From the sequence record MH051914: a stretch of DNA of 64,000 bases; one strand, given 5' to 3'. Made by a program: the position numbers and the translations under genes. The number at the start of each line of letters is the position of its first letter. Position 1 is the stretch's first letter. The notes under the pieces were generated by a model. The model ran no database searches and had not been told where the DNA came from. It worked only from the letters and a program-made list of their open reading frames with translations. Shown here piece after piece: positions 1 through 64,000 of the stretch. Source of the DNA: Enterobacteria phage vB_EcoM_IME338.

Positions 1-2367
1 ATGCGCATGGTAAATGACCACGCAGAAGTTATTAAGAGTTCAACTTCTTTGGAGACATCTCAAGCACAGATTACAATGACACCTGAAATGTTCAGCCTTT
101 TGAGTTCCGGTGTATACACATTTAAAGAAAGGGCAGTGATTCGTGAACTGTCGTGTAATGCAGTAGATGCTCAGAAAGAAGCTGGAAAAGAAAACATCCC
201 GTTCCATGTGCATTTACCTACTCGTTTTGAGCCTTACTTTGAAGTTCGTGATTTTGGAACTGGATTGACTCATGATAAAGTTATGAGTTTGTATCTGAAC
301 TACGGAGCTTCTACGAAGAATGACTCTAATGACTACATTGGTGCAATGGGTATCGGCTCAAAATCCCCATTTTCAATTGCTCAGTCATTCACAGTGTCTA
401 GCTATGTTGATGGTGTTGTTAATAAGTACTCTGTTTACCTTGAGAATGGTAAACCTCAAGTAACTAAACTTACTACTAACCCAACAAATGAACCCAATGG
501 CTTAGCTGTACGTGTAGCAGTTGCTGACCACCGTATCTCAAAATTCTTTGAAGAAGCTGGTCACGTATACTCATACTTTGCTGTAAAACCAGAAAGCAAT
601 ATCGAGTATGACGATGTATTAGCAGATATGAACATCCTTGCCCGTGAAGAAGGTGTTTATGATGCTATGATTCATAAGCAAAGTTGGCGCTCTAGCAGTA
701 ACAGGACAGGGTTTAATGTGGTGATGGGTAACATTGCCTATCCAGTTAACATGGAAGCATTACTTGGTGATGATTTCTTCAAAATCTTGCCAGAATTTTT
801 CCGTAGGAGTGTAGACCTTGTAAACATCTACATGCCTATTGGTTCAGTTGCTATAGCAGCTTCTCGTGAAGCTTTGCAGATGAATGATACGACAAAAAAT
901 GCTATCATTGAAGCTACTAAAAAGATAACTGAAGCCATTACAAAGGATGTTATCAAGAAAGTTAACAGCCAACCTACACTCATGGATGCTGCACAGGCTT
1001 ATGCTGAGTTACGTTTGAACTCACGAGAGATGTTTAATGTTGTGTGTCCAAAGCTAGAGTGGGGAGGCGTTAAGCTTGATTCTCTGGAAGTAGAATTACT
1101 AAACATCCGTCGTGGGATTATCTACGCAGAAGACGGCTCAGTCATTTATGAACGTGACGGTAAAGGTAATATCAAGGTTGATAGGAACGGGAACAATATC
1201 CCTAAAGTGGATTATCTTTATAATCCAGTTGCTTATGTCAAGTTCAACTCTTTAGAGAGTAAGATTCGTGCAACAGCACTTTCCTACACTCAAGAGGCAA
1301 GTATGTTCAATATCTTTGGTGTAATGCGTAAAAGCCAAATTGAACAGTTTTTGTTCGTGATTAATGACCGTCGCAATAAAAACGGAACTGAGAAGACTGT
1401 AGGACGCAATCAAATCTTGCGTGGTGCATGTCGAGACTACGCCAACGAGTCAAGTCTGTTTCACAGATATAATGGTATTGTGTTTGTATTCTCGACTGAA
1501 AAAGAGCTAGATGACTTAATCAACCTACACAAACTTGATAAAAGCTTGTTAAAGATTGTGAAGATGTCTGATAAGGAACATCACTATCAGCGTAAAGAGG
1601 CTGTAAGAGGTGTTGTAAAACTTTGGAAAGCTGTTCCAGCAGAAGGTGTAGCTTCCTATAAAGAGGTGTCAGAAGACTTAGACACAATTGAAGAGCCTCA
1701 ACTTTACATTAAGGCAGTTGGTGATACTGTTGATGGCAAATGTTTTTGCTCATCTCCAGATGATGTAGCTAAGTCAGTTGCCAATGTCATTGGAAAGACG
1801 GTCTATGTTTTCCGAAAAGCAAATTGGAAAAAGATACCAGAAGACTGGATTGAAGTAGATGAGAAACTCTTGAACGACAGCTTAACTGATGTTCATTGGA
1901 TTAATCATAACAGGTATATGACACGCGTCTGTATGCGTGGTGTCCTTAACCTTACAAGCTGTTGGATTATTACCAGAAACTTTACGTTCAATAACAGGAA
2001 GATTTCTGATGGTTATTGCTATTCACGGGATACAAACAAAACTATCTTCCTAGAAGGTAATGAAGATGCTGTTGAGGCAATGTTCGGTAAAATCCAATAC
2101 GTTGCTGCACAATTTGCATACACTTACACTATTAGTGTGTTGCAAGATTTGAAAAGGTGTCTTGGTAAGGATACAAAGCTTTACAAGAAAATTAAGAAAG
2201 CTGGTGACCGTATGTTTATTAAGGTGACAAACTACTTCTCAAAAAGAAAACAAGAAAACTTCTTGCTTTCTCATTTAGATTGGAATAAAGTGTCACCTGT
2301 TGAAGTGAGCAAGTTCTTAGGCTTTGATGTGAAGTGTGTTCCAGAAGGGACTACAATTTACGATTAA
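1..2367 (+). CDS. rIIA: rIIA-like protein with GHKL-type ATPase domain; 5' end abuts window edge and may be partial
   Basis: 788-aa ORF; N-terminal GHKL ATPase-like motifs (NAVDA, RDFGTGL, GIGSKS); followed by rIIB-like gene. Confidence 0.55.
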   Translation: MRMVNDHAEVIKSSTSLETSQAQITMTPEMFSLLSSGVYTFKERAVIRELSCNAVDAQKEAGKENIPFHVHLPTRFEPYFEVRDFGTGLTHDKVMSLYLNYGASTKNDSNDYIGAMGIGSKSPFSIAQSFTVSSYVDGVVNKYSVYLENGKPQVTKLTTNPTNEPNGLAVRVAVADHRISKFFEEAGHVYSYFAVKPESNIEYDDVLADMNILAREEGVYDAMIHKQSWRSSSNRTGFNVVMGNIAYPVNMEALLGDDFFKILPEFFRRSVDLVNIYMPIGSVAIAASREALQMNDTTKNAIIEATKKITEAITKDVIKKVNSQPTLMDAAQAYAELRLNSREMFNVVCPKLEWGGVKLDSLEVELLNIRRGIIYAEDGSVIYERDGKGNIKVDRNGNNIPKVDYLYNPVAYVKFNSLESKIRATALSYTQEASMFNIFGVMRKSQIEQFLFVINDRRNKNGTEKTVGRNQILRGACRDYANESSLFHRYNGIVFVFSTEKELDDLINLHKLDKSLLKIVKMSDKEHHYQRKEAVRGVVKLWKAVPAEGVASYKEVSEDLDTIEEPQLYIKAVGDTVDGKCFCSSPDDVAKSVANVIGKTVYVFRKANWKKIPEDWIEVDEKLLNDSLTDVHWINHNRYMTRVCMRGVLNLTSCWIITRNFTFNNRKISDGYCYSRDTNKTIFLEGNEDAVEAMFGKIQYVAAQFAYTYTISVLQDLKRCLGKDTKLYKKIKKAGDRMFIKVTNYFSKRKQENFLLSHLDWNKVSPVEVSKFLGFDVKCVPEGTTIYD

Positions 2368-2372
2368 AGTGT

Positions 2373-2402
2373 TTGACAAGGGGCTTCAAAGCCCCTTAGA
2401 AT
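2373..2402 (+). promoter_or_regulatory. sigma70-like promoter with stem-loop in spacer (also candidate terminator hairpin for rIIA)
   Basis: TTGACA-N17/18-TAGAAT; hairpin GGGGC-TTCAAA-GCCCC lies between -35 and -10. Confidence 0.4.
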
Positions 2403-2446
2403 AACCTCACAAAATGATTTATTAACTAACAAGAGAGAGTAATAAG

Positions 2447-3553
2447 ATGACTACTAAAACTAAATCACAGATTGACGCAGAAATTTACAAACTGGTTAAA
2501 GAGGGCAAGCTGACTAAAACAGCTATTGCACAGAAATTTAATACTTCAACCCGTTCAGTTGGTCGTGCTGTAGAGCGTCATGAAGCAACCTTAAAAGGTA
2601 AGAAGAAGGCAACTTCTACACCAGCTACAAAGACTTTGAAACAAGTTGCTAAGACCTTTAAAAAGAAAGCTGACAAACCAGTTGAAAAGGTTGTTAAAAA
2701 GGCTGTACAGAAAGCTCCGGTAAATAAACTGCATGAAGCTATGCAGAAAGATGACAAGATTGAGTACATGATTACTGGCGACTCTGTAATTATGACTTAC
2801 GGTTCAGAATCTGAAATTGTTGAGTCTACTCATCCGAACTATCAAGAGATTGTAGTCCATGTTGTGAAAGGTGAGTTTAAGAAAGCCTTTGAACTGATGA
2901 ATATTCGTAAGTCTATCGAAAACTTCACTCAGGGTGCTATCACAATCAAAGGTGACAAGTTATTCTACGGTGCTGTTGAGATGCGTTCTACTCTGGTTGA
3001 CCGTATTCTTCACATGATGAAGACTGGAGATAAATGTTTTGAACGCCTTGTAATGTTCTTCGAAAAACTGATGGAAAACCCATCTAAAGGTTCTGTAGAA
3101 CAACTGTGGGGATTCATATCTCACCTTGATGTTGAAATTGATGAAGAAGGCTACATTATCGGTTGGAAAAAGGTACAAAGTAAAGCTGACGGTTCTCTGG
3201 TAGACAGCCACACCCATAAAGTACCTAATGACTTGGGTAACCTAGTTGAGATGCCTCGTTGGATGGTTGATAATGACCCTAACCGCACTTGCTCTCAGGG
3301 TTTACATGTTGGTGCATGGGAATATGTATCATGTTTTGGAGGTGATACCATCCTGAAAGTTCGTGTCCATCCACGAGATGTTGTATCTGTTCCGACTGAT
3401 TACAACGATATGAAGATGCGTGTATCAGCTTATGAGTCTTTTGCGATTGTTGACAGCAACCGTAAAGTTATCAAGACTCACTCTGGCTCTGGTGGGTATC
3501 GTGTAGTGATTGGTTCTCACGGTGAGTTAATCTCCAAGACAGCACGCGTTTAA
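2447..3553 (+). CDS. rIIB: rIIB-like protein
   Basis: 368-aa ORF directly downstream of rIIA-like gene; N-terminal HTH-like segment; conserved-looking C-terminal block VHPRDVVSVPTDYNDMKMR; assignment by synteny and motif recollection. Confidence 0.5.
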   Translation: MTTKTKSQIDAEIYKLVKEGKLTKTAIAQKFNTSTRSVGRAVERHEATLKGKKKATSTPATKTLKQVAKTFKKKADKPVEKVVKKAVQKAPVNKLHEAMQKDDKIEYMITGDSVIMTYGSESEIVESTHPNYQEIVVHVVKGEFKKAFELMNIRKSIENFTQGAITIKGDKLFYGAVEMRSTLVDRILHMMKTGDKCFERLVMFFEKLMENPSKGSVEQLWGFISHLDVEIDEEGYIIGWKKVQSKADGSLVDSHTHKVPNDLGNLVEMPRWMVDNDPNRTCSQGLHVGAWEYVSCFGGDTILKVRVHPRDVVSVPTDYNDMKMRVSAYESFAIVDSNRKVIKTHSGSGGYRVVIGSHGELISKTARV

Positions 3554-3564
3554 TAGTTTACAAT

Positions 3565-3588
3565 AGGCTACTTCGGTAGCCTTTTTTG
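3565..3588 (+). terminator. rho-independent terminator
   Basis: AGGCTAC-TTCG-GTAGCCT hairpin followed by T6. Confidence 0.65.
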
Positions 3589-3602
3589 ATATGGGAGGAT
3601 GA

Positions 3603-4502
3603 ATGGCTAAAGCAGAACTTGATAAATACTACACACCTGACGAAGTAATAAGGGTGTGTGAAGATAAGCTACAAAAGGTCTTTAAAGGCTCTATTTCGTG
3701 CATTATAGACCCCTGTGCAGGTGACGGAAGATGGAAAGATTCTTTTAAGAGGGTTTGTCAAGATGTTGTGCTATACGACATCGAACCAGACTCTGAAGAT
3801 GTTAGTACAAGAGACTTCCTGAAAGATGACTTAGAGATTCCAGATAAACCTTTTGCGATTGTTACCAACCCTCCATTTGGTAAGGCAAATAGTCTGTCTA
3901 CAAAGTTCTTTAACAAGGCTGCTACAATGAATCCAGACTACATTTGCTTCTTAGTTCCCATTAACTTTGGGAAGAAGAATCTTAGCAGACTTAGCAGAGA
4001 GTACACCTGCATTGATGAAGTAGAACTACCTAACCTTCATTTTGAAAGGATTGATGGAGTTACCTACTCAGCAAAAGAATCATCACTACGCTGTAACTTC
4101 CAAATCTGGAAGAGACAAAAACGGACAGATAAAATTTGTAAGATTGTCCCTGTGATAGTTGATGGCGTAAGAGTTTATAAGCGTGAGAAATTCACACTAT
4201 ACAGGCCACCATGTCACAAGATTGATGGTAAAGAGCAGCCAGTAGGTGTTTTAGGTAAACTGGATGGAAAAGATTTGTTCACGATTATTACACATGGTCG
4301 TAAGGCTGGCACTGTGAAGGTTTTTGAACCAGATAAAGATAAGGTGTCAGTGAAACAGTTTATCGAACCACACGTAGAGGGTCTTTACTCAGCAATCAAA
4401 CAAGAATGGTTTAATGATTTGAGAGATGGTTTTGCACTGAGTCATGCAGGTTCTATCAACTCACAAGAAATTATAAATACTTTAGAAAAACACTTGCATT
4501 AA
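3603..4502 (+). CDS. N6-adenine DNA methyltransferase, gamma-class (TaqI/Eco57I-like), orphan
   Basis: motif X YYTPDEV, motif I DPCAGDG (SAM binding), motif IV TNPPFG in gamma-class order; no adjacent restriction enzyme. Confidence 0.75.
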   Translation: MAKAELDKYYTPDEVIRVCEDKLQKVFKGSISCIIDPCAGDGRWKDSFKRVCQDVVLYDIEPDSEDVSTRDFLKDDLEIPDKPFAIVTNPPFGKANSLSTKFFNKAATMNPDYICFLVPINFGKKNLSRLSREYTCIDEVELPNLHFERIDGVTYSAKESSLRCNFQIWKRQKRTDKICKIVPVIVDGVRVYKREKFTLYRPPCHKIDGKEQPVGVLGKLDGKDLFTIITHGRKAGTVKVFEPDKDKVSVKQFIEPHVEGLYSAIKQEWFNDLRDGFALSHAGSINSQEIINTLEKHLH

Positions 4503-4565
4503 TAAAAGAATTTATATAGTATACCTGTAAACAAACCTAGTAGACGAGAGAGAGAGAGAGCAACT

Positions 4566-5405
4566 ATGAAATTCAAAGAGTTCCAGAGCAAAACACCTTG
4601 CAAGATTGATTTCGTTTGTGGTGTAGCTTCCTTCTTCATGGGGTACATGGATTGGGCTAACTGTGCAAAGCCTTACTCAGCAAACCGTAGCATTGAACGA
4701 CGAATTGCTAAACCTTACCTTAATGAAGAACTTCGTGAGGTGGATTTACGTTCCCGTGTTACGGGTGTACTGTTCAATGGAGAAGTTATCAACATTGATT
4801 CTCATGCGCGTGTAGAGAACTGGAAGAATGGGAAGTTAGGTGCTCCCAAGAACGGCCTTGTCTATGTGACCCTGTTTGCTGTTAATTCACAGGAAGAAGT
4901 AGATTTCCTCTACGACCAAGAAAACTCACTAGACTCACGAGCCACAAATGGTGACCAAGTTACAACTGCAATACTACGCTCTGGTTATAAGCCACAGACA
5001 GCGTTCACCAAGAAATTTACTGGTGCTGGTGTGTGGGCCTTATTAGGTCTCCGTGGATGCCTTGATGAAGCATTTGTACTCTATCAAGAAGAGCTTAAAC
5101 TTATTGATGCACTTGGCATTGATAAGGATGAGATGGATAAGTACAAAGAGAAGACTGTAAACGGTATTAAGCAGAAGTGTGAACTGCGTAAAAAGTACTC
5201 TGCTCCAATTATGGCAGCAATGCTTAAGAGCTTCAAAGAAAACCCTGAAAAGGCTACAAAGTTCTGGTTGGACTACCGTGATGATGATGAGTCTGTAAGC
5301 AGCTTCTTAGATGCCATGAAGACCCAGTATGACCAGAATGGTGGTGTGTTTCAAGGTTATGTAATGTCACAAGCTGACGTTGCATTTAGAGCTTATAAGG
5401 ACTGA
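4566..5405 (+). CDS. hypothetical protein
   Basis: 279-aa ORF, purine-rich RBS upstream. Confidence 0.55.
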   Translation: MKFKEFQSKTPCKIDFVCGVASFFMGYMDWANCAKPYSANRSIERRIAKPYLNEELREVDLRSRVTGVLFNGEVINIDSHARVENWKNGKLGAPKNGLVYVTLFAVNSQEEVDFLYDQENSLDSRATNGDQVTTAILRSGYKPQTAFTKKFTGAGVWALLGLRGCLDEAFVLYQEELKLIDALGIDKDEMDKYKEKTVNGIKQKCELRKKYSAPIMAAMLKSFKENPEKATKFWLDYRDDDESVSSFLDAMKTQYDQNGGVFQGYVMSQADVAFRAYKD

Positions 5406-5406
5406 T

Positions 5407-5640
5407 ATGCAAGTTAAAAAGATGATGGTAAGAGTTGCTCTCAAGTATCTGGTGGCAGCTACACAATACGAAGTAGCAGAGTACCTCTCTACAAAGTTTG
5501 GTAAAAAATATCTCCCATCGGATTTTACACAGACTTTTATAGACTTAGAGAAGACGAAGACTATCACTAAGTTACCTGTTAAGCGTCGTAACTTTCGTAA
5601 TGGGAAACCTACAGGTTTTGGGAACCTCTACGTAATGTAA
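5407..5640 (+). CDS. hypothetical small protein
   Basis: ATG 1 nt after the preceding stop; track ORF 5380 trimmed to avoid overlap. Confidence 0.4.
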   Translation: MQVKKMMVRVALKYLVAATQYEVAEYLSTKFGKKYLPSDFTQTFIDLEKTKTITKLPVKRRNFRNGKPTGFGNLYVM

Positions 5641-5646
5641 CTAAAA

Positions 5647-5668
5647 GGCTGCTTCGGCGGCCTTTTTA
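5647..5668. terminator. rho-independent terminator
   Basis: GGCTGC-TTCG-GCGGCC hairpin flanked by A-run and T-run. Confidence 0.6.
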
Positions 5669-5669
5669 T

Positions 5670-5697
5670 TTGTATTTTGTGCAGAGTGCTGTATAAT
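5670..5697 (+). promoter_or_regulatory. sigma70-like promoter
   Basis: TTGTAT-N16-TATAAT upstream of 5729 gene. Confidence 0.5.
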
Positions 5698-5728
5698 TGT
5701 TGTCACGATAAACTAAACAGGAGAACCA

Positions 5729-6277
5729 ATGAAGAAGTTGATTCTAGGTTTGTGCTTAATGTTTACAGCACACTTATCTTATGCAGTTGACTGCCCAGAG
5801 CTATCAATTAGCCAAAAAGTAAACATGTTAAAAGCTTACCAGTATGGTGAGAATAACATGGGTAAAGGTTGGGGTATCACTCTAGCTGCTATAGCCTTAC
5901 AAGAGTCAGAGTTAGGTCTGAATATGGAGAATAAAAAGACCCATGACTATGGTATCTTCCAGAATCACTTGAAGACTGTTGTAAAGCGTAACAAAATTAG
6001 TCCTAATGTGGCTAAAAAGAAACTCTTAAAAGACTTTGACTATGCTGCAAAGGAAACGCACAAAGAACTTGAGTTTTGGACAAAGGTACATGGTCAGCCA
6101 AAGTCAAAGAAGACTTTACAAAAAGTTTTAGCATCATATAATGCTGGGTATTCGTACAAAATCCCTAAAGCTAAGAAATACTCTCAAGATGTCTATAACA
6201 ATATGAAAGTTATCGCTCAATGTGAATTTGCAACAAACATTTCTAAGGTAAATCATGAAAAAATTAAGAAAGTCTGA
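5729..6277 (+). CDS. secreted lysozyme-like / lytic transglycosylase (SLT-type) protein
   Basis: N-terminal signal peptide MKKLILGLCLMFTAHLSYA; SLT-like catalytic block QESELG...YGIFQ. Confidence 0.5.
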   Translation: MKKLILGLCLMFTAHLSYAVDCPELSISQKVNMLKAYQYGENNMGKGWGITLAAIALQESELGLNMENKKTHDYGIFQNHLKTVVKRNKISPNVAKKKLLKDFDYAAKETHKELEFWTKVHGQPKSKKTLQKVLASYNAGYSYKIPKAKKYSQDVYNNMKVIAQCEFATNISKVNHEKIKKV

Positions 6278-6950
6278 TGAAGTACTGTGCCATGCTTATG
6301 ACTTGCATCCTCATGAGTTAGGTCTTGATTCCTGTGTATGGACTCCAGAACAGTGCAGGGATTTTGAAGATACTGCAAGAGAAGTTGTATGTTCACTTGA
6401 AGAGTTCCACACATCAGAACCAATTGTGAACGTTGTGGACAAAGAGACTGGACAATCTATAGGTGTAAGACGTGATAGTTTAGTCATAGTCAATAAAGAC
6501 CTTGTAGAAAAAGGTAACCTCATCTTAGCAGATATTGATGGTGTTCTTACAAATTTTAATCACGAAGATTGCTCAACGGAACTGATTGATGGGTCATTCT
6601 CACAGTACACTAATCTTCTTGACTCTGTAAGAGCAAAACCAACATATGTTTTTAGTATTATTGATGCAATTGCTAATTATGCTGCCATTGGACTCTTGAC
6701 AGCTAGAGGTGAATCTCAGAGAATACCTACTGAGATGTTTTTAAGGCATTACATAGAGCATGATTACATGCTTTTCATGCGTGGTTTTGGAACTAACTCT
6801 ATAAGTGCAGAAAGTTTAAAAGTTAGGATGATTCAGTCTTGCATTCTTCCTTACTTTAATATAGTATGCTTTATAGAAGATACAGAGAAGAATGTTCAGA
6901 AGGTGAACAGGATTCTCCCACACATCAAAACCATGTTAGTTAAACATTGA
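6255..6950 (+). CDS. hypothetical protein
   Basis: 231-aa ORF, AGGT RBS. Confidence 0.5.
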   Translation: MKKLRKSDEVLCHAYDLHPHELGLDSCVWTPEQCRDFEDTAREVVCSLEEFHTSEPIVNVVDKETGQSIGVRRDSLVIVNKDLVEKGNLILADIDGVLTNFNHEDCSTELIDGSFSQYTNLLDSVRAKPTYVFSIIDAIANYAAIGLLTARGESQRIPTEMFLRHYIEHDYMLFMRGFGTNSISAESLKVRMIQSCILPYFNIVCFIEDTEKNVQKVNRILPHIKTMLVKH

Positions 6951-6960
6951 GAGAAAACTT

Positions 6961-7425
6961 ATGAATAATATCATTACGGTAGCACTGGACGTTACGGCAA
7001 ACAAATCTGAAGTAGTTCGTAACATTATCAAAAGCAACTTTGAGGGTAAAATCTTCCGTGCTGTCAATGTAAAAGCAGATGGTAACATCCGAGAATACCG
7101 TGCTCTTCTGAATGTTAAGAAACACGTCAAAGGTGCTGGTTCAACGACTGCACACAAAGAAAACCTGATGACTATCTATGATATGGGTATGGCTTCAGAG
7201 TTAGGTGCTGAAGGTATCGTTAAAGAAGGTGCTCCGTATCGCTCTTTCAATCTGGAAACTGCTCTTATGCTTTCCTTTACAAGTGGTTCTAAAACAACTA
7301 CTTATCTCTTTACTGATGCTGCAACGGTATCTGCTATCAAGGATGGCACTGTCAAAGCTGGCGTAGTTGCTGCTGCAAAAGCTTCTTCGATGGCTGCAAA
7401 TGTCCTTGCTAAAGTCCTCGGTTAA
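6961..7425 (+). CDS. hypothetical protein
   Basis: 154-aa ORF followed by strong terminator. Confidence 0.55.
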   Translation: MNNIITVALDVTANKSEVVRNIIKSNFEGKIFRAVNVKADGNIREYRALLNVKKHVKGAGSTTAHKENLMTIYDMGMASELGAEGIVKEGAPYRSFNLETALMLSFTSGSKTTTYLFTDAATVSAIKDGTVKAGVVAAAKASSMAANVLAKVLG

Positions 7426-7435
7426 GGTTAAGATA

Positions 7436-7459
7436 CAGGCTCCTTCGGGAGCCTTTTTC
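7436..7459 (+). terminator. rho-independent terminator
   Basis: GGCTCC-TTCG-GGAGCC hairpin followed by T5. Confidence 0.65.
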
Positions 7460-7476
7460 ATTTCAGGAGATTGTAT

Positions 7477-7635
7477 ATGTACAAAACATATTTGATAACA
7501 GTCGTCATAAAGGGTGTTGAAATTACCCTCCCAATGGCATCTAAAACTACTTGTGAGGTAGAGGCTTTGCAAGAGTTAGTTGAGCAAGCTGAATTACTTT
7601 ATCCACAAGCTGAATTTGTTTATCCAGCAGTGTAG
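7477..7635 (+). CDS. small hypothetical protein (52 aa)
   Basis: ATG preceded by GGAG RBS just after terminator; below ORF-track length cutoff. Confidence 0.35.
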   Translation: MYKTYLITVVIKGVEITLPMASKTTCEVEALQELVEQAELLYPQAEFVYPAV

Positions 7636-7647
7636 AGGATACTAAAA

Positions 7648-7995
7648 ATGACATTTAAAGAGTTCTGTCAAGCCACTTTCATAATTGTTTTCTTAGTTGG
7701 AGCAGGTGTCTGGGGAGGATACTCTTACAGAGACTACCAAGTTGCTGAAGCTGAGCTAAATAATGAGAAACTAATAAGTGTTGCCAAAGATGCTTATCAG
7801 GAAGGTTTAGCCACACTCAGCACCAATTACAAAAATGATTTGAAAGACGTGCTTGCTAAGAATAAGCATACAAAAGAGGTACTAACGTATGAAAAGACTA
7901 AGCCAGAGTTTTATAACATTTGTGCTACTGATACTTATGTCAGGGTGTTCAACGAACAAAGCGAACTTTACGTTCAAAAACTCCCAAGTAAGTGA
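7648..7995 (+). CDS. i-spanin-like (Rz-like) inner-membrane protein
   Basis: N-terminal TM helix then charged periplasmic region; overlaps a lipoprotein ORF in another frame. Confidence 0.5.
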   Translation: MTFKEFCQATFIIVFLVGAGVWGGYSYRDYQVAEAELNNEKLISVAKDAYQEGLATLSTNYKNDLKDVLAKNKHTKEVLTYEKTKPEFYNICATDTYVRVFNEQSELYVQKLPSK

Positions 7996-8158
7996 GAGTG
8001 ATAAGTACACTCAAGAAGAATCACGGTATATCATCAAAGGCAACACAGGCAGTGATGTAGCAGCAGCACTTGAGTTCTACCGTGATGGCTTTTACCAGTG
8101 TACAATTAAAGCTAATAACCTTATTGACATGATTTTATTAGGAAATAAGCAGCAATGA
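7889..8158 (+). CDS. o-spanin-like (Rz1-like) lipoprotein, overlapping the i-spanin gene
   Basis: lipobox LLILMSGCS; start embedded in 7648-7995 in a different frame. Confidence 0.5.
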   Translation: MKRLSQSFITFVLLILMSGCSTNKANFTFKNSQVSESDKYTQEESRYIIKGNTGSDVAAALEFYRDGFYQCTIKANNLIDMILLGNKQQ

Positions 8159-8424
8159 CAGAGAATCAAGATACTTTCTATGTAGAAGGTTACTTACTGT
8201 TACCACGACCAAAAGAAACTTATATGCGAATCGACTTCTTACCAACCATTATGGATAATGTGATGTGCCATATCTTTATGCAAGGTGTCACAGCACAGCT
8301 TAAGCATGTTGGTAAAGAGTGCAAAATAAAGGTTGACACTCATCCAGAAATCAAAGAGAATCACTACACATGGTTCTTACCAGACTCTAAAGAAATCTTA
8401 GCAGTTCTTAAAACGAGGAAGTAA
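8155..8424 (+). CDS. hypothetical protein
   Basis: 89-aa ORF, start overlaps upstream stop. Confidence 0.45.
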   Translation: MTENQDTFYVEGYLLLPRPKETYMRIDFLPTIMDNVMCHIFMQGVTAQLKHVGKECKIKVDTHPEIKENHYTWFLPDSKEILAVLKTRK

Positions 8425-8426
8425 CT

Positions 8427-8753
8427 ATGCAGATTAATGGAAGAGACTTTGTAGCTGTTTACTACGAGAAAGATAAAGAAGTTGGCGTAGCACAAGTATC
8501 TTATGGTAATGGTAAGTGGTTGTATGGGACAATCGCAGTAGTCGGAACAAGAAGTGATACAAAGACTTTTAAAGACTGTGTTGACCTTCTTGAAGAATCC
8601 ATCCACAATCATTGGTGTCTGATATGGATGACTGGCAACGAAGTGATAGAACGCTTCAAAAAGATTGGTATCAACATTGATAGTATTGAGCATGTTGACT
8701 TGTATGAGCTAACTGAGAAGGTAAACTATGAAAGTAATACTAGCCAGAGATAA
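8427..8753 (+). CDS. hypothetical protein
   Basis: 108-aa ORF, GAGGAAG RBS. Confidence 0.5.
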   Translation: MQINGRDFVAVYYEKDKEVGVAQVSYGNGKWLYGTIAVVGTRSDTKTFKDCVDLLEESIHNHWCLIWMTGNEVIERFKKIGINIDSIEHVDLYELTEKVNYESNTSQR

Positions 8754-8961
8754 AAAGACACGTAAGATTGTACGTTCAGCAGTATTCAAAGGGAGACATG
8801 AAGTCATCCCGTTTGCAGAAGAAGATGTGTTAACTTACAAGAAGGTGATAAAACGTGAGTGCAGTAACCATTTCCGTGACTTCTTCTCTGAACCATTAGA
8901 AGATTTCAAAAGTCGCTGTGGCGAAGGCATCATCATTCAAGAGGCAATTATTCATGGCTGA
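8728..8961 (+). CDS. hypothetical protein
   Basis: 77-aa ORF, AAGGTAA RBS. Confidence 0.4.
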   Translation: MKVILARDKKTRKIVRSAVFKGRHEVIPFAEEDVLTYKKVIKRECSNHFRDFFSEPLEDFKSRCGEGIIIQEAIIHG

Positions 8962-9154
8962 TTTCTGCAAAGATTGTGCTATCGAAATGTTTGGACGTGA
9001 TACAGGTGACTTAAAAGGCCTTATCACTGAAGATGACTTTAAAGCTGGCTATGCAATGCCAGTAATCTGTGAAGGTTGTGGATGTATCTGGGTAGACCAC
9101 GAAGGACAACGTGTAAAACCTTCAGAAGATAAAGAATCTTGGGAGAGATGCTAA
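8954..9154 (+). CDS. hypothetical Cys-rich (zinc-ribbon-like) small protein
   Basis: CxxC...CxGC pairs; start moved to ATG at 8954 with AAGAGG RBS (track start 8918). Confidence 0.4.
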   Translation: MADFCKDCAIEMFGRDTGDLKGLITEDDFKAGYAMPVICEGCGCIWVDHEGQRVKPSEDKESWERC

Positions 9155-9940
9155 ATGGGTATTGTAAAAATCATCAATGGGGATATCTTCTCCGCATTTG
9201 ATAAAGGTAAGTTTGATATCATTGGTCACGGTTGCAACTGTATGAATTTAATGGGTGCAGGTATCGCTGACAAGATTTCTAAACTTTACCCAAAAGCATA
9301 TGAAACCGATACAGAAGTTTATCTGTATGCAGGTGGCATAGGTCACAAACCCTGTGAAAATTTACTAGGGAATTTCTCTGTAGCACGTTTAGAACAAGGC
9401 CGTATAGCTAACCTTTACACTCAGCTTAAGACTGGTAAAGATGCCCGATACAGTGCTTTAGAGTCATCTTTGAAACAGCTTAACAGATACTGTGAAGTTA
9501 ATCAGTTGAAGAAGGTTGGGTTACCTATGATTGGTGCAGGTATCGGTGGGCTAGACCCTCAAGCCGTCACAGTTATCATCAATCAGGTGATGAAGAGTGT
9601 AGATGTTTATCTATATGTCTACGAAGGAGAGATGTACCACAAGTTACGCTCAGGTTGGAAGAACTACTGTGAACCAGAATACTTTGCAGGTGTAGTTGTG
9701 TTCACGGATAATGCAGTTACCCTCTTCAGACGAAGAAAAGGTAAGATACATCAAAGTAACCCTCCGGTTGAAAAGATGTCTCTAAGTAACGCTCTAGTTA
9801 CCCACCTGTCGAAGAGCAATCACAGAATTGCAGTAACATTTGGCAGTGATGCAGATACGTATATCTATGCAAGAACTGATGAGGATATCGAGACGGTCTT
9901 CTCATCACCGGAAGTTACCTTCTTAGACGCAAAGAACTAA
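9155..9940 (+). CDS. macro-domain (ADP-ribose-binding/processing) protein
   Basis: N-terminal NGDIF...GHGCNCMNLMGAGIA and later GLPMIGAGIGGL match the macro-domain Gly-rich phosphate-binding loops. Confidence 0.6.
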   Translation: MGIVKIINGDIFSAFDKGKFDIIGHGCNCMNLMGAGIADKISKLYPKAYETDTEVYLYAGGIGHKPCENLLGNFSVARLEQGRIANLYTQLKTGKDARYSALESSLKQLNRYCEVNQLKKVGLPMIGAGIGGLDPQAVTVIINQVMKSVDVYLYVYEGEMYHKLRSGWKNYCEPEYFAGVVVFTDNAVTLFRRRKGKIHQSNPPVEKMSLSNALVTHLSKSNHRIAVTFGSDADTYIYARTDEDIETVFSSPEVTFLDAKN

Positions 9941-9996
9941 GAAACTCTGTAGAATATTCACAATAGACTAAGCCTTTCTTATCTGGTAAATTTTTC

Positions 9997-10215
9997 AGGT
10001 AAGGAGGGCTTTTTCATTTCAGAATTGTGCAGGTATATTTCTATAGAGAAATCTGTAGAGAAAATTTTGAACTCCAAAGAGGAAATTCATTTTCAAACTG
10101 TGCAGGTAATCTCCAAAGAGCTTTTTCATTTTCAAAACGTGCAGAGAAAAATCAGGTCGGGCAAGAAAAATCATTTTAGAATTGTGCAGGTAGGTGGGTG
10201 CAGGTGGGGATGTTG
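9997..10215. repeat. four direct repeats of about 28 bp (TTTTCATTTTCA-AAYTGTGCAGGTA), 40-45 bp apart
   Basis: copies near 10007, 10081, 10119, 10166; ends in GGTGGGTGCAGGTGGGG. Confidence 0.5.
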
Positions 10216-10369
10216 CCATTTCTCACAATGCTACCACATCTGAAAAGAAAAGTCAACAGAAAAATTTGTAGCGGATTGAAAAATAATTCTTGATTGTAGT
10301 TCTGTTTTGTGGTAGCCGCGCGCACCCGTTTCATTACAATTTTTTGCAAAAATATTTTTAAAATTCCTA

Positions 10370-10398
10370 TTGACTCTTTGAGTATGGTTATCTAATAT
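10370..10398 (+). promoter_or_regulatory. sigma70-like promoter for small-gene array
   Basis: TTGACT-N17-TAATAT. Confidence 0.55.
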
Positions 10399-10447
10399 TT
10401 GCATCAGACGGGCAATCAAGCTCACTTCCTAAACTGGAGAATCAGAA

Positions 10448-10630
10448 ATGGCTAAAAAGATTAATGTTGGCGACGAAGTTGTTTTAAAGTTCGAAAAACG
10501 CTACACAAGAATGTCAATTAGTTCTCACAAGGTTTATAATGTTGATGCTATAAACAGCGATGGGACAATCAAGCTAAAAGGACACAAAGAAAGTTTTCCA
10601 AAAAATATGTTTGACAAATGGAAAAAATAA
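10448..10630 (+). CDS. small hypothetical protein (array gene 1)
   Basis: conserved TIR CCTAAACTGGAGAATC-N5-ATG. Confidence 0.5.
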   Translation: MAKKINVGDEVVLKFEKRYTRMSISSHKVYNVDAINSDGTIKLKGHKESFPKNMFDKWKK

Positions 10631-10669
10631 GTTATTCTCTTCCTTGATTCCTAAACTGGAGAATCTAAA

Positions 10670-10876
10670 ATGCTTTACAGCCGTGAATTGATGGATACAA
10701 CCAACGTTAATACAAAGGTAAAACGTTTTTATATGCAAGTGTGTGGCGCATGGCGTAGAATACCAGAAGCTGACTATTGCAACTATGTAGAAACGGCTAT
10801 CAACTCTAGTTGTTACCTTACAAAGAATACAAAGAAACTTATAAAACATACAGCTGTTTACTATTACGATATATAA
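10670..10876 (+). CDS. small hypothetical Cys-containing protein (array gene 2)
   Basis: conserved TIR upstream. Confidence 0.5.
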   Translation: MLYSRELMDTTNVNTKVKRFYMQVCGAWRRIPEADYCNYVETAINSSCYLTKNTKKLIKHTAVYYYDI

Positions 10877-10964
10877 AAAGTACTTTACAAGGGGCTTAAA
10901 AGTTGATATCTTAAGCCCCAGATAAAGAGCTTTACTAACTAACCTTAAACTAGGAGATTCTAAA
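10877..10964 (+). repeat. intergenic module family A copy 1 (promoter + stem-loop + RBS), diverged
   Basis: TTTACA..GGGGCTTA...TAAGCCCC..RBS. Confidence 0.5.
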
Positions 10965-11345
10965 ATGGCTTATCGTGCACCGAAATTCATCAACAAAGAC
11001 AACTTTCGCAAAGTACTGGAGAAGTCACTTGATGAAAAATTTAACGGAAAATTGATTATTGTTCACGCATTTAATTTTAAGTATGACATTAACGGGAATA
11101 AAATCAATCATTACACGGCAACAATGGTGGACGGTTTACTATCAAGTGAAAAAGCCATACTGAATGCGCTTGCTGGACGTGGTAAAAACCTGATAAGATG
11201 TGATAAGAGACGTTATCAAGGCGGCACATATGGTTATGATGATACTGTTTATCATCTTGAAAACATGGGCTATCAAGTAGAAAAAGCTGGAGTATCACAA
11301 ATTATCGGTAGTGATGGCTATGTGACAATTTTTAAAATTAAATAA
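10965..11345 (+). CDS. hypothetical protein (array gene 3)
   Basis: conserved TIR; 126 aa. Confidence 0.55.
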   Translation: MAYRAPKFINKDNFRKVLEKSLDEKFNGKLIIVHAFNFKYDINGNKINHYTATMVDGLLSSEKAILNALAGRGKNLIRCDKRRYQGGTYGYDDTVYHLENMGYQVEKAGVSQIIGSDGYVTIFKIK

Positions 11346-11432
11346 AAAGTACTTTACAAGGGGCTTATAGTTCGATAAAGTAAGCCCCAGATAAAGAGCT
11401 TTATCACTCAATCCTAAATTGGAGATTCTAAA
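11346..11432 (+). repeat. intergenic module family A copy 2
   Basis: TTTACA-N17-TAAAGT with hairpin GGGGCTTA/TAAGCCCC overlapping the spacer and -10, then conserved RBS. Confidence 0.55.
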
Positions 11433-11945
11433 ATGAAAACTGTAGACGCTACCTTTGAAGTTGTAAAAGAAAAATTTTCCATCATTTATGAGGCTGTTAC
11501 TTGGTATGAACCAAGTCATGCCCTTGAAAATTGGGAATTTACAGATGACCATCAAGGCGGGGTAACTATCAAAAATCCTAACTATCAACGAAATGGATTT
11601 AAGTATGCAATCCCTTTACATTATAGCCTGAAACAGCTTTCAAGTGATTATGCAAAACAAGGCCGGGAAAATCCATCCCGTGAGGCTTACACCAGCTTAC
11701 AGGAAGAACTACAAAGGGATTTAGAGGCTTCAGAGTATTACCTATCTGCAAAAGTTGTCGATGCAAACGGAAAAACGGTCTTAGATAGTTTTTCTATTGG
11801 TTACGCTTTCGATTGGTGCTATAGCGACGGTGAGGATTTAGAGGATAGACTAAGAGAAGAGGTGAACAATTCAGACGCAGAATCTGAAGTTATGGAACAA
11901 TTAGAAGCCTTAAAAGATTCAGTGATGAATATCTTTAAAAATTAA
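11433..11945 (+). CDS. hypothetical acidic protein (array gene 4)
   Basis: conserved TIR; 170 aa. Confidence 0.55.
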   Translation: MKTVDATFEVVKEKFSIIYEAVTWYEPSHALENWEFTDDHQGGVTIKNPNYQRNGFKYAIPLHYSLKQLSSDYAKQGRENPSREAYTSLQEELQRDLEASEYYLSAKVVDANGKTVLDSFSIGYAFDWCYSDGEDLEDRLREEVNNSDAESEVMEQLEALKDSVMNIFKN

Positions 11946-11961
11946 ATTAAGAAGGAACATC

Positions 11962-12294
11962 ATGTTAATGATGGGTGTCACTGCAATCATAGCCATTATA
12001 GCACTTTATAAGGCATATAAAGCCTATAATCTAGCAAGTAAGGCAATCACGCAACAGGTTAACAATAATCTCGTGATGAACTTTCTGGAGCGTTTAAGTG
12101 ATGAGCAAATAAAACGGTTAGAAATGAGCTTCAGATTTCAATCAAAAACCTATCAAATCAGCGACATTTTCAAAGATGATTTTCAGCTTGTCGATGATTA
12201 TAACTCTCTGATAAATGCTTTAAATATCAGTGATTTAAAAGATTATCATGCTGTAATAGTTCAAGAATTGAGCAAACGAAAAAATTCCTCTTGA
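11962..12294 (+). CDS. hypothetical membrane protein (array gene 5)
   Basis: N-terminal TM helix; AAGGAA RBS. Confidence 0.5.
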   Translation: MLMMGVTAIIAIIALYKAYKAYNLASKAITQQVNNNLVMNFLERLSDEQIKRLEMSFRFQSKTYQISDIFKDDFQLVDDYNSLINALNISDLKDYHAVIVQELSKRKNSS

Positions 12295-12381
12295 TTTTGG
12301 TTTTTAAAACAAGTAAATTACTAATCAACGGGAGGGATAACCTCCCCACTAAGTAAAGTCCTTAAACTAGGAGATTCTAAA
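12281..12381 (+). repeat. intergenic module family B copy 1
   Basis: TTGATT-N17-TAAATT, hairpin GGGAGG-GATAA-CCTCCC, conserved RBS; 5' end includes last codons of upstream gene. Confidence 0.55.
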
Positions 12382-12654
12382 ATGTATACTACTAACAATG
12401 GCCGTACTCTAAATGTCACTCTACGCCACTATGTAGACGGCGTGATGAACTTTGAAGATTTACAAGCGGAGCAACATATCTTAGATTGGCAACTTGCTGG
12501 ACTTCAAAAAACTGCTACCGGATATGGTAAAAAGATTCCAACTAGCTGGAAAGTATACTACAAAGGCCGTTTGCGCAGAATTTATCAGGATGTATACAGC
12601 AATAGCGCAACAAGTTACATCATGGTAAAAGGTAAAAAGCTGCATTTAGTGTAA
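12382..12654 (+). CDS. hypothetical protein (array gene 6)
   Basis: conserved TIR. Confidence 0.5.
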   Translation: MYTTNNGRTLNVTLRHYVDGVMNFEDLQAEQHILDWQLAGLQKTATGYGKKIPTSWKVYYKGRLRRIYQDVYSNSATSYIMVKGKKLHLV

Positions 12655-12739
12655 AGTACTTTACAAGGGGCTTATAGTTCGATAAAGTAAGCCCCAGATA
12701 AAGAGCTTTATCACTCAATCCTAAATTGGAGATTCTAAA
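12655..12739 (+). repeat. intergenic module family A copy 3
   Basis: near-identical to copy 2. Confidence 0.55.
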
Positions 12740-13144
12740 ATGGCTATTAATAACCGTGAATTATCAATTTTAAAAGCACGTTTGACCGTTAACCGGATTA
12801 ATGTTATGACATCAGCAGCGCCAGATGAGACCTTATATAATATTATCGGAAAGATTCAAAGCGTTATCTTAGACGTTGAAAGCGTAAAAAAATCACTGAT
12901 TGACGTTGCAGCGGGTATCACGCTAGACGGCGCACAATATGAAATGGCTGACATGTTAGGCAAATCTAAGGTAATGAATAGAGAGCTGGATTTGAAAATG
13001 TTCCGTTTTGCTGTCAAGGTGTGGCTATCCATCGAATATGACGCAAATTTTGCAATCGCTGACTTTTTCGCAACATGGTTACAACGTAATTTAACAAATT
13101 ATGATTTTCGTGATATCTGCGACGTAATTTATTCAGAACTTTAA
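12740..13144 (+). CDS. hypothetical protein (array gene 7)
   Basis: conserved TIR. Confidence 0.55.
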   Translation: MAINNRELSILKARLTVNRINVMTSAAPDETLYNIIGKIQSVILDVESVKKSLIDVAAGITLDGAQYEMADMLGKSKVMNRELDLKMFRFAVKVWLSIEYDANFAIADFFATWLQRNLTNYDFRDICDVIYSEL

Positions 13145-13248
13145 AAAATTCCTCTTGATTTTGGCTTTAAAAGCAAGTAAATTACTAATCAACGGGAAGG
13201 GGATGAACTCCCCCACTAAGTAAAGTTCTTAAACTAGGAGATTCTAAA
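13145..13248 (+). repeat. intergenic module family B copy 2
   Basis: as copy 1 with compensatory changes in hairpin. Confidence 0.55.
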
Positions 13249-13452
13249 ATGGCTATTATTAACGGTTTAAACATTGAAACTACTCATATCAAAGATATCA
13301 AAGTCGGTGATATAGTCCTTTTTCACGGCGTAGAAAAAACCGTCACTGAAAAGGATATCAAAGAGGATTTATTCATGGGCCGGACTCTCTTCGGTGATTC
13401 CTATTGCTTAGGTTACCGTGCAGTTTTAAAAGTTATCAAAAATAATCGTTAA
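13249..13452 (+). CDS. small hypothetical protein (array gene 8)
   Basis: conserved TIR. Confidence 0.5.
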   Translation: MAIINGLNIETTHIKDIKVGDIVLFHGVEKTVTEKDIKEDLFMGRTLFGDSYCLGYRAVLKVIKNNR

Positions 13453-13537
13453 AGTACTTTACAAGGGGCTTATAGTTCGATAAAGTAAGCCCCAGATAAA
13501 GAGCTTTATCACTCAATCCTAAATTGGAGATTCAAAA
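13453..13537 (+). repeat. intergenic module family A copy 4
   Basis: near-identical to copy 2. Confidence 0.55.
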
Positions 13538-14080
13538 ATGAAATGCTTTCACGGTACTACTCAAGAAAATTTTATCAACCTGATTAATAACGGTGATAAG
13601 CCATCAGGTGCATGGAATTGTTCGGATATGGATGGGAATTTTTACGTTTATCCAGAAAATAAAATCTATGGCGACGATGAGGAAGAGATAATCTCTGAAG
13701 GTATCCAACAATCTCTGGGTAATGCCGCTATCACCGCAGCTTTCCAGATGAAAACTCAAAACATTGTTATCTTGGAACTTGATATTCCAGAGGATGAGTT
13801 GAATGATGATTATTCTTGTGATAATATGTCAAACGTGGCAAGTTTTACAGAGTATTTTGATACAAGCTGGATTAAAAAGGTTTACATCACTGAATTTAAT
13901 GCTATGTTTTCGCCATTTTGTCTTCCTTCACTGGATAACCCGAATTTAAACCATATTGATGAGTCTCTGGAACTCCTCGCTAAAAGCGTTCAACAGTCCG
14001 ACAATATTCAGGTTTTTTGTGACATCATGGACACACTGACAGAAAACATCATAGAAAGAGATTTGAAGAGCTTTTTCTAA
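13538..14080 (+). CDS. hypothetical acidic protein (array gene 9)
   Basis: conserved TIR; 180 aa. Confidence 0.55.
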   Translation: MKCFHGTTQENFINLINNGDKPSGAWNCSDMDGNFYVYPENKIYGDDEEEIISEGIQQSLGNAAITAAFQMKTQNIVILELDIPEDELNDDYSCDNMSNVASFTEYFDTSWIKKVYITEFNAMFSPFCLPSLDNPNLNHIDESLELLAKSVQQSDNIQVFCDIMDTLTENIIERDLKSFF

Positions 14081-14146
14081 TAACCTATACAATCACCTTA
14101 TAAACACTATTCAGCCCCTTGTAGGGGCTTTTAGAAGGCTTTAATC

Positions 14147-14380
14147 ATGCTTACAACCGTTTATCTCATCCTTTCCATCTGTAATGGTCATTCATGTGAT
14201 TTTAAAGGGCTTGAGGAGTTTACAGGGAGTAAAGAAAATGCTATTCAGGTTTGCCAGATAGCAAGGCAAGACTACCCCGCCAGTGATGATATACAATGTT
14301 ATTTTAAGACAGAAGACAGCGACGGCGTCTATTTTGACAGTGTTGACGGGCAAGATGAAATTATCATAGAAAAAGACTAG
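14147..14380 (+). CDS. small hypothetical protein (array gene 10)
   Basis: GAAGG RBS; GC hairpin upstream. Confidence 0.45.
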   Translation: MLTTVYLILSICNGHSCDFKGLEEFTGSKENAIQVCQIARQDYPASDDIQCYFKTEDSDGVYFDSVDGQDEIIIEKD

Positions 14381-14470
14381 ACAAGCCTGATAGAAATCTG
14401 TAAATTGTCAATTAACGGGGAAGCGATAACATCCCCACTAGATAAAGTCCTTAAACTAGGAGATTCAAAA
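14381..14470 (+). repeat. intergenic module family B copy 3 (5' part diverged)
   Basis: hairpin GGGGAAGCGATAACATCCCC + conserved RBS. Confidence 0.5.
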
Positions 14471-14719
14471 ATGTATACCAAAACACAGCTCAAAAATATG
14501 GTTAAAAATGGCTTGATGGATGAAGTCTATATAGAGTGTAGACGATATGGAGAAATCAAAGGTAAATCAAGCTATGAATACACCCACACAATAAACTTTA
14601 AAACTAATGAGCAAAAAACCGACTTGATAACTAGCATTATAATTGAGTACAAAGGTATAATATGGTCCTTTGAGCTAGTAAAAGGCGAGTGTATAGAAAT
14701 CGAATTCAAAGACGCTTAA
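14471..14719 (+). CDS. small hypothetical protein (array gene 11)
   Basis: start reset to ATG after conserved TIR; track ORF 14405 starts inside the repeat module. Confidence 0.5.
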   Translation: MYTKTQLKNMVKNGLMDEVYIECRRYGEIKGKSSYEYTHTINFKTNEQKTDLITSIIIEYKGIIWSFELVKGECIEIEFKDA

Positions 14720-14806
14720 AAGTACTTTACAAGGGGCTTAAGAGATTGATACCATAAGCCCCAGATAAAGAGCTTTACCACTAAATCCTAAACTGGAGTT
14801 TTCACA
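14720..14806 (+). repeat. intergenic module family A copy 5 (variant)
   Basis: same architecture, variant stem. Confidence 0.5.
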
Positions 14807-14953
14807 ATGTCAAATGCTGTTGAAACGGTTTTTAACAATCCGGTATTTTCAGAGATGATTTTCTCGTTTATCATGATGTTACTTGTTAAAACCATGAAAA
14901 AGGCCGAAAAATTACACTCAAAGAAAAAAGCTATTGCAAACCGTTTTAAGTAA
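14807..14953 (+). CDS. small hypothetical membrane protein, 48 aa (array gene 12)
   Basis: conserved TIR then ATG; hydrophobic core; below track cutoff. Confidence 0.4.
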   Translation: MSNAVETVFNNPVFSEMIFSFIMMLLVKTMKKAEKLHSKKKAIANRFK

Positions 14954-15000
14954 AGCTATAGTATCAATCAAGCCCACTTCCTAAACTGGAGATTCAAAAA

Positions 15001-15342
15001 ATGGCTTATGTAACTGTAATTACCAATAAAGCGGATTCATCTTGGTCAACTCAAGTAAGCGATAAAATGTCACCTATGCAGTGCCTAAAATACTTTGAGC
15101 AGTGGAACAAAGGCGAGGATGTCAGCCCCTTTCAAGTCATGCAGATTATCCATGTAAGCAATGAAGGGGTTAAAACGGTTTTAAATAGTGAGTACTATGT
15201 AACCAGATTTGAAACAAGATGTAAAGCAATGAAGCTCTTGCGTGAGTCTGGTTATGCCCATATCGCCGCGTTAATCTGGAATGACTTGCTAAAAAATCAG
15301 CGTATCAGCTACGTAAAACCTGAAAAAATATTCATCAGTTAA
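15001..15342 (+). CDS. hypothetical protein (array gene 13)
   Basis: conserved TIR. Confidence 0.55.
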   Translation: MAYVTVITNKADSSWSTQVSDKMSPMQCLKYFEQWNKGEDVSPFQVMQIIHVSNEGVKTVLNSEYYVTRFETRCKAMKLLRESGYAHIAALIWNDLLKNQRISYVKPEKIFIS

Positions 15343-15461
15343 TCAATAACTTACAAAAAACTTTTAAAAAGATGTTGACAATCCCTCTTGACATTGGTAA
15401 CTTTGTTCGAGGGGGTTTATCTAAAAGGGATTCACTTAAAAGATTCTTTATAGATAAACTT

Positions 15462-15564
15462 AAAAAATTGCTTGCAATCAGATATCAAAACAAGTAAATT
15501 ACTAATCAACGGGGAGACGATAACCTCCCCACTAAATAAAGCCCTTAAACTAGGAGATTCAAAA
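15462..15564 (+). repeat. intergenic module family B copy 4
   Basis: TTGCAA-N17-TAAATT, hairpin GGGGAGACGATAACCTCCCC, conserved RBS. Confidence 0.55.
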
Positions 15565-16095
15565 ATGAACAAGTTCAAAGCTATCAACTTCATTCGTTCA
15601 AATAGTGTCATGTCAAAGCCTGTCAAAGATACCTACGAATTTCGTTGCAATAGGGTACATTTTGCAACCATCACCAAATCAGAAAACGGGGCTTATTACG
15701 TTCATCGTCGTAATGCTGCAACCGTTGCAGTCTCTCACTTTATGCAAGCTGTAGCAGAGTTATTACCGCTATTCTTAGAGATTTACTTAGATGATTGTAA
15801 AAACGTTCACAGACACGTTAAAAACCTTTTAAATGGTTATAAAATGGCTTATGAACGTTCTATTAAGTCCTTAAACAAGTTCTATAAAGCCCCTGTAAAT
15901 ACTGTTTCAATGGCCTACGGCATAGGTGGCTGGACTGTTAACCTTTCTCTAGTGGAAGAAATCGAGCTTTATGATTTACGTCCTAGCTGTTACGCTAAGA
16001 CACTGGGAGAGGGCTTATCTTTCAACATCAAGAACTTAGAGAAAACTTTAAAAGATATTGAAAAAGATATTGATGAGACAATCAAAAATCTGTAA
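15565..16095 (+). CDS. hypothetical protein (array gene 14)
   Basis: start reset to ATG after conserved TIR; track ORF 15472 starts inside the repeat module. Confidence 0.5.
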   Translation: MNKFKAINFIRSNSVMSKPVKDTYEFRCNRVHFATITKSENGAYYVHRRNAATVAVSHFMQAVAELLPLFLEIYLDDCKNVHRHVKNLLNGYKMAYERSIKSLNKFYKAPVNTVSMAYGIGGWTVNLSLVEEIELYDLRPSCYAKTLGEGLSFNIKNLEKTLKDIEKDIDETIKNL

Positions 16096-16136
16096 ATTAC
16101 TAATCAACGGGGCTAAATAGCCCCAGATACCTGAAC

Positions 16137-16161
16137 AGCCCCTATTTAAAGGGGCTTTTTT
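16137..16161 (+). terminator. rho-independent terminator closing the small-gene array
   Basis: AGCCCC-TATTTAAA-GGGGCT followed by T6. Confidence 0.6.
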
Positions 16162-17880
16162 ACGTCTTATCAAATACCCTTTCCTTTCCTTTCCAGAATC
16201 TATCCCACTGGTTCGATAGAATCTATCTCATACCTTAAAAGCAATAACTCTATAGTCTACTCTATAATCTCTTATCAAATCAACTTAAATATAAGCCCAT
16301 AACCCGAAAGGGAAGGGCAACCATTAATTGGTATTGTTACCAATCCCTAAAACGCTCTATAAAGCTCTATAACAGCCTTATCAACCTAACTTAAGCAATC
16401 ATATTAACCCACTTTAAAAAGCCCTTCCTAGAGCTTCCCAGAGCCTTAAAAGAATCTTATAAGTGTGTGAGCTTTATCATCTCGTTAGCTATCTTAATGG
16501 TATTGTTATCAATCCCTAGTGAATAACTAAACAACCCCTTGATAGTCACTAAAAAGTATGTTATAGGGGTTTAAAAGTTACTTTGAAGTAGCTTAAAAGT
16601 TACGTAAATGCTAGCCCCCTTAACATTTTCTTAACAATTCCTTAACAATCCCTACATAGTTATGCTTTTAAGGCACTTGTTAGCAACTTGTTAGCCCCTT
16701 GTTAAATCTCTGTTACAACCATGTAAAAGTTTTGTAAGAGTCTTTGACATAGCCTTAAAAGCTCCTGTAAAGCCCTATAAAGAGCTATCCATACAGTTGA
16801 GGGGTAGATACTAGGAAGAGGCTTAAAAGAGCTTACAAAGAGCTATAGAGAGCTTTTAAGAGGGCTATTTAAAGGGTCACTAGGGGTTGGTAACAATACC
16901 AATTAAGAAGGAAAGGGAACGATAAGAAAAGAGATAAGTTGTGTTTGTAAACAACCACTGTGACCATGTTAATAGCTTGTTAAAAAGATTAGACACTTGT
17001 TAGGAACTTGTTAATTATCTTAACAAAATAACTCTTAAAAATTAACTAATTGGTATTGTTACCAATCCCTGTTAACTCTTGTCAGTCATCTGTTAAACCT
17101 CTGTAAAGACTATGTATCAACTGTTAAGAAACTGTTACACTCTTGTTAAAACTGTTAAGAAACTGTTAAGACCTCTGAAGAGATGTTAAGAGCTTGAGAG
17201 AGTTGTTAAGAAATTGTTAAGGATATTTTAAAATTTTGCAAAGTACTTGTAAGGGAGCTGTTAAGGGCTACCAAGCAGATATACATCTTCTACAGATATT
17301 TTTGAGTTCCTTCAAAGACCCTAAAAAATGACTTGATAGTCCTATTTTATAAAAATTTTAAAATTCTGAATAATTACCTAGACAGTCTTTTAAAAATACA
17401 GGCATAAACAGGCTTATAAGATACCTTGTTAGTACCGTGTTAGACCTTGTGAGATAAGGTCTGTAAAGATATTCCTGTTAAGTTTGTTAAAACAGTCTAT
17501 ATAGAGGCTTAGTAATACCTAGTGAACACCTATAGAGGGTAACATAGCTGACATAATGGGTTACTGTTAAGTAATACAGATAACCTAGAGATTAAGAGGT
17601 GTATAGGGGCTTCTAAGAGGGTATAGAGAGATGGTTAAGGTGATTGTATAGGTTGTTAAGAATGCTTGTTAGAAGAGTGTTTAGAAGGGCTATACAGAGG
17701 GCTATTAAGACCACTAGATAGTTACTAAGATACTATATAGTACTATATAACTATATATAGAGAGTAAGATTAAGAAGGTTGTTAAGAAGGGTAGATATTT
17801 TATTCACATATGATGGTGACCCAGAGGTTGGGACAACCGATAAAATTTTATAAAAATTATAAATTTCGTAAATTTTACTC
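16162..17880. repeat. ORF-free repeat-rich region (palindromes, iteron-like short repeats)
   Basis: no ORF of 60 aa or more on either strand; 4 copies of palindrome-containing motif GGTATTGTTACCAATCC; many CTTAAAAG and TGTTAAG repeats. Confidence 0.6.
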
Positions 17881-17883
17881 AAT

Positions 17884-17915
17884 AAAAAGCCCCCAATTAA
17901 GGAGGCTCTTAAGAT
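17884..17915 (-). terminator. rho-independent terminator (minus strand)
   Basis: minus-strand hairpin AGCCTCC-TTAATT-GGGGGCT followed by T-run, downstream of 17919-18599. Confidence 0.5.
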
Positions 17916-17918
17916 ATT

Positions 17919-18599
17919 TTAAATCAGTGTTTCCAGAACTGTCTTCAGTGATGACTTGGTTGTCTGATAAAAATGAGTAAATCCGTTGTTGTTATCGAAT
18001 ACCAGCATCATGATATCATCTCCATTGATTGGGTACACTCGGATATCATAGTGGGACCCATTAAAGACAGCAGAACCATTACAGAATACACTAAAATCAT
18101 CCACTGAGATATACTCTTCATGACCTGTGATTTTTATACAAACACCTTTACTCGGTCTCTTAGGGTTGATATCTTCCATCACAAGCATTTGTTGTCCACC
18201 AAGAGAAATCATAGTGAACTCTTTACGGTTCTGCTGTTTAACATACATTTCAAGTTTCTGCAAAGTATCTTTATAGAACGGATAAGACTCCTTAACAAAG
18301 ATACCTTTTAGTGGCTCTTTACCATTCTTAACTTCTCTGATATGCCGTACTGTTAAGACAAGCTGCTCTAGTCTGTTAAGGCTTTCTTTGGATAATGCTT
18401 CTTGAACATCATTCCAGTCAAGTACCAAGTACTTTCTCTCTAATTCAAACTGTTTTTCCATATCTATCAAATCCTGAAAATACTTCTTAGTGATTTTTGA
18501 CCACTCAGCAAAATGAATCTTTTTCTTCTTCCGAAGGAGAACCATATCTTTCAAGTTCATCCAATTCATCCTGCGAAGGTGTCCCGTAAGATTCTTCAT
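17919..18599 (-). CDS. hypothetical protein
   Basis: 226-aa ORF. Confidence 0.55.
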   Translation of the reverse strand: MKNLTGHLRRMNWMNLKDMVLLRKKKKIHFAEWSKITKKYFQDLIDMEKQFELERKYLVLDWNDVQEALSKESLNRLEQLVLTVRHIREVKNGKEPLKGIFVKESYPFYKDTLQKLEMYVKQQNRKEFTMISLGGQQMLVMEDINPKRPSKGVCIKITGHEEYISVDDFSVFCNGSAVFNGSHYDIRVYPINGDDIMMLVFDNNNGFTHFYQTTKSSLKTVLETLI

Positions 18600-18764
18600 C
18601 GTACAATTTCATAGTGTGGTATAGAGTAAGTTTTATTTCCAGATGACATAGCTAAATCTTCTTTAGTAGAGTTATTCAGTATTGCTTTACGAACAATTTC
18701 TTTAAGTTTCATTTTCACTACCTTGTTTGGTTAAGAGGGGCTATCAAGTAACCCCTTCAAGATT

Positions 18765-18992
18765 TTACTCAGAATCCTCAGATTTCTTTTCAGTCTTCTT
18801 CGTTTTCTTTTCAGCTTTCTTCTCAACTTCTGGTTTTGATTCTACAGTAGCTTCAATAGCAATGTCCAGAAGTTTTGAAAGGTCAGATTTAAGAACCGTT
18901 ACAGGTTGTTCATTGTAGTAGTTCTTGTCAAGGTGCTCTTTCAGTTCGTTCAGAGAGCTAAAGCCGAATGGCTGGATAGGTGTCTTAATCAT
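18765..18992 (-). CDS. hypothetical protein with Lys/Glu-rich tail
   Basis: 75-aa ORF. Confidence 0.45.
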   Translation of the reverse strand: MIKTPIQPFGFSSLNELKEHLDKNYYNEQPVTVLKSDLSKLLDIAIEATVESKPEVEKKAEKKTKKTEKKSEDSE

Positions 18993-19068
18993 TACTTAGT
19001 TTCTCCATAAGCATCTTTCAAGATTGCCTTGTTAATCATTTCAGCGATTGCAAAACGAACACATACAG

Positions 19069-19602
19069 CTATAATTGTAGGTTGCATTCTTTACTTACCT
19101 CTTCAAGTTTAACCTCAGAGTCCTTAAGTCGTTTCTTATGAACTCTGAATCTCATTAGTGCGATGATGATACCAACTAAAGGGACAGCATACAAGTACCA
19201 AACATCATATACCTTTGCAGTAATCTGTGTAATGGTTGAGTCTTGAGCTATGGAACTGATTTCTGATACTGCCAGTAATGTTGCTAGGAAAAATGCCAGT
19301 ACCATTACCGTACTTAAACAACCTCTGGCATGGTGTTCATGCTTAATGCACTTATTCTTTTCGTCAACAACCCTGTTGTAGTCATTTGCAAAGTCTCTGT
19401 AGAAAGCTTTCAAGTATTCTTGACTGTAGCCTTCAAAGCAACCTGTACCGTACCAATAATCACCACCAAAATGTGCTATAATACCGGTATCTCCATTTGG
19501 TTTGGTTACTCTCAAAGAAGTGTGATGACGAGTATCTTGATAGTCTATTTTGTATCTTTCTTCGTAAATCATTTTCCAACCCCTCTCAATCGTTTGTTCC
19601 AT
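19069..19602 (-). CDS. hypothetical membrane protein
   Basis: 177 aa with hydrophobic helices in C-terminal half. Confidence 0.5.
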   Translation of the reverse strand: MEQTIERGWKMIYEERYKIDYQDTRHHTSLRVTKPNGDTGIIAHFGGDYWYGTGCFEGYSQEYLKAFYRDFANDYNRVVDEKNKCIKHEHHARGCLSTVMVLAFFLATLLAVSEISSIAQDSTITQITAKVYDVWYLYAVPLVGIIIALMRFRVHKKRLKDSEVKLEEVSKECNLQL

Positions 19603-19802
19603 TCAAGGTCAACAAGTCTTTGCAGGACTTTCCCTCTAGGTGTTACACCTTTTAAATCTGCATCGTAGCAACGGTAAAAGTCGCCTTCAGCGTGTTTACC
19701 ATAGCATTTTCTGATATTCTGACTTCTACGGTATTGTTCTAATAGAGACAGTCTGTAGTAATCTTCAACTGTAGTTAGTTTTTTCATTCTTTCACCACGC
19801 AT
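19569..19802 (-). CDS. hypothetical protein
   Basis: 77-aa ORF. Confidence 0.4.
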   Translation of the reverse strand: MRGERMKKLTTVEDYYRLSLLEQYRRSQNIRKCYGKHAEGDFYRCYDADLKGVTPRGKVLQRLVDLEWNKRLRGVGK

Positions 19803-19870
19803 CTTCTTAAGAAACTAAAAAGGGAACTACCTCTCGATAGCTCCCATCATAGTTAACATTGTATATTTGG

Positions 19871-20452
19871 TCAAGAGTATTTTTTAGGCAGTAATGCACT
19901 ACGTTTGTTACTCTCTTCACTCAACAGTGTGATAAAATCGTCACCTTTGCCTTTCCACGGGCTGAATGAAGGGATATGCTCACGAATGGCTTCAATCACT
20001 GTCTTCAGTGCTGTATTTTTCATCCACCAGTCAGAATCTGCTGATGCTACAACATAGTAGCCACCTTCATCAGTCAGGATTGGCTCTGAGATACATGGTG
20101 AAATCAGAGTGGTGATGATTGAACCATTATTCATGTAGTATGTGCGCTTCATAACCTTTTCAAGAAGCTTGTGAAGGTCACCAAACAGTGTTACAAGCTC
20201 TTTATGGTCAATGTCTTTTTCAAGATTTGCTCGATACTTCAAAAGTGCAGCATCAACTTCTCTGTCATTAAACTTGAAGTACTGGACTTCCTCAACAAGA
20301 CAAACACTGATGTTGTTGACATTCATAGTCAACTTGCAGACTTTTGCAGGAGAATTGATATTTGGTTGAAAAAGTGCAATACACCCTTCGATGTTTCCAA
20401 AATGTTGTACTAATGTCACTTGTGGAGTGATACTCTGTTGCTCTTCGGACAT
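19871..20452 (-). CDS. hypothetical protein
   Basis: 193-aa ORF. Confidence 0.55.
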   Translation of the reverse strand: MSEEQQSITPQVTLVQHFGNIEGCIALFQPNINSPAKVCKLTMNVNNISVCLVEEVQYFKFNDREVDAALLKYRANLEKDIDHKELVTLFGDLHKLLEKVMKRTYYMNNGSIITTLISPCISEPILTDEGGYYVVASADSDWWMKNTALKTVIEAIREHIPSFSPWKGKGDDFITLLSEESNKRSALLPKKYS

Positions 20453-20796
20453 TACAGTTTCCTCATTAAATACTTTTTAAGTTGTGTGTTAGGTTTCTCA
20501 AAAACTTCTATAGAAGATATCTTGACAGATTCACCACGCATACCTGTATGTTTGAATATATAGTATTCTAACATCCCTATATACTTTGCTGGTAAGTCAT
20601 ACTTGACATACACCGTTACAGAATCTTCAAATTCAACAACCTTTGTACCATCTTTGTAGTTAAACTCTTTAGGATGGTTGTAGTTGTCTATGTCGTACAT
20701 TAAAAAGAGTCTTTTACGTTGTAAGTCAAGCTTATTTGTTAAAGACTCTTTGATATCTGAGAAGTTTTTGTACACTGTGACATGGAGCTTACTCAT
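20452..20796 (-). CDS. hypothetical protein
   Basis: 114-aa ORF, start/stop overlap. Confidence 0.5.
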   Translation of the reverse strand: MSKLHVTVYKNFSDIKESLTNKLDLQRKRLFLMYDIDNYNHPKEFNYKDGTKVVEFEDSVTVYVKYDLPAKYIGMLEYYIFKHTGMRGESVKISSIEVFEKPNTQLKKYLMRKL

Positions 20797-21082
20797 CGTT
20801 AAACTCTCTGACGAAGAAATAGTTGACTTTGTTATTACCTACCATAAGGTCAAAGCAGGTATTCTCAAAAGGTTTGTTGTAGGCATCATATGAAGTGTAT
20901 GTATCAGCTACTTGTTTGGTGTTGAGCTTTTTACTTGATGGATTTAAGAGGCCACCATACAGTTTCTTGATAGCCTCTTCTACAACAGACCAGATGATTT
21001 CGTCAGTAATTTCTTCGTACAGGTCAAGTTCACGTTCTAGTGAGAAGTCACAAATAGGGAAAATAACCTGTACTTTACTCAT
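20789..21082 (-). CDS. hypothetical protein
   Basis: 97-aa ORF. Confidence 0.5.
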   Translation of the reverse strand: MSKVQVIFPICDFSLERELDLYEEITDEIIWSVVEEAIKKLYGGLLNPSSKKLNTKQVADTYTSYDAYNKPFENTCFDLMVGNNKVNYFFVREFNDE

Positions 21083-21492
21083 TAACGAATAACCTGTGTG
21101 ACTTGAATTGCTTCAGTTACGGACAAATCACCTACTTTCTCTTCTTTGATAAAAGTGAAGGTGAGTTCAACAGGTTCTTCTTCTTCTTGCTCAACTGGAA
21201 CACCATTAAGCTCATCAAAGATTGATTGAGTTGTCCAGTCTTCTCCACCATCTGGATAATGGATGGCGTAAAGAGGAAACTCCATATCATACCAGCCAAA
21301 TACAGGACAACCATCTTCATCATCATAGCGGTGATGCAGAACATTACCACTGTTTACAAAATGAAGACGCAGCTCACCATTATGCTGGTAAATAACTGCA
21401 CTTGCTTCTTGCTCATCCGTATTGCCATGAGCAGAAACGTCAACAATTACTGGAATCTCTTTATTCATAATAACCTCTCTCAGCTTTCTCAA
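21082..21492 (-). CDS. hypothetical acidic protein
   Basis: 136-aa ORF. Confidence 0.5.
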   Translation of the reverse strand: MRKLREVIMNKEIPVIVDVSAHGNTDEQEASAVIYQHNGELRLHFVNSGNVLHHRYDDEDGCPVFGWYDMEFPLYAIHYPDGGEDWTTQSIFDELNGVPVEQEEEEPVELTFTFIKEEKVGDLSVTEAIQVTQVIR

Positions 21493-21859
21493 TTTTTGCT
21501 CTTAAAGTTTCGCAATGCTGTAGATGGTAGTTAGCTTCTTGTTCATGTGTTGCTAACTTCCTTTCCAGAACAGATTTATAGTAACCTGCAAGTTGCTCTT
21601 TTGTCAATGGGTGCTCTGAAATAATATCAAGTCCACTTTCACCAAGAGGATTGAATTGTCCATGTTCGTTGACATTGTAAGTCTCAAACTTGAACAGACC
21701 ATTGTTCACAGACTCAATAGGTGACAGTTCAACAGGCTCTACAGTAAACCGTGTATATACCTTGTCACCTCTTGAAACCACATTGTTCCCGACAATGCGT
21801 ACAAGCGAGCCATTACGAGTGTACTTAAAAGTACCAAAGTCACTAGCCAAAAGTTTCAT
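21461..21859 (-). CDS. hypothetical protein
   Basis: 132-aa ORF. Confidence 0.5.
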   Translation of the reverse strand: MKLLASDFGTFKYTRNGSLVRIVGNNVVSRGDKVYTRFTVEPVELSPIESVNNGLFKFETYNVNEHGQFNPLGESGLDIISEHPLTKEQLAGYYKSVLERKLATHEQEANYHLQHCETLRAKIEKAERGYYE

Positions 21860-21876
21860 AGTTTTCTCCTTATAAA

Positions 21877-21900
21877 ATAAAAAAGGCTCCCGAAGGAGCC
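21877..21900 (-). terminator. rho-independent terminator (minus strand)
   Basis: GGCTCC-CGAA-GGAGCC hairpin with T-run on minus strand, downstream of endolysin. Confidence 0.6.
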
Positions 21901-21910
21901 TATGAAGATA

Positions 21911-22375
21911 TTACTTTGGATATAGATTGTCAAGATAAATATCAGCTTCCATCCTACGTCTGTTTTTCAGGCCGTTTGAAGTGACCTTCTTACCTTTGAC
22001 AGTAATCTTATCCCACCACTGCATAGCTTCTGCACAACCTACCTTATTACCAGCATTGTGGCGCTTGATAAATGTGGAATCCTGCATAGCCGTGATACCA
22101 ATGTTGTATGTTTCACTTACAAGTGCATCGAACTCATTCTGAGAAGTTGGAACCTTGATAGCTTTGTTCACTGCTGCAACGAACTTCTCAACATCTGCGA
22201 GAAGATACTGTTCAGCTTGTTCAGCAGTAATTTTCATACCCATCTTAACAGGTTTTCCGTCAATACGGATTGTCCCATACCCGATTGTTGGGATTCCGGC
22301 AGAGTCTTCGTAAGCCTCTAACTTCAGACCTTCAAAGAACTTGATAGCTTCTAAACCTTTTCTTGATAGTTGCAT
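21911..22375 (-). CDS. endolysin, T4-lysozyme-like (GH24 muramidase)
   Basis: LEAIKFFEGLKLEAYEDSAGIPTIGYGT matches the T4 lysozyme catalytic Glu/Asp/Thr block. Confidence 0.8.
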   Translation of the reverse strand: MQLSRKGLEAIKFFEGLKLEAYEDSAGIPTIGYGTIRIDGKPVKMGMKITAEQAEQYLLADVEKFVAAVNKAIKVPTSQNEFDALVSETYNIGITAMQDSTFIKRHNAGNKVGCAEAMQWWDKITVKGKKVTSNGLKNRRRMEADIYLDNLYPK

Positions 22376-23007
22376 TATACCTCCGCTACTGTGATAAATG
22401 TAACTGTTGCCGCATTAGATGTTACAGAGCCACCTGCACCAGTCACTACACAAGTGTAGATTCCTTCATCAGCAGCAGTTGCACCTTCTTTGGTGTAAGT
22501 TGCAGAAGTGGCACTGGGGATGTCCTCACCATCCTTCTTCCACTGGTAACCTGTTGCACCTGTTGCCACAACATTAAGCGTTAAGGTATCACCTTCAGTG
22601 ATTTCTTGATTGGTTGGCTGTTGAGTGATTGATGGTGGCTTGATAGCACCCTTCAGCTTAGCATTCAGCATTGAGAAGGGCTTAACTCTTGCCAACCATT
22701 CACAATACACTGTGTCAACGTCTTTACCATTGATGATTGCATACTGTAAATCCATGAAGAAATCAGCAGTTCTCATCTGTGCACCAACACTGTAAAGGAG
22801 TTCATCACTAAAAGGAACTTTGTAGTCTGGTTTGTAGTCAAACTTCGCAACCTCTGCAATATCAGCTTCAGGCCAATATGAGCTATAGGTGAGCGGTAAA
22901 ATAGCTTCTTGATATGTTCTAAAACCATATCTCTTACCAGCCTTTACATTTGCAACGAAACCTTTTACAAATTCTTTGAAGTCTGGGTAAGTCTTTGCTT
23001 TAATCAT
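22375..23007 (-). CDS. hypothetical protein with C-terminal Ig-like domain
   Basis: C-terminus YQWKKDG...DEGIYTCVV is I-set-like; N-terminal 120 aa paralogous to next gene. Confidence 0.55.
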   Translation of the reverse strand: MIKAKTYPDFKEFVKGFVANVKAGKRYGFRTYQEAILPLTYSSYWPEADIAEVAKFDYKPDYKVPFSDELLYSVGAQMRTADFFMDLQYAIINGKDVDTVYCEWLARVKPFSMLNAKLKGAIKPPSITQQPTNQEITEGDTLTLNVVATGATGYQWKKDGEDIPSATSATYTKEGATAADEGIYTCVVTGAGGSVTSNAATVTFITVAEV

Positions 23008-23375
23008 TTCTTTTTAGCCTCTAAATGTGCGTTTAGTCTAAAATAACCTTTGTGATGCGGAGATACATCACCAACAACAATACCTTTAACCTTATAACCT
23101 TTACCAATTACATACTGGATATCCATAAGGAATCTTCCAAGACCAACAATATGGAACATGGGATATAATAGATTCTCAGAGTCTGGAATATTGATTTCAG
23201 GTTTGTAGGTGCATTGTTCACTTGTTGGTGTGATATCTTCTTCAGGCCATTTACTGAGTCTCCATGTCAAAGGTGTTGGGATAACATCATTAAGGTTGTA
23301 CCTTTCACCATTTTGCACGGAATTGATATAGGATTGTAGGAAGCAATAAAAGTCTTTTGCACTCTTAGCTTTCAT
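23004..23375 (-). CDS. hypothetical protein, paralog of N-terminal domain of 22375-23007
   Basis: shared blocks e.g. FLMDIQYVI vs FFMDLQYAI. Confidence 0.5.
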   Translation of the reverse strand: MKAKSAKDFYCFLQSYINSVQNGERYNLNDVIPTPLTWRLSKWPEEDITPTSEQCTYKPEINIPDSENLLYPMFHIVGLGRFLMDIQYVIGKGYKVKGIVVGDVSPHHKGYFRLNAHLEAKKK

Positions 23376-23422
23376 TAAATATCCTTATAAATAGTTAAAG
23401 GGGCATCAGCCCCTATTCACAC

Positions 23423-24013
23423 TTAAGTTTTGGTCTTAAGTAGGTTCTTAAGTTTTTTAAGATTCATACTCTCATCAAACTTAAAACCAAATCCATTGAC
23501 ATAATCAATGAACTCGGATTTCTTACTAAGTGACAATGCGTAACTCATATCAAAGTTCTTACTTGTTTCTGCGTCTGGACTAGAGTTCACATCAAATGAA
23601 ATTTCTGTAGATTCTTGCTTACTTTTTCTCATATTATCAACCAACAAACATGTATAGTTTGCTGGATAGAAGTTAACACTACCATCAACATAGCTATACT
23701 TATTATTGTGAATAAGATTGGAAAATACATTAAAGAATGTTTCTGAGTCGTGGCACACAAGTTTGAATTGGCTGCTCTCTCCAAGCGCAACTAATGAGTA
23801 TGGACTTTCACTATCAAAGTCATAATTTGTATTCGATGCCGTCACTGTTACACGCATCAAGTTATTAGCAATAGTCTTCTGTTTAAAAGAATTTGGGATA
23901 TAGTGAAGACCTCTATCACACTGATTGACTAGCTCTTTAAGTAGGTCATTTGCATATGGTGAATTAATTGATACAGAACCATCACTATTGTAATTAAAAC
24001 TTACTGTTAACAT
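23423..24013 (-). CDS. hypothetical protein
   Basis: 196-aa ORF. Confidence 0.5.
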   Translation of the reverse strand: MLTVSFNYNSDGSVSINSPYANDLLKELVNQCDRGLHYIPNSFKQKTIANNLMRVTVTASNTNYDFDSESPYSLVALGESSQFKLVCHDSETFFNVFSNLIHNNKYSYVDGSVNFYPANYTCLLVDNMRKSKQESTEISFDVNSSPDAETSKNFDMSYALSLSKKSEFIDYVNGFGFKFDESMNLKKLKNLLKTKT

Positions 24014-24240
24014 TTTTCAGTTCTCCTGCGATTTATAATTTTGCTGCAATAGAGAAACGAAGTAAACTCACTGGAAGAAACCATTAAGTGTTGTTCACTA
24101 GATTGAGCCATTGCCCTGAAATACATTCCAGTCAAAGCATCATAGTGACTATTCTTTCCAATTGAGGTTATATAGCCATGACTCTTTGCAGTTTGATATA
24201 AATCTATAATATCTGCGATTTCTAATTGGGAACTACACAT
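24007..24240 (-). CDS. hypothetical protein
   Basis: 77-aa ORF. Confidence 0.4.
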   Translation of the reverse strand: MCSSQLEIADIIDLYQTAKSHGYITSIGKNSHYDALTGMYFRAMAQSSEQHLMVSSSEFTSFLYCSKIINRRRTEKC

Positions 24241-24404
24241 AGATAATCCTCTTGTCTTCTGTAATTTTGAAAGAACAGGTACAGACCAATTTCAGAGGAT
24301 GAATAGTAGAGCAACTCTACCCTTTTTGATTCCTTACAGTGATTGGTATTTTTACCTTTCTTCGGGTTGTTTGATTTTCTCATTAAGTCTCCTTTGTAGA
24401 ACAA
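24222..24404 (-). CDS. hypothetical basic protein
   Basis: 60-aa ORF. Confidence 0.35.
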   Translation of the reverse strand: MFYKGDLMRKSNNPKKGKNTNHCKESKRVELLYYSSSEIGLYLFFQNYRRQEDYLCVVPN

Positions 24405-24632
24405 GGCAGACCTACAGCTTCAAGTAAGATGGTACAGTAATCCATACAACAAGTCAAGAACTATTGCAAGTTAAAAAAGTTGTTGACAAAGTACTTGACA
24501 AGGTGTAGGCTTATAAATACTTAGAAGATAACTTAAAAGGTTCCTCTAAAAAGGCTATTTAAACAGATATCTTTCTGGATATCTATCTTTTATCTTAAAA
24601 GCCTTTTAAGAGGTCTTATAAGAGGCATACCA

Positions 24633-25004
24633 ATGAAAAACAGAACAAACAAAGGCCAGTTTAAAAAAGGCCAGTCTGGAAACCCATCTGGAAGACCAAA
24701 AGGCTCTCGTAACAAAAGCTCACTCGTAAAAGCTCAACTGACCATTGATAATTCTGCTGAGTTCGCTGCAAAGCTGTTTGAGGCGATTGTTACAAGGGAC
24801 GCGGCTAAGCTTGCAGAGTTCGGTTTGACGACTGACGATGTAAACCTGAAGTCAATGATGGAAGCTGGTAAAACTATCATGACCCACTCAGCAGGTGAGA
24901 TGAAAGCAATTGCAGCAGACACTAAGAAGACTCCTGATAATGGTGGTCAACAACAGACAGATAACAAACCAACGTTCTCTGCTGTAGCGACTCTCAAAAA
25001 ATAA
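24633..25004 (+). CDS. hypothetical protein with basic N-terminal GNPSGRPKG motif
   Basis: 123-aa ORF, AAGAGG RBS. Confidence 0.5.
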   Translation: MKNRTNKGQFKKGQSGNPSGRPKGSRNKSSLVKAQLTIDNSAEFAAKLFEAIVTRDAAKLAEFGLTTDDVNLKSMMEAGKTIMTHSAGEMKAIAADTKKTPDNGGQQQTDNKPTFSAVATLKK

Positions 25005-25015
25005 TTTTAAAAGGT

Positions 25016-25045
25016 GTTGACAGACTCTACAAAGTTGCTCTAAAG
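25016..25045 (+). promoter_or_regulatory. sigma70-like promoter upstream of Ro60-like gene
   Basis: TTGACA-N18-TAAAGT. Confidence 0.5.
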
Positions 25046-25085
25046 TCTGTCACATCAAACAACAAATGAGAGAAGAGAGTAAAAT

Positions 25086-26501
25086 ATGAGCGAGTTATTT
25101 AAACATGCGCACCTTCATGCAGGTCGAACTGAAAATGGTGCTGTAAACCATACTTCATCAATGTCTGCTCTGGTAGACTTCTACAAAGCCGCTGGCTCAA
25201 GCCGTAGCAATGTAGAAATCTTACCAGACCTGTTCTACAAAGCTTTGCGTGAGGATGTTGATGTTGCAGTTCGTATTTTACTGCATATGCGAGATGTAAG
25301 AGAAGGTATGGGTGAGCGTAAAGCTTTCCGAACTGTTTTACTTCAAGCGATTGAAGATAAGGTTTTAGAGCCTACACAGGTTCTTCGCATTATGGATAAG
25401 ATTGCAGAACTTGGTCGTTTTGATGACTTCAAAATCTTCGTAGGTACTCGTTTTGAGACAGATGCCTTCAAACATTTAGAATCAGCATTACTAGACCCTG
25501 CAACAGCAGGTTTAGCAGCTAAGTGGTTGCCACGAGTAAAACCACGCCACAAACAGTTTGTAAAACGTTTCTGCAAGTTTGCAAACTTAAGTGAGAAGGA
25601 GTATCGCACACTGTTGTCTGCACTATCTGATACGGTTGAGCAAAAAATCTCTGCTAATAAGTTTGGTAAGATTGACTACAGCAAGATTCCTTCACTCGCT
25701 GCTGCACGTTACCAAAAGCTCTTTAACCGTAAAGATGGGGAACGTTACAAAGCTTACATCGAGTCCCTCTCAAAAGGTGAGGCTAAGATTAACGCTGGTG
25801 CTGTTTACCCATACGATGTGATTAAATCTATCAAGTATGGTAATGCAGATGTTGCTAATGAGCAGTGGAAAGCACTACCAAACTGGATGGCAGAGGGTGA
25901 AAACATCTTGTGTATGACTGATGTTTCAAGCTCAATGTCTTGGGTGAATCTTGGTTCAATCACTGCCCTTGATATTGGTGTATCACTTGCCTTGTATGTA
26001 GCAGAACGCAATACAGGTTGCTTTAAAGATGAGTTAATGGTCTATTCAACAAACCCTCATTTCATTGAACTGAGTGGTGATTTACGAAACCGTCATCGTC
26101 AGGTAATGCGTCATGTTGAATATGGTTCAACTAACTTACAAGCAGCTTTTGACCGTATTCTTGAGGTAGGTAAGAGAAACAACTTGACTCAGAAAGATAT
26201 GCCAAGTAAGCTTATCATCTTCTCCGATATGGAGTTCAATCAGGTTGATGGAGCAAATGGTCGTACAAACTTTGAAGCAATTCAGAGTAAGTACAAAAAA
26301 GCTGGATACGAAATGCCACAACTAGTATTCTGGTACTTAGCAAACCGTAATGGGACTTGCGAAGTATCTGTTAAGGATAATGGTGTAGCAATGGTATCAG
26401 GGTTCTCTCCAGCCACTTTAAAAGCTCTGCTTGGTGGTGAGAAGTTTGACCCAATCAGCGTAATGCTCAAAGCAGTAATGATTGACCGTTACATCTGGTA
26501 A
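25086..26501 (+). CDS. rsr: Ro60/Rsr-like protein (C-terminal vWA with MIDAS; TROVE-like N-terminus)
   Basis: MIDAS DVSSSMS...T...D; C-terminal blocks IIFSDMEF and NRNGTCEVSVKDNGVAMVSGFSPATLKAL align with recalled human Ro60 vWA region; helical N-terminal region. Confidence 0.65.
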   Translation: MSELFKHAHLHAGRTENGAVNHTSSMSALVDFYKAAGSSRSNVEILPDLFYKALREDVDVAVRILLHMRDVREGMGERKAFRTVLLQAIEDKVLEPTQVLRIMDKIAELGRFDDFKIFVGTRFETDAFKHLESALLDPATAGLAAKWLPRVKPRHKQFVKRFCKFANLSEKEYRTLLSALSDTVEQKISANKFGKIDYSKIPSLAAARYQKLFNRKDGERYKAYIESLSKGEAKINAGAVYPYDVIKSIKYGNADVANEQWKALPNWMAEGENILCMTDVSSSMSWVNLGSITALDIGVSLALYVAERNTGCFKDELMVYSTNPHFIELSGDLRNRHRQVMRHVEYGSTNLQAAFDRILEVGKRNNLTQKDMPSKLIIFSDMEFNQVDGANGRTNFEAIQSKYKKAGYEMPQLVFWYLANRNGTCEVSVKDNGVAMVSGFSPATLKALLGGEKFDPISVMLKAVMIDRYIW

Positions 26502-26519
26502 AAAGTTTTAAAAAGGGTA

Positions 26520-26548
26520 TTGACAACGTGTTTGATACCCTTTAATAT
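26520..26548 (+). promoter_or_regulatory. sigma70-like promoter (tRNA/ncRNA array), overlapped by palindrome GGGTAT...ATACCC
   Basis: TTGACA-N17-TAATAT. Confidence 0.6.
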
Positions 26549-26610
26549 GTTCTACATAGAAACGAAATGAGAACTTTTCTAAGATACTGAAAAATATTTT
26601 AAAAAAGTTC

Positions 26611-26640
26611 TTGACAACCACTAAAAAATAATGTTAAAGT
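26611..26640 (+). promoter_or_regulatory. second sigma70-like promoter for tRNA array
   Basis: TTGACA-N17/18-TAAAGT. Confidence 0.55.
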
Positions 26641-26666
26641 GGTTACATAGAGTTTGAAAAGTTTAT

Positions 26667-26743
26667 CTCTGTTTAGCTCAGCTTGGTAGAGCGTTCCGTT
26701 TGGGGCGGTAAGGCCGGAGGTTCAAGTCCTCCAACAGAGACCA
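26667..26743 (+). tRNA. tRNA-Pro (anticodon TGG)
   Basis: manual cloverleaf: acceptor CTCTGTT/AACAGAG, anticodon loop TTTGGGG, T-arm GGAGG-TTCAAGT-CCTCC, CCA encoded. Confidence 0.75.
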
Positions 26744-26750
26744 AATTAAT

Positions 26751-26828
26751 GTTCCAGTAGACAAAATGGTATAGTCACCACTCTTTCAAAGTGGATATTT
26801 GAGGGTTCAAATCCCTTCTGGAACGCCA
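26751..26828 (+). tRNA. tRNA-Glu (anticodon TTC)
   Basis: acceptor GTTCCAG/CTGGAAC, anticodon arm CCACT-CTTTCAA-AGTGG, CCA encoded. Confidence 0.75.
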
Positions 26829-26835
26829 GTTTTGA

Positions 26836-26908
26836 CAGAAGACCAATTACAGCAAACTTAATCTTATTCATCTGACACGAAATCGGACAAAGAAGAGATT
26901 TGGTCTGG
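26836..26908 (+). ncRNA. Y-RNA-like structured element E1
   Basis: 5' CAGAAGACCAATTACAGCAA ... 3' TTGGTCTGG; terminal helix AGACCAA/TTGGTCT. Confidence 0.4.
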
Positions 26909-26919
26909 TCATTAAGAAT

Positions 26920-26996
26920 TGCGGGTATAGAGAAAGGGCGTCTCACATGTCTCATTAGCATGGTATCGGCAGGTTCGACTCCTGCACCCGCCTCCA
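26920..26996 (+). tRNA. tRNA-Met-like (anticodon CAT), atypical acceptor/D junction
   Basis: D-arm GAGA/TCTC, anticodon arm CATGT-CTCATTA-GCATG, T-arm GCAGG-TTCGACT-CCTGC; acceptor pairs only with a 3-nt connector or 1-72 mismatch. Confidence 0.5.
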
Positions 26997-27002
26997 ATTT
27001 TG

Positions 27003-27062
27003 CAGAAGACCGTATGCAGCAATAAACTACTTTTTGCGGATAAAAGAAAAAACACGGTCTGG
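27003..27062 (+). ncRNA. Y-RNA-like structured element E2
   Basis: 5' CAGAAGACCGTATGCAGCAA ... 3' ACGGTCTGG; helix AGACCGT/ACGGTCT (compensatory vs E1). Confidence 0.4.
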
Positions 27063-27073
27063 CAACCTATTAA

Positions 27074-27147
27074 GGTTAGGAAGCACATGAGGTATGTGCG
27101 GTCGCCTGTTAAGCGAATGGCACAGGGTTCGAATCCCTGACTAACCG
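27074..27147 (+). tRNA. tRNA-Asn (anticodon GTT)
   Basis: D-arm GCAC/GTGC, anticodon loop CTGTTAA, T-arm CAGGG-TTCGAAT-CCCTG. Confidence 0.75.
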
Positions 27148-27159
27148 CAAAATTTAAAT

Positions 27160-27247
27160 GTGTCGTTATCCCGTAGATGGTAGCGGTGGGGACTGTAAAT
27201 CCCTTGTCATTGAGACTCGGTAGGTTCGACTCCTACACGGCACACCA
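27160..27247 (+). tRNA. tRNA-Tyr (anticodon GTA), class II
   Basis: acceptor GTGTCGT/ACGGCAC, anticodon arm GGGGA-CTGTAAA-TCCCT, long variable arm, T-arm GTAGG-TTCGACT-CCTAC, CCA. Confidence 0.75.
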
Positions 27248-27308
27248 ATTTTGAGAGGGCTATTTAGCCCCTCCCTTAAAGGGTTCTTACGAGTATTCTT
27301 TAAAGGAG

Positions 27309-27382
27309 CAGAAGACCAAATACAGCAAGTTATTTAAAATTTCAAGCCAATTTAATTTTGAAAAATTTAAAACTTGGTCTGG
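27309..27382 (+). ncRNA. Y-RNA-like structured element E3
   Basis: 5' CAGAAGACCAAATACAGCAA ... 3' TTGGTCTGG. Confidence 0.4.
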
Positions 27383-27395
27383 CTCAACAAATTTA

Positions 27396-27526
27396 CAGAA
27401 AACCGTTTACAGCAAAACTTAAACAATCTATTTCTCGGTAAAGAAAAGGCGAAGGTTCGATTCCTTCACTCGGCAGATGTCGAGTTGGTGTAATGGTAGC
27501 ACTTAAGATGATAAACAACGGTCTGG
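27396..27526 (+). ncRNA. YrlA-like RNA candidate: terminal helix enclosing a permuted tRNA-like module
   Basis: ends CAGAAAACCGTTTACAGCAA / AACGGTCTGG; internal T-arm GAAGG-TTCGATT-CCTTC, closed acceptor-like hairpin ACTCGGC-AGAT-GTCGAGT, D-arm GTGT-AATGGTA-GCAC. Confidence 0.5.
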
Positions 27527-27529
27527 TAA

Positions 27530-27669
27530 TTATCTTTGTAGATAAGTTATTAAGCTTACCTGTGAGTATGCGACCACAAAGGGTGAAAGGGTAAATTCTA
27601 GATTTAAACCCAACAAGGCACATCGCTACAGACCTTAAGCAAGTCTGGGTAGCTTATCTACAAAGATAA
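27530..27669 (+). ncRNA. structured RNA candidate with perfect 17-bp terminal stem
   Basis: TTATCTTTGTAGATAAG pairs with CTTATCTACAAAGATAA about 105 nt away; inner bulged hairpin CTACAGAC/GTCTGGGTAG. Confidence 0.4.
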
Positions 27670-27675
27670 TTTAAT

Positions 27676-27751
27676 GGAAGTGTAGCAGAATGGTGATGCG
27701 GCAGACTTTTAATCTGACAGGCGATGGGTTCGAATCCCTCCACTTCTACCA
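27676..27751 (+). tRNA. tRNA-Lys (anticodon TTT)
   Basis: acceptor GGAAGTG/CACTTCT, anticodon loop CTTTTAA, T-loop TTCGAAT; T-stem only 3 G-C pairs. Confidence 0.6.
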
Positions 27752-27755
27752 ATAT

Positions 27756-27832
27756 GGTTCAGTCGCAGATAAGGTAATGCAGGGGTCTCATAAGCCCTAT
27801 GAATGTGGGTTCGATTCCCATCTGAACCTCCA
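27756..27832 (+). tRNA. tRNA-Met (anticodon CAT; initiator/elongator/Ile2 not resolved)
   Basis: acceptor GGTTCAG/CTGAACC, anticodon arm GGGGT-CTCATAA-GCCCT, T-arm GTGGG-TTCGATT-CCCAT. Confidence 0.7.
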
Positions 27833-27834
27833 AT

Positions 27835-27910
27835 GCTGTGAAAGCACATATGGATGTGCATTCGGCTGATAACCGAAAGGCAGAAGGTTCGAATCCTTCT
27901 CACAGTACCA
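27835..27910 (+). tRNA. tRNA-Ile (anticodon GAT)
   Basis: canonical: D GCAC/GTGC, anticodon arm TTCGG-CTGATAA-CCGAA, T-arm GAAGG-TTCGAAT-CCTTC, CCA. Confidence 0.85.
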
Positions 27911-27925
27911 ATTTCAATAAAGTTG

Positions 27926-27954
27926 TTGACATTGATGTGTGACTACTTTATAGT
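27926..27954 (+). promoter_or_regulatory. internal sigma70-like promoter within tRNA region
   Basis: TTGACA-N17-TATAGT. Confidence 0.55.
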
Positions 27955-28157
27955 AACCTTAGTTTTCGTTGCGTAGCGTCTATTTTGCAAATCTAAAATA
28001 AATGCAAACGACAATGTTTTTCTGGCAGTAGCTTGATAGGCTAAACACCAGTGAGGTCTTCCAATCCCTCATCAAAGAATTTGGCGTACTCGCCCACGGT
28101 ATGATTAATAAGGTGGGCATCTTTAAGGGCTTTCTAAGAGAGTCTTTAAAGATTAAT

Positions 28158-28234
28158 GCACCCTTAGTTCAACTGGACAGAACAAATGACTTCTAATCAT
28201 TAGGTTACAGGTTCGAATCCTGTAGGGTGTGCCA
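28158..28234 (+). tRNA. tRNA-Arg (anticodon TCT)
   Basis: D GTTC/GAAC, anticodon arm AATGA-CTTCTAA-TCATT, T-arm ACAGG-TTCGAAT-CCTGT, CCA. Confidence 0.8.
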
Positions 28235-28376
28235 AATAGTTAGCAGATTGCTTAGACGACCTTATCGGGTCTCCGTGTAAGGAGGTGGTCTGTATCTCAT
28301 GTTTTCCAGAACATGTAAATAATCTGAGAAGGGGCTTTACAGTGTTGTGAAAATACGGTAAGCTTCGAATTATAGT

Positions 28377-28459
28377 GTGGGACGATGTTAAGACTCTAAG
28401 GCATGAGCAACGGCTTCCAACACCGTTTCAAAGGGGTTCAACTCCTCCGTCCCATGCCA
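28377..28459 (+). tRNA. tRNA-Trp-like (anticodon CCA) with 7-nt insertion between acceptor stem and D-arm
   Basis: acceptor GTGGGAC/GTCCCAT + CCA; D ACTC-TAAGGCAT-GAGC; anticodon arm AACGG(C)-TTCCAAC-(A)CCGTT with 31-39 mismatch; T-loop TTCAACT; 9-nt connector instead of 2. Confidence 0.45.
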
Positions 28460-28472
28460 AAGTCTTATTAGG

Positions 28473-28560
28473 GGTAGGTAGCGGCTAATGGTAGCCAAAC
28501 TGTCTTGAAAACAGTTGCCACTGTAGAGATACGGTGAGGGTTCGACTCCTTTACTTACCG
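28473..28560 (+). tRNA. tRNA-Ser (anticodon TGA), class II
   Basis: acceptor GGTAGGT/ACTTACC, anticodon arm ACTGT-CTTGAAA-ACAGT, variable arm stem CTGTA/TACGG, T-loop TTCGACT. Confidence 0.7.
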
Positions 28561-28817
28561 CCTAATAAGATTTAAAGCCAAGCTTCATTCGGATGTTGCT
28601 TTGGTATCCCTCGTGTATTGTCGTACACCCTGATAAAGCACCTAGTAGGTGTCACGGAGAAGAGATAATATCAAGCTCTCCAAAGGTTCTAGTCACCGGA
28701 TTGAACAAGACTATGCAAAGACCAATTTAGGTCTTTTTAGAGGGCTTCTAAGGTTATTACAGCTTGTTGTGGAACCTTGTTGCTTAGGTTCTTAGAAGTT
28801 CTCTAAAAAGATTTAAT

Positions 28818-28894
28818 GCACCTATAGCCCAACTGGTAGAGGCAGCAGACTTAGAATCTGCTCAGTGTGAGTTCGAATCTCTCTAGGTGTACCA
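28818..28894 (+). tRNA. tRNA with anticodon TAG (Leu by anticodon) but short variable arm
   Basis: acceptor GCACCTA/TAGGTGT, anticodon arm GCAGA-CTTAGAA-TCTGC, T-loop TTCGAAT, A73, CCA. Confidence 0.6.
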
Positions 28895-28901
28895 AATTAA
28901 T

Positions 28902-28977
28902 GCAGGTGTAGCAAAATGGTTATGCGGCTGACTCTTAATCAGTAAGACGATGGGTTCAATTCCCTCCACCTGTACCA
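28902..28977 (+). tRNA. tRNA-Lys (anticodon CTT)
   Basis: paralog of Lys-TTT gene; anticodon loop CTCTTAA; CCA. Confidence 0.6.
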
Positions 28978-28983
28978 AACATT

Positions 28984-29059
28984 GGGGTCATAGTTTATAT
29001 GGTTAAAATTCGAGTTTTGCAAACTTGGGAACTGAGTTCAATTCTCAGTGACTCCACCA
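28984..29059 (+). tRNA. tRNA-Ala (anticodon TGC)
   Basis: acceptor GGGGTCA/TGACTCC with G3-U70 identity pair, anticodon loop TTTGCAA, T-arm CTGAG-TTCAATT-CTCAG, CCA. Confidence 0.8.
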
Positions 29060-29065
29060 ATTAGT

Positions 29066-29140
29066 GCATCCATAGTTTAAACGGGAAAATTACAGTCTTC
29101 CAAACTGAGGTTGAGGGTTCGATTCCCTCTGGATGCTCCA
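29066..29140 (+). tRNA. tRNA-Gly (anticodon TCC)
   Basis: acceptor GCATCCA/TGGATGC, anticodon loop CTTCCAA, T-arm GAGGG-TTCGATT-CCCTC, CCA. Confidence 0.75.
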
Positions 29141-29147
29141 AATTAAT

Positions 29148-29224
29148 GCTGCTTTCGTATAATTGGCTATTACACATCCCTTGTAAGGATGGAAATGCAG
29201 GTTCGAGTCCTGTGAGCAGCACCA
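29148..29224 (+). tRNA. tRNA-Thr (anticodon TGT)
   Basis: anticodon arm CATCC-CTTGTAA-GGATG, T-arm GCAGG-TTCGAGT-CCTGT, CCA. Confidence 0.75.
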
Positions 29225-29227
29225 ATT

Positions 29228-29319
29228 CAGAGGTCAAGTGAAAGACCGCTGGTGTCAACTGAAGACCGTAACAAATTCCACGGAGTTGAGTTAGCGGCAC
29301 AACTTCAGACCTCTTTCAT
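29228..29319 (+). ncRNA. structured element E6 with two GAAGACC-type motifs
   Basis: CAGAGGTC...GACCTCTTTCAT terminal pairing; internal GTGAAAGACCGC and CTGAAGACCGTAACAAA. Confidence 0.3.
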
Positions 29320-29394
29320 ACTCGCTTAGTTTATATGGTAAAACACCACCCTTACAAGATGAAGAAAAAGGTTCAAGTCCTTTAGTGAGTACCA
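29320..29394 (+). tRNA. tRNA-Val-like (anticodon TAC) with weak anticodon stem; possible pseudo-tRNA
   Basis: good acceptor, D-arm GTTT/AAAC, T-arm AAAGG-TTCAAGT-CCTTT; anticodon loop CTTACAA but stem CCACC/GATGA has 3 of 5 pairs. Confidence 0.45.
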
Positions 29395-29395
29395 T

Positions 29396-29474
29396 GTTCC
29401 AGTATCCCAATTGGCAGAGAGGCCAGACTTAAAATCTGTGTTATGTATCGGTTCGAATCCGATATGGAGTACCA
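29396..29474 (+). tRNA. tRNA-Leu-like (anticodon TAA), atypical 5' half
   Basis: T-arm ATCGG-TTCGAAT-CCGAT, anticodon loop CTTAAAA, acceptor GTTCCAG/ATGGAGT with two G-U pairs; D-arm pairing ambiguous. Confidence 0.45.
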
Positions 29475-29479
29475 AATTT

Positions 29480-29555
29480 AGCGGTATAGCATAACTGGCA
29501 ATGCAACAGTCTCTGAAGCTGTCTTATTAAGGTTCAAATCCTTATGCCGCTGCCA
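29480..29555 (+). tRNA. tRNA-Gln (anticodon CTG)
   Basis: D GCAT/ATGC, anticodon arm ACAGT-CTCTGAA-GCTGT, T-arm TAAGG-TTCAAAT-CCTTA, CCA. Confidence 0.75.
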
Positions 29556-29586
29556 CTTCTAAGGATTCTTACGAGAGTCCTTAAAT

Positions 29587-29662
29587 GTGGCCTTATCATA
29601 AATGGTAATAACCCATGCTGTGAACATGGTCTATACGGGTTCAAATCCCGTAGGTCACCCCA
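29587..29662 (+). tRNA. tRNA-His (anticodon GTG)
   Basis: anticodon arm CCATG-CTGTGAA-CATGG, T-arm ACGGG-TTCAAAT-CCCGT, C73, CCA; no encoded G-1. Confidence 0.7.
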
Positions 29663-29667
29663 ATTTA

Positions 29668-29744
29668 TAGTCCAAGTAGCTTATATGGTTAAAGCGCGTG
29701 TCTGAAAAACATGAGAAGAGGGTTCAAATCCCACTGGACTACCA
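29668..29744 (+). tRNA. tRNA-Phe-like (anticodon GAA), 4-nt acceptor/D connector
   Basis: perfect acceptor TAGTCCA/TGGACTA, D GCTT/AAGC, anticodon arm CGTGT-CTGAAAA-ACATG, T-loop TTCAAAT. Confidence 0.55.
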
Positions 29745-29760
29745 ATTTCAAAGGTGCTTA

Positions 29761-30495
29761 ATGAAAGAGATGACAGAACAAGGTAAGGAGATTTTTAATC
29801 TCTTAAAAACCGGTAGAGGGTTTTCTAATCCCCTTATTACTGGTGCAGCAGTTCTCGGTGGAACCGTAGCTGCCTCTACATCACTTATAAGCTCTATTAG
29901 CTCTGTAACAGACCCTACAATAAAGGATAAACTTGTTGCTGCTGGACTGACAACAGTTCTGCTTAACAGCTTTACAACGAGCCTGACAAGCACTACATCA
30001 ACCACTAAGACATTGACAGACTACGGTCAAAAGTCTATTGATGAGTTTTCATCACGTATGCAGGTAGCAAAAGGCTATTCTAATGTTATGGGTGCAGCAG
30101 GAGAGCAAGTTGGTTGTACACCATTTAGTGGTATTATGGGTGTTGCTACAGAGTATGGTCAAAAAGCTATTGACACAATTAACAGTGCACTAGATGGTGT
30201 TAATGATGTATTAAGCGACTTACAAGATGCTATTGATAAAGGTCTTGATACTATTTCTGATTTAGCTAACCAAGCTGTTAGCAAGATTAATGAAGGTATC
30301 TCAAAGATTACAGCTTATGCAGATGAAGTTGTGCAGATGATTGAAGAAGAAGCTGCCCTTATTGCAGAGTACCTTAAAACGAATATCAATGGGTTCTTAG
30401 CAGGTATCTTACCAGACTGGTTTGACGATGCTTGTAAAACTGGTGTAATTGATACTATTGCAACACCAGAAATGAAGAACGCATTACAGAAATAA
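29761..30495 (+). CDS. hypothetical Ser/Thr/Ala-rich protein embedded in tRNA array
   Basis: start reset to ATG 29761 with AAAGGTG RBS; track start 29698 would overlap tRNA-Phe-like gene. Confidence 0.5.
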   Translation: MKEMTEQGKEIFNLLKTGRGFSNPLITGAAVLGGTVAASTSLISSISSVTDPTIKDKLVAAGLTTVLLNSFTTSLTSTTSTTKTLTDYGQKSIDEFSSRMQVAKGYSNVMGAAGEQVGCTPFSGIMGVATEYGQKAIDTINSALDGVNDVLSDLQDAIDKGLDTISDLANQAVSKINEGISKITAYADEVVQMIEEEAALIAEYLKTNINGFLAGILPDWFDDACKTGVIDTIATPEMKNALQK

Positions 30496-30496
30496 T

Positions 30497-30589
30497 GGAA
30501 GATTAACCCTAAAAGGTAAGGGAGCAGTTTGCTAAACTGCCAGTAGCTGAGAAATCGGTGTACCAGTTCAAGTCTGGTATCTTCCTCCA
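30497..30589 (+). tRNA. tRNA-Ser (anticodon GCT), class II
   Basis: acceptor GGAAGAT/ATCTTCC, anticodon arm GCAGT-TTGCTAA-ACTGC, long variable arm, T-arm ACCAG-TTCAAGT-CTGGT, CCA. Confidence 0.75.
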
Positions 30590-30593
30590 ATTT

Positions 30594-30669
30594 GAATCCG
30601 TGACAGAAATGGATATGTGCCTGTCTGCAAAACAGGTTTATAAGGGTTCGAGTCCCTTCGGATTCTCCA
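30594..30669 (+). tRNA. tRNA-Cys (anticodon GCA)
   Basis: acceptor GAATCCG/CGGATTC, anticodon arm CCTGT-CTGCAAA-ACAGG, T-arm AAGGG-TTCGAGT-CCCTT, CCA. Confidence 0.8.
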
Positions 30670-30706
30670 AGTTATTTTACTCTCTCTCAATTAAAATAAT
30701 AATAAT

Positions 30707-30766
30707 GCCCTGCTATAAGTATTCTTCCTTTCGCTACCGAAGAGTATTTTTAGACAGGGCTTTTTT
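30707..30766 (+). terminator. compound terminator hairpin
   Basis: GCCCTG ... CAGGGC followed by T6, inner hairpin. Confidence 0.5.
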
Positions 30767-30831
30767 ACAGAGTTATACTTTATAAGAAGACTTATACAGT
30801 ATGTCTCTGACGTACATTGTGGTTTCTCCTT

Positions 30832-30855
30832 GACGGTCTCTGTACCGTCTTTTTT
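30832..30855 (+). terminator. rho-independent terminator
   Basis: GACGGT-CTCTGT-ACCGTC followed by T6. Confidence 0.6.
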
Positions 30856-30891
30856 AAGGAGAAACATGGTTAATTATTTGGAGAAAACATA

Positions 30892-31092
30892 ATGAGCGAG
30901 ACCGTTTATAAAGAACTTTATGAAGCTAATAAGAAGCTAGAATTTATGCAGAACACTATCATGGCAATTGCAGACAGATTGTCTGTAGCAACAGGTATTG
31001 ATATTAAAGAGGCATCTATGGATGCACTTCTTGATGCTGTTGATGCAAAGTTCGAAGTTAAGAAAGAAGAGACTGCTACAGACTCTGAATAA
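30892..31092 (+). CDS. small hypothetical protein upstream of terminase
   Basis: 66 aa, GGAG RBS; too short to call small terminase with confidence. Confidence 0.45.
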   Translation: MSETVYKELYEANKKLEFMQNTIMAIADRLSVATGIDIKEASMDALLDAVDAKFEVKKEETATDSE

Positions 31093-31113
31093 TTCTATTT
31101 GCGGAGGCGCTTA

Positions 31114-32715
31114 ATGGACTTAAATGCTGTTAAGCAGAAGCGAGTGGAAGATGTTAGGAAAGTCCTAGCTGGAGAGTTGGGGCTTTCTGATGAAGTAAAA
31201 GAAATTATCAAATCATTCGGTAAAGACCCCTCTAAATTCCTTCCAACTCAAATTCTGACTTTATTAAGATACACACCAGACCAAGTTCGCCTCATCTTTA
31301 AATTGATGACTGATAAGAACTATGTAGCCCCTCAACCGGGTTCTCAAGAGGTGTTTTTAAATACTAATGCTGACTTGGTTTTATATGGTGGTGCTGCTGG
31401 TGCTGGTAAAACTGCTGCATTGTTAATGGACTCTTTAAGGTTTATTGAAGACCCTAACTATAATGCTGTATATTTCCGTCGAAATACAACACAGTTACAA
31501 GGTGGTTTATGGCCTGCTGCAAAGAAACTATTTGGTAAGTTTGGTGGGGTTCCTCACGAGCAGAAGATGACTATCACATTCCCTTCTGGGGCAACTATCA
31601 AGTTCACCTACCTAGAACTTGAAAAGCACGCTGAAGGTCATCAGGGTATTGAATACTCAGCTATTTACTTTGACGAAGGTACACACTTCTCAGCTTCACA
31701 GATTTCATACCTACAGACTCGTCTACGTTCCGGTGCTGAAGGTGATTCATACATGAAGATTTCTATGAACCCAGATAGAGACCACTTCATTTATGATTGG
31801 GTAGAGCCATTCTTAGATGAAGAAGGTTATCCAGACCCTGAGAAATGTGGTCGTATTCGTTGGTATGTTATGAATGATGGTGTGATGGTTTCTGATTGGG
31901 AGAGAGACAAGATTCTTGAAATGTTCCCTCTTGAGATTCCTCAGACATACACCTTCATCTCTGGTACGATTGATGATAACCCAATTCTTGACTTCTTAGA
32001 ACCTAAATATCGTGGTAAGTTGGAAAACAACACACCTGTAAACGTTGCAAGACTTCGTTTCGGTAACTGGAAGGCTCGTGCAGAAGGTTCAAACTATTGG
32101 CAAAGACAATGGTGTGAGATTGTTGATTCACTACCAGAAGATGTTTTTGATGTCAGAGCATGGGACTTAGCAGCGACTTTACCATCTGAAATTAACCCTA
32201 ACCCAGACTGGACAGCGGGTGTTAAGATGGGTAAATCTAAAAAAGACGGTTGCTATTATATCATTGATGTAGTAAGATTTAGAGATAGACCCTCTGGAGT
32301 CGAAACACAAATTAATTTGACTGCTGAAAGTGACGGTAAGCGAACTGGTATTTTTATCCCTCAAGACCCAGGCGCTGCTGGTAAATCCTATGCAACATCC
32401 CTCATCAGGAAACTTGCCGAGAAAGGTTATCGCGCAAGAGCTAAACCCACAAATAAAGATAAAGTTACCCGCTTTGCGGGATTTTCTGCTGCTTCTGAAG
32501 CTGGACTTGTAAAAGTCTTGAGAGGTAGTTGGAACGAAGCTTACTTCCAAGAACTTGAAGGTTTTTGTGGTGATGGCAAAACTAAAGATGACCAAGTGGA
32601 TGCTACCAGTGATGCTTTCAACAGTCTTAATGAAGTTAAATTATTCAAGCCACCATCAATGGGTGCTCACACAGACTTAGTGAGAGGAAACCCATATGAG
32701 GGGCTTAGACGTTGA
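31114..32715 (+). CDS. terminase large subunit
   Basis: Walker A LYGGAAGAGKT; GGAGG RBS before ATG 31114 (track start 31099); precedes portal. Confidence 0.75.
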   Translation: MDLNAVKQKRVEDVRKVLAGELGLSDEVKEIIKSFGKDPSKFLPTQILTLLRYTPDQVRLIFKLMTDKNYVAPQPGSQEVFLNTNADLVLYGGAAGAGKTAALLMDSLRFIEDPNYNAVYFRRNTTQLQGGLWPAAKKLFGKFGGVPHEQKMTITFPSGATIKFTYLELEKHAEGHQGIEYSAIYFDEGTHFSASQISYLQTRLRSGAEGDSYMKISMNPDRDHFIYDWVEPFLDEEGYPDPEKCGRIRWYVMNDGVMVSDWERDKILEMFPLEIPQTYTFISGTIDDNPILDFLEPKYRGKLENNTPVNVARLRFGNWKARAEGSNYWQRQWCEIVDSLPEDVFDVRAWDLAATLPSEINPNPDWTAGVKMGKSKKDGCYYIIDVVRFRDRPSGVETQINLTAESDGKRTGIFIPQDPGAAGKSYATSLIRKLAEKGYRARAKPTNKDKVTRFAGFSAASEAGLVKVLRGSWNEAYFQELEGFCGDGKTKDDQVDATSDAFNSLNEVKLFKPPSMGAHTDLVRGNPYEGLRR

Positions 32716-32731
32716 TAGCTAGGTGAGAAGA

Positions 32732-34258
32732 ATGGCAGAAATTACAGAAACACAAGAAAGCTTACCACCATTTAGAATGGGTGAAGTAGGTTCTTTGGGT
32801 CTGAAGGTTAAGAATGGTAGAATCTATGAAGAACCTCGTCAGGCACTAAGGTTCCCTGAAAGTATTAAAACTTTCCAATTAATGATGCGTGACCCTGCTG
32901 TAGCAGCATCTGTAAATATTATTAAGATGTTTGTCAGAAAAGTCAACTGGAGATTCGTACCTCCAAAGGGAAAAGAGCAAGACCCTAAAATGCTTGAAAG
33001 AGCAGACTTCTTTAATTCTTTAATGGATGACATGGAGCATGATTGGGCAGATTTTATTAACTCTGTAATGTCATTCTGCACTTATGGATTCTGTGTTAAC
33101 GAAAAGGTTTATAAGAAACGTCAGGGTAAAAAAGGAAAGTACCAGTCAAAATTTGATGATGGTCTAATTGGGTGGGCTAAATTACCAATCAGAAATCAAT
33201 CAACGCTTGATAAGTGGTATTTTGACGAAGACTTTAGAAAAGTTACTGGTGTAAGACAGAATCTGAGAAATGTTTCACATATTGCTGGAGCAATTAATCT
33301 TGGAGAAAGACCACTAACAAGAAAACTCCCACGAGCTAAGTTCATGCTGTTTAAGTATGATGATGAGTATGGTAACCCAGAAGGTCGTTCACCAGCTAAG
33401 TTCATGCTGTTTAAGTATGATGATGAGTATGGTAACCCAGAAGGTCGTTCACCATTACTTAATGCTTATGTACCGTGGAAGTATAAAGTACAGATTGAAG
33501 AGTATGAAGCTGTTGGTGTTTCAAGAGACTTGGTAGGTATGCCAAAGATTGGTTTACCACCAGATTATCTGGATGAAAATGCAGAACCTGAAAAGAAAGC
33601 TTTCGTACAATACTGCAAAACTGTTGTTAATGATATGATTGCTAACGACAGAGCAGGTTTAATCTGGCCTAGATATATCGACCCAGATACTAAAGAGGAT
33701 ATTTTCGAGTTCTCATTAGTTTCTAGACAGGGTGCTAAAGCATATGACACAGGCTCTATTATTGACAGGTATTCTAAGCAGATTATGATGGCATTTATGT
33801 CAGATGTTCTTGCTATGGGTCAATCAAAATATGGTTCATTCTCTCTTGCAGATTCTAAGACAAGCTTATTAGCAATGTCAGTAGACATTCTGCTGAAGCA
33901 AATTAAGAACGTAATCAACCGCGACTTAGTTGCACAGACTTATGCTCTTAATATGTGGGATGATGAAGAACATGTGCAAATCACATATGATGATATCGAA
34001 ACTCCAGACCTTGAAGTAATTGGTTCTTACATTCAGAAGACTGTTGCAGTAGGTGCTTTGGAAGTTGACAAAGAGCTATCTAATAAACTTAGAGAGCATA
34101 TTGGTCTTCCTCCTGCTGATGAGTCTCAGCCAGTATCTGAAAAGCTTTCTCCAAATAGCCAAAGCCGTTCAGGAGATGGTTATAAGACCGCTGGAGAAGG
34201 TACTGCAAAGACACCTTCAGCGAAAGACCCAAGCACAGCAAATAAGGCAAATAAATAA
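32732..34258 (+). CDS. portal protein (candidate), contains 60-bp in-frame tandem duplication
   Basis: about 508 aa directly after terminase; AGGTGAG RBS before ATG 32732; duplicated 20-aa unit AKFMLFKYDDEYGNPEGRSP. Confidence 0.6.
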   Translation: MAEITETQESLPPFRMGEVGSLGLKVKNGRIYEEPRQALRFPESIKTFQLMMRDPAVAASVNIIKMFVRKVNWRFVPPKGKEQDPKMLERADFFNSLMDDMEHDWADFINSVMSFCTYGFCVNEKVYKKRQGKKGKYQSKFDDGLIGWAKLPIRNQSTLDKWYFDEDFRKVTGVRQNLRNVSHIAGAINLGERPLTRKLPRAKFMLFKYDDEYGNPEGRSPAKFMLFKYDDEYGNPEGRSPLLNAYVPWKYKVQIEEYEAVGVSRDLVGMPKIGLPPDYLDENAEPEKKAFVQYCKTVVNDMIANDRAGLIWPRYIDPDTKEDIFEFSLVSRQGAKAYDTGSIIDRYSKQIMMAFMSDVLAMGQSKYGSFSLADSKTSLLAMSVDILLKQIKNVINRDLVAQTYALNMWDDEEHVQITYDDIETPDLEVIGSYIQKTVAVGALEVDKELSNKLREHIGLPPADESQPVSEKLSPNSQSRSGDGYKTAGEGTAKTPSAKDPSTANKANK

Positions 34259-34758
34259 TGGCTGAAGTTATCTCTATTTCAAATGCTACACGGGTGCATT
34301 CGTATAGAGGTGTCCTTATCATCACTGATAAGTTATCTGTAGAGGCTGGCTCAAGGGTCAGCCTTTCAGGTTATGTTAGTGATGGTGGAGCCTCTGACGT
34401 TTTCACTATTTGCAGGTTACTTGATGCACCAATGAGTGGAAAACCGTTTATTTCAGGAAATTGTAGTGAAATTGTTAAAATTCCATTTGACAGTTCATGC
34501 CTTTTGGGTGTAAAGTTATATAACTGCGAGAATAAACGTATCAATGTTAAAAGCATTGAAGCCGCTTTCATTACCCTCGACACTGCATTTCAATCTCCAA
34601 TGACAGTTAATAAAGAAACAAACAGACTTGAATACATTTTTTCACAAAATGATTACAAAGTACTTGTCAAAGGTAAAGTATATGATATGATTGTAAATGT
34701 GGTAGATGAATCTGGTAACCATTCAACAGTCCTTAAACAAAAAGTAAGGTTTAATTAA
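34258..34758 (+). CDS. hypothetical head-module protein
   Basis: 166-aa ORF. Confidence 0.5.
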   Translation: MAEVISISNATRVHSYRGVLIITDKLSVEAGSRVSLSGYVSDGGASDVFTICRLLDAPMSGKPFISGNCSEIVKIPFDSSCLLGVKLYNCENKRINVKSIEAAFITLDTAFQSPMTVNKETNRLEYIFSQNDYKVLVKGKVYDMIVNVVDESGNHSTVLKQKVRFN

Positions 34759-35090
34759 TGGGAACATTAACTATTGATGGTAAGAATAAAATCCTCGCCA
34801 CGCTAACCCCAACGACTATTATTTTACACAATGTAGACCCAACGGCAGACCCTACAGCAAATAAGGTTACTCAGCCAGTGGCTATTTATTTTTCTGAACC
34901 GGATAATGGCTTAATTGCCTCAGAAGACACAGTTAACATTACTGTCCCAGCTTCTGCAACGGTCTCACACTATAGCTTGTGGGATACTAACGATAAATGC
35001 GTGGCAACTGGTGCTCTTAGTAAACCTCAATTCTTTGCTGAAGAAGGTATCTATGTTATCTCTTCAGTCTCTGTAGATTTAAACAAATAG
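34758..35090 (+). CDS. hypothetical head-module protein
   Basis: 110-aa ORF. Confidence 0.5.
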   Translation: MGTLTIDGKNKILATLTPTTIILHNVDPTADPTANKVTQPVAIYFSEPDNGLIASEDTVNITVPASATVSHYSLWDTNDKCVATGALSKPQFFAEEGIYVISSVSVDLNK

Positions 35091-35101
35091 GGTGAGTAAA
35101 A

Positions 35102-36448
35102 ATGAGTTCGAATATCTTCAGACTTGCTGATAGATTATTCAACCAACCTTTACTAGCCACTGAATCATTAGCTCACTCAGCAGCAACTTATGTGAATAAC
35201 AGATTGCTGGGTGATGTCCAAGCAGCAGTAAACTTTGATAAGCCCAAAGGTGACGCAAGAAGTCTTTTAAAAGTAAGAGATGATATTGCTATTATCCCTA
35301 TTATGGGTGGTTTAACTCATCGTATGACATTCATTGATGCAATGTGTACAGGTGGTTTAAGCTCTTATGAAGGTTTACGCAGAGGCTTTGACGAAGCTTT
35401 AGCAGATGAGTCAATCAAGACTATTGTTCTGCACATTGATTCTGGTGGTGGTGAAGCTTCAGGTTGCTTTGAATTAGCACGTCACATTATGGCTTCAAGA
35501 GGCCAAAAGAAAATTATTGCTTATGTAGATGAGTTCGCTTGTTCCGCTGCATATGCTCTTGCATCTTCTGCTGAAGAAATTATTGCGTCACCAGATGCAG
35601 ATGTTGGTTCTATTGGTGTAATCATGGTTCATCAGGAATTAACTAAGGCGTTTGAAAAGAATGGCGTAACAATTAACGTCATCAAAGCTGGTGAGTTTAA
35701 AGGTATGGGTTCACCATTCCAAGCACTTTCAGAAGAAAGCAAAGAAAGACTTCAAAAGAGAATTAATGATACCTACGCAACTTTTACAGGTTTTGTAGCT
35801 GAATCTCGTAATCTCTCTGAAGAAGCTGTAAAGAATACTGAGGCGAATGTTTATTCTGCTCAGGAAGCTCTTGAACTTGGTTTAATTAACTCAATCATGT
35901 CTCAAGATGATTTCTTAAATTACTTACAAGGTTCTGAAGAGGCTCCTGTAAGTTTAAACGTTAACAATTCAGGTGAAGAAATGACTGAACAAGAAAAGCA
36001 AGAACTAGAAGCTTTGCGTCTTCAGGTTGCTCAAATGAAAGCTAAAGAACAGGAAGCTGCTTTGTCAGATTTGACTAATAAGATTTCTGCTTCTGCTGAG
36101 GCTTTTGGATTTGATGCAAAAGAAGCTGCAACGACTATTTTAGGTGCTGGTCTTGATAACCCTCTGAGTGTTCTGTTTATGAATGCTATGGAAGGTGCTA
36201 ACCAGAAACTTAATGAAACTATCGCATCACATGCTTCTGCAATGGAAGAAAAAGAATCAGAAATTACCAAGCTGAAAGAAACTGCTGGTGCTGTTCTTGA
36301 ACATTCCAACGCTATGGAAGAAATGGGTAATGACGGCGAAGCTGATTTGGTTGAAGAAGAAAAAGAACCAGCTAAGAATGCTTCCGAAGACACCGCTGAA
36401 CAACGCAAACTGGCTCTCCAGAATGCTCTAAAATCTCTTATCAAATAA
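35102..36448 (+). CDS. prohead protease (ClpP/S49-like) fused to scaffold-like C-terminal region
   Basis: IDSGGGEASGC and CSAAYALASSA protease blocks; C-terminal E/A/K-rich coiled-coil-like region. Confidence 0.65.
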   Translation: MSSNIFRLADRLFNQPLLATESLAHSAATYVNNRLLGDVQAAVNFDKPKGDARSLLKVRDDIAIIPIMGGLTHRMTFIDAMCTGGLSSYEGLRRGFDEALADESIKTIVLHIDSGGGEASGCFELARHIMASRGQKKIIAYVDEFACSAAYALASSAEEIIASPDADVGSIGVIMVHQELTKAFEKNGVTINVIKAGEFKGMGSPFQALSEESKERLQKRINDTYATFTGFVAESRNLSEEAVKNTEANVYSAQEALELGLINSIMSQDDFLNYLQGSEEAPVSLNVNNSGEEMTEQEKQELEALRLQVAQMKAKEQEAALSDLTNKISASAEAFGFDAKEAATTILGAGLDNPLSVLFMNAMEGANQKLNETIASHASAMEEKESEITKLKETAGAVLEHSNAMEEMGNDGEADLVEEEKEPAKNASEDTAEQRKLALQNALKSLIK

Positions 36449-36459
36449 GGAACACAATA

Positions 36460-36837
36460 ATGGCATATCAAGGTTTTACTAAGTTAGGTAACAGAGAACC
36501 TCTGAATGATATCATTCTTTGGGAACAGATTACCCCAACAGGCCACTCTCGTAAAGAGTACACCCCACAGGCATCTACAGAATATCGTGTAGGTGAGGTT
36601 CTGAAAGCAGATGGTACTAAGGTTACAGCAGGGCAAGAGGCTCAGGCTGATTCAGTATGTATCGTTAACTTTTATGCAGACCTGCAACTGTCTTATCATG
36701 GTCAGTTGAAAGTTGTTGGTATTTACCGCGACGCAGAACTGAAAGACATGCTTACTCTTGAGTCTGGTGTTAATGCTGAGAACGTCAAGAAAGCTCTGGC
36801 TGCTAAAGGTATTGATTTCGTACCAACTGGCCTGTAA
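36460..36837 (+). CDS. head decoration protein (candidate), by position
   Basis: 125-aa ORF between protease/scaffold and major capsid gene. Confidence 0.4.
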   Translation: MAYQGFTKLGNREPLNDIILWEQITPTGHSRKEYTPQASTEYRVGEVLKADGTKVTAGQEAQADSVCIVNFYADLQLSYHGQLKVVGIYRDAELKDMLTLESGVNAENVKKALAAKGIDFVPTGL

Positions 36838-36870
36838 TAACAATAATAAGACATTCTGGAGAATTTTACA

Positions 36871-37974
36871 ATGTTGACTAATTCTGAAAAAAGCAGATTT
36901 TTCCTTGCTGACCTGACTGGTGAAGTCCAGTCTATCCCAAATACTTATGGGTATATTTCCAACTTAGGTCTGTTCCGTTCAGCACCAATCACCCAAACTA
37001 CTTTCCTTATGGACTTGACTGATTGGGATGTTAGCTTGCTTGATGCAGTAGACCGTGATAGCCGTAAAGCAGAGACTAGCGCACCTGAGCGTGTTCGTCA
37101 AATCAGCTTCCCAATGATGTACTTCAAAGAAGTTGAAAGCATCACTCCTGATGAAATTCAGGGTGTACGTCAGCCAGGCACTGCAAACGAGCTTACTACT
37201 GAAGCTGTAGTACGTGCTAAGAAGCTGATGAAGATTCGTACCAAGTTTGATATTACTCGTGAGTTCCTGTTTATGCAAGCTCTGAAGGGTAAAGTTGTTG
37301 ATGCTCGTGGTACTCTGTACGCTGACCTGTACAAGCAGTTCGACGTTGAGAAGAAGACTGTTTACTTCGACCTTGACAACCCTAATGCTGACATCGACGC
37401 TTCTATTGAAGAACTGCGTATGCACATGGAAGACGAAGCTAAGACTGGTACTGTAATCAACGGTGAAGAAATTCACGTAGTTGTTGACCGTGTATTCTTC
37501 AGCAAACTGGTTAAGCATCCTAAGATTCGTGACGCTTATCTTGCACAGCAGACTCCGCTGGCTTGGCAACAGATTACTGGTTCTCTGAGAACTGGTGGCA
37601 CTGACGGCGTTCAGGCTCATATGAACACCTTCTACTACGGTGGTGTTAAGTTTGTCCAGTACAACGGTAAGTTCAAAGACAAGCGTGGTAAGGTTCACAC
37701 TCTGGTGAGCATTGACAGCGTAGCAGACACTGTTGGTGTAGGTCATGCTTTCCCTAACGTATCTATGCTGGGTGAAGCAAACAACATCTTCGAAGTGGCT
37801 TATGGTCCATGTCCTAAGATGGGTTATGCAAATACACTTGGTCAGGAACTGTACGTATTCGAATATGAAAAAGACCGTGACGAAGGTATTGACTTCGAAG
37901 CTCACTCTTACATGCTGCCATACTGTACTCGTCCTCAGTTGCTGGTAGATGTTCGCGCTGACGCTAAAAAATAA
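36871..37974 (+). CDS. major capsid protein
   Basis: 367 aa, strong RBS, position after protease/scaffold, codon usage typical of highly expressed genes. Confidence 0.65.
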   Translation: MLTNSEKSRFFLADLTGEVQSIPNTYGYISNLGLFRSAPITQTTFLMDLTDWDVSLLDAVDRDSRKAETSAPERVRQISFPMMYFKEVESITPDEIQGVRQPGTANELTTEAVVRAKKLMKIRTKFDITREFLFMQALKGKVVDARGTLYADLYKQFDVEKKTVYFDLDNPNADIDASIEELRMHMEDEAKTGTVINGEEIHVVVDRVFFSKLVKHPKIRDAYLAQQTPLAWQQITGSLRTGGTDGVQAHMNTFYYGGVKFVQYNGKFKDKRGKVHTLVSIDSVADTVGVGHAFPNVSMLGEANNIFEVAYGPCPKMGYANTLGQELYVFEYEKDRDEGIDFEAHSYMLPYCTRPQLLVDVRADAKK

Positions 37975-37995
37975 TATTCTTAAGGAGGGTTATGA

Positions 37996-38445
37996 ATGTG
38001 CTATACAGGCGACCCAGCCAATAACCCTCTTGATAGAGTAAGAATCCTCTGCACAGACACCAATAATGATGAAATTCTTATTGAACAGTCTGTGCTAGAG
38101 TGGTTCTATCTAGAATCTGGAAAGGATGAAAAGAAAGCAGCCATCAAAGCTCTTAAATATTTACTCTTTCAAGTAGCCAAGATGGGAGATGAGAAGGTTG
38201 GTGGTGTTTATTTACGTAACTCTTCCAGATTCAAATCTCTGAAAGCTGTTTATGACGACCTTGTTAAAAGCTCTGTTTCAGGACTACCCTATGCAGGTGG
38301 TATTAATCAGTGTGATATTGACATGCGTCGTCATAATCCTTGCTCTGTCAAGAAATACACAGAATATGGTGATGCTGCCAGATACGAAGGCAGAGATTAC
38401 TGCAACCGTGTTAATGGCGTATTTATTATCGAGCGAGATGAATAA
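37996..38445 (+). CDS. hypothetical head-tail joining protein
   Basis: 149-aa ORF, AAGGAGGG RBS. Confidence 0.5.
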   Translation: MCYTGDPANNPLDRVRILCTDTNNDEILIEQSVLEWFYLESGKDEKKAAIKALKYLLFQVAKMGDEKVGGVYLRNSSRFKSLKAVYDDLVKSSVSGLPYAGGINQCDIDMRRHNPCSVKKYTEYGDAARYEGRDYCNRVNGVFIIERDE

Positions 38446-38927
38446 TGGTTAAAAGGGTTATTCACCCCGCTAGAGCAAAATTAGTCGGGGCTATGAAGAA
38501 CTTGCAAACGGCTAATGCTCAAGTTGGGTATTTTCAAGAACAAGGTCAACATAGCTCTGGTTTTTCTTATCCTGCTTTAATGTATTTACAAGAAGTTATT
38601 GGGGTTCCTTCAGCTTCTGGTAAAGTATATCGTAGGTTGTTTGAAATCACTATGATGCTAAACAAACAGACCTTGTTAGAGCAGACTAAGAAGAATCTAT
38701 ATAAGCAACTTAGAAGTCTCAACACGGACCCTTCAAATACCTTAGAAGCATTTGCAAAGAATGCTCAAAAGGCAATTAAAAGAGGTTTTGGTAATTCTGC
38801 TATCCTCCCTCCTAACGCACCTTCCACAGTCAAGAAAAAAGGCTTTAATGCACCTCTTGTTGAGACAGGTGATTTAAGGGAGAACCTTGCTTATAAAATT
38901 TCTACTAAGAAGGGTATTAAAAAATGA
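38445..38927 (+). CDS. hypothetical head-tail joining protein
   Basis: 160-aa ORF, overlapping start/stop. Confidence 0.5.
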   Translation: MVKRVIHPARAKLVGAMKNLQTANAQVGYFQEQGQHSSGFSYPALMYLQEVIGVPSASGKVYRRLFEITMMLNKQTLLEQTKKNLYKQLRSLNTDPSNTLEAFAKNAQKAIKRGFGNSAILPPNAPSTVKKKGFNAPLVETGDLRENLAYKISTKKGIKK

Positions 38928-39325
38928 GACTCTTAAACAGACACAGCTTTGTAGTAAAGCGTAAAGTCTCTGAAGATGGTTATTATAATGATGATGGTGA
39001 TTGGGTAGCTTCACAAGATATTGTAGAGGTTAACTGTAAAGGTAATATCCAGCCATATATCAAAGGTTCTGTAAAGAATGGTACACAGATTGCTTTACCG
39101 GAAGGTATTAGGCTTACCGATACAAGAATCCTGTATACCACATATAAGCTTAGAACTTCAGATGATGTAGAGTGGAATGAGTCTGACATTGTTATGATTG
39201 ATGGTCATGAGTATGAAGTATTTATGACTATGGATTGGTCACAGCAATTAGCCCATACGTCCCATTATGAATATATCATTATTAGAAGGGATAAAATGAA
39301 TGCAGTTAGAAACAGCAGAACTTGA
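38924..39325 (+). CDS. hypothetical head-tail joining protein
   Basis: 133-aa ORF. Confidence 0.5.
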   Translation: MRLLNRHSFVVKRKVSEDGYYNDDGDWVASQDIVEVNCKGNIQPYIKGSVKNGTQIALPEGIRLTDTRILYTTYKLRTSDDVEWNESDIVMIDGHEYEVFMTMDWSQQLAHTSHYEYIIIRRDKMNAVRNSRT

Positions 39326-39899
39326 AAAAGGTCTAGTTAGAACCTTAGTGGATGTTATTGGTCACAGACTAGCTCGTGATAAAAATAATAGACCAAACGT
39401 AATTAGAGCTTACCCTTCTGATAACTCAAATGACAAAGGTTTAAAACCTGACCAGCCATTTATTACCGTATATTGTCAAGATGCTGCAACACCTTATGGT
39501 TGGGTTCTTGATAAGTTTGTTGAGGATGATGTAGTTTGCTACAGAATTGCTTTTCAGATTCCAGTATTAATTACGGTAAATGGTAAAGGTGCTCACAGTA
39601 TTATGCTTGAGCTTAAACAAAGATTAGAGATGAGTTCAGTCAGAGATTTAATCCTTGAAGAAACAGGAGCTACAGTACTGGACACTGGAGCAATCCCGAA
39701 TGACTATACTTATCTCAATACAGATTTCGAAAATTCTGCACCTCTTGTTGTAACTCTTGTAAAAAACTCAGTCCTGAAAGATGAACGTGGAAGTATTATT
39801 GAGCGTGTCATTGTTGATGGTGAGTTGGTTTATGAAGAAGGACAAGAGCCACCAGAATATACTATCCATCTAGATGTAGACTCCAAAGGGGTAAAATAA
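39300..39899 (+). CDS. hypothetical tail completion protein
   Basis: 199-aa ORF. Confidence 0.5.
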   Translation: MQLETAELEKGLVRTLVDVIGHRLARDKNNRPNVIRAYPSDNSNDKGLKPDQPFITVYCQDAATPYGWVLDKFVEDDVVCYRIAFQIPVLITVNGKGAHSIMLELKQRLEMSSVRDLILEETGATVLDTGAIPNDYTYLNTDFENSAPLVVTLVKNSVLKDERGSIIERVIVDGELVYEEGQEPPEYTIHLDVDSKGVK

Positions 39900-41252
39900 A
39901 TGTGGAATCCAATTGTTAATGTAGATATTACATTGAACACCGCAGGAACTACAAGAGAAGGTTTTGGCTTGCCACTATTCTTAGCTTCAACAGATAACTT
40001 TGAAGAAAGAGTGCGTGGTTACACTTCCTTAACTGAAGTTGCTGAAGATTTCGATGAGAGGTCTGCTGCATATAAGGCTGCTAAACAACTTTGGAGTCAG
40101 ACTCCTAAAGTAACTCAGCTTTATATTGGTAGACGTGCTATGCAGTACACTGTATCAATTCCTGATGCCGTTACCGAAAGTACAGACTACTCAATTACTG
40201 TTGCTGTTGGTGGTGGAATTTCTCAACCATACCAGTACACAGCACTGAAATCAGACACTGCTGAGAAAGTTTTGCAACAGTTTAAAACACAGATTGAAGC
40301 TGACCAAACAATCAAAGATAAGGTTTCTGTGAATGTGACTGGTAGCAATGGCTCTGCCACAATGATTATTACCAAAGCTGGTGATAATGACTTTGTGAAA
40401 GTAACAACCACAGCAAAGACTGTATATATTGCAAGTACAACTGCCGATACAGCATCAACTGCTCTGGCAGCTATTGAAGCCTATTCTACTGACTGGTATT
40501 TCATTGCAGCAGAAGATAGAACTCAACAGTTTGTCTTAGCAATGGCTTCTGAGATTCAAGCCCGTAAGAAGATTTTCTTTACAGCTAACTCTGGTGTAAC
40601 AGCCCTACAAGGCACAGAATTAGCCAGTGCAAATGATGTTCCAGCACAGCTTGCTAAGGGTATGTATACTCGCACAGTTTGCTTGTGGCATCACACAGCG
40701 GCAGAAGATTATCCAGAGATGGCATACATTGCTTATGGTGCTCCATATGATGCAGGTTCAATTGCTTGGGGTAATGCTCAGCTAACTGGTGTAGCTGCTT
40801 CTCTACAGCCAGCTAATAAGAGACCTCTGACAAGTATTCAGAAGTCAGCTTTAGATGCACGTCACTGTAACTTTATTGACCTTGATGGTGGTGTTCCAGT
40901 GGTTCGTAGGGGGATTACTTCTGGTGGGGAATGGATTGATATCGTCCGTGGTGTTGACTGGTTAGAATCAGACCTGAAAACTTCTCTGAGAGACTTGCTA
41001 ATTAATCAGAAGGGTGGTAAGATTACTTATGATGATACTGGTATTACCCGTATTCGTCAAGTCATTGAAACCTCTCTGCAAAGAGCAGTCAACAGAAACT
41101 TCCTGTCATCTTACACAGTTAATGTTCCTAAAGCCTCTCAAGTTGCTTTGGCAGACAAGAAAGCGCGTATCCTGAAAGATGTTACCTTCGCAGGTATCTT
41201 AGCAGGGGCTATCTTGGATGTTGACTTGAAAGGTACAGTGGCTTACGAATAA
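39900..41252 (+). CDS. tail sheath protein (candidate)
   Basis: 450 aa immediately upstream of small tube-like gene; gene order sheath-tube-chaperones-tape measure. Confidence 0.55.
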   Translation: MWNPIVNVDITLNTAGTTREGFGLPLFLASTDNFEERVRGYTSLTEVAEDFDERSAAYKAAKQLWSQTPKVTQLYIGRRAMQYTVSIPDAVTESTDYSITVAVGGGISQPYQYTALKSDTAEKVLQQFKTQIEADQTIKDKVSVNVTGSNGSATMIITKAGDNDFVKVTTTAKTVYIASTTADTASTALAAIEAYSTDWYFIAAEDRTQQFVLAMASEIQARKKIFFTANSGVTALQGTELASANDVPAQLAKGMYTRTVCLWHHTAAEDYPEMAYIAYGAPYDAGSIAWGNAQLTGVAASLQPANKRPLTSIQKSALDARHCNFIDLDGGVPVVRRGITSGGEWIDIVRGVDWLESDLKTSLRDLLINQKGGKITYDDTGITRIRQVIETSLQRAVNRNFLSSYTVNVPKASQVALADKKARILKDVTFAGILAGAILDVDLKGTVAYE

Positions 41253-41267
41253 TAGAGGTAAATTGGA

Positions 41268-41714
41268 ATGGCTATGTATCAGCAATATTCCCCTAAAGAC
41301 GTTGTATGTAGCTGGAATGGTATTGCCATTGAAGGCTTTGCCCCAGACTCATTCTTACGTCTACAGAGAACATCGCCACTTGTGACACCAGTTGTTGGTG
41401 CAGGTGGTCAAGTTGCTCTGACAAGAAATGCAGACAAGACAGGTACTATTGAGATTGAGCTAATGCAGACTTCTCTCTCTAACCAGATGCTTTCTGCAAT
41501 TCAAGCTAAACAAGACAATATGGAACTTGAAGAAGATATCTCTTCTAACTTCGTAATCTACGACCCATCAGGCTCTGTTCTGGCAACTGGTATTAATGCT
41601 TGGTTGCAGGAATTACCACAGGTTGAACTTGGTCGTGACCAGAACTCTAAAACTTGGATTTTTGGTTGTGAGAAGTTAGACTACACTTCTACAATTCCAG
41701 CGTCAAGTGTTTAA
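41268..41714 (+). CDS. tail tube protein (candidate)
   Basis: 148 aa after sheath, followed by strong terminator. Confidence 0.5.
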   Translation: MAMYQQYSPKDVVCSWNGIAIEGFAPDSFLRLQRTSPLVTPVVGAGGQVALTRNADKTGTIEIELMQTSLSNQMLSAIQAKQDNMELEEDISSNFVIYDPSGSVLATGINAWLQELPQVELGRDQNSKTWIFGCEKLDYTSTIPASSV

Positions 41715-41726
41715 TAAATCCTATAA

Positions 41727-41758
41727 GGGGGAGACTTTAAAAGGTCTTCCCCTTTTTT
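41727..41758 (+). terminator. rho-independent terminator
   Basis: GGGGGAGAC-loop-GTCTTCCCC followed by T6. Confidence 0.7.
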
Positions 41759-41787
41759 GTTTCTTTTAAAAGTATTAAGGAATCACA

Positions 41788-42186
41788 ATGAAAACAGAAT
41801 CTAGAGTAATTAACGGTAAGAAAGTGAATATCATTCTGCTTGGGGCAAGAGATGGTATTAAGATGTCTATGAAGTTGGGTAAAATTGTTGTTCCAACTTT
41901 TGCACAGATGCTATCAAGTCTGACTGATAAAGATAAGAAAGAAGTTCCAATGGTTCCATTTAAAGAACTTGTTGAAGCTTGTTTTGACAGAATTGAAGAA
42001 ATTAACCTTGAAGAAATGGCTACCCTGTTATTTCAAGGGGCAACTGTTGATGACTTCCCACTTAATATTGATACATACTTCCAAGCAAACTATGGTGAGT
42101 TTATTGATTACTTAGCATTTGCGCTGGAGGCAAACTTCGGAAGTTTTTTCGAAGCAAGCATTTTCAAAAGCCTAACTTCTCAGTAA
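41788..42186 (+). CDS. tail assembly chaperone (candidate)
   Basis: 132 aa upstream of tape measure. Confidence 0.45.
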   Translation: MKTESRVINGKKVNIILLGARDGIKMSMKLGKIVVPTFAQMLSSLTDKDKKEVPMVPFKELVEACFDRIEEINLEEMATLLFQGATVDDFPLNIDTYFQANYGEFIDYLAFALEANFGSFFEASIFKSLTSQ

Positions 42187-42188
42187 AC

Positions 42189-42427
42189 ATGGGCAATACT
42201 CTACAGACACCACTGACTGATGCTGCTGTAGAGGCAACCTATGAAGAAGCAGACGAGATGAAATTTGTGCTTGCTATTTATGGTATGGAAGGGTGTAAAG
42301 AAACACTTGACCAACTCTTTGCTATGACATTCTCTGATTTATTATCATTGAGACAATTTCTTGAGATTCAGAGGTCGTATAAAGAGGAAATTGCTTACAA
42401 CGAACTTAGAAGAGCAGGAAAAATGTA

Positions 42428-42428
<1 letters not shown>
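42189..42428 (+). CDS. tail assembly chaperone, second ORF (candidate)
   Basis: 79 aa between chaperone and tape measure. Confidence 0.4.
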
Positions 42429-50426
<7,998 letters not shown>

Positions 50427-50428
50427 TA

Positions 50429-51601
50429 ATGGCAGTAGGTGAAATTCAAATTAGTGCCTTGCCTCAAGCAGCCTTACCAATTGACCTTAGTGATATCTTC
50501 CATCTTAAGCAGGGTATTGAGGATAAGAGGTGCACTCTTGAGCAATTACTTGCCCCACACGCAAGTCTAAAAAATAACCCTCATGGTGTTACTAAAACAC
50601 AAATTGGTTTAGATAATGTTATTAATGCTCTTCAGTTAGTCGCTGCAAATAACTTATCAGATATTGTTAATGTAGCTGAGGCAAGAGCAAATCTACAGAT
50701 TATGTCTTCAGAAGAGGTTAATAACCTTGTCCAGCAACATATCAAGGACAAGAGTAACCCACACAATACAACTAAGGCACAGGTTGGTTTAAGTAACGTT
50801 CAGAACTGGACAACATCCAACCTTTATAATGAAGATGCAGATAAGTACGCTACAGCAAGAGCAGTAAATAACTTGTACAAGGCTGTTCAGGCTTCTTATC
50901 CAGTAGGTACTATCCATCTTTCTATGAACTCTGCAAACCCTTCTACATATTTAATTTGTGGAGGCACTTGGGAGTTAGTTTCAAAAGGTAGGGCATTGGT
51001 TGGTTATGCCTCTGATGCAAGACCAGCAGGTTCTGTATTTGGTGCTTCAACTGTCACTTTGTCAGTTAATAACATGCCTCAACACTCACACTCTGTGTCT
51101 CTTAGTGGTGGTGGTCACACTCATAATGCAACTGTGTCAATTTCAGCTTTTGACTATGGGACTAAGACTACCAACTCTTTTGACTATGGAACAAAAGATA
51201 CCAATACAACTGGTAACCATACACACAACGTATCAGGTAACACAAGTACAGATGGCACTCACAACCATGATGTGTACCCTAGAGAAAATGATGGTACTGG
51301 TAATGCTGTAGCTGACTCTGATGGTGGTGGTGCATGGAGAACATCAAGAACTTCTAGTGACGGTGCACACTCACACAGTTTTAACGTCACATCTGGTGCA
51401 TCAGGTGACCACAGCCACACGGTTGGTATTGGTGCTCACAGTCATACTGTTGGTATTGGCTCACATACACACAATGGTACTGTGGCAGTTTCTTCTTCTG
51501 AGCATACGCATAGTGGGGACACTAATAGTATTGGTGGTGGACAAGCTTTCAACATTGAGCAGCCATCCTTCGTACTGTATGTATGGCAGAGAACAGCTTA
51601 A
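50429..51601 (+). CDS. tail fiber protein with C-terminal HxH repeat domain
   Basis: repeated HSHS/HTHN/GDHSHTVGIGAHSHTVGIGSHTHNG motifs. Confidence 0.6.
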   Translation: MAVGEIQISALPQAALPIDLSDIFHLKQGIEDKRCTLEQLLAPHASLKNNPHGVTKTQIGLDNVINALQLVAANNLSDIVNVAEARANLQIMSSEEVNNLVQQHIKDKSNPHNTTKAQVGLSNVQNWTTSNLYNEDADKYATARAVNNLYKAVQASYPVGTIHLSMNSANPSTYLICGGTWELVSKGRALVGYASDARPAGSVFGASTVTLSVNNMPQHSHSVSLSGGGHTHNATVSISAFDYGTKTTNSFDYGTKDTNTTGNHTHNVSGNTSTDGTHNHDVYPRENDGTGNAVADSDGGGAWRTSRTSSDGAHSHSFNVTSGASGDHSHTVGIGAHSHTVGIGSHTHNGTVAVSSSEHTHSGDTNSIGGGQAFNIEQPSFVLYVWQRTA

Positions 51602-51610
51602 TTTCTTTAC

Positions 51611-51631
51611 AGGGGCTTTATAGCCCCTTTT
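51611..51631 (+). terminator. rho-independent terminator
   Basis: GGGGC-TTTATA-GCCCC followed by T4. Confidence 0.6.
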
Positions 51632-51647
51632 AAGAGGAAAATTTATA

Positions 51648-53999
51648 ATGGCAGATTACAAATTGAGTCAATTAAACTCAATCGATACAATCCGTTCAGA
51701 TGACCTTCTTCATGTCAGAGTTAAAAAGAGACCTGAAATGCTGGGTGATGAAGACCGTCGAATGACCTATCAAGACTTCTTAGCATCTTTTAAACTAGAA
51801 AGATTTGTCCAGATTGCTGGTAGTACTATGACGGGTGACTTAGGTATTGTTAAGCTACTCTATGGTGGTAAGGCAGTATTTGACCCAACAGGCTCTTCTG
51901 AGATTACTATTGGGGATGTTTTAAAGACTTTTAAAATCAACGCAAACGACCTTAGACTAACTATTGCAGATGCTTCAAGGTCAGCAACTGTTTATCATAC
52001 TCTGAATAAACCAAGTCCTAATGAACTTGGGATGAGAACTAATGAAGAGAATGATGCAAGATACTCAAGATTAGCTGCAAATAACATCTTTACATTCCAG
52101 CAGGTTATTCAAGCAAATGGTGAGGCTATTAGGTTAAAAAACTCTTCTGAGAACTCACCGTTGTATATCAGAGGTCAGGATAGCGCTGGGAATAATAGGT
52201 GGTATGTAGGTAATGATTCGGGGAATGATGATGTTCTTATCTACAACAACAAGACAGGCTCTCAAGTTATCATCACTAATGATGTTGCTGTCAATAAAAC
52301 ACTGAGAATCACTGGTCAAGTTCAACCATCCGACTTCTCTAACTTAGATGCTAGATACTTTACTCAGACAGTTGCTAATCAGAGATTTGCACAGTTAGCT
52401 GAAAATAATACTTTCAGTGGTTTAAACAAATTTAATAACTATGTTAGTGTTAGCTCTAATGCTGCTGCTATCGTGCTAAAAAATAAAGCTGTCAATGAAT
52501 CTTTGTTCATCCTAGCAAAAGATATTGAAGACAATAATCTGTGGTATATTGGTAAAGGTGATGCAAACGACAATATCACATTTTACGATTACAAGGGTGG
52601 TACTTCTCTTGTCTTCAACTCGTCTGGTGCTGCATTTAACAAACCTGTAAAAATCACTGGTCAAGTTCAACCTTCCGATTGGACCAACATTGACTCTAGA
52701 TACATTCCAGCAGGGACTTTGAGTAATCTTGCTAAGCTAAGTGATGTAAACACTTTTAGGATTGCACAGATTATTAATCAGAATGGCTCATTGTTACAGC
52801 TAAAGAATACTACACAAGACAAAGAGCTATACTTTGCTGGTCATAATGCTGATGGTGTTAGAAGGTGGTACATTGGGAATGGGGAAACATCCAACCCAAA
52901 AAGATTTATTATCCATAACGACAGAACTGCAACTACGATTTACATGGAAGATGATTTCTTGTTGAATAAAACAGTCAGAGTTAATGGTCAAGTTCAACCT
53001 TCTAATTGGTCTAACTTAGATAATAGATATTTTGTTAAGACTAAGCTATTAGACCAATCCTTAATGACTGTAACTGTAAATAACCTTGAAGACCATCCAG
53101 CATTTAATCTTGGATACTCAGGTTTTGTCAGAAATAACGGCGTTACTGATGGCTTGAGAGATTTGGCAATTCATGTTGCGCACTCTAGTAAGACTGCTGC
53201 ATATGCAAGGGGTATCTCTTTTTCGTACGGCTCAATGGGTTTAGGAGTATTCACCTATGCCTATGATGACGAGGGTGAATACGCTGGAGAAGCACAGTTT
53301 TATACAACTGATTTTAAACCAACCCCTTCAGATATTGGTGCATACACTAAAGCTGAAACTGACCAGAAGATTGCACAGGCAATTAGTGACTCTACAGACC
53401 TTAATAAAATCTATCCAGTAGGTATTGTAACGTGGTTTAACAGTAATGTTAACCCTAATACAGCACTTCCTGGGTTAACTTGGACGTACCTGAACAATGG
53501 TGTTGGTAGAACTATCAGAATCGCAGCAGCAAACGGTTCAGATGTTGCTACAACTGGTGGTTCAGACTCTGTAACTTTAGATGTTGGTAACTTACCATCA
53601 CACACTCACAGTTTCTCTGCTACCACTTCATCTTTTGACTATGGTACGAAGGGAACTAACACTACGGGTGGACACACTCACTCTGGTAGTGGTTCTACTA
53701 GCACAAATGGTGGGCACACCCACTACATTGAGGCGTGGAACGGTACTGGTGTAGGTGGTAATAGGACTTCATCATATGCTGTATCATACAGGAGTGGTGG
53801 TCATGAAACTTATGCATCAGGTGACCACAGCCATACTTTCTCTTTTGGTACTAGCGGTGCTGGTGACCATTCCCACTCTGTAGCTATTGGTGCTCACACC
53901 CACACAGTTAGTGGTAACACTGGTAGTACAGGTTCTGGTTCGGCATTTAGTGTTACTAACCAGTTCTACAAGTTAATGGCTTGGGTAAGAACTGCTTAA
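51648..53999 (+). CDS. long tail fiber protein with three internal repeats and C-terminal HxH domain
   Basis: three repeats of ITGQVQPSD(F/W)(S/T)N(L/I)D(A/S)RY; C-terminal domain homologous to 50429-51601. Confidence 0.6.
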
Positions 54000-54078
54000 T
54001 CCCTTGTTGACTGATTGTTAAGATGGTGTTAATATTCTTTATGGGTATTCTCACCATCTTGGCTGATGAGGTGATTAA

Positions 54079-54276
54079 ATGCCTACAATCCTAGCAATTC
54101 TTCTAAAAAATCTAGGTAGTTTCTTCTGGAAACTCATTTTATCCCTTCTAAGTGAATACATGATTGAGAAAGTGTTCTTTAGGCTTGCAAGATACCTTGC
54201 GAGTAAAACAGACACACCTATTGATGATGAGTTCGTAGATAACTTAGAAAAAGCTTTTAAGGGGGAGAATAAATGA
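54079..54276 (+). CDS. small membrane protein (holin-like candidate)
   Basis: 65 aa, hydrophobic N-terminal helix, charged C-terminus. Confidence 0.35.
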   Translation: MPTILAILLKNLGSFFWKLILSLLSEYMIEKVFFRLARYLASKTDTPIDDEFVDNLEKAFKGENK

Positions 54277-54644
54277 AGTGGCTGGAGGAAGCTTTTAAAA
54301 ATAATATTGGTGCAATTGTAGTTGGTATTTTTAGTGTTATTGGGATGTATACCACCATGCAAGTTTCAAGTGGTAAACAAGAAGTGTCTGTCTCAACAAA
54401 GTTACAACAGCTAGATAATTATTCAAAAAGTAATTATTCAGCTATTCGTGATTTACAGTCTGATATGAGGCTGCTTCAGCTAGGGATGGAGAACCAGAAA
54501 GTCCAGTTAGAGAATGTTAAGGGTGAGAACGCAAAACTTACTAAGACTCTTGATAAATTCTCTGATAGTGTGAACAATCTGGCTCAATCAGTATCAGCCC
54601 TCCAAGCTATTACTGAAAAGAACACAAAGAATACTGAAAAGTAA
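54273..54644 (+). CDS. membrane-anchored coiled-coil protein
   Basis: N-terminal TM helix then Q/L-rich coiled-coil region. Confidence 0.4.
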   Translation: MKWLEEAFKNNIGAIVVGIFSVIGMYTTMQVSSGKQEVSVSTKLQQLDNYSKSNYSAIRDLQSDMRLLQLGMENQKVQLENVKGENAKLTKTLDKFSDSVNNLAQSVSALQAITEKNTKNTEK

Positions 54645-54650
54645 AGTTTA

Positions 54651-54678
54651 AGGCTCCTTTTTTACGGGAGCCTTTTTT
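54651..54678. terminator. bidirectional terminator between convergent gene blocks
   Basis: GGCTCC-TTTTTTAC-GGGAGCC flanked by T-runs. Confidence 0.6.
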
Positions 54679-54681
54679 GTT

Positions 54682-55581
54682 TTATTTACCTACTGACAAA
54701 GGTGCTTCAATCTTTCCTGCATGTTGATAGTTGCTAATACCACCAATAAAGTCACTTGCAGTGAGATGTTTTAAGTCACTTAAAGTGTTAAGTGGGACAC
54801 CAATCTCAAAAGTTGGTGCATGGAACTCTTCATTGTTCATCAGTTCATAAACCTGCTTCATATGGTTCTGATAAATCTGAGTATCTCCAAAGACACCTAT
54901 CAAATATCGTGGAGTGTATCCAGTCATCTTGCAAAGAACTTCCAGAATAAAGCCATAAGACGCAATATTAAACGGAAGTCCTAAAAAGGTGTCTACAGAA
55001 CGCTGATACCATTGCAAATCAACTTCACCCTCGTTAGTGATATAAATCTGAAACAGAACATGACAAGGTGCTAAAGCCATTGAGTTTGCTGCAATATCTG
55101 CTGCATTCCAAGCATTAACAAGCATGTAACGGTCTGTGATATCACCCTTCATCTTCGCTACTAAGGTCTCTAACTGGTCTACAACACAACCATTATGACC
55201 TTCAAAGTTTCTCCACTGAACCCCGTAGATTCTTCCACCTGCATCTTCTAACCAATCTTGTTCAGAAGAGTAATTAGAGCTTAACCAGCGTTTAAAATCA
55301 TCTGACCAGATAGTCCAACGTTCTCCGTCATTTTCACCCCAAGTACGATAACGGAGTTCACCAAGCTTATTCTCGCCATTCAGGAACCATAAAGCTTCCC
55401 CAATAACTTGCCGTGTAAACACCTGTTTAGATGTTAAGAGTGGGAAACCAGTTCGCATATCAAAACGAAACTGAGGTGGAGCAAATGCAGAGATAACATC
55501 TCCAGTTCGTGTAGTACGCAGTTCACCAACGGATAAAACATGGTTCAGGATATTTTTGTAACTTGAATCTGCTTGTGACAT
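54682..55581 (-). CDS. thyA: thymidylate synthase
   Basis: ThyA blocks RTGDVISAF, active-site LAPCH, QRSVDTFLGLPFNIASY. Confidence 0.85.
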   Translation of the reverse strand: MSQADSSYKNILNHVLSVGELRTTRTGDVISAFAPPQFRFDMRTGFPLLTSKQVFTRQVIGEALWFLNGENKLGELRYRTWGENDGERWTIWSDDFKRWLSSNYSSEQDWLEDAGGRIYGVQWRNFEGHNGCVVDQLETLVAKMKGDITDRYMLVNAWNAADIAANSMALAPCHVLFQIYITNEGEVDLQWYQRSVDTFLGLPFNIASYGFILEVLCKMTGYTPRYLIGVFGDTQIYQNHMKQVYELMNNEEFHAPTFEIGVPLNTLSDLKHLTASDFIGGISNYQHAGKIEAPLSVGK

Positions 55582-55582
55582 A

Positions 55583-56128
55583 TCAAAAGTGTCCTTTTAC
55601 TTGTGGAACATAAATTTCAAAAGTTGCTTTACCATCCTCTGATGGTTTTGACTGTACCTTTGTAAATACACGGTTATCATACAGCTTCTCAAAGAAGTTT
55701 TCAAAAGGTAAATGCACAGTGGCCTCTTCAGTAACTTTATGGAAAACTGTATGGAAAACTACACCAGCATACGGTAAAGCATTGACAAGGACACCTGCAC
55801 CACCAATTACAAAGACATCTTCATCAATAGAGCTATCAAGATAGTTCAAAAATGCTCCAAAGGATTCTTTGCTGGCCTTAGCATACATTACATCATCTTT
55901 GCCAAAATCTATGCCTAAATATGGTACAGAGTTTGTTAAGATGAGGTTTGCACGTTCTGGTAAAGGTTTACTACCCAGAGTCTTAAAAGTCTCATTACCC
56001 ATTACTACTAAGTTGTTTTTAGTGAGTCTCTTAAACTCTTGCATATCCTGTTTATGTCGAGGCCACGGCATACCAGTTGGAGTACCAAACTCACCATTTT
56101 CACCACTTGCAAAGATTAATTTAATCAT
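55583..56128 (-). CDS. folA: dihydrofolate reductase
   Basis: N-terminal MIKLIFA...GMPWP...FKRLT...VVMGNETFKTLG DHFR pattern. Confidence 0.8.
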   Translation of the reverse strand: MIKLIFASGENGEFGTPTGMPWPRHKQDMQEFKRLTKNNLVVMGNETFKTLGSKPLPERANLILTNSVPYLGIDFGKDDVMYAKASKESFGAFLNYLDSSIDEDVFVIGGAGVLVNALPYAGVVFHTVFHKVTEEATVHLPFENFFEKLYDNRVFTKVQSKPSEDGKATFEIYVPQVKGHF

Positions 56129-56397
56129 TTTGTAAATCCTTTCTTAATGAACCAGTTGATAACATTCTTCACAGCTTTATTGCTATGGTAGATTAAGTGT
56201 GGTGTAGGTTGGTATGAACCGTAAGCCCAGAAAGCAATGATTTCACTACACCCTGTACACCTTGTACTCTCTTCAGCAATATGACCGTTGACTATTTCAC
56301 TTACCTCACCTTGTAAGTCTGTACATCCACAATGTGGGCATTTTAAAGGTTCTCCGTCTTGACTGTAACAGTGTTCAAACTTCTCAAACAGTTTCAT
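56125..56397 (-). CDS. hypothetical zinc-ribbon protein
   Basis: CPHCGC...CTGC. Confidence 0.45.
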   Translation of the reverse strand: MKLFEKFEHCYSQDGEPLKCPHCGCTDLQGEVSEIVNGHIAEESTRCTGCSEIIAFWAYGSYQPTPHLIYHSNKAVKNVINWFIKKGFTK

Positions 56398-56915
56398 TTT
56401 TTGTTTACCTTAAAAGTTTGCTGGATATCAACTACGAAGTCTAAATCATCACACTCACTTGATAGGAAATCTTCAAAGTGTTTTGGTATAAAACTTAGGA
56501 AATCCATAGAACCTAAATCACCTACTAAGCGAATGTAATAATTGTTCTCACAAGTTGCATTAACTACATGTCGGCCTATGTATGGCTTCACAACCTCTCT
56601 GATATCATCTATGAAGATGTTCAGAAGAGTTTTGAAGGATTTAGGGTACTGAGTTCCTCCATACAAGTCAATGCTTGCTTCAGTCTTTACAGAGATTGAT
56701 TTAGCATCTCTGAACTCAGTTGCGAACAGATGAGCAGGAAGAATACAAAGTGAGTCCCCAGTATCTTCATCAACCAACTCAATAGTTCCTGCATCATAGT
56801 TTGTTTTAATCAGTATTTCACCTTCTTGTGACTTTTTGGTTTCAAGGTGAGTGGTGATAATACCTCTCAACATTGATGCTTCTGGGAGCAGTAAGTTAAT
56901 TCCAATCTTTTGCAT
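56394..56915 (-). CDS. hypothetical protein
   Basis: 173-aa ORF. Confidence 0.5.
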   Translation of the reverse strand: MQKIGINLLLPEASMLRGIITTHLETKKSQEGEILIKTNYDAGTIELVDEDTGDSLCILPAHLFATEFRDAKSISVKTEASIDLYGGTQYPKSFKTLLNIFIDDIREVVKPYIGRHVVNATCENNYYIRLVGDLGSMDFLSFIPKHFEDFLSSECDDLDFVVDIQQTFKVNKK

Positions 56916-56916
56916 G

Positions 56917-57420
56917 TCATACCTCTACAAAGGTGTTTTTGTCATTATCAAACTCGAAGAGTTTTATACACTTCTGAGTCTTCCAGTCAATCTTTTGGTC
57001 ATAAGAAAGACCTTGAGAGACTCTCTTACCAACTGTTTGATAGATAATTTCACGCAGAGCATCATATTCCTTCCAAGCTCTTGTACCAATAGTTATATTG
57101 GCTCTCTTATAGCTCTCAACAGCTTGCTCATTCCAACGTTGCTCACTAACACTACCAACTTTGTAGAGTCTTGGAAGAAGCTCATAAACCATTTGACCTT
57201 TCTCTCTGGCAATCTTTAGGTTATGAAGGTACTCGTTAAGGCGACCGTCTTCTTCAAGCCAACGATAAAGACTCTGGAGACCAAAAATCTCGTTGTTGAA
57301 GTGAGCAGCACGTTTCACAGAACCTAAGTCAGCACGATAATCTGATTTAGGGAGGCTTAGAATACAATCTTGTAATACATTGTATCCAAAGTACAAGTTC
57401 AGTTTTATGGGAAGAGACAT
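56917..57420 (-). CDS. hypothetical protein
   Basis: 167-aa ORF. Confidence 0.5.
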   Translation of the reverse strand: MSLPIKLNLYFGYNVLQDCILSLPKSDYRADLGSVKRAAHFNNEIFGLQSLYRWLEEDGRLNEYLHNLKIAREKGQMVYELLPRLYKVGSVSEQRWNEQAVESYKRANITIGTRAWKEYDALREIIYQTVGKRVSQGLSYDQKIDWKTQKCIKLFEFDNDKNTFVEV

Positions 57421-57764
57421 TTAATATCCTCATTTTTAAAGGTGAACGTGGTGTAGTTGTGACCATCAACATCCAGCCAAACAGCCTGAACATCTACACC
57501 ATCGAGATTCTGGTAAAGCTCTTTGATGAAGTGGTCTTTTACAATCTGACTGCTAGTGGTTTCCAGCTTAATGTTTGAGATTGCTGAACCTACAGCCATA
57601 TAACCCATGACACGTTTCTTCTCAGTATGCTTAATCTTACCATCTTTGTAAGCCATAATGAGATTGGAAAGAATCTTTACACCATAATACTTTTCAAGGT
57701 GAGTAGGTACACCATAAAAGCCTAATGCGAAGTTTTCAGAGTGGATAATGTTTTCACGTTTCAT
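57405..57764 (-). CDS. hypothetical protein
   Basis: 119-aa ORF. Confidence 0.5.
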   Translation of the reverse strand: MKRENIIHSENFALGFYGVPTHLEKYYGVKILSNLIMAYKDGKIKHTEKKRVMGYMAVGSAISNIKLETTSSQIVKDHFIKELYQNLDGVDVQAVWLDVDGHNYTTFTFKNEDIKCLFP

Positions 57765-57765
57765 A

Positions 57766-58095
57766 TTAATCTGCCAGCCTTAAATTAAAATTAACACCAA
57801 ATTTTTCACATACTTCCAACATAAACTCCAGAGAGACATTACCAGTGAGGTTGATTATGTTGGATACGCGAGCCTGAGATATACCACAAATTTTAGCAAC
57901 TTGCTCTTGAGAAAGACCTCTGGATTTAATCTCTCTCTTAAAACGATGTGCAACGAAGTCTCTCATTTCGTCTACATCCATCGGACAAATATAACTCTCC
58001 ATTTCAGCTTCTCTGTCAGCCTCCCAATCATCTTGTGGAGCATAAGGGTCAAAAACCTCATTCATCTTTCTTCTTCCGTTTACGTGAAGTGTCAA
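57766..58095 (-). CDS. HTH (XRE-like) DNA-binding protein
   Basis: helix-turn-helix LSQEQVAKICGISQARVSNI. Confidence 0.55.
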   Translation of the reverse strand: MTLHVNGRRKMNEVFDPYAPQDDWEADREAEMESYICPMDVDEMRDFVAHRFKREIKSRGLSQEQVAKICGISQARVSNIINLTGNVSLEFMLEVCEKFGVNFNLRLAD

Positions 58096-58270
58096 TCAAT
58101 GAATCTATGTTTGTAGCCCTAACCTTTTCACGTTCATCGTTAAGATAATCGTCAAGAGCCTTTTCAATCTGTGAATCATCTTGACAGATGACTGTAAAGA
58201 CTGTAAAGCCGTCTGTATCGTCAATTATCTTACCATAACCGCTTCTGGGATGTAACTTTTTAAGAGCCAT
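58058..58270 (-). CDS. hypothetical protein
   Basis: 70-aa ORF. Confidence 0.4.
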   Translation of the reverse strand: MALKKLHPRSGYGKIIDDTDGFTVFTVICQDDSQIEKALDDYLNDEREKVRATNIDSLIDTSRKRKKKDE

Positions 58271-58271
58271 A

Positions 58272-58655
58272 TCAAATACCTGTGCAGCTTCTGTTTTCTA
58301 AGAAATACTCAACACCATACATAGCTTTTTGCATCAAGTCTTCTTTAAACTGGATACGGTGGTTGAGCATAGCCTGTACATCAATATCATCACGGTGTTT
58401 CTCTTTAATATTTGCAGATTGCAGGAAATACTCTGCAAGAACACGATACTGGTAGTCAGTTACCTTATCAGTCATCTCTGTTAAAGACTCTTCAGAGATT
58501 GGTTTAAGTAACTCACCATTAGCCAGAGCAACACCTTTAACAATCTGACAAGTATCTTCTGGAACACCGGATAAGTCCACATTTGGGAGTTCTGTTGCAT
58601 TGACTGGTAAATTCATTGCCATGACCATTGCAGCAGCTAATAAAATCTTTTTCAT
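58272..58655 (-). CDS. secreted hypothetical protein
   Basis: signal peptide MKKILLAAAMVMAMNLPVNA. Confidence 0.5.
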   Translation of the reverse strand: MKKILLAAAMVMAMNLPVNATELPNVDLSGVPEDTCQIVKGVALANGELLKPISEESLTEMTDKVTDYQYRVLAEYFLQSANIKEKHRDDIDVQAMLNHRIQFKEDLMQKAMYGVEYFLENRSCTGI

Positions 58656-58938
58656 AATGACCTCAAAGTTATATTAAATTTTGTATTACGTTGAGTATAA
58701 AAATAAGCTATAACACCTGACTTGTCAACAGATTTTATAGCTTATTTGGCAGATTTTTTATAAGGCTACTGCCATCCTTCCATACCAGACCACACCATGC
58801 AAAACCAGACTTCACATCACCCTACCGTGCAATACATCACTTAAAAACCCTTTTAAAAGACTCTTAAGTGATGCTGGTGAGTACCCGTTGGTTTATGCTG
58901 CTCAGTATACTCACCAAATTCCCTATGTCAACAACTTT

Positions 58939-60039
58939 TTATTCGTAATCTCGTATAACTAACCCAACAGGGAACTGTAAAGAACCCTTACGAGTCATCT
59001 TCTGGAACTGAACCGTTAAAGGCTTCCCGATAAACTCTTCAGGATGCTCAGCAAGATACTGTTTCTTCTCATGAGTAGTCTTCCATGAGACATCTACAAA
59101 GACGTTAGGAAGAGTCTCTACAACGAACTTGCCATGACCACGCTTATCAGTCTTTACACCAGTCACTTTAAACTCTTCAGTGTGCATCTTCTTATGCTTA
59201 ATCAAGAAGTATGAACGGTGACAACACTCATAGAAGGAGTCTTCAGAGATTGAACGGTACATTGCACCTTCAAACTTAGCTTCAACCCACTTATCATGAG
59301 CTTCATCAAACTCTTCCCAAGAGTTAACACGGATAGTCTGTACAGGAACAACTCTACAGGTATCACCAAGCTCAATAATGGGTGAGTTATCAATAACTTC
59401 ACGACGCTCAGGCCAAGTTTTTGAATTGTCACAGATATCATACCAGTAGAATTTAAGAAGGTGACGTTCTGGGTTGTCAGCATTCTTAATCATAGACACA
59501 ATATCTTCTAAGTCCCAACCATGAGCATAAATCTCACCATCAAAGTCTTCGACTTGTGGATGTAATTTAAGCAACAAAAGCAAATCTGGGATTAGTTCTG
59601 CTGGGACGTTGTAAACAGTATTCTCACGAGAATAAGCCGTGAAGCTAACTGAATCAGCATCTCTTGAAATTCTACAACGTACACCGTCAAGTTTTGGTTG
59701 AGCATCAGCAGGGAACTTCAGATACTTTGCATGGCTAACCTTTGCAGCATCATGAGCAAGTTGTACACCAACCTTCTCAGTGTTCTGTGCAGACTCTTTT
59801 GTGTAAGCATAACCTTTGCGGTCAACTTGCTTTTTATACTTAGCAGCAACTTCAAAGAGAGCTTGCTGTTCAGCGTTACGCTCATTCTTTTTACCGATGT
59901 TTTTAGGTTCTGCTGTATACTCTTCAAACATCATCTTGCCATTTTCTTTACCATACGTGGTAACAACTTTGTCACCTACAGCAACACATGACCAGACGTT
60001 GAAAGAGCCGTCTTTATTTTGTTTGTACAGAATTGTCAT
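58939..60039 (-). CDS. ATP-dependent DNA ligase
   Basis: nucleotidyltransferase motif I PKLDGVRC, motif IV-like FDGEIY; 366 aa (too short for NAD-dependent LigA). Confidence 0.7.
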   Translation of the reverse strand: MTILYKQNKDGSFNVWSCVAVGDKVVTTYGKENGKMMFEEYTAEPKNIGKKNERNAEQQALFEVAAKYKKQVDRKGYAYTKESAQNTEKVGVQLAHDAAKVSHAKYLKFPADAQPKLDGVRCRISRDADSVSFTAYSRENTVYNVPAELIPDLLLLLKLHPQVEDFDGEIYAHGWDLEDIVSMIKNADNPERHLLKFYWYDICDNSKTWPERREVIDNSPIIELGDTCRVVPVQTIRVNSWEEFDEAHDKWVEAKFEGAMYRSISEDSFYECCHRSYFLIKHKKMHTEEFKVTGVKTDKRGHGKFVVETLPNVFVDVSWKTTHEKKQYLAEHPEEFIGKPLTVQFQKMTRKGSLQFPVGLVIRDYE

Positions 60040-60242
60040 TTTCTCTTACCACCAATTTCTACGTCAATAACTTGAACATCACCAGCAACATCAAACTTAT
60101 GAATGATACTTTCCACAGTGTAAGTCCAACCATCAATACGAACCAATTCACCTTCTCGTGGGACGATTGGGTTACGTTGAGCTACGGTTGTAGTGGAGTG
60201 AACAACATCATAACAGTAGATATAGTTTACTAGGACTTCCAT
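60036..60242 (-). CDS. hypothetical protein
   Basis: 68-aa ORF. Confidence 0.4.
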   Translation of the reverse strand: MEVLVNYIYCYDVVHSTTTVAQRNPIVPREGELVRIDGWTYTVESIIHKFDVAGDVQVIDVEIGGKRK

Positions 60243-60251
60243 ATCTTTTCC

Positions 60252-60470
60252 TTAAAATGATAAGTCAATATTAATACGTTCACCCTTAATGACTCCTGTA
60301 TGGTCTCTTGCAATCTTCCCTTCAACAATAAGAATGTGTGCAGACCTTAAAGTGTCACTGTTAAAGGCTTTTACGAACTTGCTAGGCATCACTACAATAA
60401 GCATCTCCTGAATCAACTCTGGAGTATAGCAATTGTCGTGAAGTTGTTGGATAACGTCTGCAAGTTTCAT
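60252..60470 (-). CDS. hypothetical protein
   Basis: 72-aa ORF. Confidence 0.4.
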   Translation of the reverse strand: MKLADVIQQLHDNCYTPELIQEMLIVVMPSKFVKAFNSDTLRSAHILIVEGKIARDHTGVIKGERINIDLSF

Positions 60471-60521
60471 ATAACCTCCTATATAAGATATTGTATAATA
60501 TACTCTTCCATGAGCACCTTG

Positions 60522-61054
60522 TCAAGATAGTTTTGCAAACTCTCCGTGGAGTTTTATAGTGGCTTCACAGTAAGCTTTATGGGCTTCTTCAGGTGTGTCA
60601 TGATAACCTAAAAACATCTTCTTACCTCTATAACTTATCTGTGCGACCCACCTACCAGACTTCTTCTTAAGACTTACACCCTTGTACCCAGATTTATTGG
60701 TGACTGGCTTACCTTTATTCCAAGCACTTTGAAAGTCATCTGCTTCCCTTAAGTTTACAATCCTGTTGTCAAGTGAGTCTCCGTTGATATGGTCAATGAT
60801 ACTTTTGGCATCTTGCCATACACGTAAAGCCATGCGAGTCTGTGTGCTTTATGTGCTTTCTTGTCAAAATAGATACTAATCTGTTTATGACCACTTGAAT
60901 CAGTCTGGATATTACCTGCCACCTTTCCTGCATAATTACTGTTAAAAACACTAACAGCTCTTGATTTACCTTCTCTACGAAGCCAAGTAAAGACCCCTGT
61001 TTCGGGGTCATAGCGTAGCAGCTCCTTTAAACGTTTTTGTAAAATAAAATCCAT
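60522..61054 (-). pseudogene. HNH homing endonuclease with AP2-like DNA-binding domain, split by a frameshift
   Basis: two overlapping ORFs in different frames: N-terminal part [10 protein letters not shown]...AHRLAW (60755-61054) and HNH motif [17 protein letters not shown] + AP2-like C-terminus (60522-60833). Confidence 0.55.
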
Positions 61055-61057
61055 TAA

Positions 61058-61615
61058 TCAATGTACCTCATACCAGCTCTTACCAACCTTTGCTGTACCA
61101 GTTACAAGTGTTTCTTTCCTCAAGCCTAAGTTTTTTGAAGCTTGCCCATACATCCAGTCAGCAATTGCTTTCATATCATGTGTCATACCCTCTGGGCATT
61201 CCCAACTATTTTCGTCGTGATATGCCAGAAGTAACCTTGCTCCGATAGCTGGTTTTCGAGCATTCAGTTTTGTCAGGCCATCTTCACAGGCTTTTCTTGC
61301 TGCTAGGTTGATGGCTTCATTCTGAATCTGTGCTTCCGAACTCATCAGGAGGTAGTTCAGTAGTTTATGTGGAGATTTGCACCATATCCATGCTCCAGCG
61401 ACCCTGATATAACCACCTTTAGCAATTGAAGAGTTCTTCCCAAAAACCTCTTCCAGAGCCTTTTTAGACGCCTTAAAATCAGCTTCTAAGCTATCAAGTA
61501 ACTTCTTAATCTTTGGTAAACGCATATAGTAAGTTTGTTTAGTCAATGCACCTTCTTCCGTAGATGATGCCTTGATAGTTTTTGCAAACTTCTCATCGCC
61601 AGCCCCGAACAATAC
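61058..61615 (-). CDS. DNA polymerase family A, exon 2 (C-terminal part)
   Basis: starts inside motif B (LFGAGDEK) and contains motif C LLLAYHDE; no ATG in frame (first track codon is TTG). Confidence 0.7.
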   Translation of the reverse strand, partial: VLFGAGDEKFAKTIKASSTEEGALTKQTYYMRLPKIKKLLDSLEADFKASKKALEEVFGKNSSIAKGGYIRVAGAWIWCKSPHKLLNYLLMSSEAQIQNEAINLAARKACEDGLTKLNARKPAIGARLLLAYHDENSWECPEGMTHDMKAIADWMYGQASKNLGLRKETLVTGTAKVGKSWYEVH

Positions 61616-61886
61616 ATCTGGTCAATACACTCGCAAGGTGTACCAGTTCTCTTATGAACTTCTCCGCATTTCTACGGAGTGTCGGACTATATCACGTAGC
61701 AGTGATGCTACCGTTGCACTTGGGGATGGTCATTAGCTTACCACCCTACTCTACTCAGTTCATACGTTAAGTATGCTTTTCGATAGTCTCTGAACGTTCC
61801 TCTTAAGAGGCTTCGCTGCTGATTACCATATCTTTCCAGACTTAGGCTTCCAGCAATTCACAACGTTTTACATGCGCCACTGACGC
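61616..61886 (-). other. group I intron interrupting the DNA polymerase gene (boundaries within a few nt)
   Basis: minus-strand RNA carries group I core: P4-like GAAUUGCUGGAAGCC, UAUGGUAAUCAGCAG, P7 strands GUUCAGAGACUA and GAUAUAGUCCGAC; exon 1 frame hits a stop inside. Confidence 0.75.
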
Positions 61887-64000
61887 ATAAATGCCATTTT
61901 TGGCTTTCTTACGACCTTTTGTAATCTCGTGAAGAAGCTCCTCATCCTGCGTCTCCCTACAACGAACAATATCATCTTCCTTGTTTAGACCGAAGTAAAT
62001 ACTATTCAGTGTATGTGCATCAGTACCTGTGTAGACTTCGTAGAGGTCATTCTCAGCATCATAACGAAGATACTTATCAGTTTCTGGATTGAGGTACTTA
62101 TCGAGATGCTTGCAATAGTATCTTCCATCCTCTTGCTTGGTAAATTCTACTGACTCTTTACCTTCAGTTACCGCTTTGGTGAAGTCTTTATCACCCATAA
62201 AGTTACACAGTAAAACAAGCTGTGCAGAGTTCTGGTCAACTGAAACGATATTAGTCCCTTCCTCGCAAATCCACACCTCCCTCATAGGTGCTCCATAGAC
62301 AGCAGCACCAGACGGTACGTTTACAATACCATATTGTGTCATACGTCCAGTTGAAGTACCAAACACCATTGCACCAGCACTAAGGCGACCATCAGGACGA
62401 ATCTGGTTCAACCAACCTTTTTCATCATCCTTTGAGTTCTCAATAGTTCTGCGTCGGTGCATCAAGGTATAGTATTTCGCAATCTTCTGTCCAAGCTCAC
62501 CTTCAATCGTATCATAAGATGATTCAGTAAGTTTTGGTGAAGTACGGATTAAGCAAGGCTCAAGCAAATCTGTGTACTTCTTCACAGACCAGTTATGCTC
62601 AATGTACTGGACACCTTCGTGTTCAACATAACTCAAACCACACCGTTCCACCATCTCATCCCATTTAGGATGCTTTGTAATCATCTTTTTGTTGTCTTTG
62701 AAGCGACAAACCTTAACAGGACGACCATCAGAGTCTTTCTTATAGTTCCAGTCATCTGGAATCCAACCAACTGATTTCAAGTAGTCTTTAACAACTGCTA
62801 CCTGAGTCATACGAGAAACTTCGAACTCAATTGGTGTATATGGTGCATCAATCAAACCTGTGTAGCGACTTGACTCAAGTTCAAAGTGGTTAACAACATG
62901 ACTGTTATAGTACTTCACAGTCTTAACTGTTTTTACTGGCTTCCAGTCTTTGCATTTCTTACCAATCTTTGCATTCAACTCATTGCAAATTGCACGAGCA
63001 TCCTTCATTGCTACAAAGCCTTCCTTGTACTCTTCACCAGTTACCGAGTTGGTTGGTGTATAGCAATTCCGCTTTTCAATGTTAAAAATCTTTGTAGTTG
63101 GCTTACCAAATGGCTTGATTTCATATGTCTGCATCTCACCGTTACGTACCTGTTGACGATACTTTGTCTTAGGGTACTTGGTAATTCTCTTCAGTCCATC
63201 TGCATGACCAAATGCTTCAACATACTCATTCCAAGCTTTTGCAAATTCTTCTCCAGTGACTTTACCTTTGGTCTTAATAGTTGGAGGAAGATGTGGTTCA
63301 ACTTCTGAAGCAAGCTCGTTAGTCAACTTGTCAAGTTCCTTTACATGGAACTCCATAAGCTCTTTATCAGCTTTCCAACCATTGATAGCCTGTTGACTCA
63401 TCCAGAAAGATGTTTCTTTAGCTCGCATGTAGGTTTCATAGGTGTCTACGCCACACTTCTTTAGCTTCAGATATTCATTATCCAATGCACGTTTAGTTTT
63501 GGCGTTAATACGGATATCTTCCACAACACGAGTGAAGATTTCTGCATTCCACACACCCCAATGTTCAATCTCTGGTTTACGGACACCAACACGAGCACCC
63601 CATGCTGCCAAGCCATGAGCACCTTTATAGCCTTTTGGAGTTGGTCTATCCATCCACTGAACACGAGACTGGATAAGAGAATCCTGAAAGAAATTACTCC
63701 ACGGCTTACACTTTGGATTATCAAAGTTCCACAAATCGGGTGCAATGTGATTGAAAACCCACCAGTCATAACCGAGACCGTTATGGATGCAAAGACGTTT
63801 TGCCTTTAACGCAAATTCAACACCTTCACGTAAACCACCCTTAATGTACTTGGTATACTTGTGACCGAGGATAGGTTCATCTGTAAAGACCCATACAGGT
63901 GGCTCTTCATCGTCAGATTTATAGTCTGCGAAAGCCATTACGTGCACTTTAGTGAACTCAAGGAGTAAACCATCAGTTTCTGTATCACCAACTAAATGTA
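61887..64000 (-). CDS. DNA polymerase family A, exon 1 (N-terminal part, runs off window end)
   Basis: Exo I motif DTETDGL in the frame extending past 63947 to the window edge; motif A VSVDQNSAQL; ends inside motif B RKKAKNGIY. Confidence 0.75.

Follow-up and report, generated by a model that had tools for sequence, protein, structure and literature searches.

A Homing Endonuclease Gene One Base Short of Its Relatives, Beside the Intron-Bearing DNA Polymerase Gene of Enterobacteria Phage vB_EcoM_IME338

Introduction

Why should a phage carry, directly behind its DNA polymerase gene, two overlapping reading frames that together spell out a homing endonuclease? The question is raised by Enterobacteria phage vB_EcoM_IME338 (MH051914), of which we analysed a stretch of 64,000 nucleotides, called the window below. 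The phage is a Felixounavirus, one of the Felix O1-like myoviruses (subfamily Ounavirinae) known from Salmonella, Escherichia, and Shigella, and dozens of genomes of this genus are 95–99% identical to the region; the closest public records are ~94–95% identical over 24 kb, and none is identical. An earlier note on this DNA had left three possibilities: a decaying endonuclease, programmed frameshifting, or a sequencing error. The explanation that best accounts for the locus as a whole, and to which we give a probability of about 85%, is that the feature is a copy of a selfish HNH + AP2 homing endonuclease gene that was recently inactivated in this phage by the loss of one base.

Architecture of the Gene

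The endonuclease gene and its parts are placed as follows.

60522..61054, minus strand: disrupted free-standing HNH_3 + AP2 homing endonuclease gene, "allele A"; 533 nt here, 534 nt in intact relatives
60755..61054, minus strand: ORF1, 99 aa; N-terminal module and AHRLAW segment, the latter being the first half of the HNH_3 profile
60522..60833, minus strand: ORF2, 103 aa; DH...N...N core from ~60802 downward, then the AP2 domain
60744..60850, minus strand: HNH_3 profile region, residues 69–104 of the repaired protein, interrupted by the deletion (coordinates computed from residue numbers)
60543..60692, minus strand: AP2-type DNA-binding domain, residues 122–171 of the repaired protein (Pfam PF00847)

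The two overlapping reading frames that the earlier note had described are both present on the minus strand; they overlap by 79 nt, with ORF2 in the −1 frame relative to ORF1. When the two are connected at the break, the product is a protein of 177 aa that matches Pfam HNH_3 (PF13392; 51.5 bits, cut-off 24.8), Pfam AP2 (PF00847; 43.8 bits, cut-off 33.3), and PHROG 99, "HNH endonuclease" (E = 3e-72), and its tail aligns to the solved plant AP2/ERF domains 7wq5 (phmmer E = 9e-7) and 5wx9. All of the peptides quoted in that note are found in it, and these profile matches bear out the proposed homing-endonuclease architecture with an AP2-like tail. What is found in the window is not a single uninterrupted HNH_3 frame: a 1-nt deletion splits the domain over two frames. 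ORF1 alone gives no Pfam match, and ORF2 alone retains matches to HNH_3 (27.7 bits, at profile positions 19–38) and to AP2 (45.4 bits).

Four residues of the D-H...N...N core (D88, H89, N97, and N101) are invariant in six divergent alleles, and all are present here; from general knowledge of HNH enzymes and their beta-beta-alpha-metal motif, we take these to be the catalytic residues. Upstream of the break, the family-invariant positions are Y15, D16, P17, G20, V21, G43, A46, G47, H71, W75, and G80.

The polymerase stop codon TGA occupies 61060..61058 and the endonuclease ATG 61054..61052, leaving three bases between them, so that the gene does start at the fourth base after the stop, as had been remarked; the sequence GAGGT lies ten bases upstream of this ATG. 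The gene is free-standing, in that it sits between the polymerase stop (61058) and a promoter at 60525, and the intron of the polymerase gene is a separate element. Judged by its sequence, the feature belongs to the free-standing homing endonuclease genes, its product being composed of a DNA-contact module at the N-terminus, the HNH core, and an AP2 domain at the C-terminus. It is a broken member of a gene family for which annotation already exists, and thus an element of a known kind.

The Lesion and Its Consequence

Alignment to intact relatives had been expected to place the shift somewhere between 60750 and 60850, and it falls inside that range.

60802..60803, minus strand: site of the 1-nt deletion; one C on the plus strand at 60802 where relatives have CC

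In an alignment with four relatives, the coding strand at the break reads CCAAAAGTATC in the window and CCAAAAGGTATC in the relatives, one G of the Gly85 codon GGT being missing from the former. An 81-nt query laid over the break matches 41 public records, and in all 41 the match spans 82 nt, so each of them has the extra base. A look-up of the exact truncated ORF1 product returned no identical public entry, and exact-DNA scans of IMG/VR and JGI metagenome contigs found no match to the deletion allele; a control scan of the same collections for the intact allele matched 2 contigs. Taken together, these results indicate that the deletion is private to the window sequence.

Beyond the deletion, ORF1 continues through 15 out-of-frame codons to a TAA, and ORF2 opens with 10 codons that do not follow the frame of the true protein; the sequence before the ORF2 ATG contains no Shine-Dalgarno motif. 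Apart from the missing base the copy is nearly pristine, with three private amino-acid changes (H14R, K135R, and A166T) and no further stop codon, and decay, if there has been any, must therefore be very recent.

We envisage the following consequence. With one base lost immediately before the catalytic DH...N...N core, a ribosome that begins at the genuine ATG would stop after 99 residues, short of the nuclease core and the AP2 domain, and the downstream frame, with no ribosome-binding site of its own, would yield a product minus 84 N-terminal residues that include family-invariant positions. This copy is therefore probably inactive, a dispensable selfish gene that became a pseudogene very recently, with no part played by programmed frameshifting. 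ORF2 does keep the full DH-N-N core together with the AP2 domain, and some residual activity may persist through rare internal initiation or spontaneous −1 slippage on the A4 run.

Recoding, Error, or Mutation

The overlapping frames could in principle be bridged during translation or transcription. Programmed −1 ribosomal frameshifting, or transcriptional slippage, on the sequence CCAAAAG would then provide a regulated, low level of full-length endonuclease, and homing endonucleases are often made at very low levels. The shift needed is indeed −1, a step of one base back within the A4 run would still leave the tRNA-Lys on AAA perfectly paired, and the product, ...PKSIIDH..., would be one residue off the intact ...PKGIIDH.... 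The arrangement is not conserved, however: none of the 41 public records shares it, and all of them are in frame at the site. The zero frame reads G CCA AAA G, which holds no X XXY YYZ heptamer, and the P-site tRNA on CCA finds no match in GCC. Downstream, 86 nt of RNA fold at −6.9 kcal/mol against a shuffle mean of −12.9 kcal/mol, all 200 shuffles being at least as stable, and four A residues are too few for transcriptional slippage. Lacking conservation, a slippery heptamer, and a stimulatory downstream RNA structure, programmed frameshifting or slippage is so improbable that we reject it.

A sequencing or assembly error deserves more weight. On this account the phage has an intact 534-nt gene, and the GG beside the A4 run was misread as G. 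Several features would fit an error: a single base is missing from a dinucleotide that adjoins a homopolymer; the lesion is unique when set against the 41 public records and absent from the viral and metagenome collections; and the reading frame that remains is 98.5% identical to intact copies and otherwise free of defects. A 2-nt run is, on the other hand, a poor substrate for homopolymer errors, and other lineages have lost the same gene by different lesions, one of them a base substitution of a type shared by no class of sequencing artefact.

The quality of the sequence as a whole also bears on the matter. We looked for frame breaks in ORFs of at least 100 aa by comparing the whole 64-kb window with 67 kb of phage L27. 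Three candidates were obtained, and the HNH gene is the only real ORF affected; the other two, dismissed as coding frameshifts, both fall in the tRNA cluster (22 tRNA genes at 26667–30669), where long ORFs of L27 have been drawn too far, over tRNA genes. Within the conserved coding half, every other 1-nt indel belongs to a compensating pair in a divergent patch. Since no other uncompensated frameshift interrupts a real gene relative to L27, the assembly does not appear to be error-prone, and the independent inactivating lesions in other lineages indicate that real loss of this gene is frequent (~3 of 19 copies). We judge an error to be unlikely, though far from negligible, and the lesion to be probably biological. 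Of the three possibilities raised at the outset, then, frameshifting falls away, and decay and error both stay in play, with the balance leaning toward a real and recent inactivation. For annotation, both ORFs are best entered together as a single disrupted HNH endonuclease pseudogene, or rechecked against the reads, and not listed as two hypothetical proteins or as a case of recoding.

State of the Gene in Related Phages

If one copy has been inactivated, is the gene as a whole decaying? Among the 19 public copies that we read directly, 16 contain an intact 534-nt ORF, and inactivating lesions were read directly in the following.

RPN213 and D1-2: a shared extra G in a G4 run near codon 19
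MBP4696116: a TGG to TGA nonsense change

The remaining records give single-frame, full-length matches (tblastn). Three independent lesions are thus present among 20 copies when the window is included, that of the window being the third kind. Variable sites are distributed 7/8/28 over the three codon positions, and the mean dN/dS is ~0.24, the values for MBP4696116 having been left out as unreliable, since the masking of stop codons had also changed TGA triplets outside the reading frame. From the codon-position pattern and this ratio we conclude that the protein is under constraint in the population and that knock-outs are sporadic and independent. At the level of the family there is no decay, since most copies are intact and evolve under purifying selection. 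The label "decaying endonuclease" probably fits this copy but does not fit the family to which it belongs.

Intact Felixounavirus orthologues (SLAM_phiST56 XJW10041.1, BPS17W1 AUM59149.1, HY02 AIK67904.1, and Z31 QHB48937.1) occupy the same position, 4 nt after the polymerase stop, have the same HNH_3 + AP2 architecture, and share 95–98.5% nucleotide identity with the window gene, the intact gene of SLAM_phiST56 standing at 98.5%. They differ from it in being uninterrupted 534-nt ORFs, whereas the window copy is one base short and spread over two frames.

Sporadic inactivation of homing endonuclease genes is textbook matter (PMC1654191, PMC3984707), and three reviews treat the Goddard-Burt homing cycle (PMC1654191, PMC3984707, PMC2988022); the cycle and intronless homing are described in the latter two (PMC3984707, PMC2988022). 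The degenerate homing endonuclease genes of the Goddard-Burt model are likewise selfish nuclease genes inactivated in individual lineages. The present case departs from that degeneration in that loss is sporadic and not population-wide, most copies being intact with a dN/dS of ~0.24.

A Polymorphic Slot and a Linked Polymerase Haplotype

A slot that lies past the polymerase stop and before the next promoter holds one of three HNH alleles, A, B, or C, or is empty.

Allele A, 534 nt: Z31, HY02, BPS17W1, and the window
Allele B, 504 nt: Felix O1 p176, momo, and tootiki
Allele C, 513 nt: phiWec174
Empty slot: JH2
60497..60525, minus strand: strong sigma-70-like promoter TTGACA-17-TATATT, 11 of 12 consensus matches; overlaps the HNH stop codon
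61058..61614, minus strand: DNA polymerase exon 2 including the stop codon; "A-type" haplotype from ~61527 downward, co-segregating with allele A

All three alleles encode HNH_3 + AP2 proteins that end in the same 24 residues, and the proteins of alleles B and C are ~50% identical to that of allele A. In JH2, which lacks the HNH gene, homology to the window resumes exactly at 60525, which marks the promoter as the right-hand edge of the HNH cassette. A second record, OR850874.1, has a JH2-type locus without this HNH gene, and its ligase protein is identical to that of the window. With nothing in the slot in JH2 and OR850874, the gene must be dispensable.

The counterparts in Felix O1 (ORF95/Felix01p176, NP_944955.1) and phiWec174 resemble the window gene in their slot, their HNH_3 + AP2 domains, their identical C-terminal 24 residues, and a hairpin in their 5′ part that is described below. 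The Felix O1 allele differs in overlapping the polymerase 3′ end by 19 nt, and the polymerase 3′ segment of that phage is 61–85% identical to that of the window. According to one report (PMC3185647), Felix O1 has six HNH endonuclease genes and is free of introns, which agrees with the intron-less polymerase gene and the allele-B gene that we find in it; another paper, citing Magnani et al. 2004, places AP2 domains in Felix O1 HNH endonucleases (PMC5318435).

The polymorphism extends into the polymerase gene. By sliding identity, polymerase exon 2 and the HNH gene are 97–100% identical among allele-A genomes, and the polymerase 3′ segment together with the HNH gene is 61–85% identical to the corresponding region of allele-B or empty genomes, other parts of the polymerase gene being mostly ~85–99% identical. 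The divergence sets in sharply near 61527, ~88 nt 3′ of the intron insertion site, and just upstream of that point, at ~61527–61594, lies a stretch, nearly invariant in all HNH-bearing genomes, that encodes polymerase motif B. A co-inherited flank of this kind is the pattern expected from endonuclease-driven co-conversion, and the sequences are consistent with a co-conversion tract. From this haplotype block we infer that the target of the intact enzyme lies in the polymerase 3′ region of phages without allele A. Most likely it would cut or nick the 3′ part of the polymerase gene in co-infecting phages of that type, and recombinational repair would then copy the endonuclease gene along with the adjoining polymerase 3′ segment.

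Could the gene instead serve the phage? If the HNH-AP2 protein were domesticated, through regulation by its AP2 domain or through the exclusion of competitors, its constant position in four genera would be accounted for, and the frameshift in the window would be the loss of a useful function. Homologues do lie immediately 3′ of the polymerase gene in Felixounavirus and also, as related genes with 59–85% identity, in Suspvirus, Mooglevirus, and Kolesnikvirus, and a study of another system reports that an intron endonuclease aids phage competition (PMC11620839). The dN/dS of ~0.24 could be read in the same way, yet an active selfish homing gene is also expected to be under purifying selection. 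The slot is, moreover, empty in JH2-type phages and filled by very different alleles in others, and inactivated copies occur in viable isolates. We consider domestication very unlikely, and the selfish homing endonuclease remains our preferred reading of the gene.

The Neighbouring Group I Intron

The polymerase gene had been described as intron-bearing, and this is upheld by a match to Rfam RF00028 (62.2 bits, gathering score 50) and by exact ends taken from intron-less alleles.

61615..61882, minus strand: ORF-less group I intron, 268 nt, in polymerase motif B; ends from intron-less Z31, HY02, CRP22, ULIM9, and bumzen
61883..64000, minus strand: DNA polymerase exon 1; continues past the end of the window (annotated as 2184 nt in relatives)

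Exon 1 ends with the T at 61883, the U before the 5′ splice site, and the last base of the intron is the G at 61615. Excision of 61882..61615 gives ...KNGIYA/LLFGAGDEKF... (the slash marks the junction), the same peptide as in intron-less alleles, and splicing is predicted on that basis. We did not adopt the ends of the Rfam match, 61662..61945, as intron boundaries; compared with intron-less alleles they are ~50–60 nt off at each end. The same intron was found in 107 records, some copies having an Endonuclease_7 ORF.

The intron lies 561 nt from the HNH start codon, and we asked how the two elements are related. Free-standing endonuclease genes are known to mobilise neighbouring introns: two articles (PMC2790892, PMC3984707) deal with trans homing, as in T4 MobE/nrdB, and with collaborative homing, as in F-CphI and the psbA intron (Bonocora and Shub 2009). 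By analogy, the HNH enzyme could mobilise the ORF-less intron 561 nt upstream of its gene by cutting intron-less polymerase genes at or near the insertion site, and its loss here would leave the intron stranded. The intron has no ORF, and its distance from the HNH gene is typical of co-conversion (PMC2790892, PMC3984707). On the 3′ side, only ~88 nt separate the insertion site from the allele-A haplotype block, which starts beside the invariant motif-B stretch, and the intron is found in 29 of the 38 distinct allele-A genomes and is absent from the other 9. In other relatives, moreover, the same intron has its own Endonuclease_7 ORF and the free-standing HNH gene is absent.

Against such a partnership, intron and HNH allele are not co-inherited. 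All four combinations exist: allele A with the intron; allele A without it (Z31, HY02, CRP22, ULIM9, bumzen, and others); allele B with it (tootiki); and allele B without it (Felix O1 and momo). Silent substitutions are densely clustered around the insertion site, and this cluster goes with the intron and not with the HNH allele. Intron-less allele-A phages, furthermore, keep an unchanged insertion site, 99–100% the same over 161 nt as in phages without allele A, and would cut themselves if this site were the target. Given the independent assortment and a flank signature that belongs to the intron only, a dedicated collaborative-homing partnership is not supported, and we regard it as distinctly improbable; the connection between HNH gene and intron that the earlier note had implied is correspondingly weak. 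At a distance of 561 nt, occasional co-conversion of the intron with the HNH cassette is plausible.

The locus resembles T4 MobE with the defunct I-TevIII/nrdB intron, and F-CphI with psbA, in that a free-standing endonuclease gene stands, at co-conversion distance, beside an essential gene whose group I intron has no working endonuclease. Unlike in those systems, intron and HNH allele assort independently here, and the flank signature of the insertion site goes with the intron only. The locus is known from dozens of isolates and offers three alleles of the endonuclease, a slot that may be empty, and an intron that may or may not encode a nuclease of its own; it is a compact, well-sampled natural system for the study of free-standing homing endonucleases that reshuffle an essential gene, and it could show whether such endonucleases interact with a neighbouring intron. 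It would extend known biology and adds no new kind of element.

A Conserved Hairpin within the Endonuclease Gene

More broadly, and as a tentative suggestion that we hold to be possible rather than probable, the polymerase 3′ end of the Ounavirinae may be an arena in which several mobile elements converge on the conserved motif-B region of a single essential gene, each HNH allele being tied to its own "immune", recoded polymerase C-terminal segment and a shared, nucleotide-conserved hairpin throttling expression after the polymerase gene. The hairpin lies within the endonuclease gene itself.

60992..61009, minus strand: hairpin GACCCC-GAAACA-GGGGTC in the 5′ part of the HNH ORF; encodes DPETGV (DPxxGV); terminator-like match

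The 41-nt fold at this position has a free energy of −16.3 kcal/mol (z = −3.75). The stems are identical in nucleotide sequence in all of the Ounavirinae alleles examined, and the loops differ; the proteins of these alleles are only 50–84% identical to that of allele A. In distant homologues the same peptide motif is written in different codons, and no perfect stem is formed. Because the stems are identical among HNH alleles whose synonymous sites are otherwise heavily diverged, and because distant homologues encode the motif with other codons, the comparison points to selection acting on the nucleic acid. Perhaps the hairpin attenuates expression of the endonuclease after the polymerase gene.

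Polymerase exon 2 and the intron

The second exon of the DNA polymerase gene is a mosaic of two segments, on the (-) strand at 61527-61614 and 61058-61527. The first, the approximately 88 nt lying directly after the intron site, shows almost no variation across all relatives that carry an HNH gene. The second, about 470 nt long, has 97-100% identity among genomes that share the window's HNH allele (allele A), but identity drops to 61-85% in genomes that carry allele B, the version found in Felix O1, or that have an empty slot. A second mosaic patch occurs in the DNA ligase gene (59340-59640, -), where identity is either 72-79% or 95-100%, depending on the relative, against more than 90% in the rest of the gene; these sequence comparisons suggest another recombination or homing boundary.

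At the flanks of the intron insertion site (61595-61905, -), intron-bearing and intron-less polymerase alleles differ by approximately 10 silent substitutions in 12 codons (GGCATTTATGCGT and TATTGTTCGGGGCTGGCGAT on either side of the site, versus GGCATCTACGCCCTGTTATTTGGAGCCGGAGAC). These differences are independent of the HNH allele, and judged by sequence the block resembles a short tract of co-conversion or immunity that goes with the intron itself. In some Felixounaviruses the same intron is 802 nt long and holds a 160-aa Endonuclease_7 (PF02945) ORF, located in two relatives as follows:

JH2 (L008), 3687-4169, Endonuclease_7 ORF
OR850874.1 (L021), 469-951, Endonuclease_7 ORF

Both of these genomes, the two inspected, lack a free-standing HNH gene after the polymerase gene.

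Felixounavirus sequence from the polymerase, HNH gene or intron, 95-100% identical, also turns up in public records labelled as Campylobacter phages (MG065664, A132; MG065668, A126) and as a Staphylococcus phage (GU169904, SA1), probably through contamination or mislabelling.

The HNH cassette

Two features coincide with the HNH ORF:

60497-60525, (-), strong sigma-70-like promoter, TTGACA-17-TATATT (11/12 matches), overlapping the HNH stop codon
60992-61009, (-), hairpin GACCCC-N6-GGGGTC followed by TT, in the 5′ part of the ORF, encoding DPxxGV

The promoter marks the edge of the cassette: in JH2, homology to the window restarts exactly at the −35 box. The promoter may also explain why the last 24 codons are common to all HNH alleles.

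The hairpin recurs in further relatives (L007, L016, L028, L029, L030 and L031-L050). In sequence comparisons its stems have the same nucleotides in all polymerase-downstream HNH alleles of the Ounavirinae, while the loops vary, even though the encoded proteins share no more than 50-84% identity with that of allele A; the hairpin is missing from distant homologues in which the DPxxGV peptide motif is present. The frameshift of RPN213 and D1-2, relatives with an extra G in this gene, falls within the 3′ arm. The hairpin may act as an expression attenuator or terminator.

The tRNA cluster

26667-30669, (+), cluster of 22 tRNA genes

In comparison with phage L27, several 1-nt indels lie within this cluster. 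The L27 annotation has a CDS of 316 aa upstream of its terminase gene that seems to be extended too far, across tRNA genes.

What the first reader, a model, noticed from the sequence alone, without database searches (positions are those of the whole stretch)
61616..61886. Compact group I intron splitting the DNA polymerase gene inside motif B
The polymerase reading frame breaks after ...RKKAKNGIY and resumes in another frame at LFGAGDEK, which together rebuild a T7-type motif B. The roughly 270-nt gap (not a multiple of 3, contains an in-frame stop) carries group I core elements on the coding strand: a P4-like GAAUUGCUGGAAGCC, UAUGGUAAUCAGCAG, and P7 strands GUUCAGAGACUA and GAUAUAGUCCGAC. There is no intron ORF, and the exact junction is ambiguous by a few nt.
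Basis: partly seen in the sequence, partly recalled or inferred. Interest (0 to 1): 0.8.

Follow-up and report, generated by a model that had tools for sequence, protein, structure and literature searches.

The report
Group I intron in phage DNA polymerase
The DNA polymerase gene of this Felix O1-like phage is interrupted by a real 268-base self-splicing-type (group I) intron with no gene of its own, but the same intron has already been noted and annotated in closely related published phage genomes.

Summary
The window is a Felixounavirus (Felix O1-like myophage). Its family-A DNA polymerase gene on the minus strand is split inside motif B (the O helix) by a 268-nt group I intron at 61615..61882.

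Rfam's group I model scores 62.2 bits against a threshold of 50 (E 2e-13). Removing exactly these 268 nt gives ...KNGIYALLFGAGDEK, identical to the uninterrupted polymerases of Felix O1 and SP116. The 5' splice site follows a U paired with G in P1, the intron ends in G, and a full P1-P10 fold with P7.1/P7.2 (IA-type) can be drawn. Across 17 distinct variants, 99.8% of pair cells stay paired, with two compensatory pairs.

The intron is one allele of a mobile element. Relatives carry no intron, this 268-nt form, a 311-nt deletion form, or an ~800-nt form with an Endonuclease_7-type homing endonuclease gene in P6a. Intron cores are 97-99% identical where the nearby exons are only ~75% identical.

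It is not new. The Meda genome note (2019) and its joined GenBank CDS describe it, and Fang et al. (2018) list the endonuclease-bearing allele. I found no report of splicing being tested experimentally.

Verdict: correct interpretation, already known, low interest.

The parts
61883..64000 (-). polA exon 1. The gene start lies about 25 nt beyond the window end. The exon ends ...AAU GGC AUU UAU GCG U, after the first nt of a Leu codon.
   Evidence: ORF list and translation. Homologous CDS in SLAM_phiST56 and Meda. Frame 2 of 63900..64000 reads HLVGDTETDGLL..., so the frame continues upstream of the listed GVG start.
61615..61882 (-). Group I intron, 268 nt, without an ORF. Intron position n corresponds to window 61883-n.
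   Evidence: Rfam RF00028 62.2 bits, E 2e-13. Exact excision restores collinearity with intronless Felix O1 and SP116. Structure and pair counts.
61058..61614 (-). polA exon 2 (UA UUG UUC GGG GCU ... to the stop codon). It encodes the rest of motif B, motif C (..AYHDE..) and the C-terminus.
   Evidence: Taq and T7 polymerase alignments.
61872..61888 (-). P1. Exon AUGCGU (61888..61883) pairs with the internal guide GCGCAU (61877..61872), with U.G at the 5' splice site. The loop CAGUG (61882..61878) can form P10 with the first 5 nt of exon 2, UAUUG (61614..61610).
   Evidence: Read from the sequence. All 11 pairs are standard in all 17 distinct variants. Intronless alleles carry ACGCCC at the exon positions and could not form P1.
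61817..61865 (-). P3 5' strand CGUUG (61865..61861). P4 UGCUGG/UCAGCA (61855..61850 with 61822..61817). P5 CC/GG. P5a GUCU-GGAA-AGAU, with a GNRA tetraloop.
   Evidence: Rfam alignment, MFE fold, pair counts. The loop is GGAA, GUAA or GAGA in 16 of the 17 distinct variants, all GNRA; SUT_S720 reads UAAA.
61794..61816 (-). P6 (GC/GU) and P6a (CCUC-UUAA-GAGG). The L6a loop is where relatives carry the endonuclease ORF.
   Evidence: Alignment with JH2, EC6 and Mushroom. The base pair C73-G84 is U-A in all 8 long-form introns, a compensatory change.
61685..61788 (-). P7 GACUA (61788..61784) with UAGUC (61689..61685), the guanosine-binding helix. Enclosed: P7.1 (61775..61761), P7.2 (61746..61724), P3 3' strand CAACG (61716..61712) and P8 GUAGCA-UCAC-UGCUAC (61711..61696).
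   Evidence: Conserved strings GUUCAGAGACUA and GAUAUAGUCC match the Rfam consensus. P7.1, P7.2, P8 and P3 are recovered by the MFE fold. P8 C176-G183 is U-A in 7 distinct variants.
61615..61679 (-). P9 CUCCGUA-GAAA-UGCGGAG (61679..61662), P9.1 GUUC/GAAC (61659..61646), P9.2 (61645..61619), and the terminal G at 61615.
   Evidence: Rfam alignment of P9, MFE fold, invariant pairs.
60522..61054 (-). Free-standing HNH-AP2 homing-endonuclease gene starting 3 nt after the polA stop. In this window it is broken by a 1-nt deletion at about 60802/60803. It belongs to the neighbourhood, not to the intron itself.
   Evidence: Pfam HNH_3 and AP2. Alignment with the intact 177-aa gene of SLAM_phiST56.

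Best explanation
This is a 268-nt group I intron without an ORF. It is IA-type, with P7.1/P7.2 and no P2. It sits in the family-A DNA polymerase gene of a Felixounavirus, after the first nucleotide of the Leu codon that aligns with T7 DNA polymerase F528. That is two codons past the O-helix Tyr (T7 Y526).

Inferred mechanism, the standard group I pathway:
1. The pre-mRNA folds. The last six exon nucleotides AUGCGU pair with the internal guide GCGCAU to form P1, placing a U.G wobble at the splice site.
2. A free guanosine nucleotide bound at P7 attacks after that U.
3. The terminal G (61615) then enters the same site, and P10 (exon 2 UAUUG with intron CAGUG) aligns exon 2.
4. The exons are ligated to ...UAU GCG UUA UUG UUC..., which encodes an 899-aa polymerase with an intact motif B.

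Unspliced RNA would give only a truncated product, because the frame stops 41 nt into the intron.

The intron is one allele of a mobile element that spreads among Felixounaviruses by homing. Sister alleles at the same site carry an Endonuclease_7 (DHHRN)-type homing endonuclease gene in the P6a loop. The window's copy lacks it and can spread only passively or with an endonuclease supplied in trans.

Shown here: the sequence anatomy, the family match, the exact junction, the polymorphism and the recombination signature. Inferred: catalysis, the GTP requirement and homing.
For: **Family match.** Rfam RF00028 scores 62.2 bits against a threshold of 50, E 2.3e-13, and is the only such hit in 64 kb.

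**Junction.** The intronless Felix O1 and SP116 polymerases read ...GRKK(A/S)KNGIYALLFGAGDEKFAKTIKA. The window sequence with 61615..61882 removed reads the same, as do JH2, Mushroom and Meda after removal of their 802-, 311- and 268-nt inserts. Meda's GenBank CDS is already a two-piece join of 2700 nt.

**Motif B placement.** The alignment to T7 DNA polymerase 517-572 puts the split codon at F528.

**Structure.** P3, P4, P5, P5a, P7.1, P7.2, P8, P9 and P9.1 are recovered by an unconstrained MFE fold. On 17 distinct variants, 76 proposed pairs are 99.8% paired. There are two compensatory C-G to U-A pairs (P6a, P8) and four wobble-compatible one-sided changes. Among GenBank records not flagged UNVERIFIED, no substitution breaks a helix.

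**Mobility.**
- About 96 of roughly 260 related phage records carry the intron, and about 41 carry the endonuclease ORF.
- Window versus JH2: exons from -400 to +550 are about 75% identical, yet the intron core is 98.9% identical. The flanks are identical for 31 nt upstream and 25 nt downstream.
- Window versus the near-isogenic intronless SP116: 11 differences fall in the 28 positions from -7 to +20, against about 3% in the rest of exon 2.
- In Meda, the intron-type exon tract shrinks to about -5..+14. That is just enough to keep P1 and P10.
- The JH2 intron ORF matches Pfam Endonuclease_7 at E 1e-19.
Against: - No RNA or cDNA data were available, and I found no published splicing assay for any Felixounavirus.
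- Covariation support is thin, because the variants are 96-100% identical in the core. Most pairs never vary, and the structure was drawn from this sequence, which favours it in the slide control.
- The MFE z-score is only -1.76.
- Rfam mis-aligned its P1/P2 positions onto exon sequence at low posterior probability, so P1 and P10 rest on my reading of the sequence.
- The absence of P2 makes the exact subgroup (IA2) uncertain.
Confidence: 0.93

Rival explanations
1. The element is a group I intron by descent but no longer self-splices efficiently. It would need a phage or host protein cofactor, or it splices poorly and so throttles polymerase expression.
For: The intron lacks P2 and is compact. 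No experiment exists. A regulatory 'on-switch' role for phage introns has been proposed for Bastillevirinae (PMC11878797).
Against: All core strings match the Rfam consensus. Variation is structure-preserving. The polymerase is essential, and the intron is fixed in many viable, independently isolated phages. The related phage introns of T7-like phages, SPO1 and Pf-WMP3 are reported to self-splice (PMC3428280).
Confidence: 0.1
2. The polymerase is made as two separate polypeptides, a naturally split enzyme, and the 268 nt is just an intergenic spacer.
For: Most GenBank records annotate two 'DNA polymerase' CDSs. Exon 2 can be read from a TTG codon.
Against: The break falls in the middle of the O helix, between Y526- and Y530-equivalent residues. 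The TTG has no evident Shine-Dalgarno sequence upstream (sequence). The spacer is a high-scoring ribozyme with conserved pairing. Close relatives encode one continuous protein with identical sequence across the break.
Confidence: 0.02
3. The gene is a pseudogene, or an assembly or sequencing artefact interrupts it.
For: The neighbouring HNH gene does carry a 1-nt frameshift in this window.
Against: The identical 268-nt insert is present in many independently sequenced phages, 100% identical in HMD-P8 and 99.6% in four others. Both exons are under clear protein-level conservation. An essential replication gene would not be a pseudogene in lytic isolates.
Confidence: 0.01
4. The gap is crossed by translational bypassing or a programmed frameshift rather than by RNA splicing.
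For: The frames differ across the gap. T4 gene 60 shows that phages can bypass 50 nt (established knowledge).
Against: 268 nt is far beyond any known bypass. There are no matching take-off and landing codons. The sequence matches a ribozyme model instead.
Confidence: 0.01

Closest known systems
polA intron of Salmonella phage Meda (MH586731; PMC6486253) and the same locus in other Felixounavirus genomes
   Same: Same site, same 268-nt ORF-less intron with only a few substitutions. Meda's CDS is annotated as a join, and the genome announcement states that an intron without an HNH gene is present in the DNA polymerase gene.
   Different: Nothing essential. Meda's exon background is Felix O1-like with a shorter intron-type flank (about -5..+14), and its downstream HNH is a different allele. 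Most other records mis-annotate two polymerase CDSs.
Endonuclease-bearing allele in Escherichia phages JH2, EC6 and VpaE1 and Salmonella phage FSL SP-010. JH2, EC6 and FSL SP-010 are listed as 'intron-encoded' DHHRN/Endo VII-motif homing endonucleases by Fang et al. 2018 (PMC6083498)
   Same: Same insertion site and a ribozyme core 96-99% identical.
   Different: These carry a ~480-nt ORF (Pfam Endonuclease_7, E 1e-19) plus a 12-bp P6a extension in the L6a loop, giving 780-805 nt in total. The window's copy has only CCUC-UUAA-GAGG there. The 311-nt Mushroom form is an evident deletion derivative that keeps the ORF's 5' leader and its last codons.
PhiI/W31 (T7-like) DNA polymerase introns (Bonocora and Shub 2004). 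Abstract recalled from memory because the paper is not held; the site is taken from PMC3428280
   Same: Phage of enterobacteria, family-A polymerase gene. Subgroup IA2 with the endonuclease ORF in P6a, as in the Felixounavirus long allele.
   Different: The insertion site is E. coli Pol I position 881 (motif C region), not the O helix. The endonuclease is described as HNH (I-TslI). I found no detectable nucleotide similarity to the window intron in the phage collection.
Motif-B introns of Berlinvirus YpP-G/Berlin (T7-like) and Escherichia phage ManiMatter_Bas94
   Same: polA is split inside the same O-helix codons and carries an Endonuclease_7-type ORF. Bas94 is annotated as a join. Fang et al. 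2018 list the Berlin and YpP-G endonucleases as intron-encoded.
   Different: The sites are 11 nt (YpP-G, after nt 2 of the F524-equivalent codon) and 6 nt (Bas94, after nt 1 of the Y526-equivalent codon) upstream of the Felixounavirus site. The ribozymes are different: Rfam scores 26 and 43 bits, and blastn found no match to the window intron.
SPO1/SP82/Bastille/Pf-WMP3 polA introns with HNH nicking endonucleases
   Same: Group I introns in a conserved finger-domain region of phage family-A polymerase genes. Experimentally self-splicing (PMC3428280, PMC11878797).
   Different: They sit at E. coli position 674, in different phage families, with different endonucleases (I-HmuI, I-BasI, I-PfoP3I).
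Introns in the RNAP2 gene of N4-like phages (Shigella phage Moonfish, Erwinia phage MIF8)
   Same: Closest ribozyme sequences outside Felixounavirus: 77-79% identity over P3-P7. Both are strong RF00028 hits at 91-94 bits.
   Different: Different host gene (virion-independent RNA polymerase subunit), with an HNH ORF, in the Schitoviridae.

Membership tests
Group I intron (Rfam RF00028) | Covariance-model score at or above the curated gathering threshold | tested here: met
   62.2 bits against 50; E 2.3e-13 in the 64-kb window; model positions 1-253 of 253.
Group I intron (Rfam RF00028) | 5' splice site follows a U that forms a U.G wobble in P1 with an internal guide sequence | tested here: met
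   Exon AUGCGU pairs with intron GCGCAU, 6 bp ending in U.G. The pairing is standard in all 17 distinct variants, but invariant, so there is no covariation.
Group I intron (Rfam RF00028) | Intron ends in G (omega-G), and P10 can align the 3' exon | tested here: met
   The intron ends ...CCAGAUG. Exon 2 UAUUG pairs with intron CAGUG, 5 bp.
Group I intron (Rfam RF00028) | Conserved core P3-P8 with the P3/P7 pseudoknot and P4-P6 domain, maintained in evolution | tested here: met
   All helices can be drawn and most are recovered by the MFE fold. 99.8% of 1288 cells are paired, with 2 compensatory pairs and 4 wobble-compatible changes. Limitation: low divergence, so most pairs are invariant.
Group I intron (Rfam RF00028) | Precise removal restores a reading frame collinear with intronless homologues | tested here: met
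   Identical protein across the junction in the intronless Felix O1 and SP116. One-piece 800-nt megablast matches of the spliced junction to intronless genomes.
Group I intron (Rfam RF00028) | Guanosine-dependent self-splicing | not testable with these tools
   No RNA data. No published assay was found for Felixounavirus.
Subgroup IA (IA2-like) group I introns | Extra helices P7.1 and P7.2 between P7 and the 3' strand of P3 | tested here: met
   A 63-nt insert relative to the Rfam consensus sits at exactly this place. It folds into CAUAC/GUAUG and GGGUGGU/ACCAUCC hairpins.
Subgroup IA (IA2-like) group I introns | Remaining subgroup signature (P2, peripheral elements, as in T4 td and Twort) | tested here: inconclusive
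   Only GUAAAA lies between P1 and P3, so there is no P2. P9.1 and P9.2 are present. No subgroup-specific model was available.
Mobile (homing) group I intron | Intron-encoded homing endonuclease | tested here: not met
   No coding-strand ORF of 40 aa or more in the window's intron. It is met in sister alleles: JH2 and others carry a Pfam Endonuclease_7 ORF in L6a.
Mobile (homing) group I intron | Presence/absence polymorphism at one site, with the intron more conserved than its exons and with co-converted flanks | tested here: met
   Intronless, 268-, 311- and ~800-nt alleles exist. The core is 98.9% identical against ~75% for the exons in window versus JH2. Synonymous differences cluster at -7..+20 against intronless SP116.
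Collaborative homing (ORF-less intron plus adjacent free-standing endonuclease, as in S-PM2 psbA/F-CphI) | Free-standing homing endonuclease gene next to the intron-containing gene | tested here: met
   An HNH-AP2 gene starts 3 nt after the polA stop. In this window it is frameshifted.
Collaborative homing (ORF-less intron plus adjacent free-standing endonuclease, as in S-PM2 psbA/F-CphI) | That endonuclease cuts intronless alleles at the intron insertion site, and the intron protects its own genome | not testable with these tools
   The target is unknown. Indirect evidence is unfavourable. Intronless Felix O1 and SP116 carry an HNH-AP2 homologue in the same slot, and several intron-bearing phages (JH2, EC6, VpaE1) have none.

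The most novel reading that the evidence does not exclude
The polA locus of Felixounaviruses may be a natural three-way contest. The players would be an ORF-less intron, an intron allele carrying a DHHRN (Endo VII-type) endonuclease, and interchangeable free-standing HNH-AP2 endonucleases just downstream. In this reading the ORF-less intron persists because it, together with its co-converted synonymous flank, makes the polymerase gene immune to cleavage by one or both endonucleases. It would then hitch-hike on them, a form of collaborative homing. The 11-nt cluster of three different insertion sites in motif B across three phage groups would reflect repeated targeting of the same O-helix codons by this endonuclease family.
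Probability: 0.2. Interest if true: 0.45.

Novelty: already known. Interest (0 to 1): 0.2.

Why it matters
For annotation, it matters that the two 'DNA polymerase' CDSs given in most Felixounavirus records, and the 'hypothetical proteins' called on the opposite strand of the intron, should be one joined 899-aa gene. Felixounaviruses are widely used for Salmonella and E. coli biocontrol and typing, so correct gene models are useful.

Biologically, the locus offers a well-sampled natural series in about 260 sequenced genomes: an empty site, an endonuclease-bearing intron, a decaying endonuclease, deletion derivatives and an ORF-less intron. That series could be used to study the gain-and-loss cycle of homing introns. 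It does not open a new question, because group I introns in phage polymerase genes have been known since SPO1 (1990).

Tried and rejected
- **Second intron in the window.** I looked for one such as the HNH-interrupted nrdD reported for Meda, using Rfam at both the gathering and E-value thresholds. None was found. A six-frame motif scan found only the one HNH gene after polA.
- **Anticorrelation test.** I tested whether the free-standing HNH-AP2 gene is anticorrelated with the intron-encoded endonuclease, or correlated with the intron. There is no clean pattern:
  - Intronless Felix O1 and SP116 have an HNH.
  - Si3, VSe102 and PC79-13 have both an intron endonuclease and an HNH.
  - JH2, EC6 and VpaE1 have only the intron endonuclease.
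- **Primary papers.** I tried to read Bonocora and Shub 2004 and 2009. Neither is held, so statements about PhiI/W31 rest on PMC3428280 and on memory.
- **More variants for covariation.** An IMG/VR scan gave only 7 loci, mostly copies of GenBank phages.
- **Structure-breaking variants.** P9 in GE_vB_NS7 comes from an UNVERIFIED record with several indels. I did not count it as evidence against the fold. The L5a loop UAAA in SUT_S720 is a single departure from the GNRA pattern.
- **Weak Rfam hit.** A match to a plant-virus xrRNA overlapping the 5' part of the intron (18 bits against 31, E 0.5) was dismissed as chance.
- **Direction of ORF gain or loss.** The 311-nt form is clearly a deletion of the long form. 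Whether the 268-nt form is ancestral or a further deletion cannot be decided from the sequences.

Full report
**What the window is.** The 3.6 kb around the finding matches 260 phage records. The best is Salmonella phage SLAM_phiST56 at 98.3% (Andersonviridae, Ounavirinae, Felixounavirus). So the window comes from a Felix O1-like myophage. In these genomes the locus reads, on the minus strand of the window: DNA polymerase, a small HNH endonuclease gene, a few small ORFs, and DNA ligase.

**Checking the observation.**
- The minus-strand ORF 61842..63947 ends ...GRKKAKNGIYASVAHVKRCELLEA*. The frame continues upstream to the window edge, and the gene start lies about 25 nt beyond 64000.
- A second ORF, 61058..61612, begins LFGAGDEK in another frame.
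- Rfam's group I intron model (RF00028) hits 61662..61945 on the minus strand at 62.2 bits, against a gathering score of 50. The E-value is 2.3e-13 for the whole window, and it is the only such hit at either threshold.

**Exact junction.** Rfam placed its P1/P2 positions on exon sequence with low confidence, so I fixed the junctions independently. The last exon bases AUGCGU pair with intron positions 6-11, GCGCAU. This puts a U.G wobble at the bond after the U complementary to 61883. The intron ends ...CCAGAUG, with the terminal G at 61615. The P1 loop CAGUG can pair with the first five bases of exon 2, UAUUG, to form P10. This gives a 268-nt intron, 61615..61882, and the ligated sequence ...AUU UAU GCG UUA UUG UUC GGG....

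**Test against intronless relatives.** Felix O1 (NC_005282) and SP116 (NC_027329) have uninterrupted polymerase genes. Across the site they encode ...GRKK(A/S)KNGIYALLFGAGDEKFAKTIKA, identical to the window's spliced product. The same holds for JH2, Mushroom and Meda after removal of their inserts. The rebuilt segment aligns to T7 DNA polymerase 517-536 (TRDNAKTFIYGFLYGAGDEK). The split codon therefore corresponds to T7 F528, two codons after Y526 in the O helix. By the established equivalences T7 R518/K522/Y526/Y530 = Klenow R754/K758/F762/Y766, this is about position 764 in E. coli Pol I numbering.

**Secondary structure** (intron numbering; window = 61883 - n):

| Helix | Pairing |
|---|---|
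| P1 | exon AUGCGU with 6-11 |
| P2 | none; only GUAAAA lies between P1 and P3 |
| P3 | 18-22 with 167-171 |
| P4 | 28-33 with 61-66 |
| P5 | 37-38 with 56-57 |
| P5a | 42-45 with 50-53, closing a GGAA tetraloop |
| P6 | 67-68 with 88-89 |
| P6a | 73-76 with 81-84, loop UUAA |
| P7 | 95-99 with 194-198 |
| P7.1 | 108-112 with 118-122 |
| P7.2 | 137-143 with 153-159 |
| P8 | 172-177 with 182-187 |
| P9 | 204-210 with 215-221, GAAA loop |
| P9.1 | 224-227 with 234-237 |
| P9.2 | 238-245 with 253-264 |

An unconstrained MFE fold recovers P3, P4, P5, P5a, P7.1, P7.2, P8, P9 and P9.1, and the centroid also recovers P6a. The energy z-score is modest at -1.76. P7.1 and P7.2 between P7 and P3' mark a subgroup IA architecture. 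Without P2 I leave the exact subgroup open.

**Evolutionary support for the fold.** I collected 19 copies (17 distinct) from GenBank and IMG/VR and counted the 76 proposed pairs.
- 99.8% of cells form standard pairs.
- Two pairs show compensatory C-G to U-A changes: the base of P6a in 8 sequences, and P8 in 7.
- Four pairs show wobble-compatible one-sided changes.
- The L5a loop varies among GGAA, GUAA and GAGA, all GNRA, in 16 of the 17 distinct variants; SUT_S720 reads UAAA there.
- The remaining changes lie in loops or joining regions.
- The only broken pairs are in P9 of GE_vB_NS7, a record flagged UNVERIFIED that has several indels.

Because the copies are 96-100% identical in the core, most pairs never vary. 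The structure was also drawn from this sequence. This is therefore supportive rather than strong covariation evidence, and the main weight rests on the Rfam score and the exact junction.

**The intron is one allele of a polymorphic, mobile element.** Four states occupy the same site in Felixounavirus:
1. No intron (Felix O1, SP116 and others).
2. The 268-nt ORF-less form (this window, SLAM_phiST56, Meda, BPS17W1, the REP phages and others).
3. A 780-805-nt form (JH2, EC6, VpaE1, Si3 and others). Here L6a holds a 12-bp stem extension and a ~160-aa ORF with its own Shine-Dalgarno sequence.
4. A 311-nt form (Mushroom, garuso, S19cd). It keeps the stem extension, the ORF's leader and its last codons, and is evidently a deletion between the imperfect repeats GACTCCTAAA and GACTATCTAAG.

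The ORF matches Pfam Endonuclease_7 at E 1e-19. It exists as two alleles only about 72% identical in nucleotides, and in VpaE1 it has a 22-nt deletion. Roughly 96 of about 260 related records carry the intron, and about 41 carry the ORF. These counts include RefSeq/GenBank duplicates.

**Signatures of horizontal spread.**
- Between the window and JH2, the polymerase exons from -400 to +550 are about 75% identical. The intron core is 98.9% identical, and the flanks are identical for 31 nt upstream and 25 nt downstream.
- Against the near-isogenic intronless SP116, whose exon 2 protein is 100% identical, 11 synonymous differences fall in the 28 positions from -7 to +20. Elsewhere in exon 2 the divergence is about 3%.
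- In Meda, the intron-type exon tract is only about -5..+14 within an otherwise Felix O1-like sequence. That is just what is needed to keep the exon strands of P1 and P10.
- Intronless alleles read ACGCCC where P1 needs AUGCGU.

These patterns are what homing by double-strand-break repair, followed by selection for splicing competence, would produce. They do not prove it.

**Neighbourhood.** Three nucleotides after the polA stop lies a free-standing HNH-AP2 endonuclease gene (Pfam HNH_3 and AP2). In this window it has lost one G, at about 60802/60803, just before the HNH motif. This is either a pseudogene or a sequencing error. I asked whether it could be a partner of the ORF-less intron, as in the 'collaborative homing' described for S-PM2 psbA and F-CphI (PMC6083498). 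The distribution does not support a simple link:
- Intronless Felix O1 and SP116 have an HNH-AP2 homologue (~48% identical) in the same slot.
- Si3, VSe102 and PC79-13 have both the intron endonuclease and an HNH.
- JH2, EC6 and VpaE1 have none.

The endonuclease's target cannot be inferred here.

**Comparison with what is known.**
- The 2010 Felix O1 genome paper reported no introns (PMC3185647). That is correct for Felix O1 itself, which has the empty site.
[quoted passage not shown] Meda's CDS is deposited as a join of 2700 nt.
- Fang et al. 2018 list the Endo VII-motif proteins of JH2, EC6 and FSL SP-010 as intron-encoded members of their DHHRN homing-endonuclease family (PMC6083498).
- The SPJ41 paper reports two 'introns' from an ncRNA scan (PMC9951933).
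- I found no splicing experiment for any Felixounavirus.
- A 2012 survey listed three insertion sites in phage family-A polymerase genes: E. coli positions 674, 676 and 881 (PMC3428280). The Felixounavirus site is different from all three.
- Motif B is used elsewhere, however. Berlinvirus YpP-G is split after nt 2 of the F524-equivalent codon. Bas94 ManiMatter, annotated as a join, is split after nt 1 of the Y526-equivalent codon. Those sites are 11 and 6 nt upstream of this one, and both introns carry Endonuclease_7-type ORFs but unrelated ribozymes.
- The nearest ribozyme sequences outside the genus sit in the RNAP2 gene of N4-like phages.

**Verdict.** The element is a canonical phage group I intron, very probably spliced. 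It is an endonuclease-less allele of a homing intron circulating in Felixounavirus. It is already recorded in the literature and in at least one GenBank annotation, so it is not novel. What remains open is experimental: splicing itself, and the roles of the two endonuclease types at this locus.

Noticed in passing
window 60522-61054 (-), indel at about 60802/60803: The free-standing HNH-AP2 homing-endonuclease gene just after the polA stop is frameshifted by loss of one G (CCAAAAGGTATC becomes CCAAAAGTATC), immediately before the HNH motif. It is intact (177 aa) in SLAM_phiST56. This is either a pseudogene or a sequencing error.
   Followed up: yes
slot downstream of polA in L001-L006 and L010-L014: The slot holds at least three HNH-AP2 alleles only ~48-50% identical in protein, or nothing at all. 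There is no clean relation to intron state. It looks like a hot spot for swapping free-standing endonuclease genes.
   Followed up: partly
window 26667-30666 (+): A dense array of about 21 tRNA genes (Rfam tRNA hits), as expected for Felix O1-like phages.
   Followed up: no
window 61572-61736 and 61582-61770 (+); L023 413-529, L024 413-601: ORFs on the strand opposite the intron are annotated as 'hypothetical protein' in JLBYU28 and L27. They lie wholly inside the ribozyme and are almost certainly spurious gene calls.
   Followed up: partly
L011 (VpaE1) intron ORF; L010 (EC6) versus L004 (JH2): VpaE1's intron endonuclease gene has a 22-nt deletion, so it is a decaying gene. The EC6-type and JH2-type endonuclease alleles are only ~72% identical in nucleotides (80% in protein), inside ribozymes that are 97-99% identical. 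This suggests ORF replacement or much faster ORF evolution.
   Followed up: partly
L025 (Yersinia phage YpP-G) about 2100-2810; L008 (Bas94) about 2583-3300: Two other phage groups have polA introns within 11 nt of the Felixounavirus site in motif B, each with an Endonuclease_7-type ORF. That makes three distinct insertion sites in the O-helix codons.
   Followed up: partly
GenBank MG065664 and MG065668 ('Campylobacter phage A132/A126'): Records labelled as Campylobacter jejuni phages are 95.5% identical to this Felixounavirus window over 3.5 kb. This is probably mislabelling or contamination.
   Followed up: no
L016 (IMGVR_UViG_3300035520_000484, contig of 162,992 bp): The intron core occurs on a 163-kb viral contig, about twice the size of a Felixounavirus genome. 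It may be a concatemer assembly. Only 2 kb was held, and the intron is cut off.
   Followed up: no
window 58939-60039 (-): A 366-aa ORF with a KLDGVRC motif corresponds to the ATP-dependent DNA ligase annotated in relatives.
   Followed up: no
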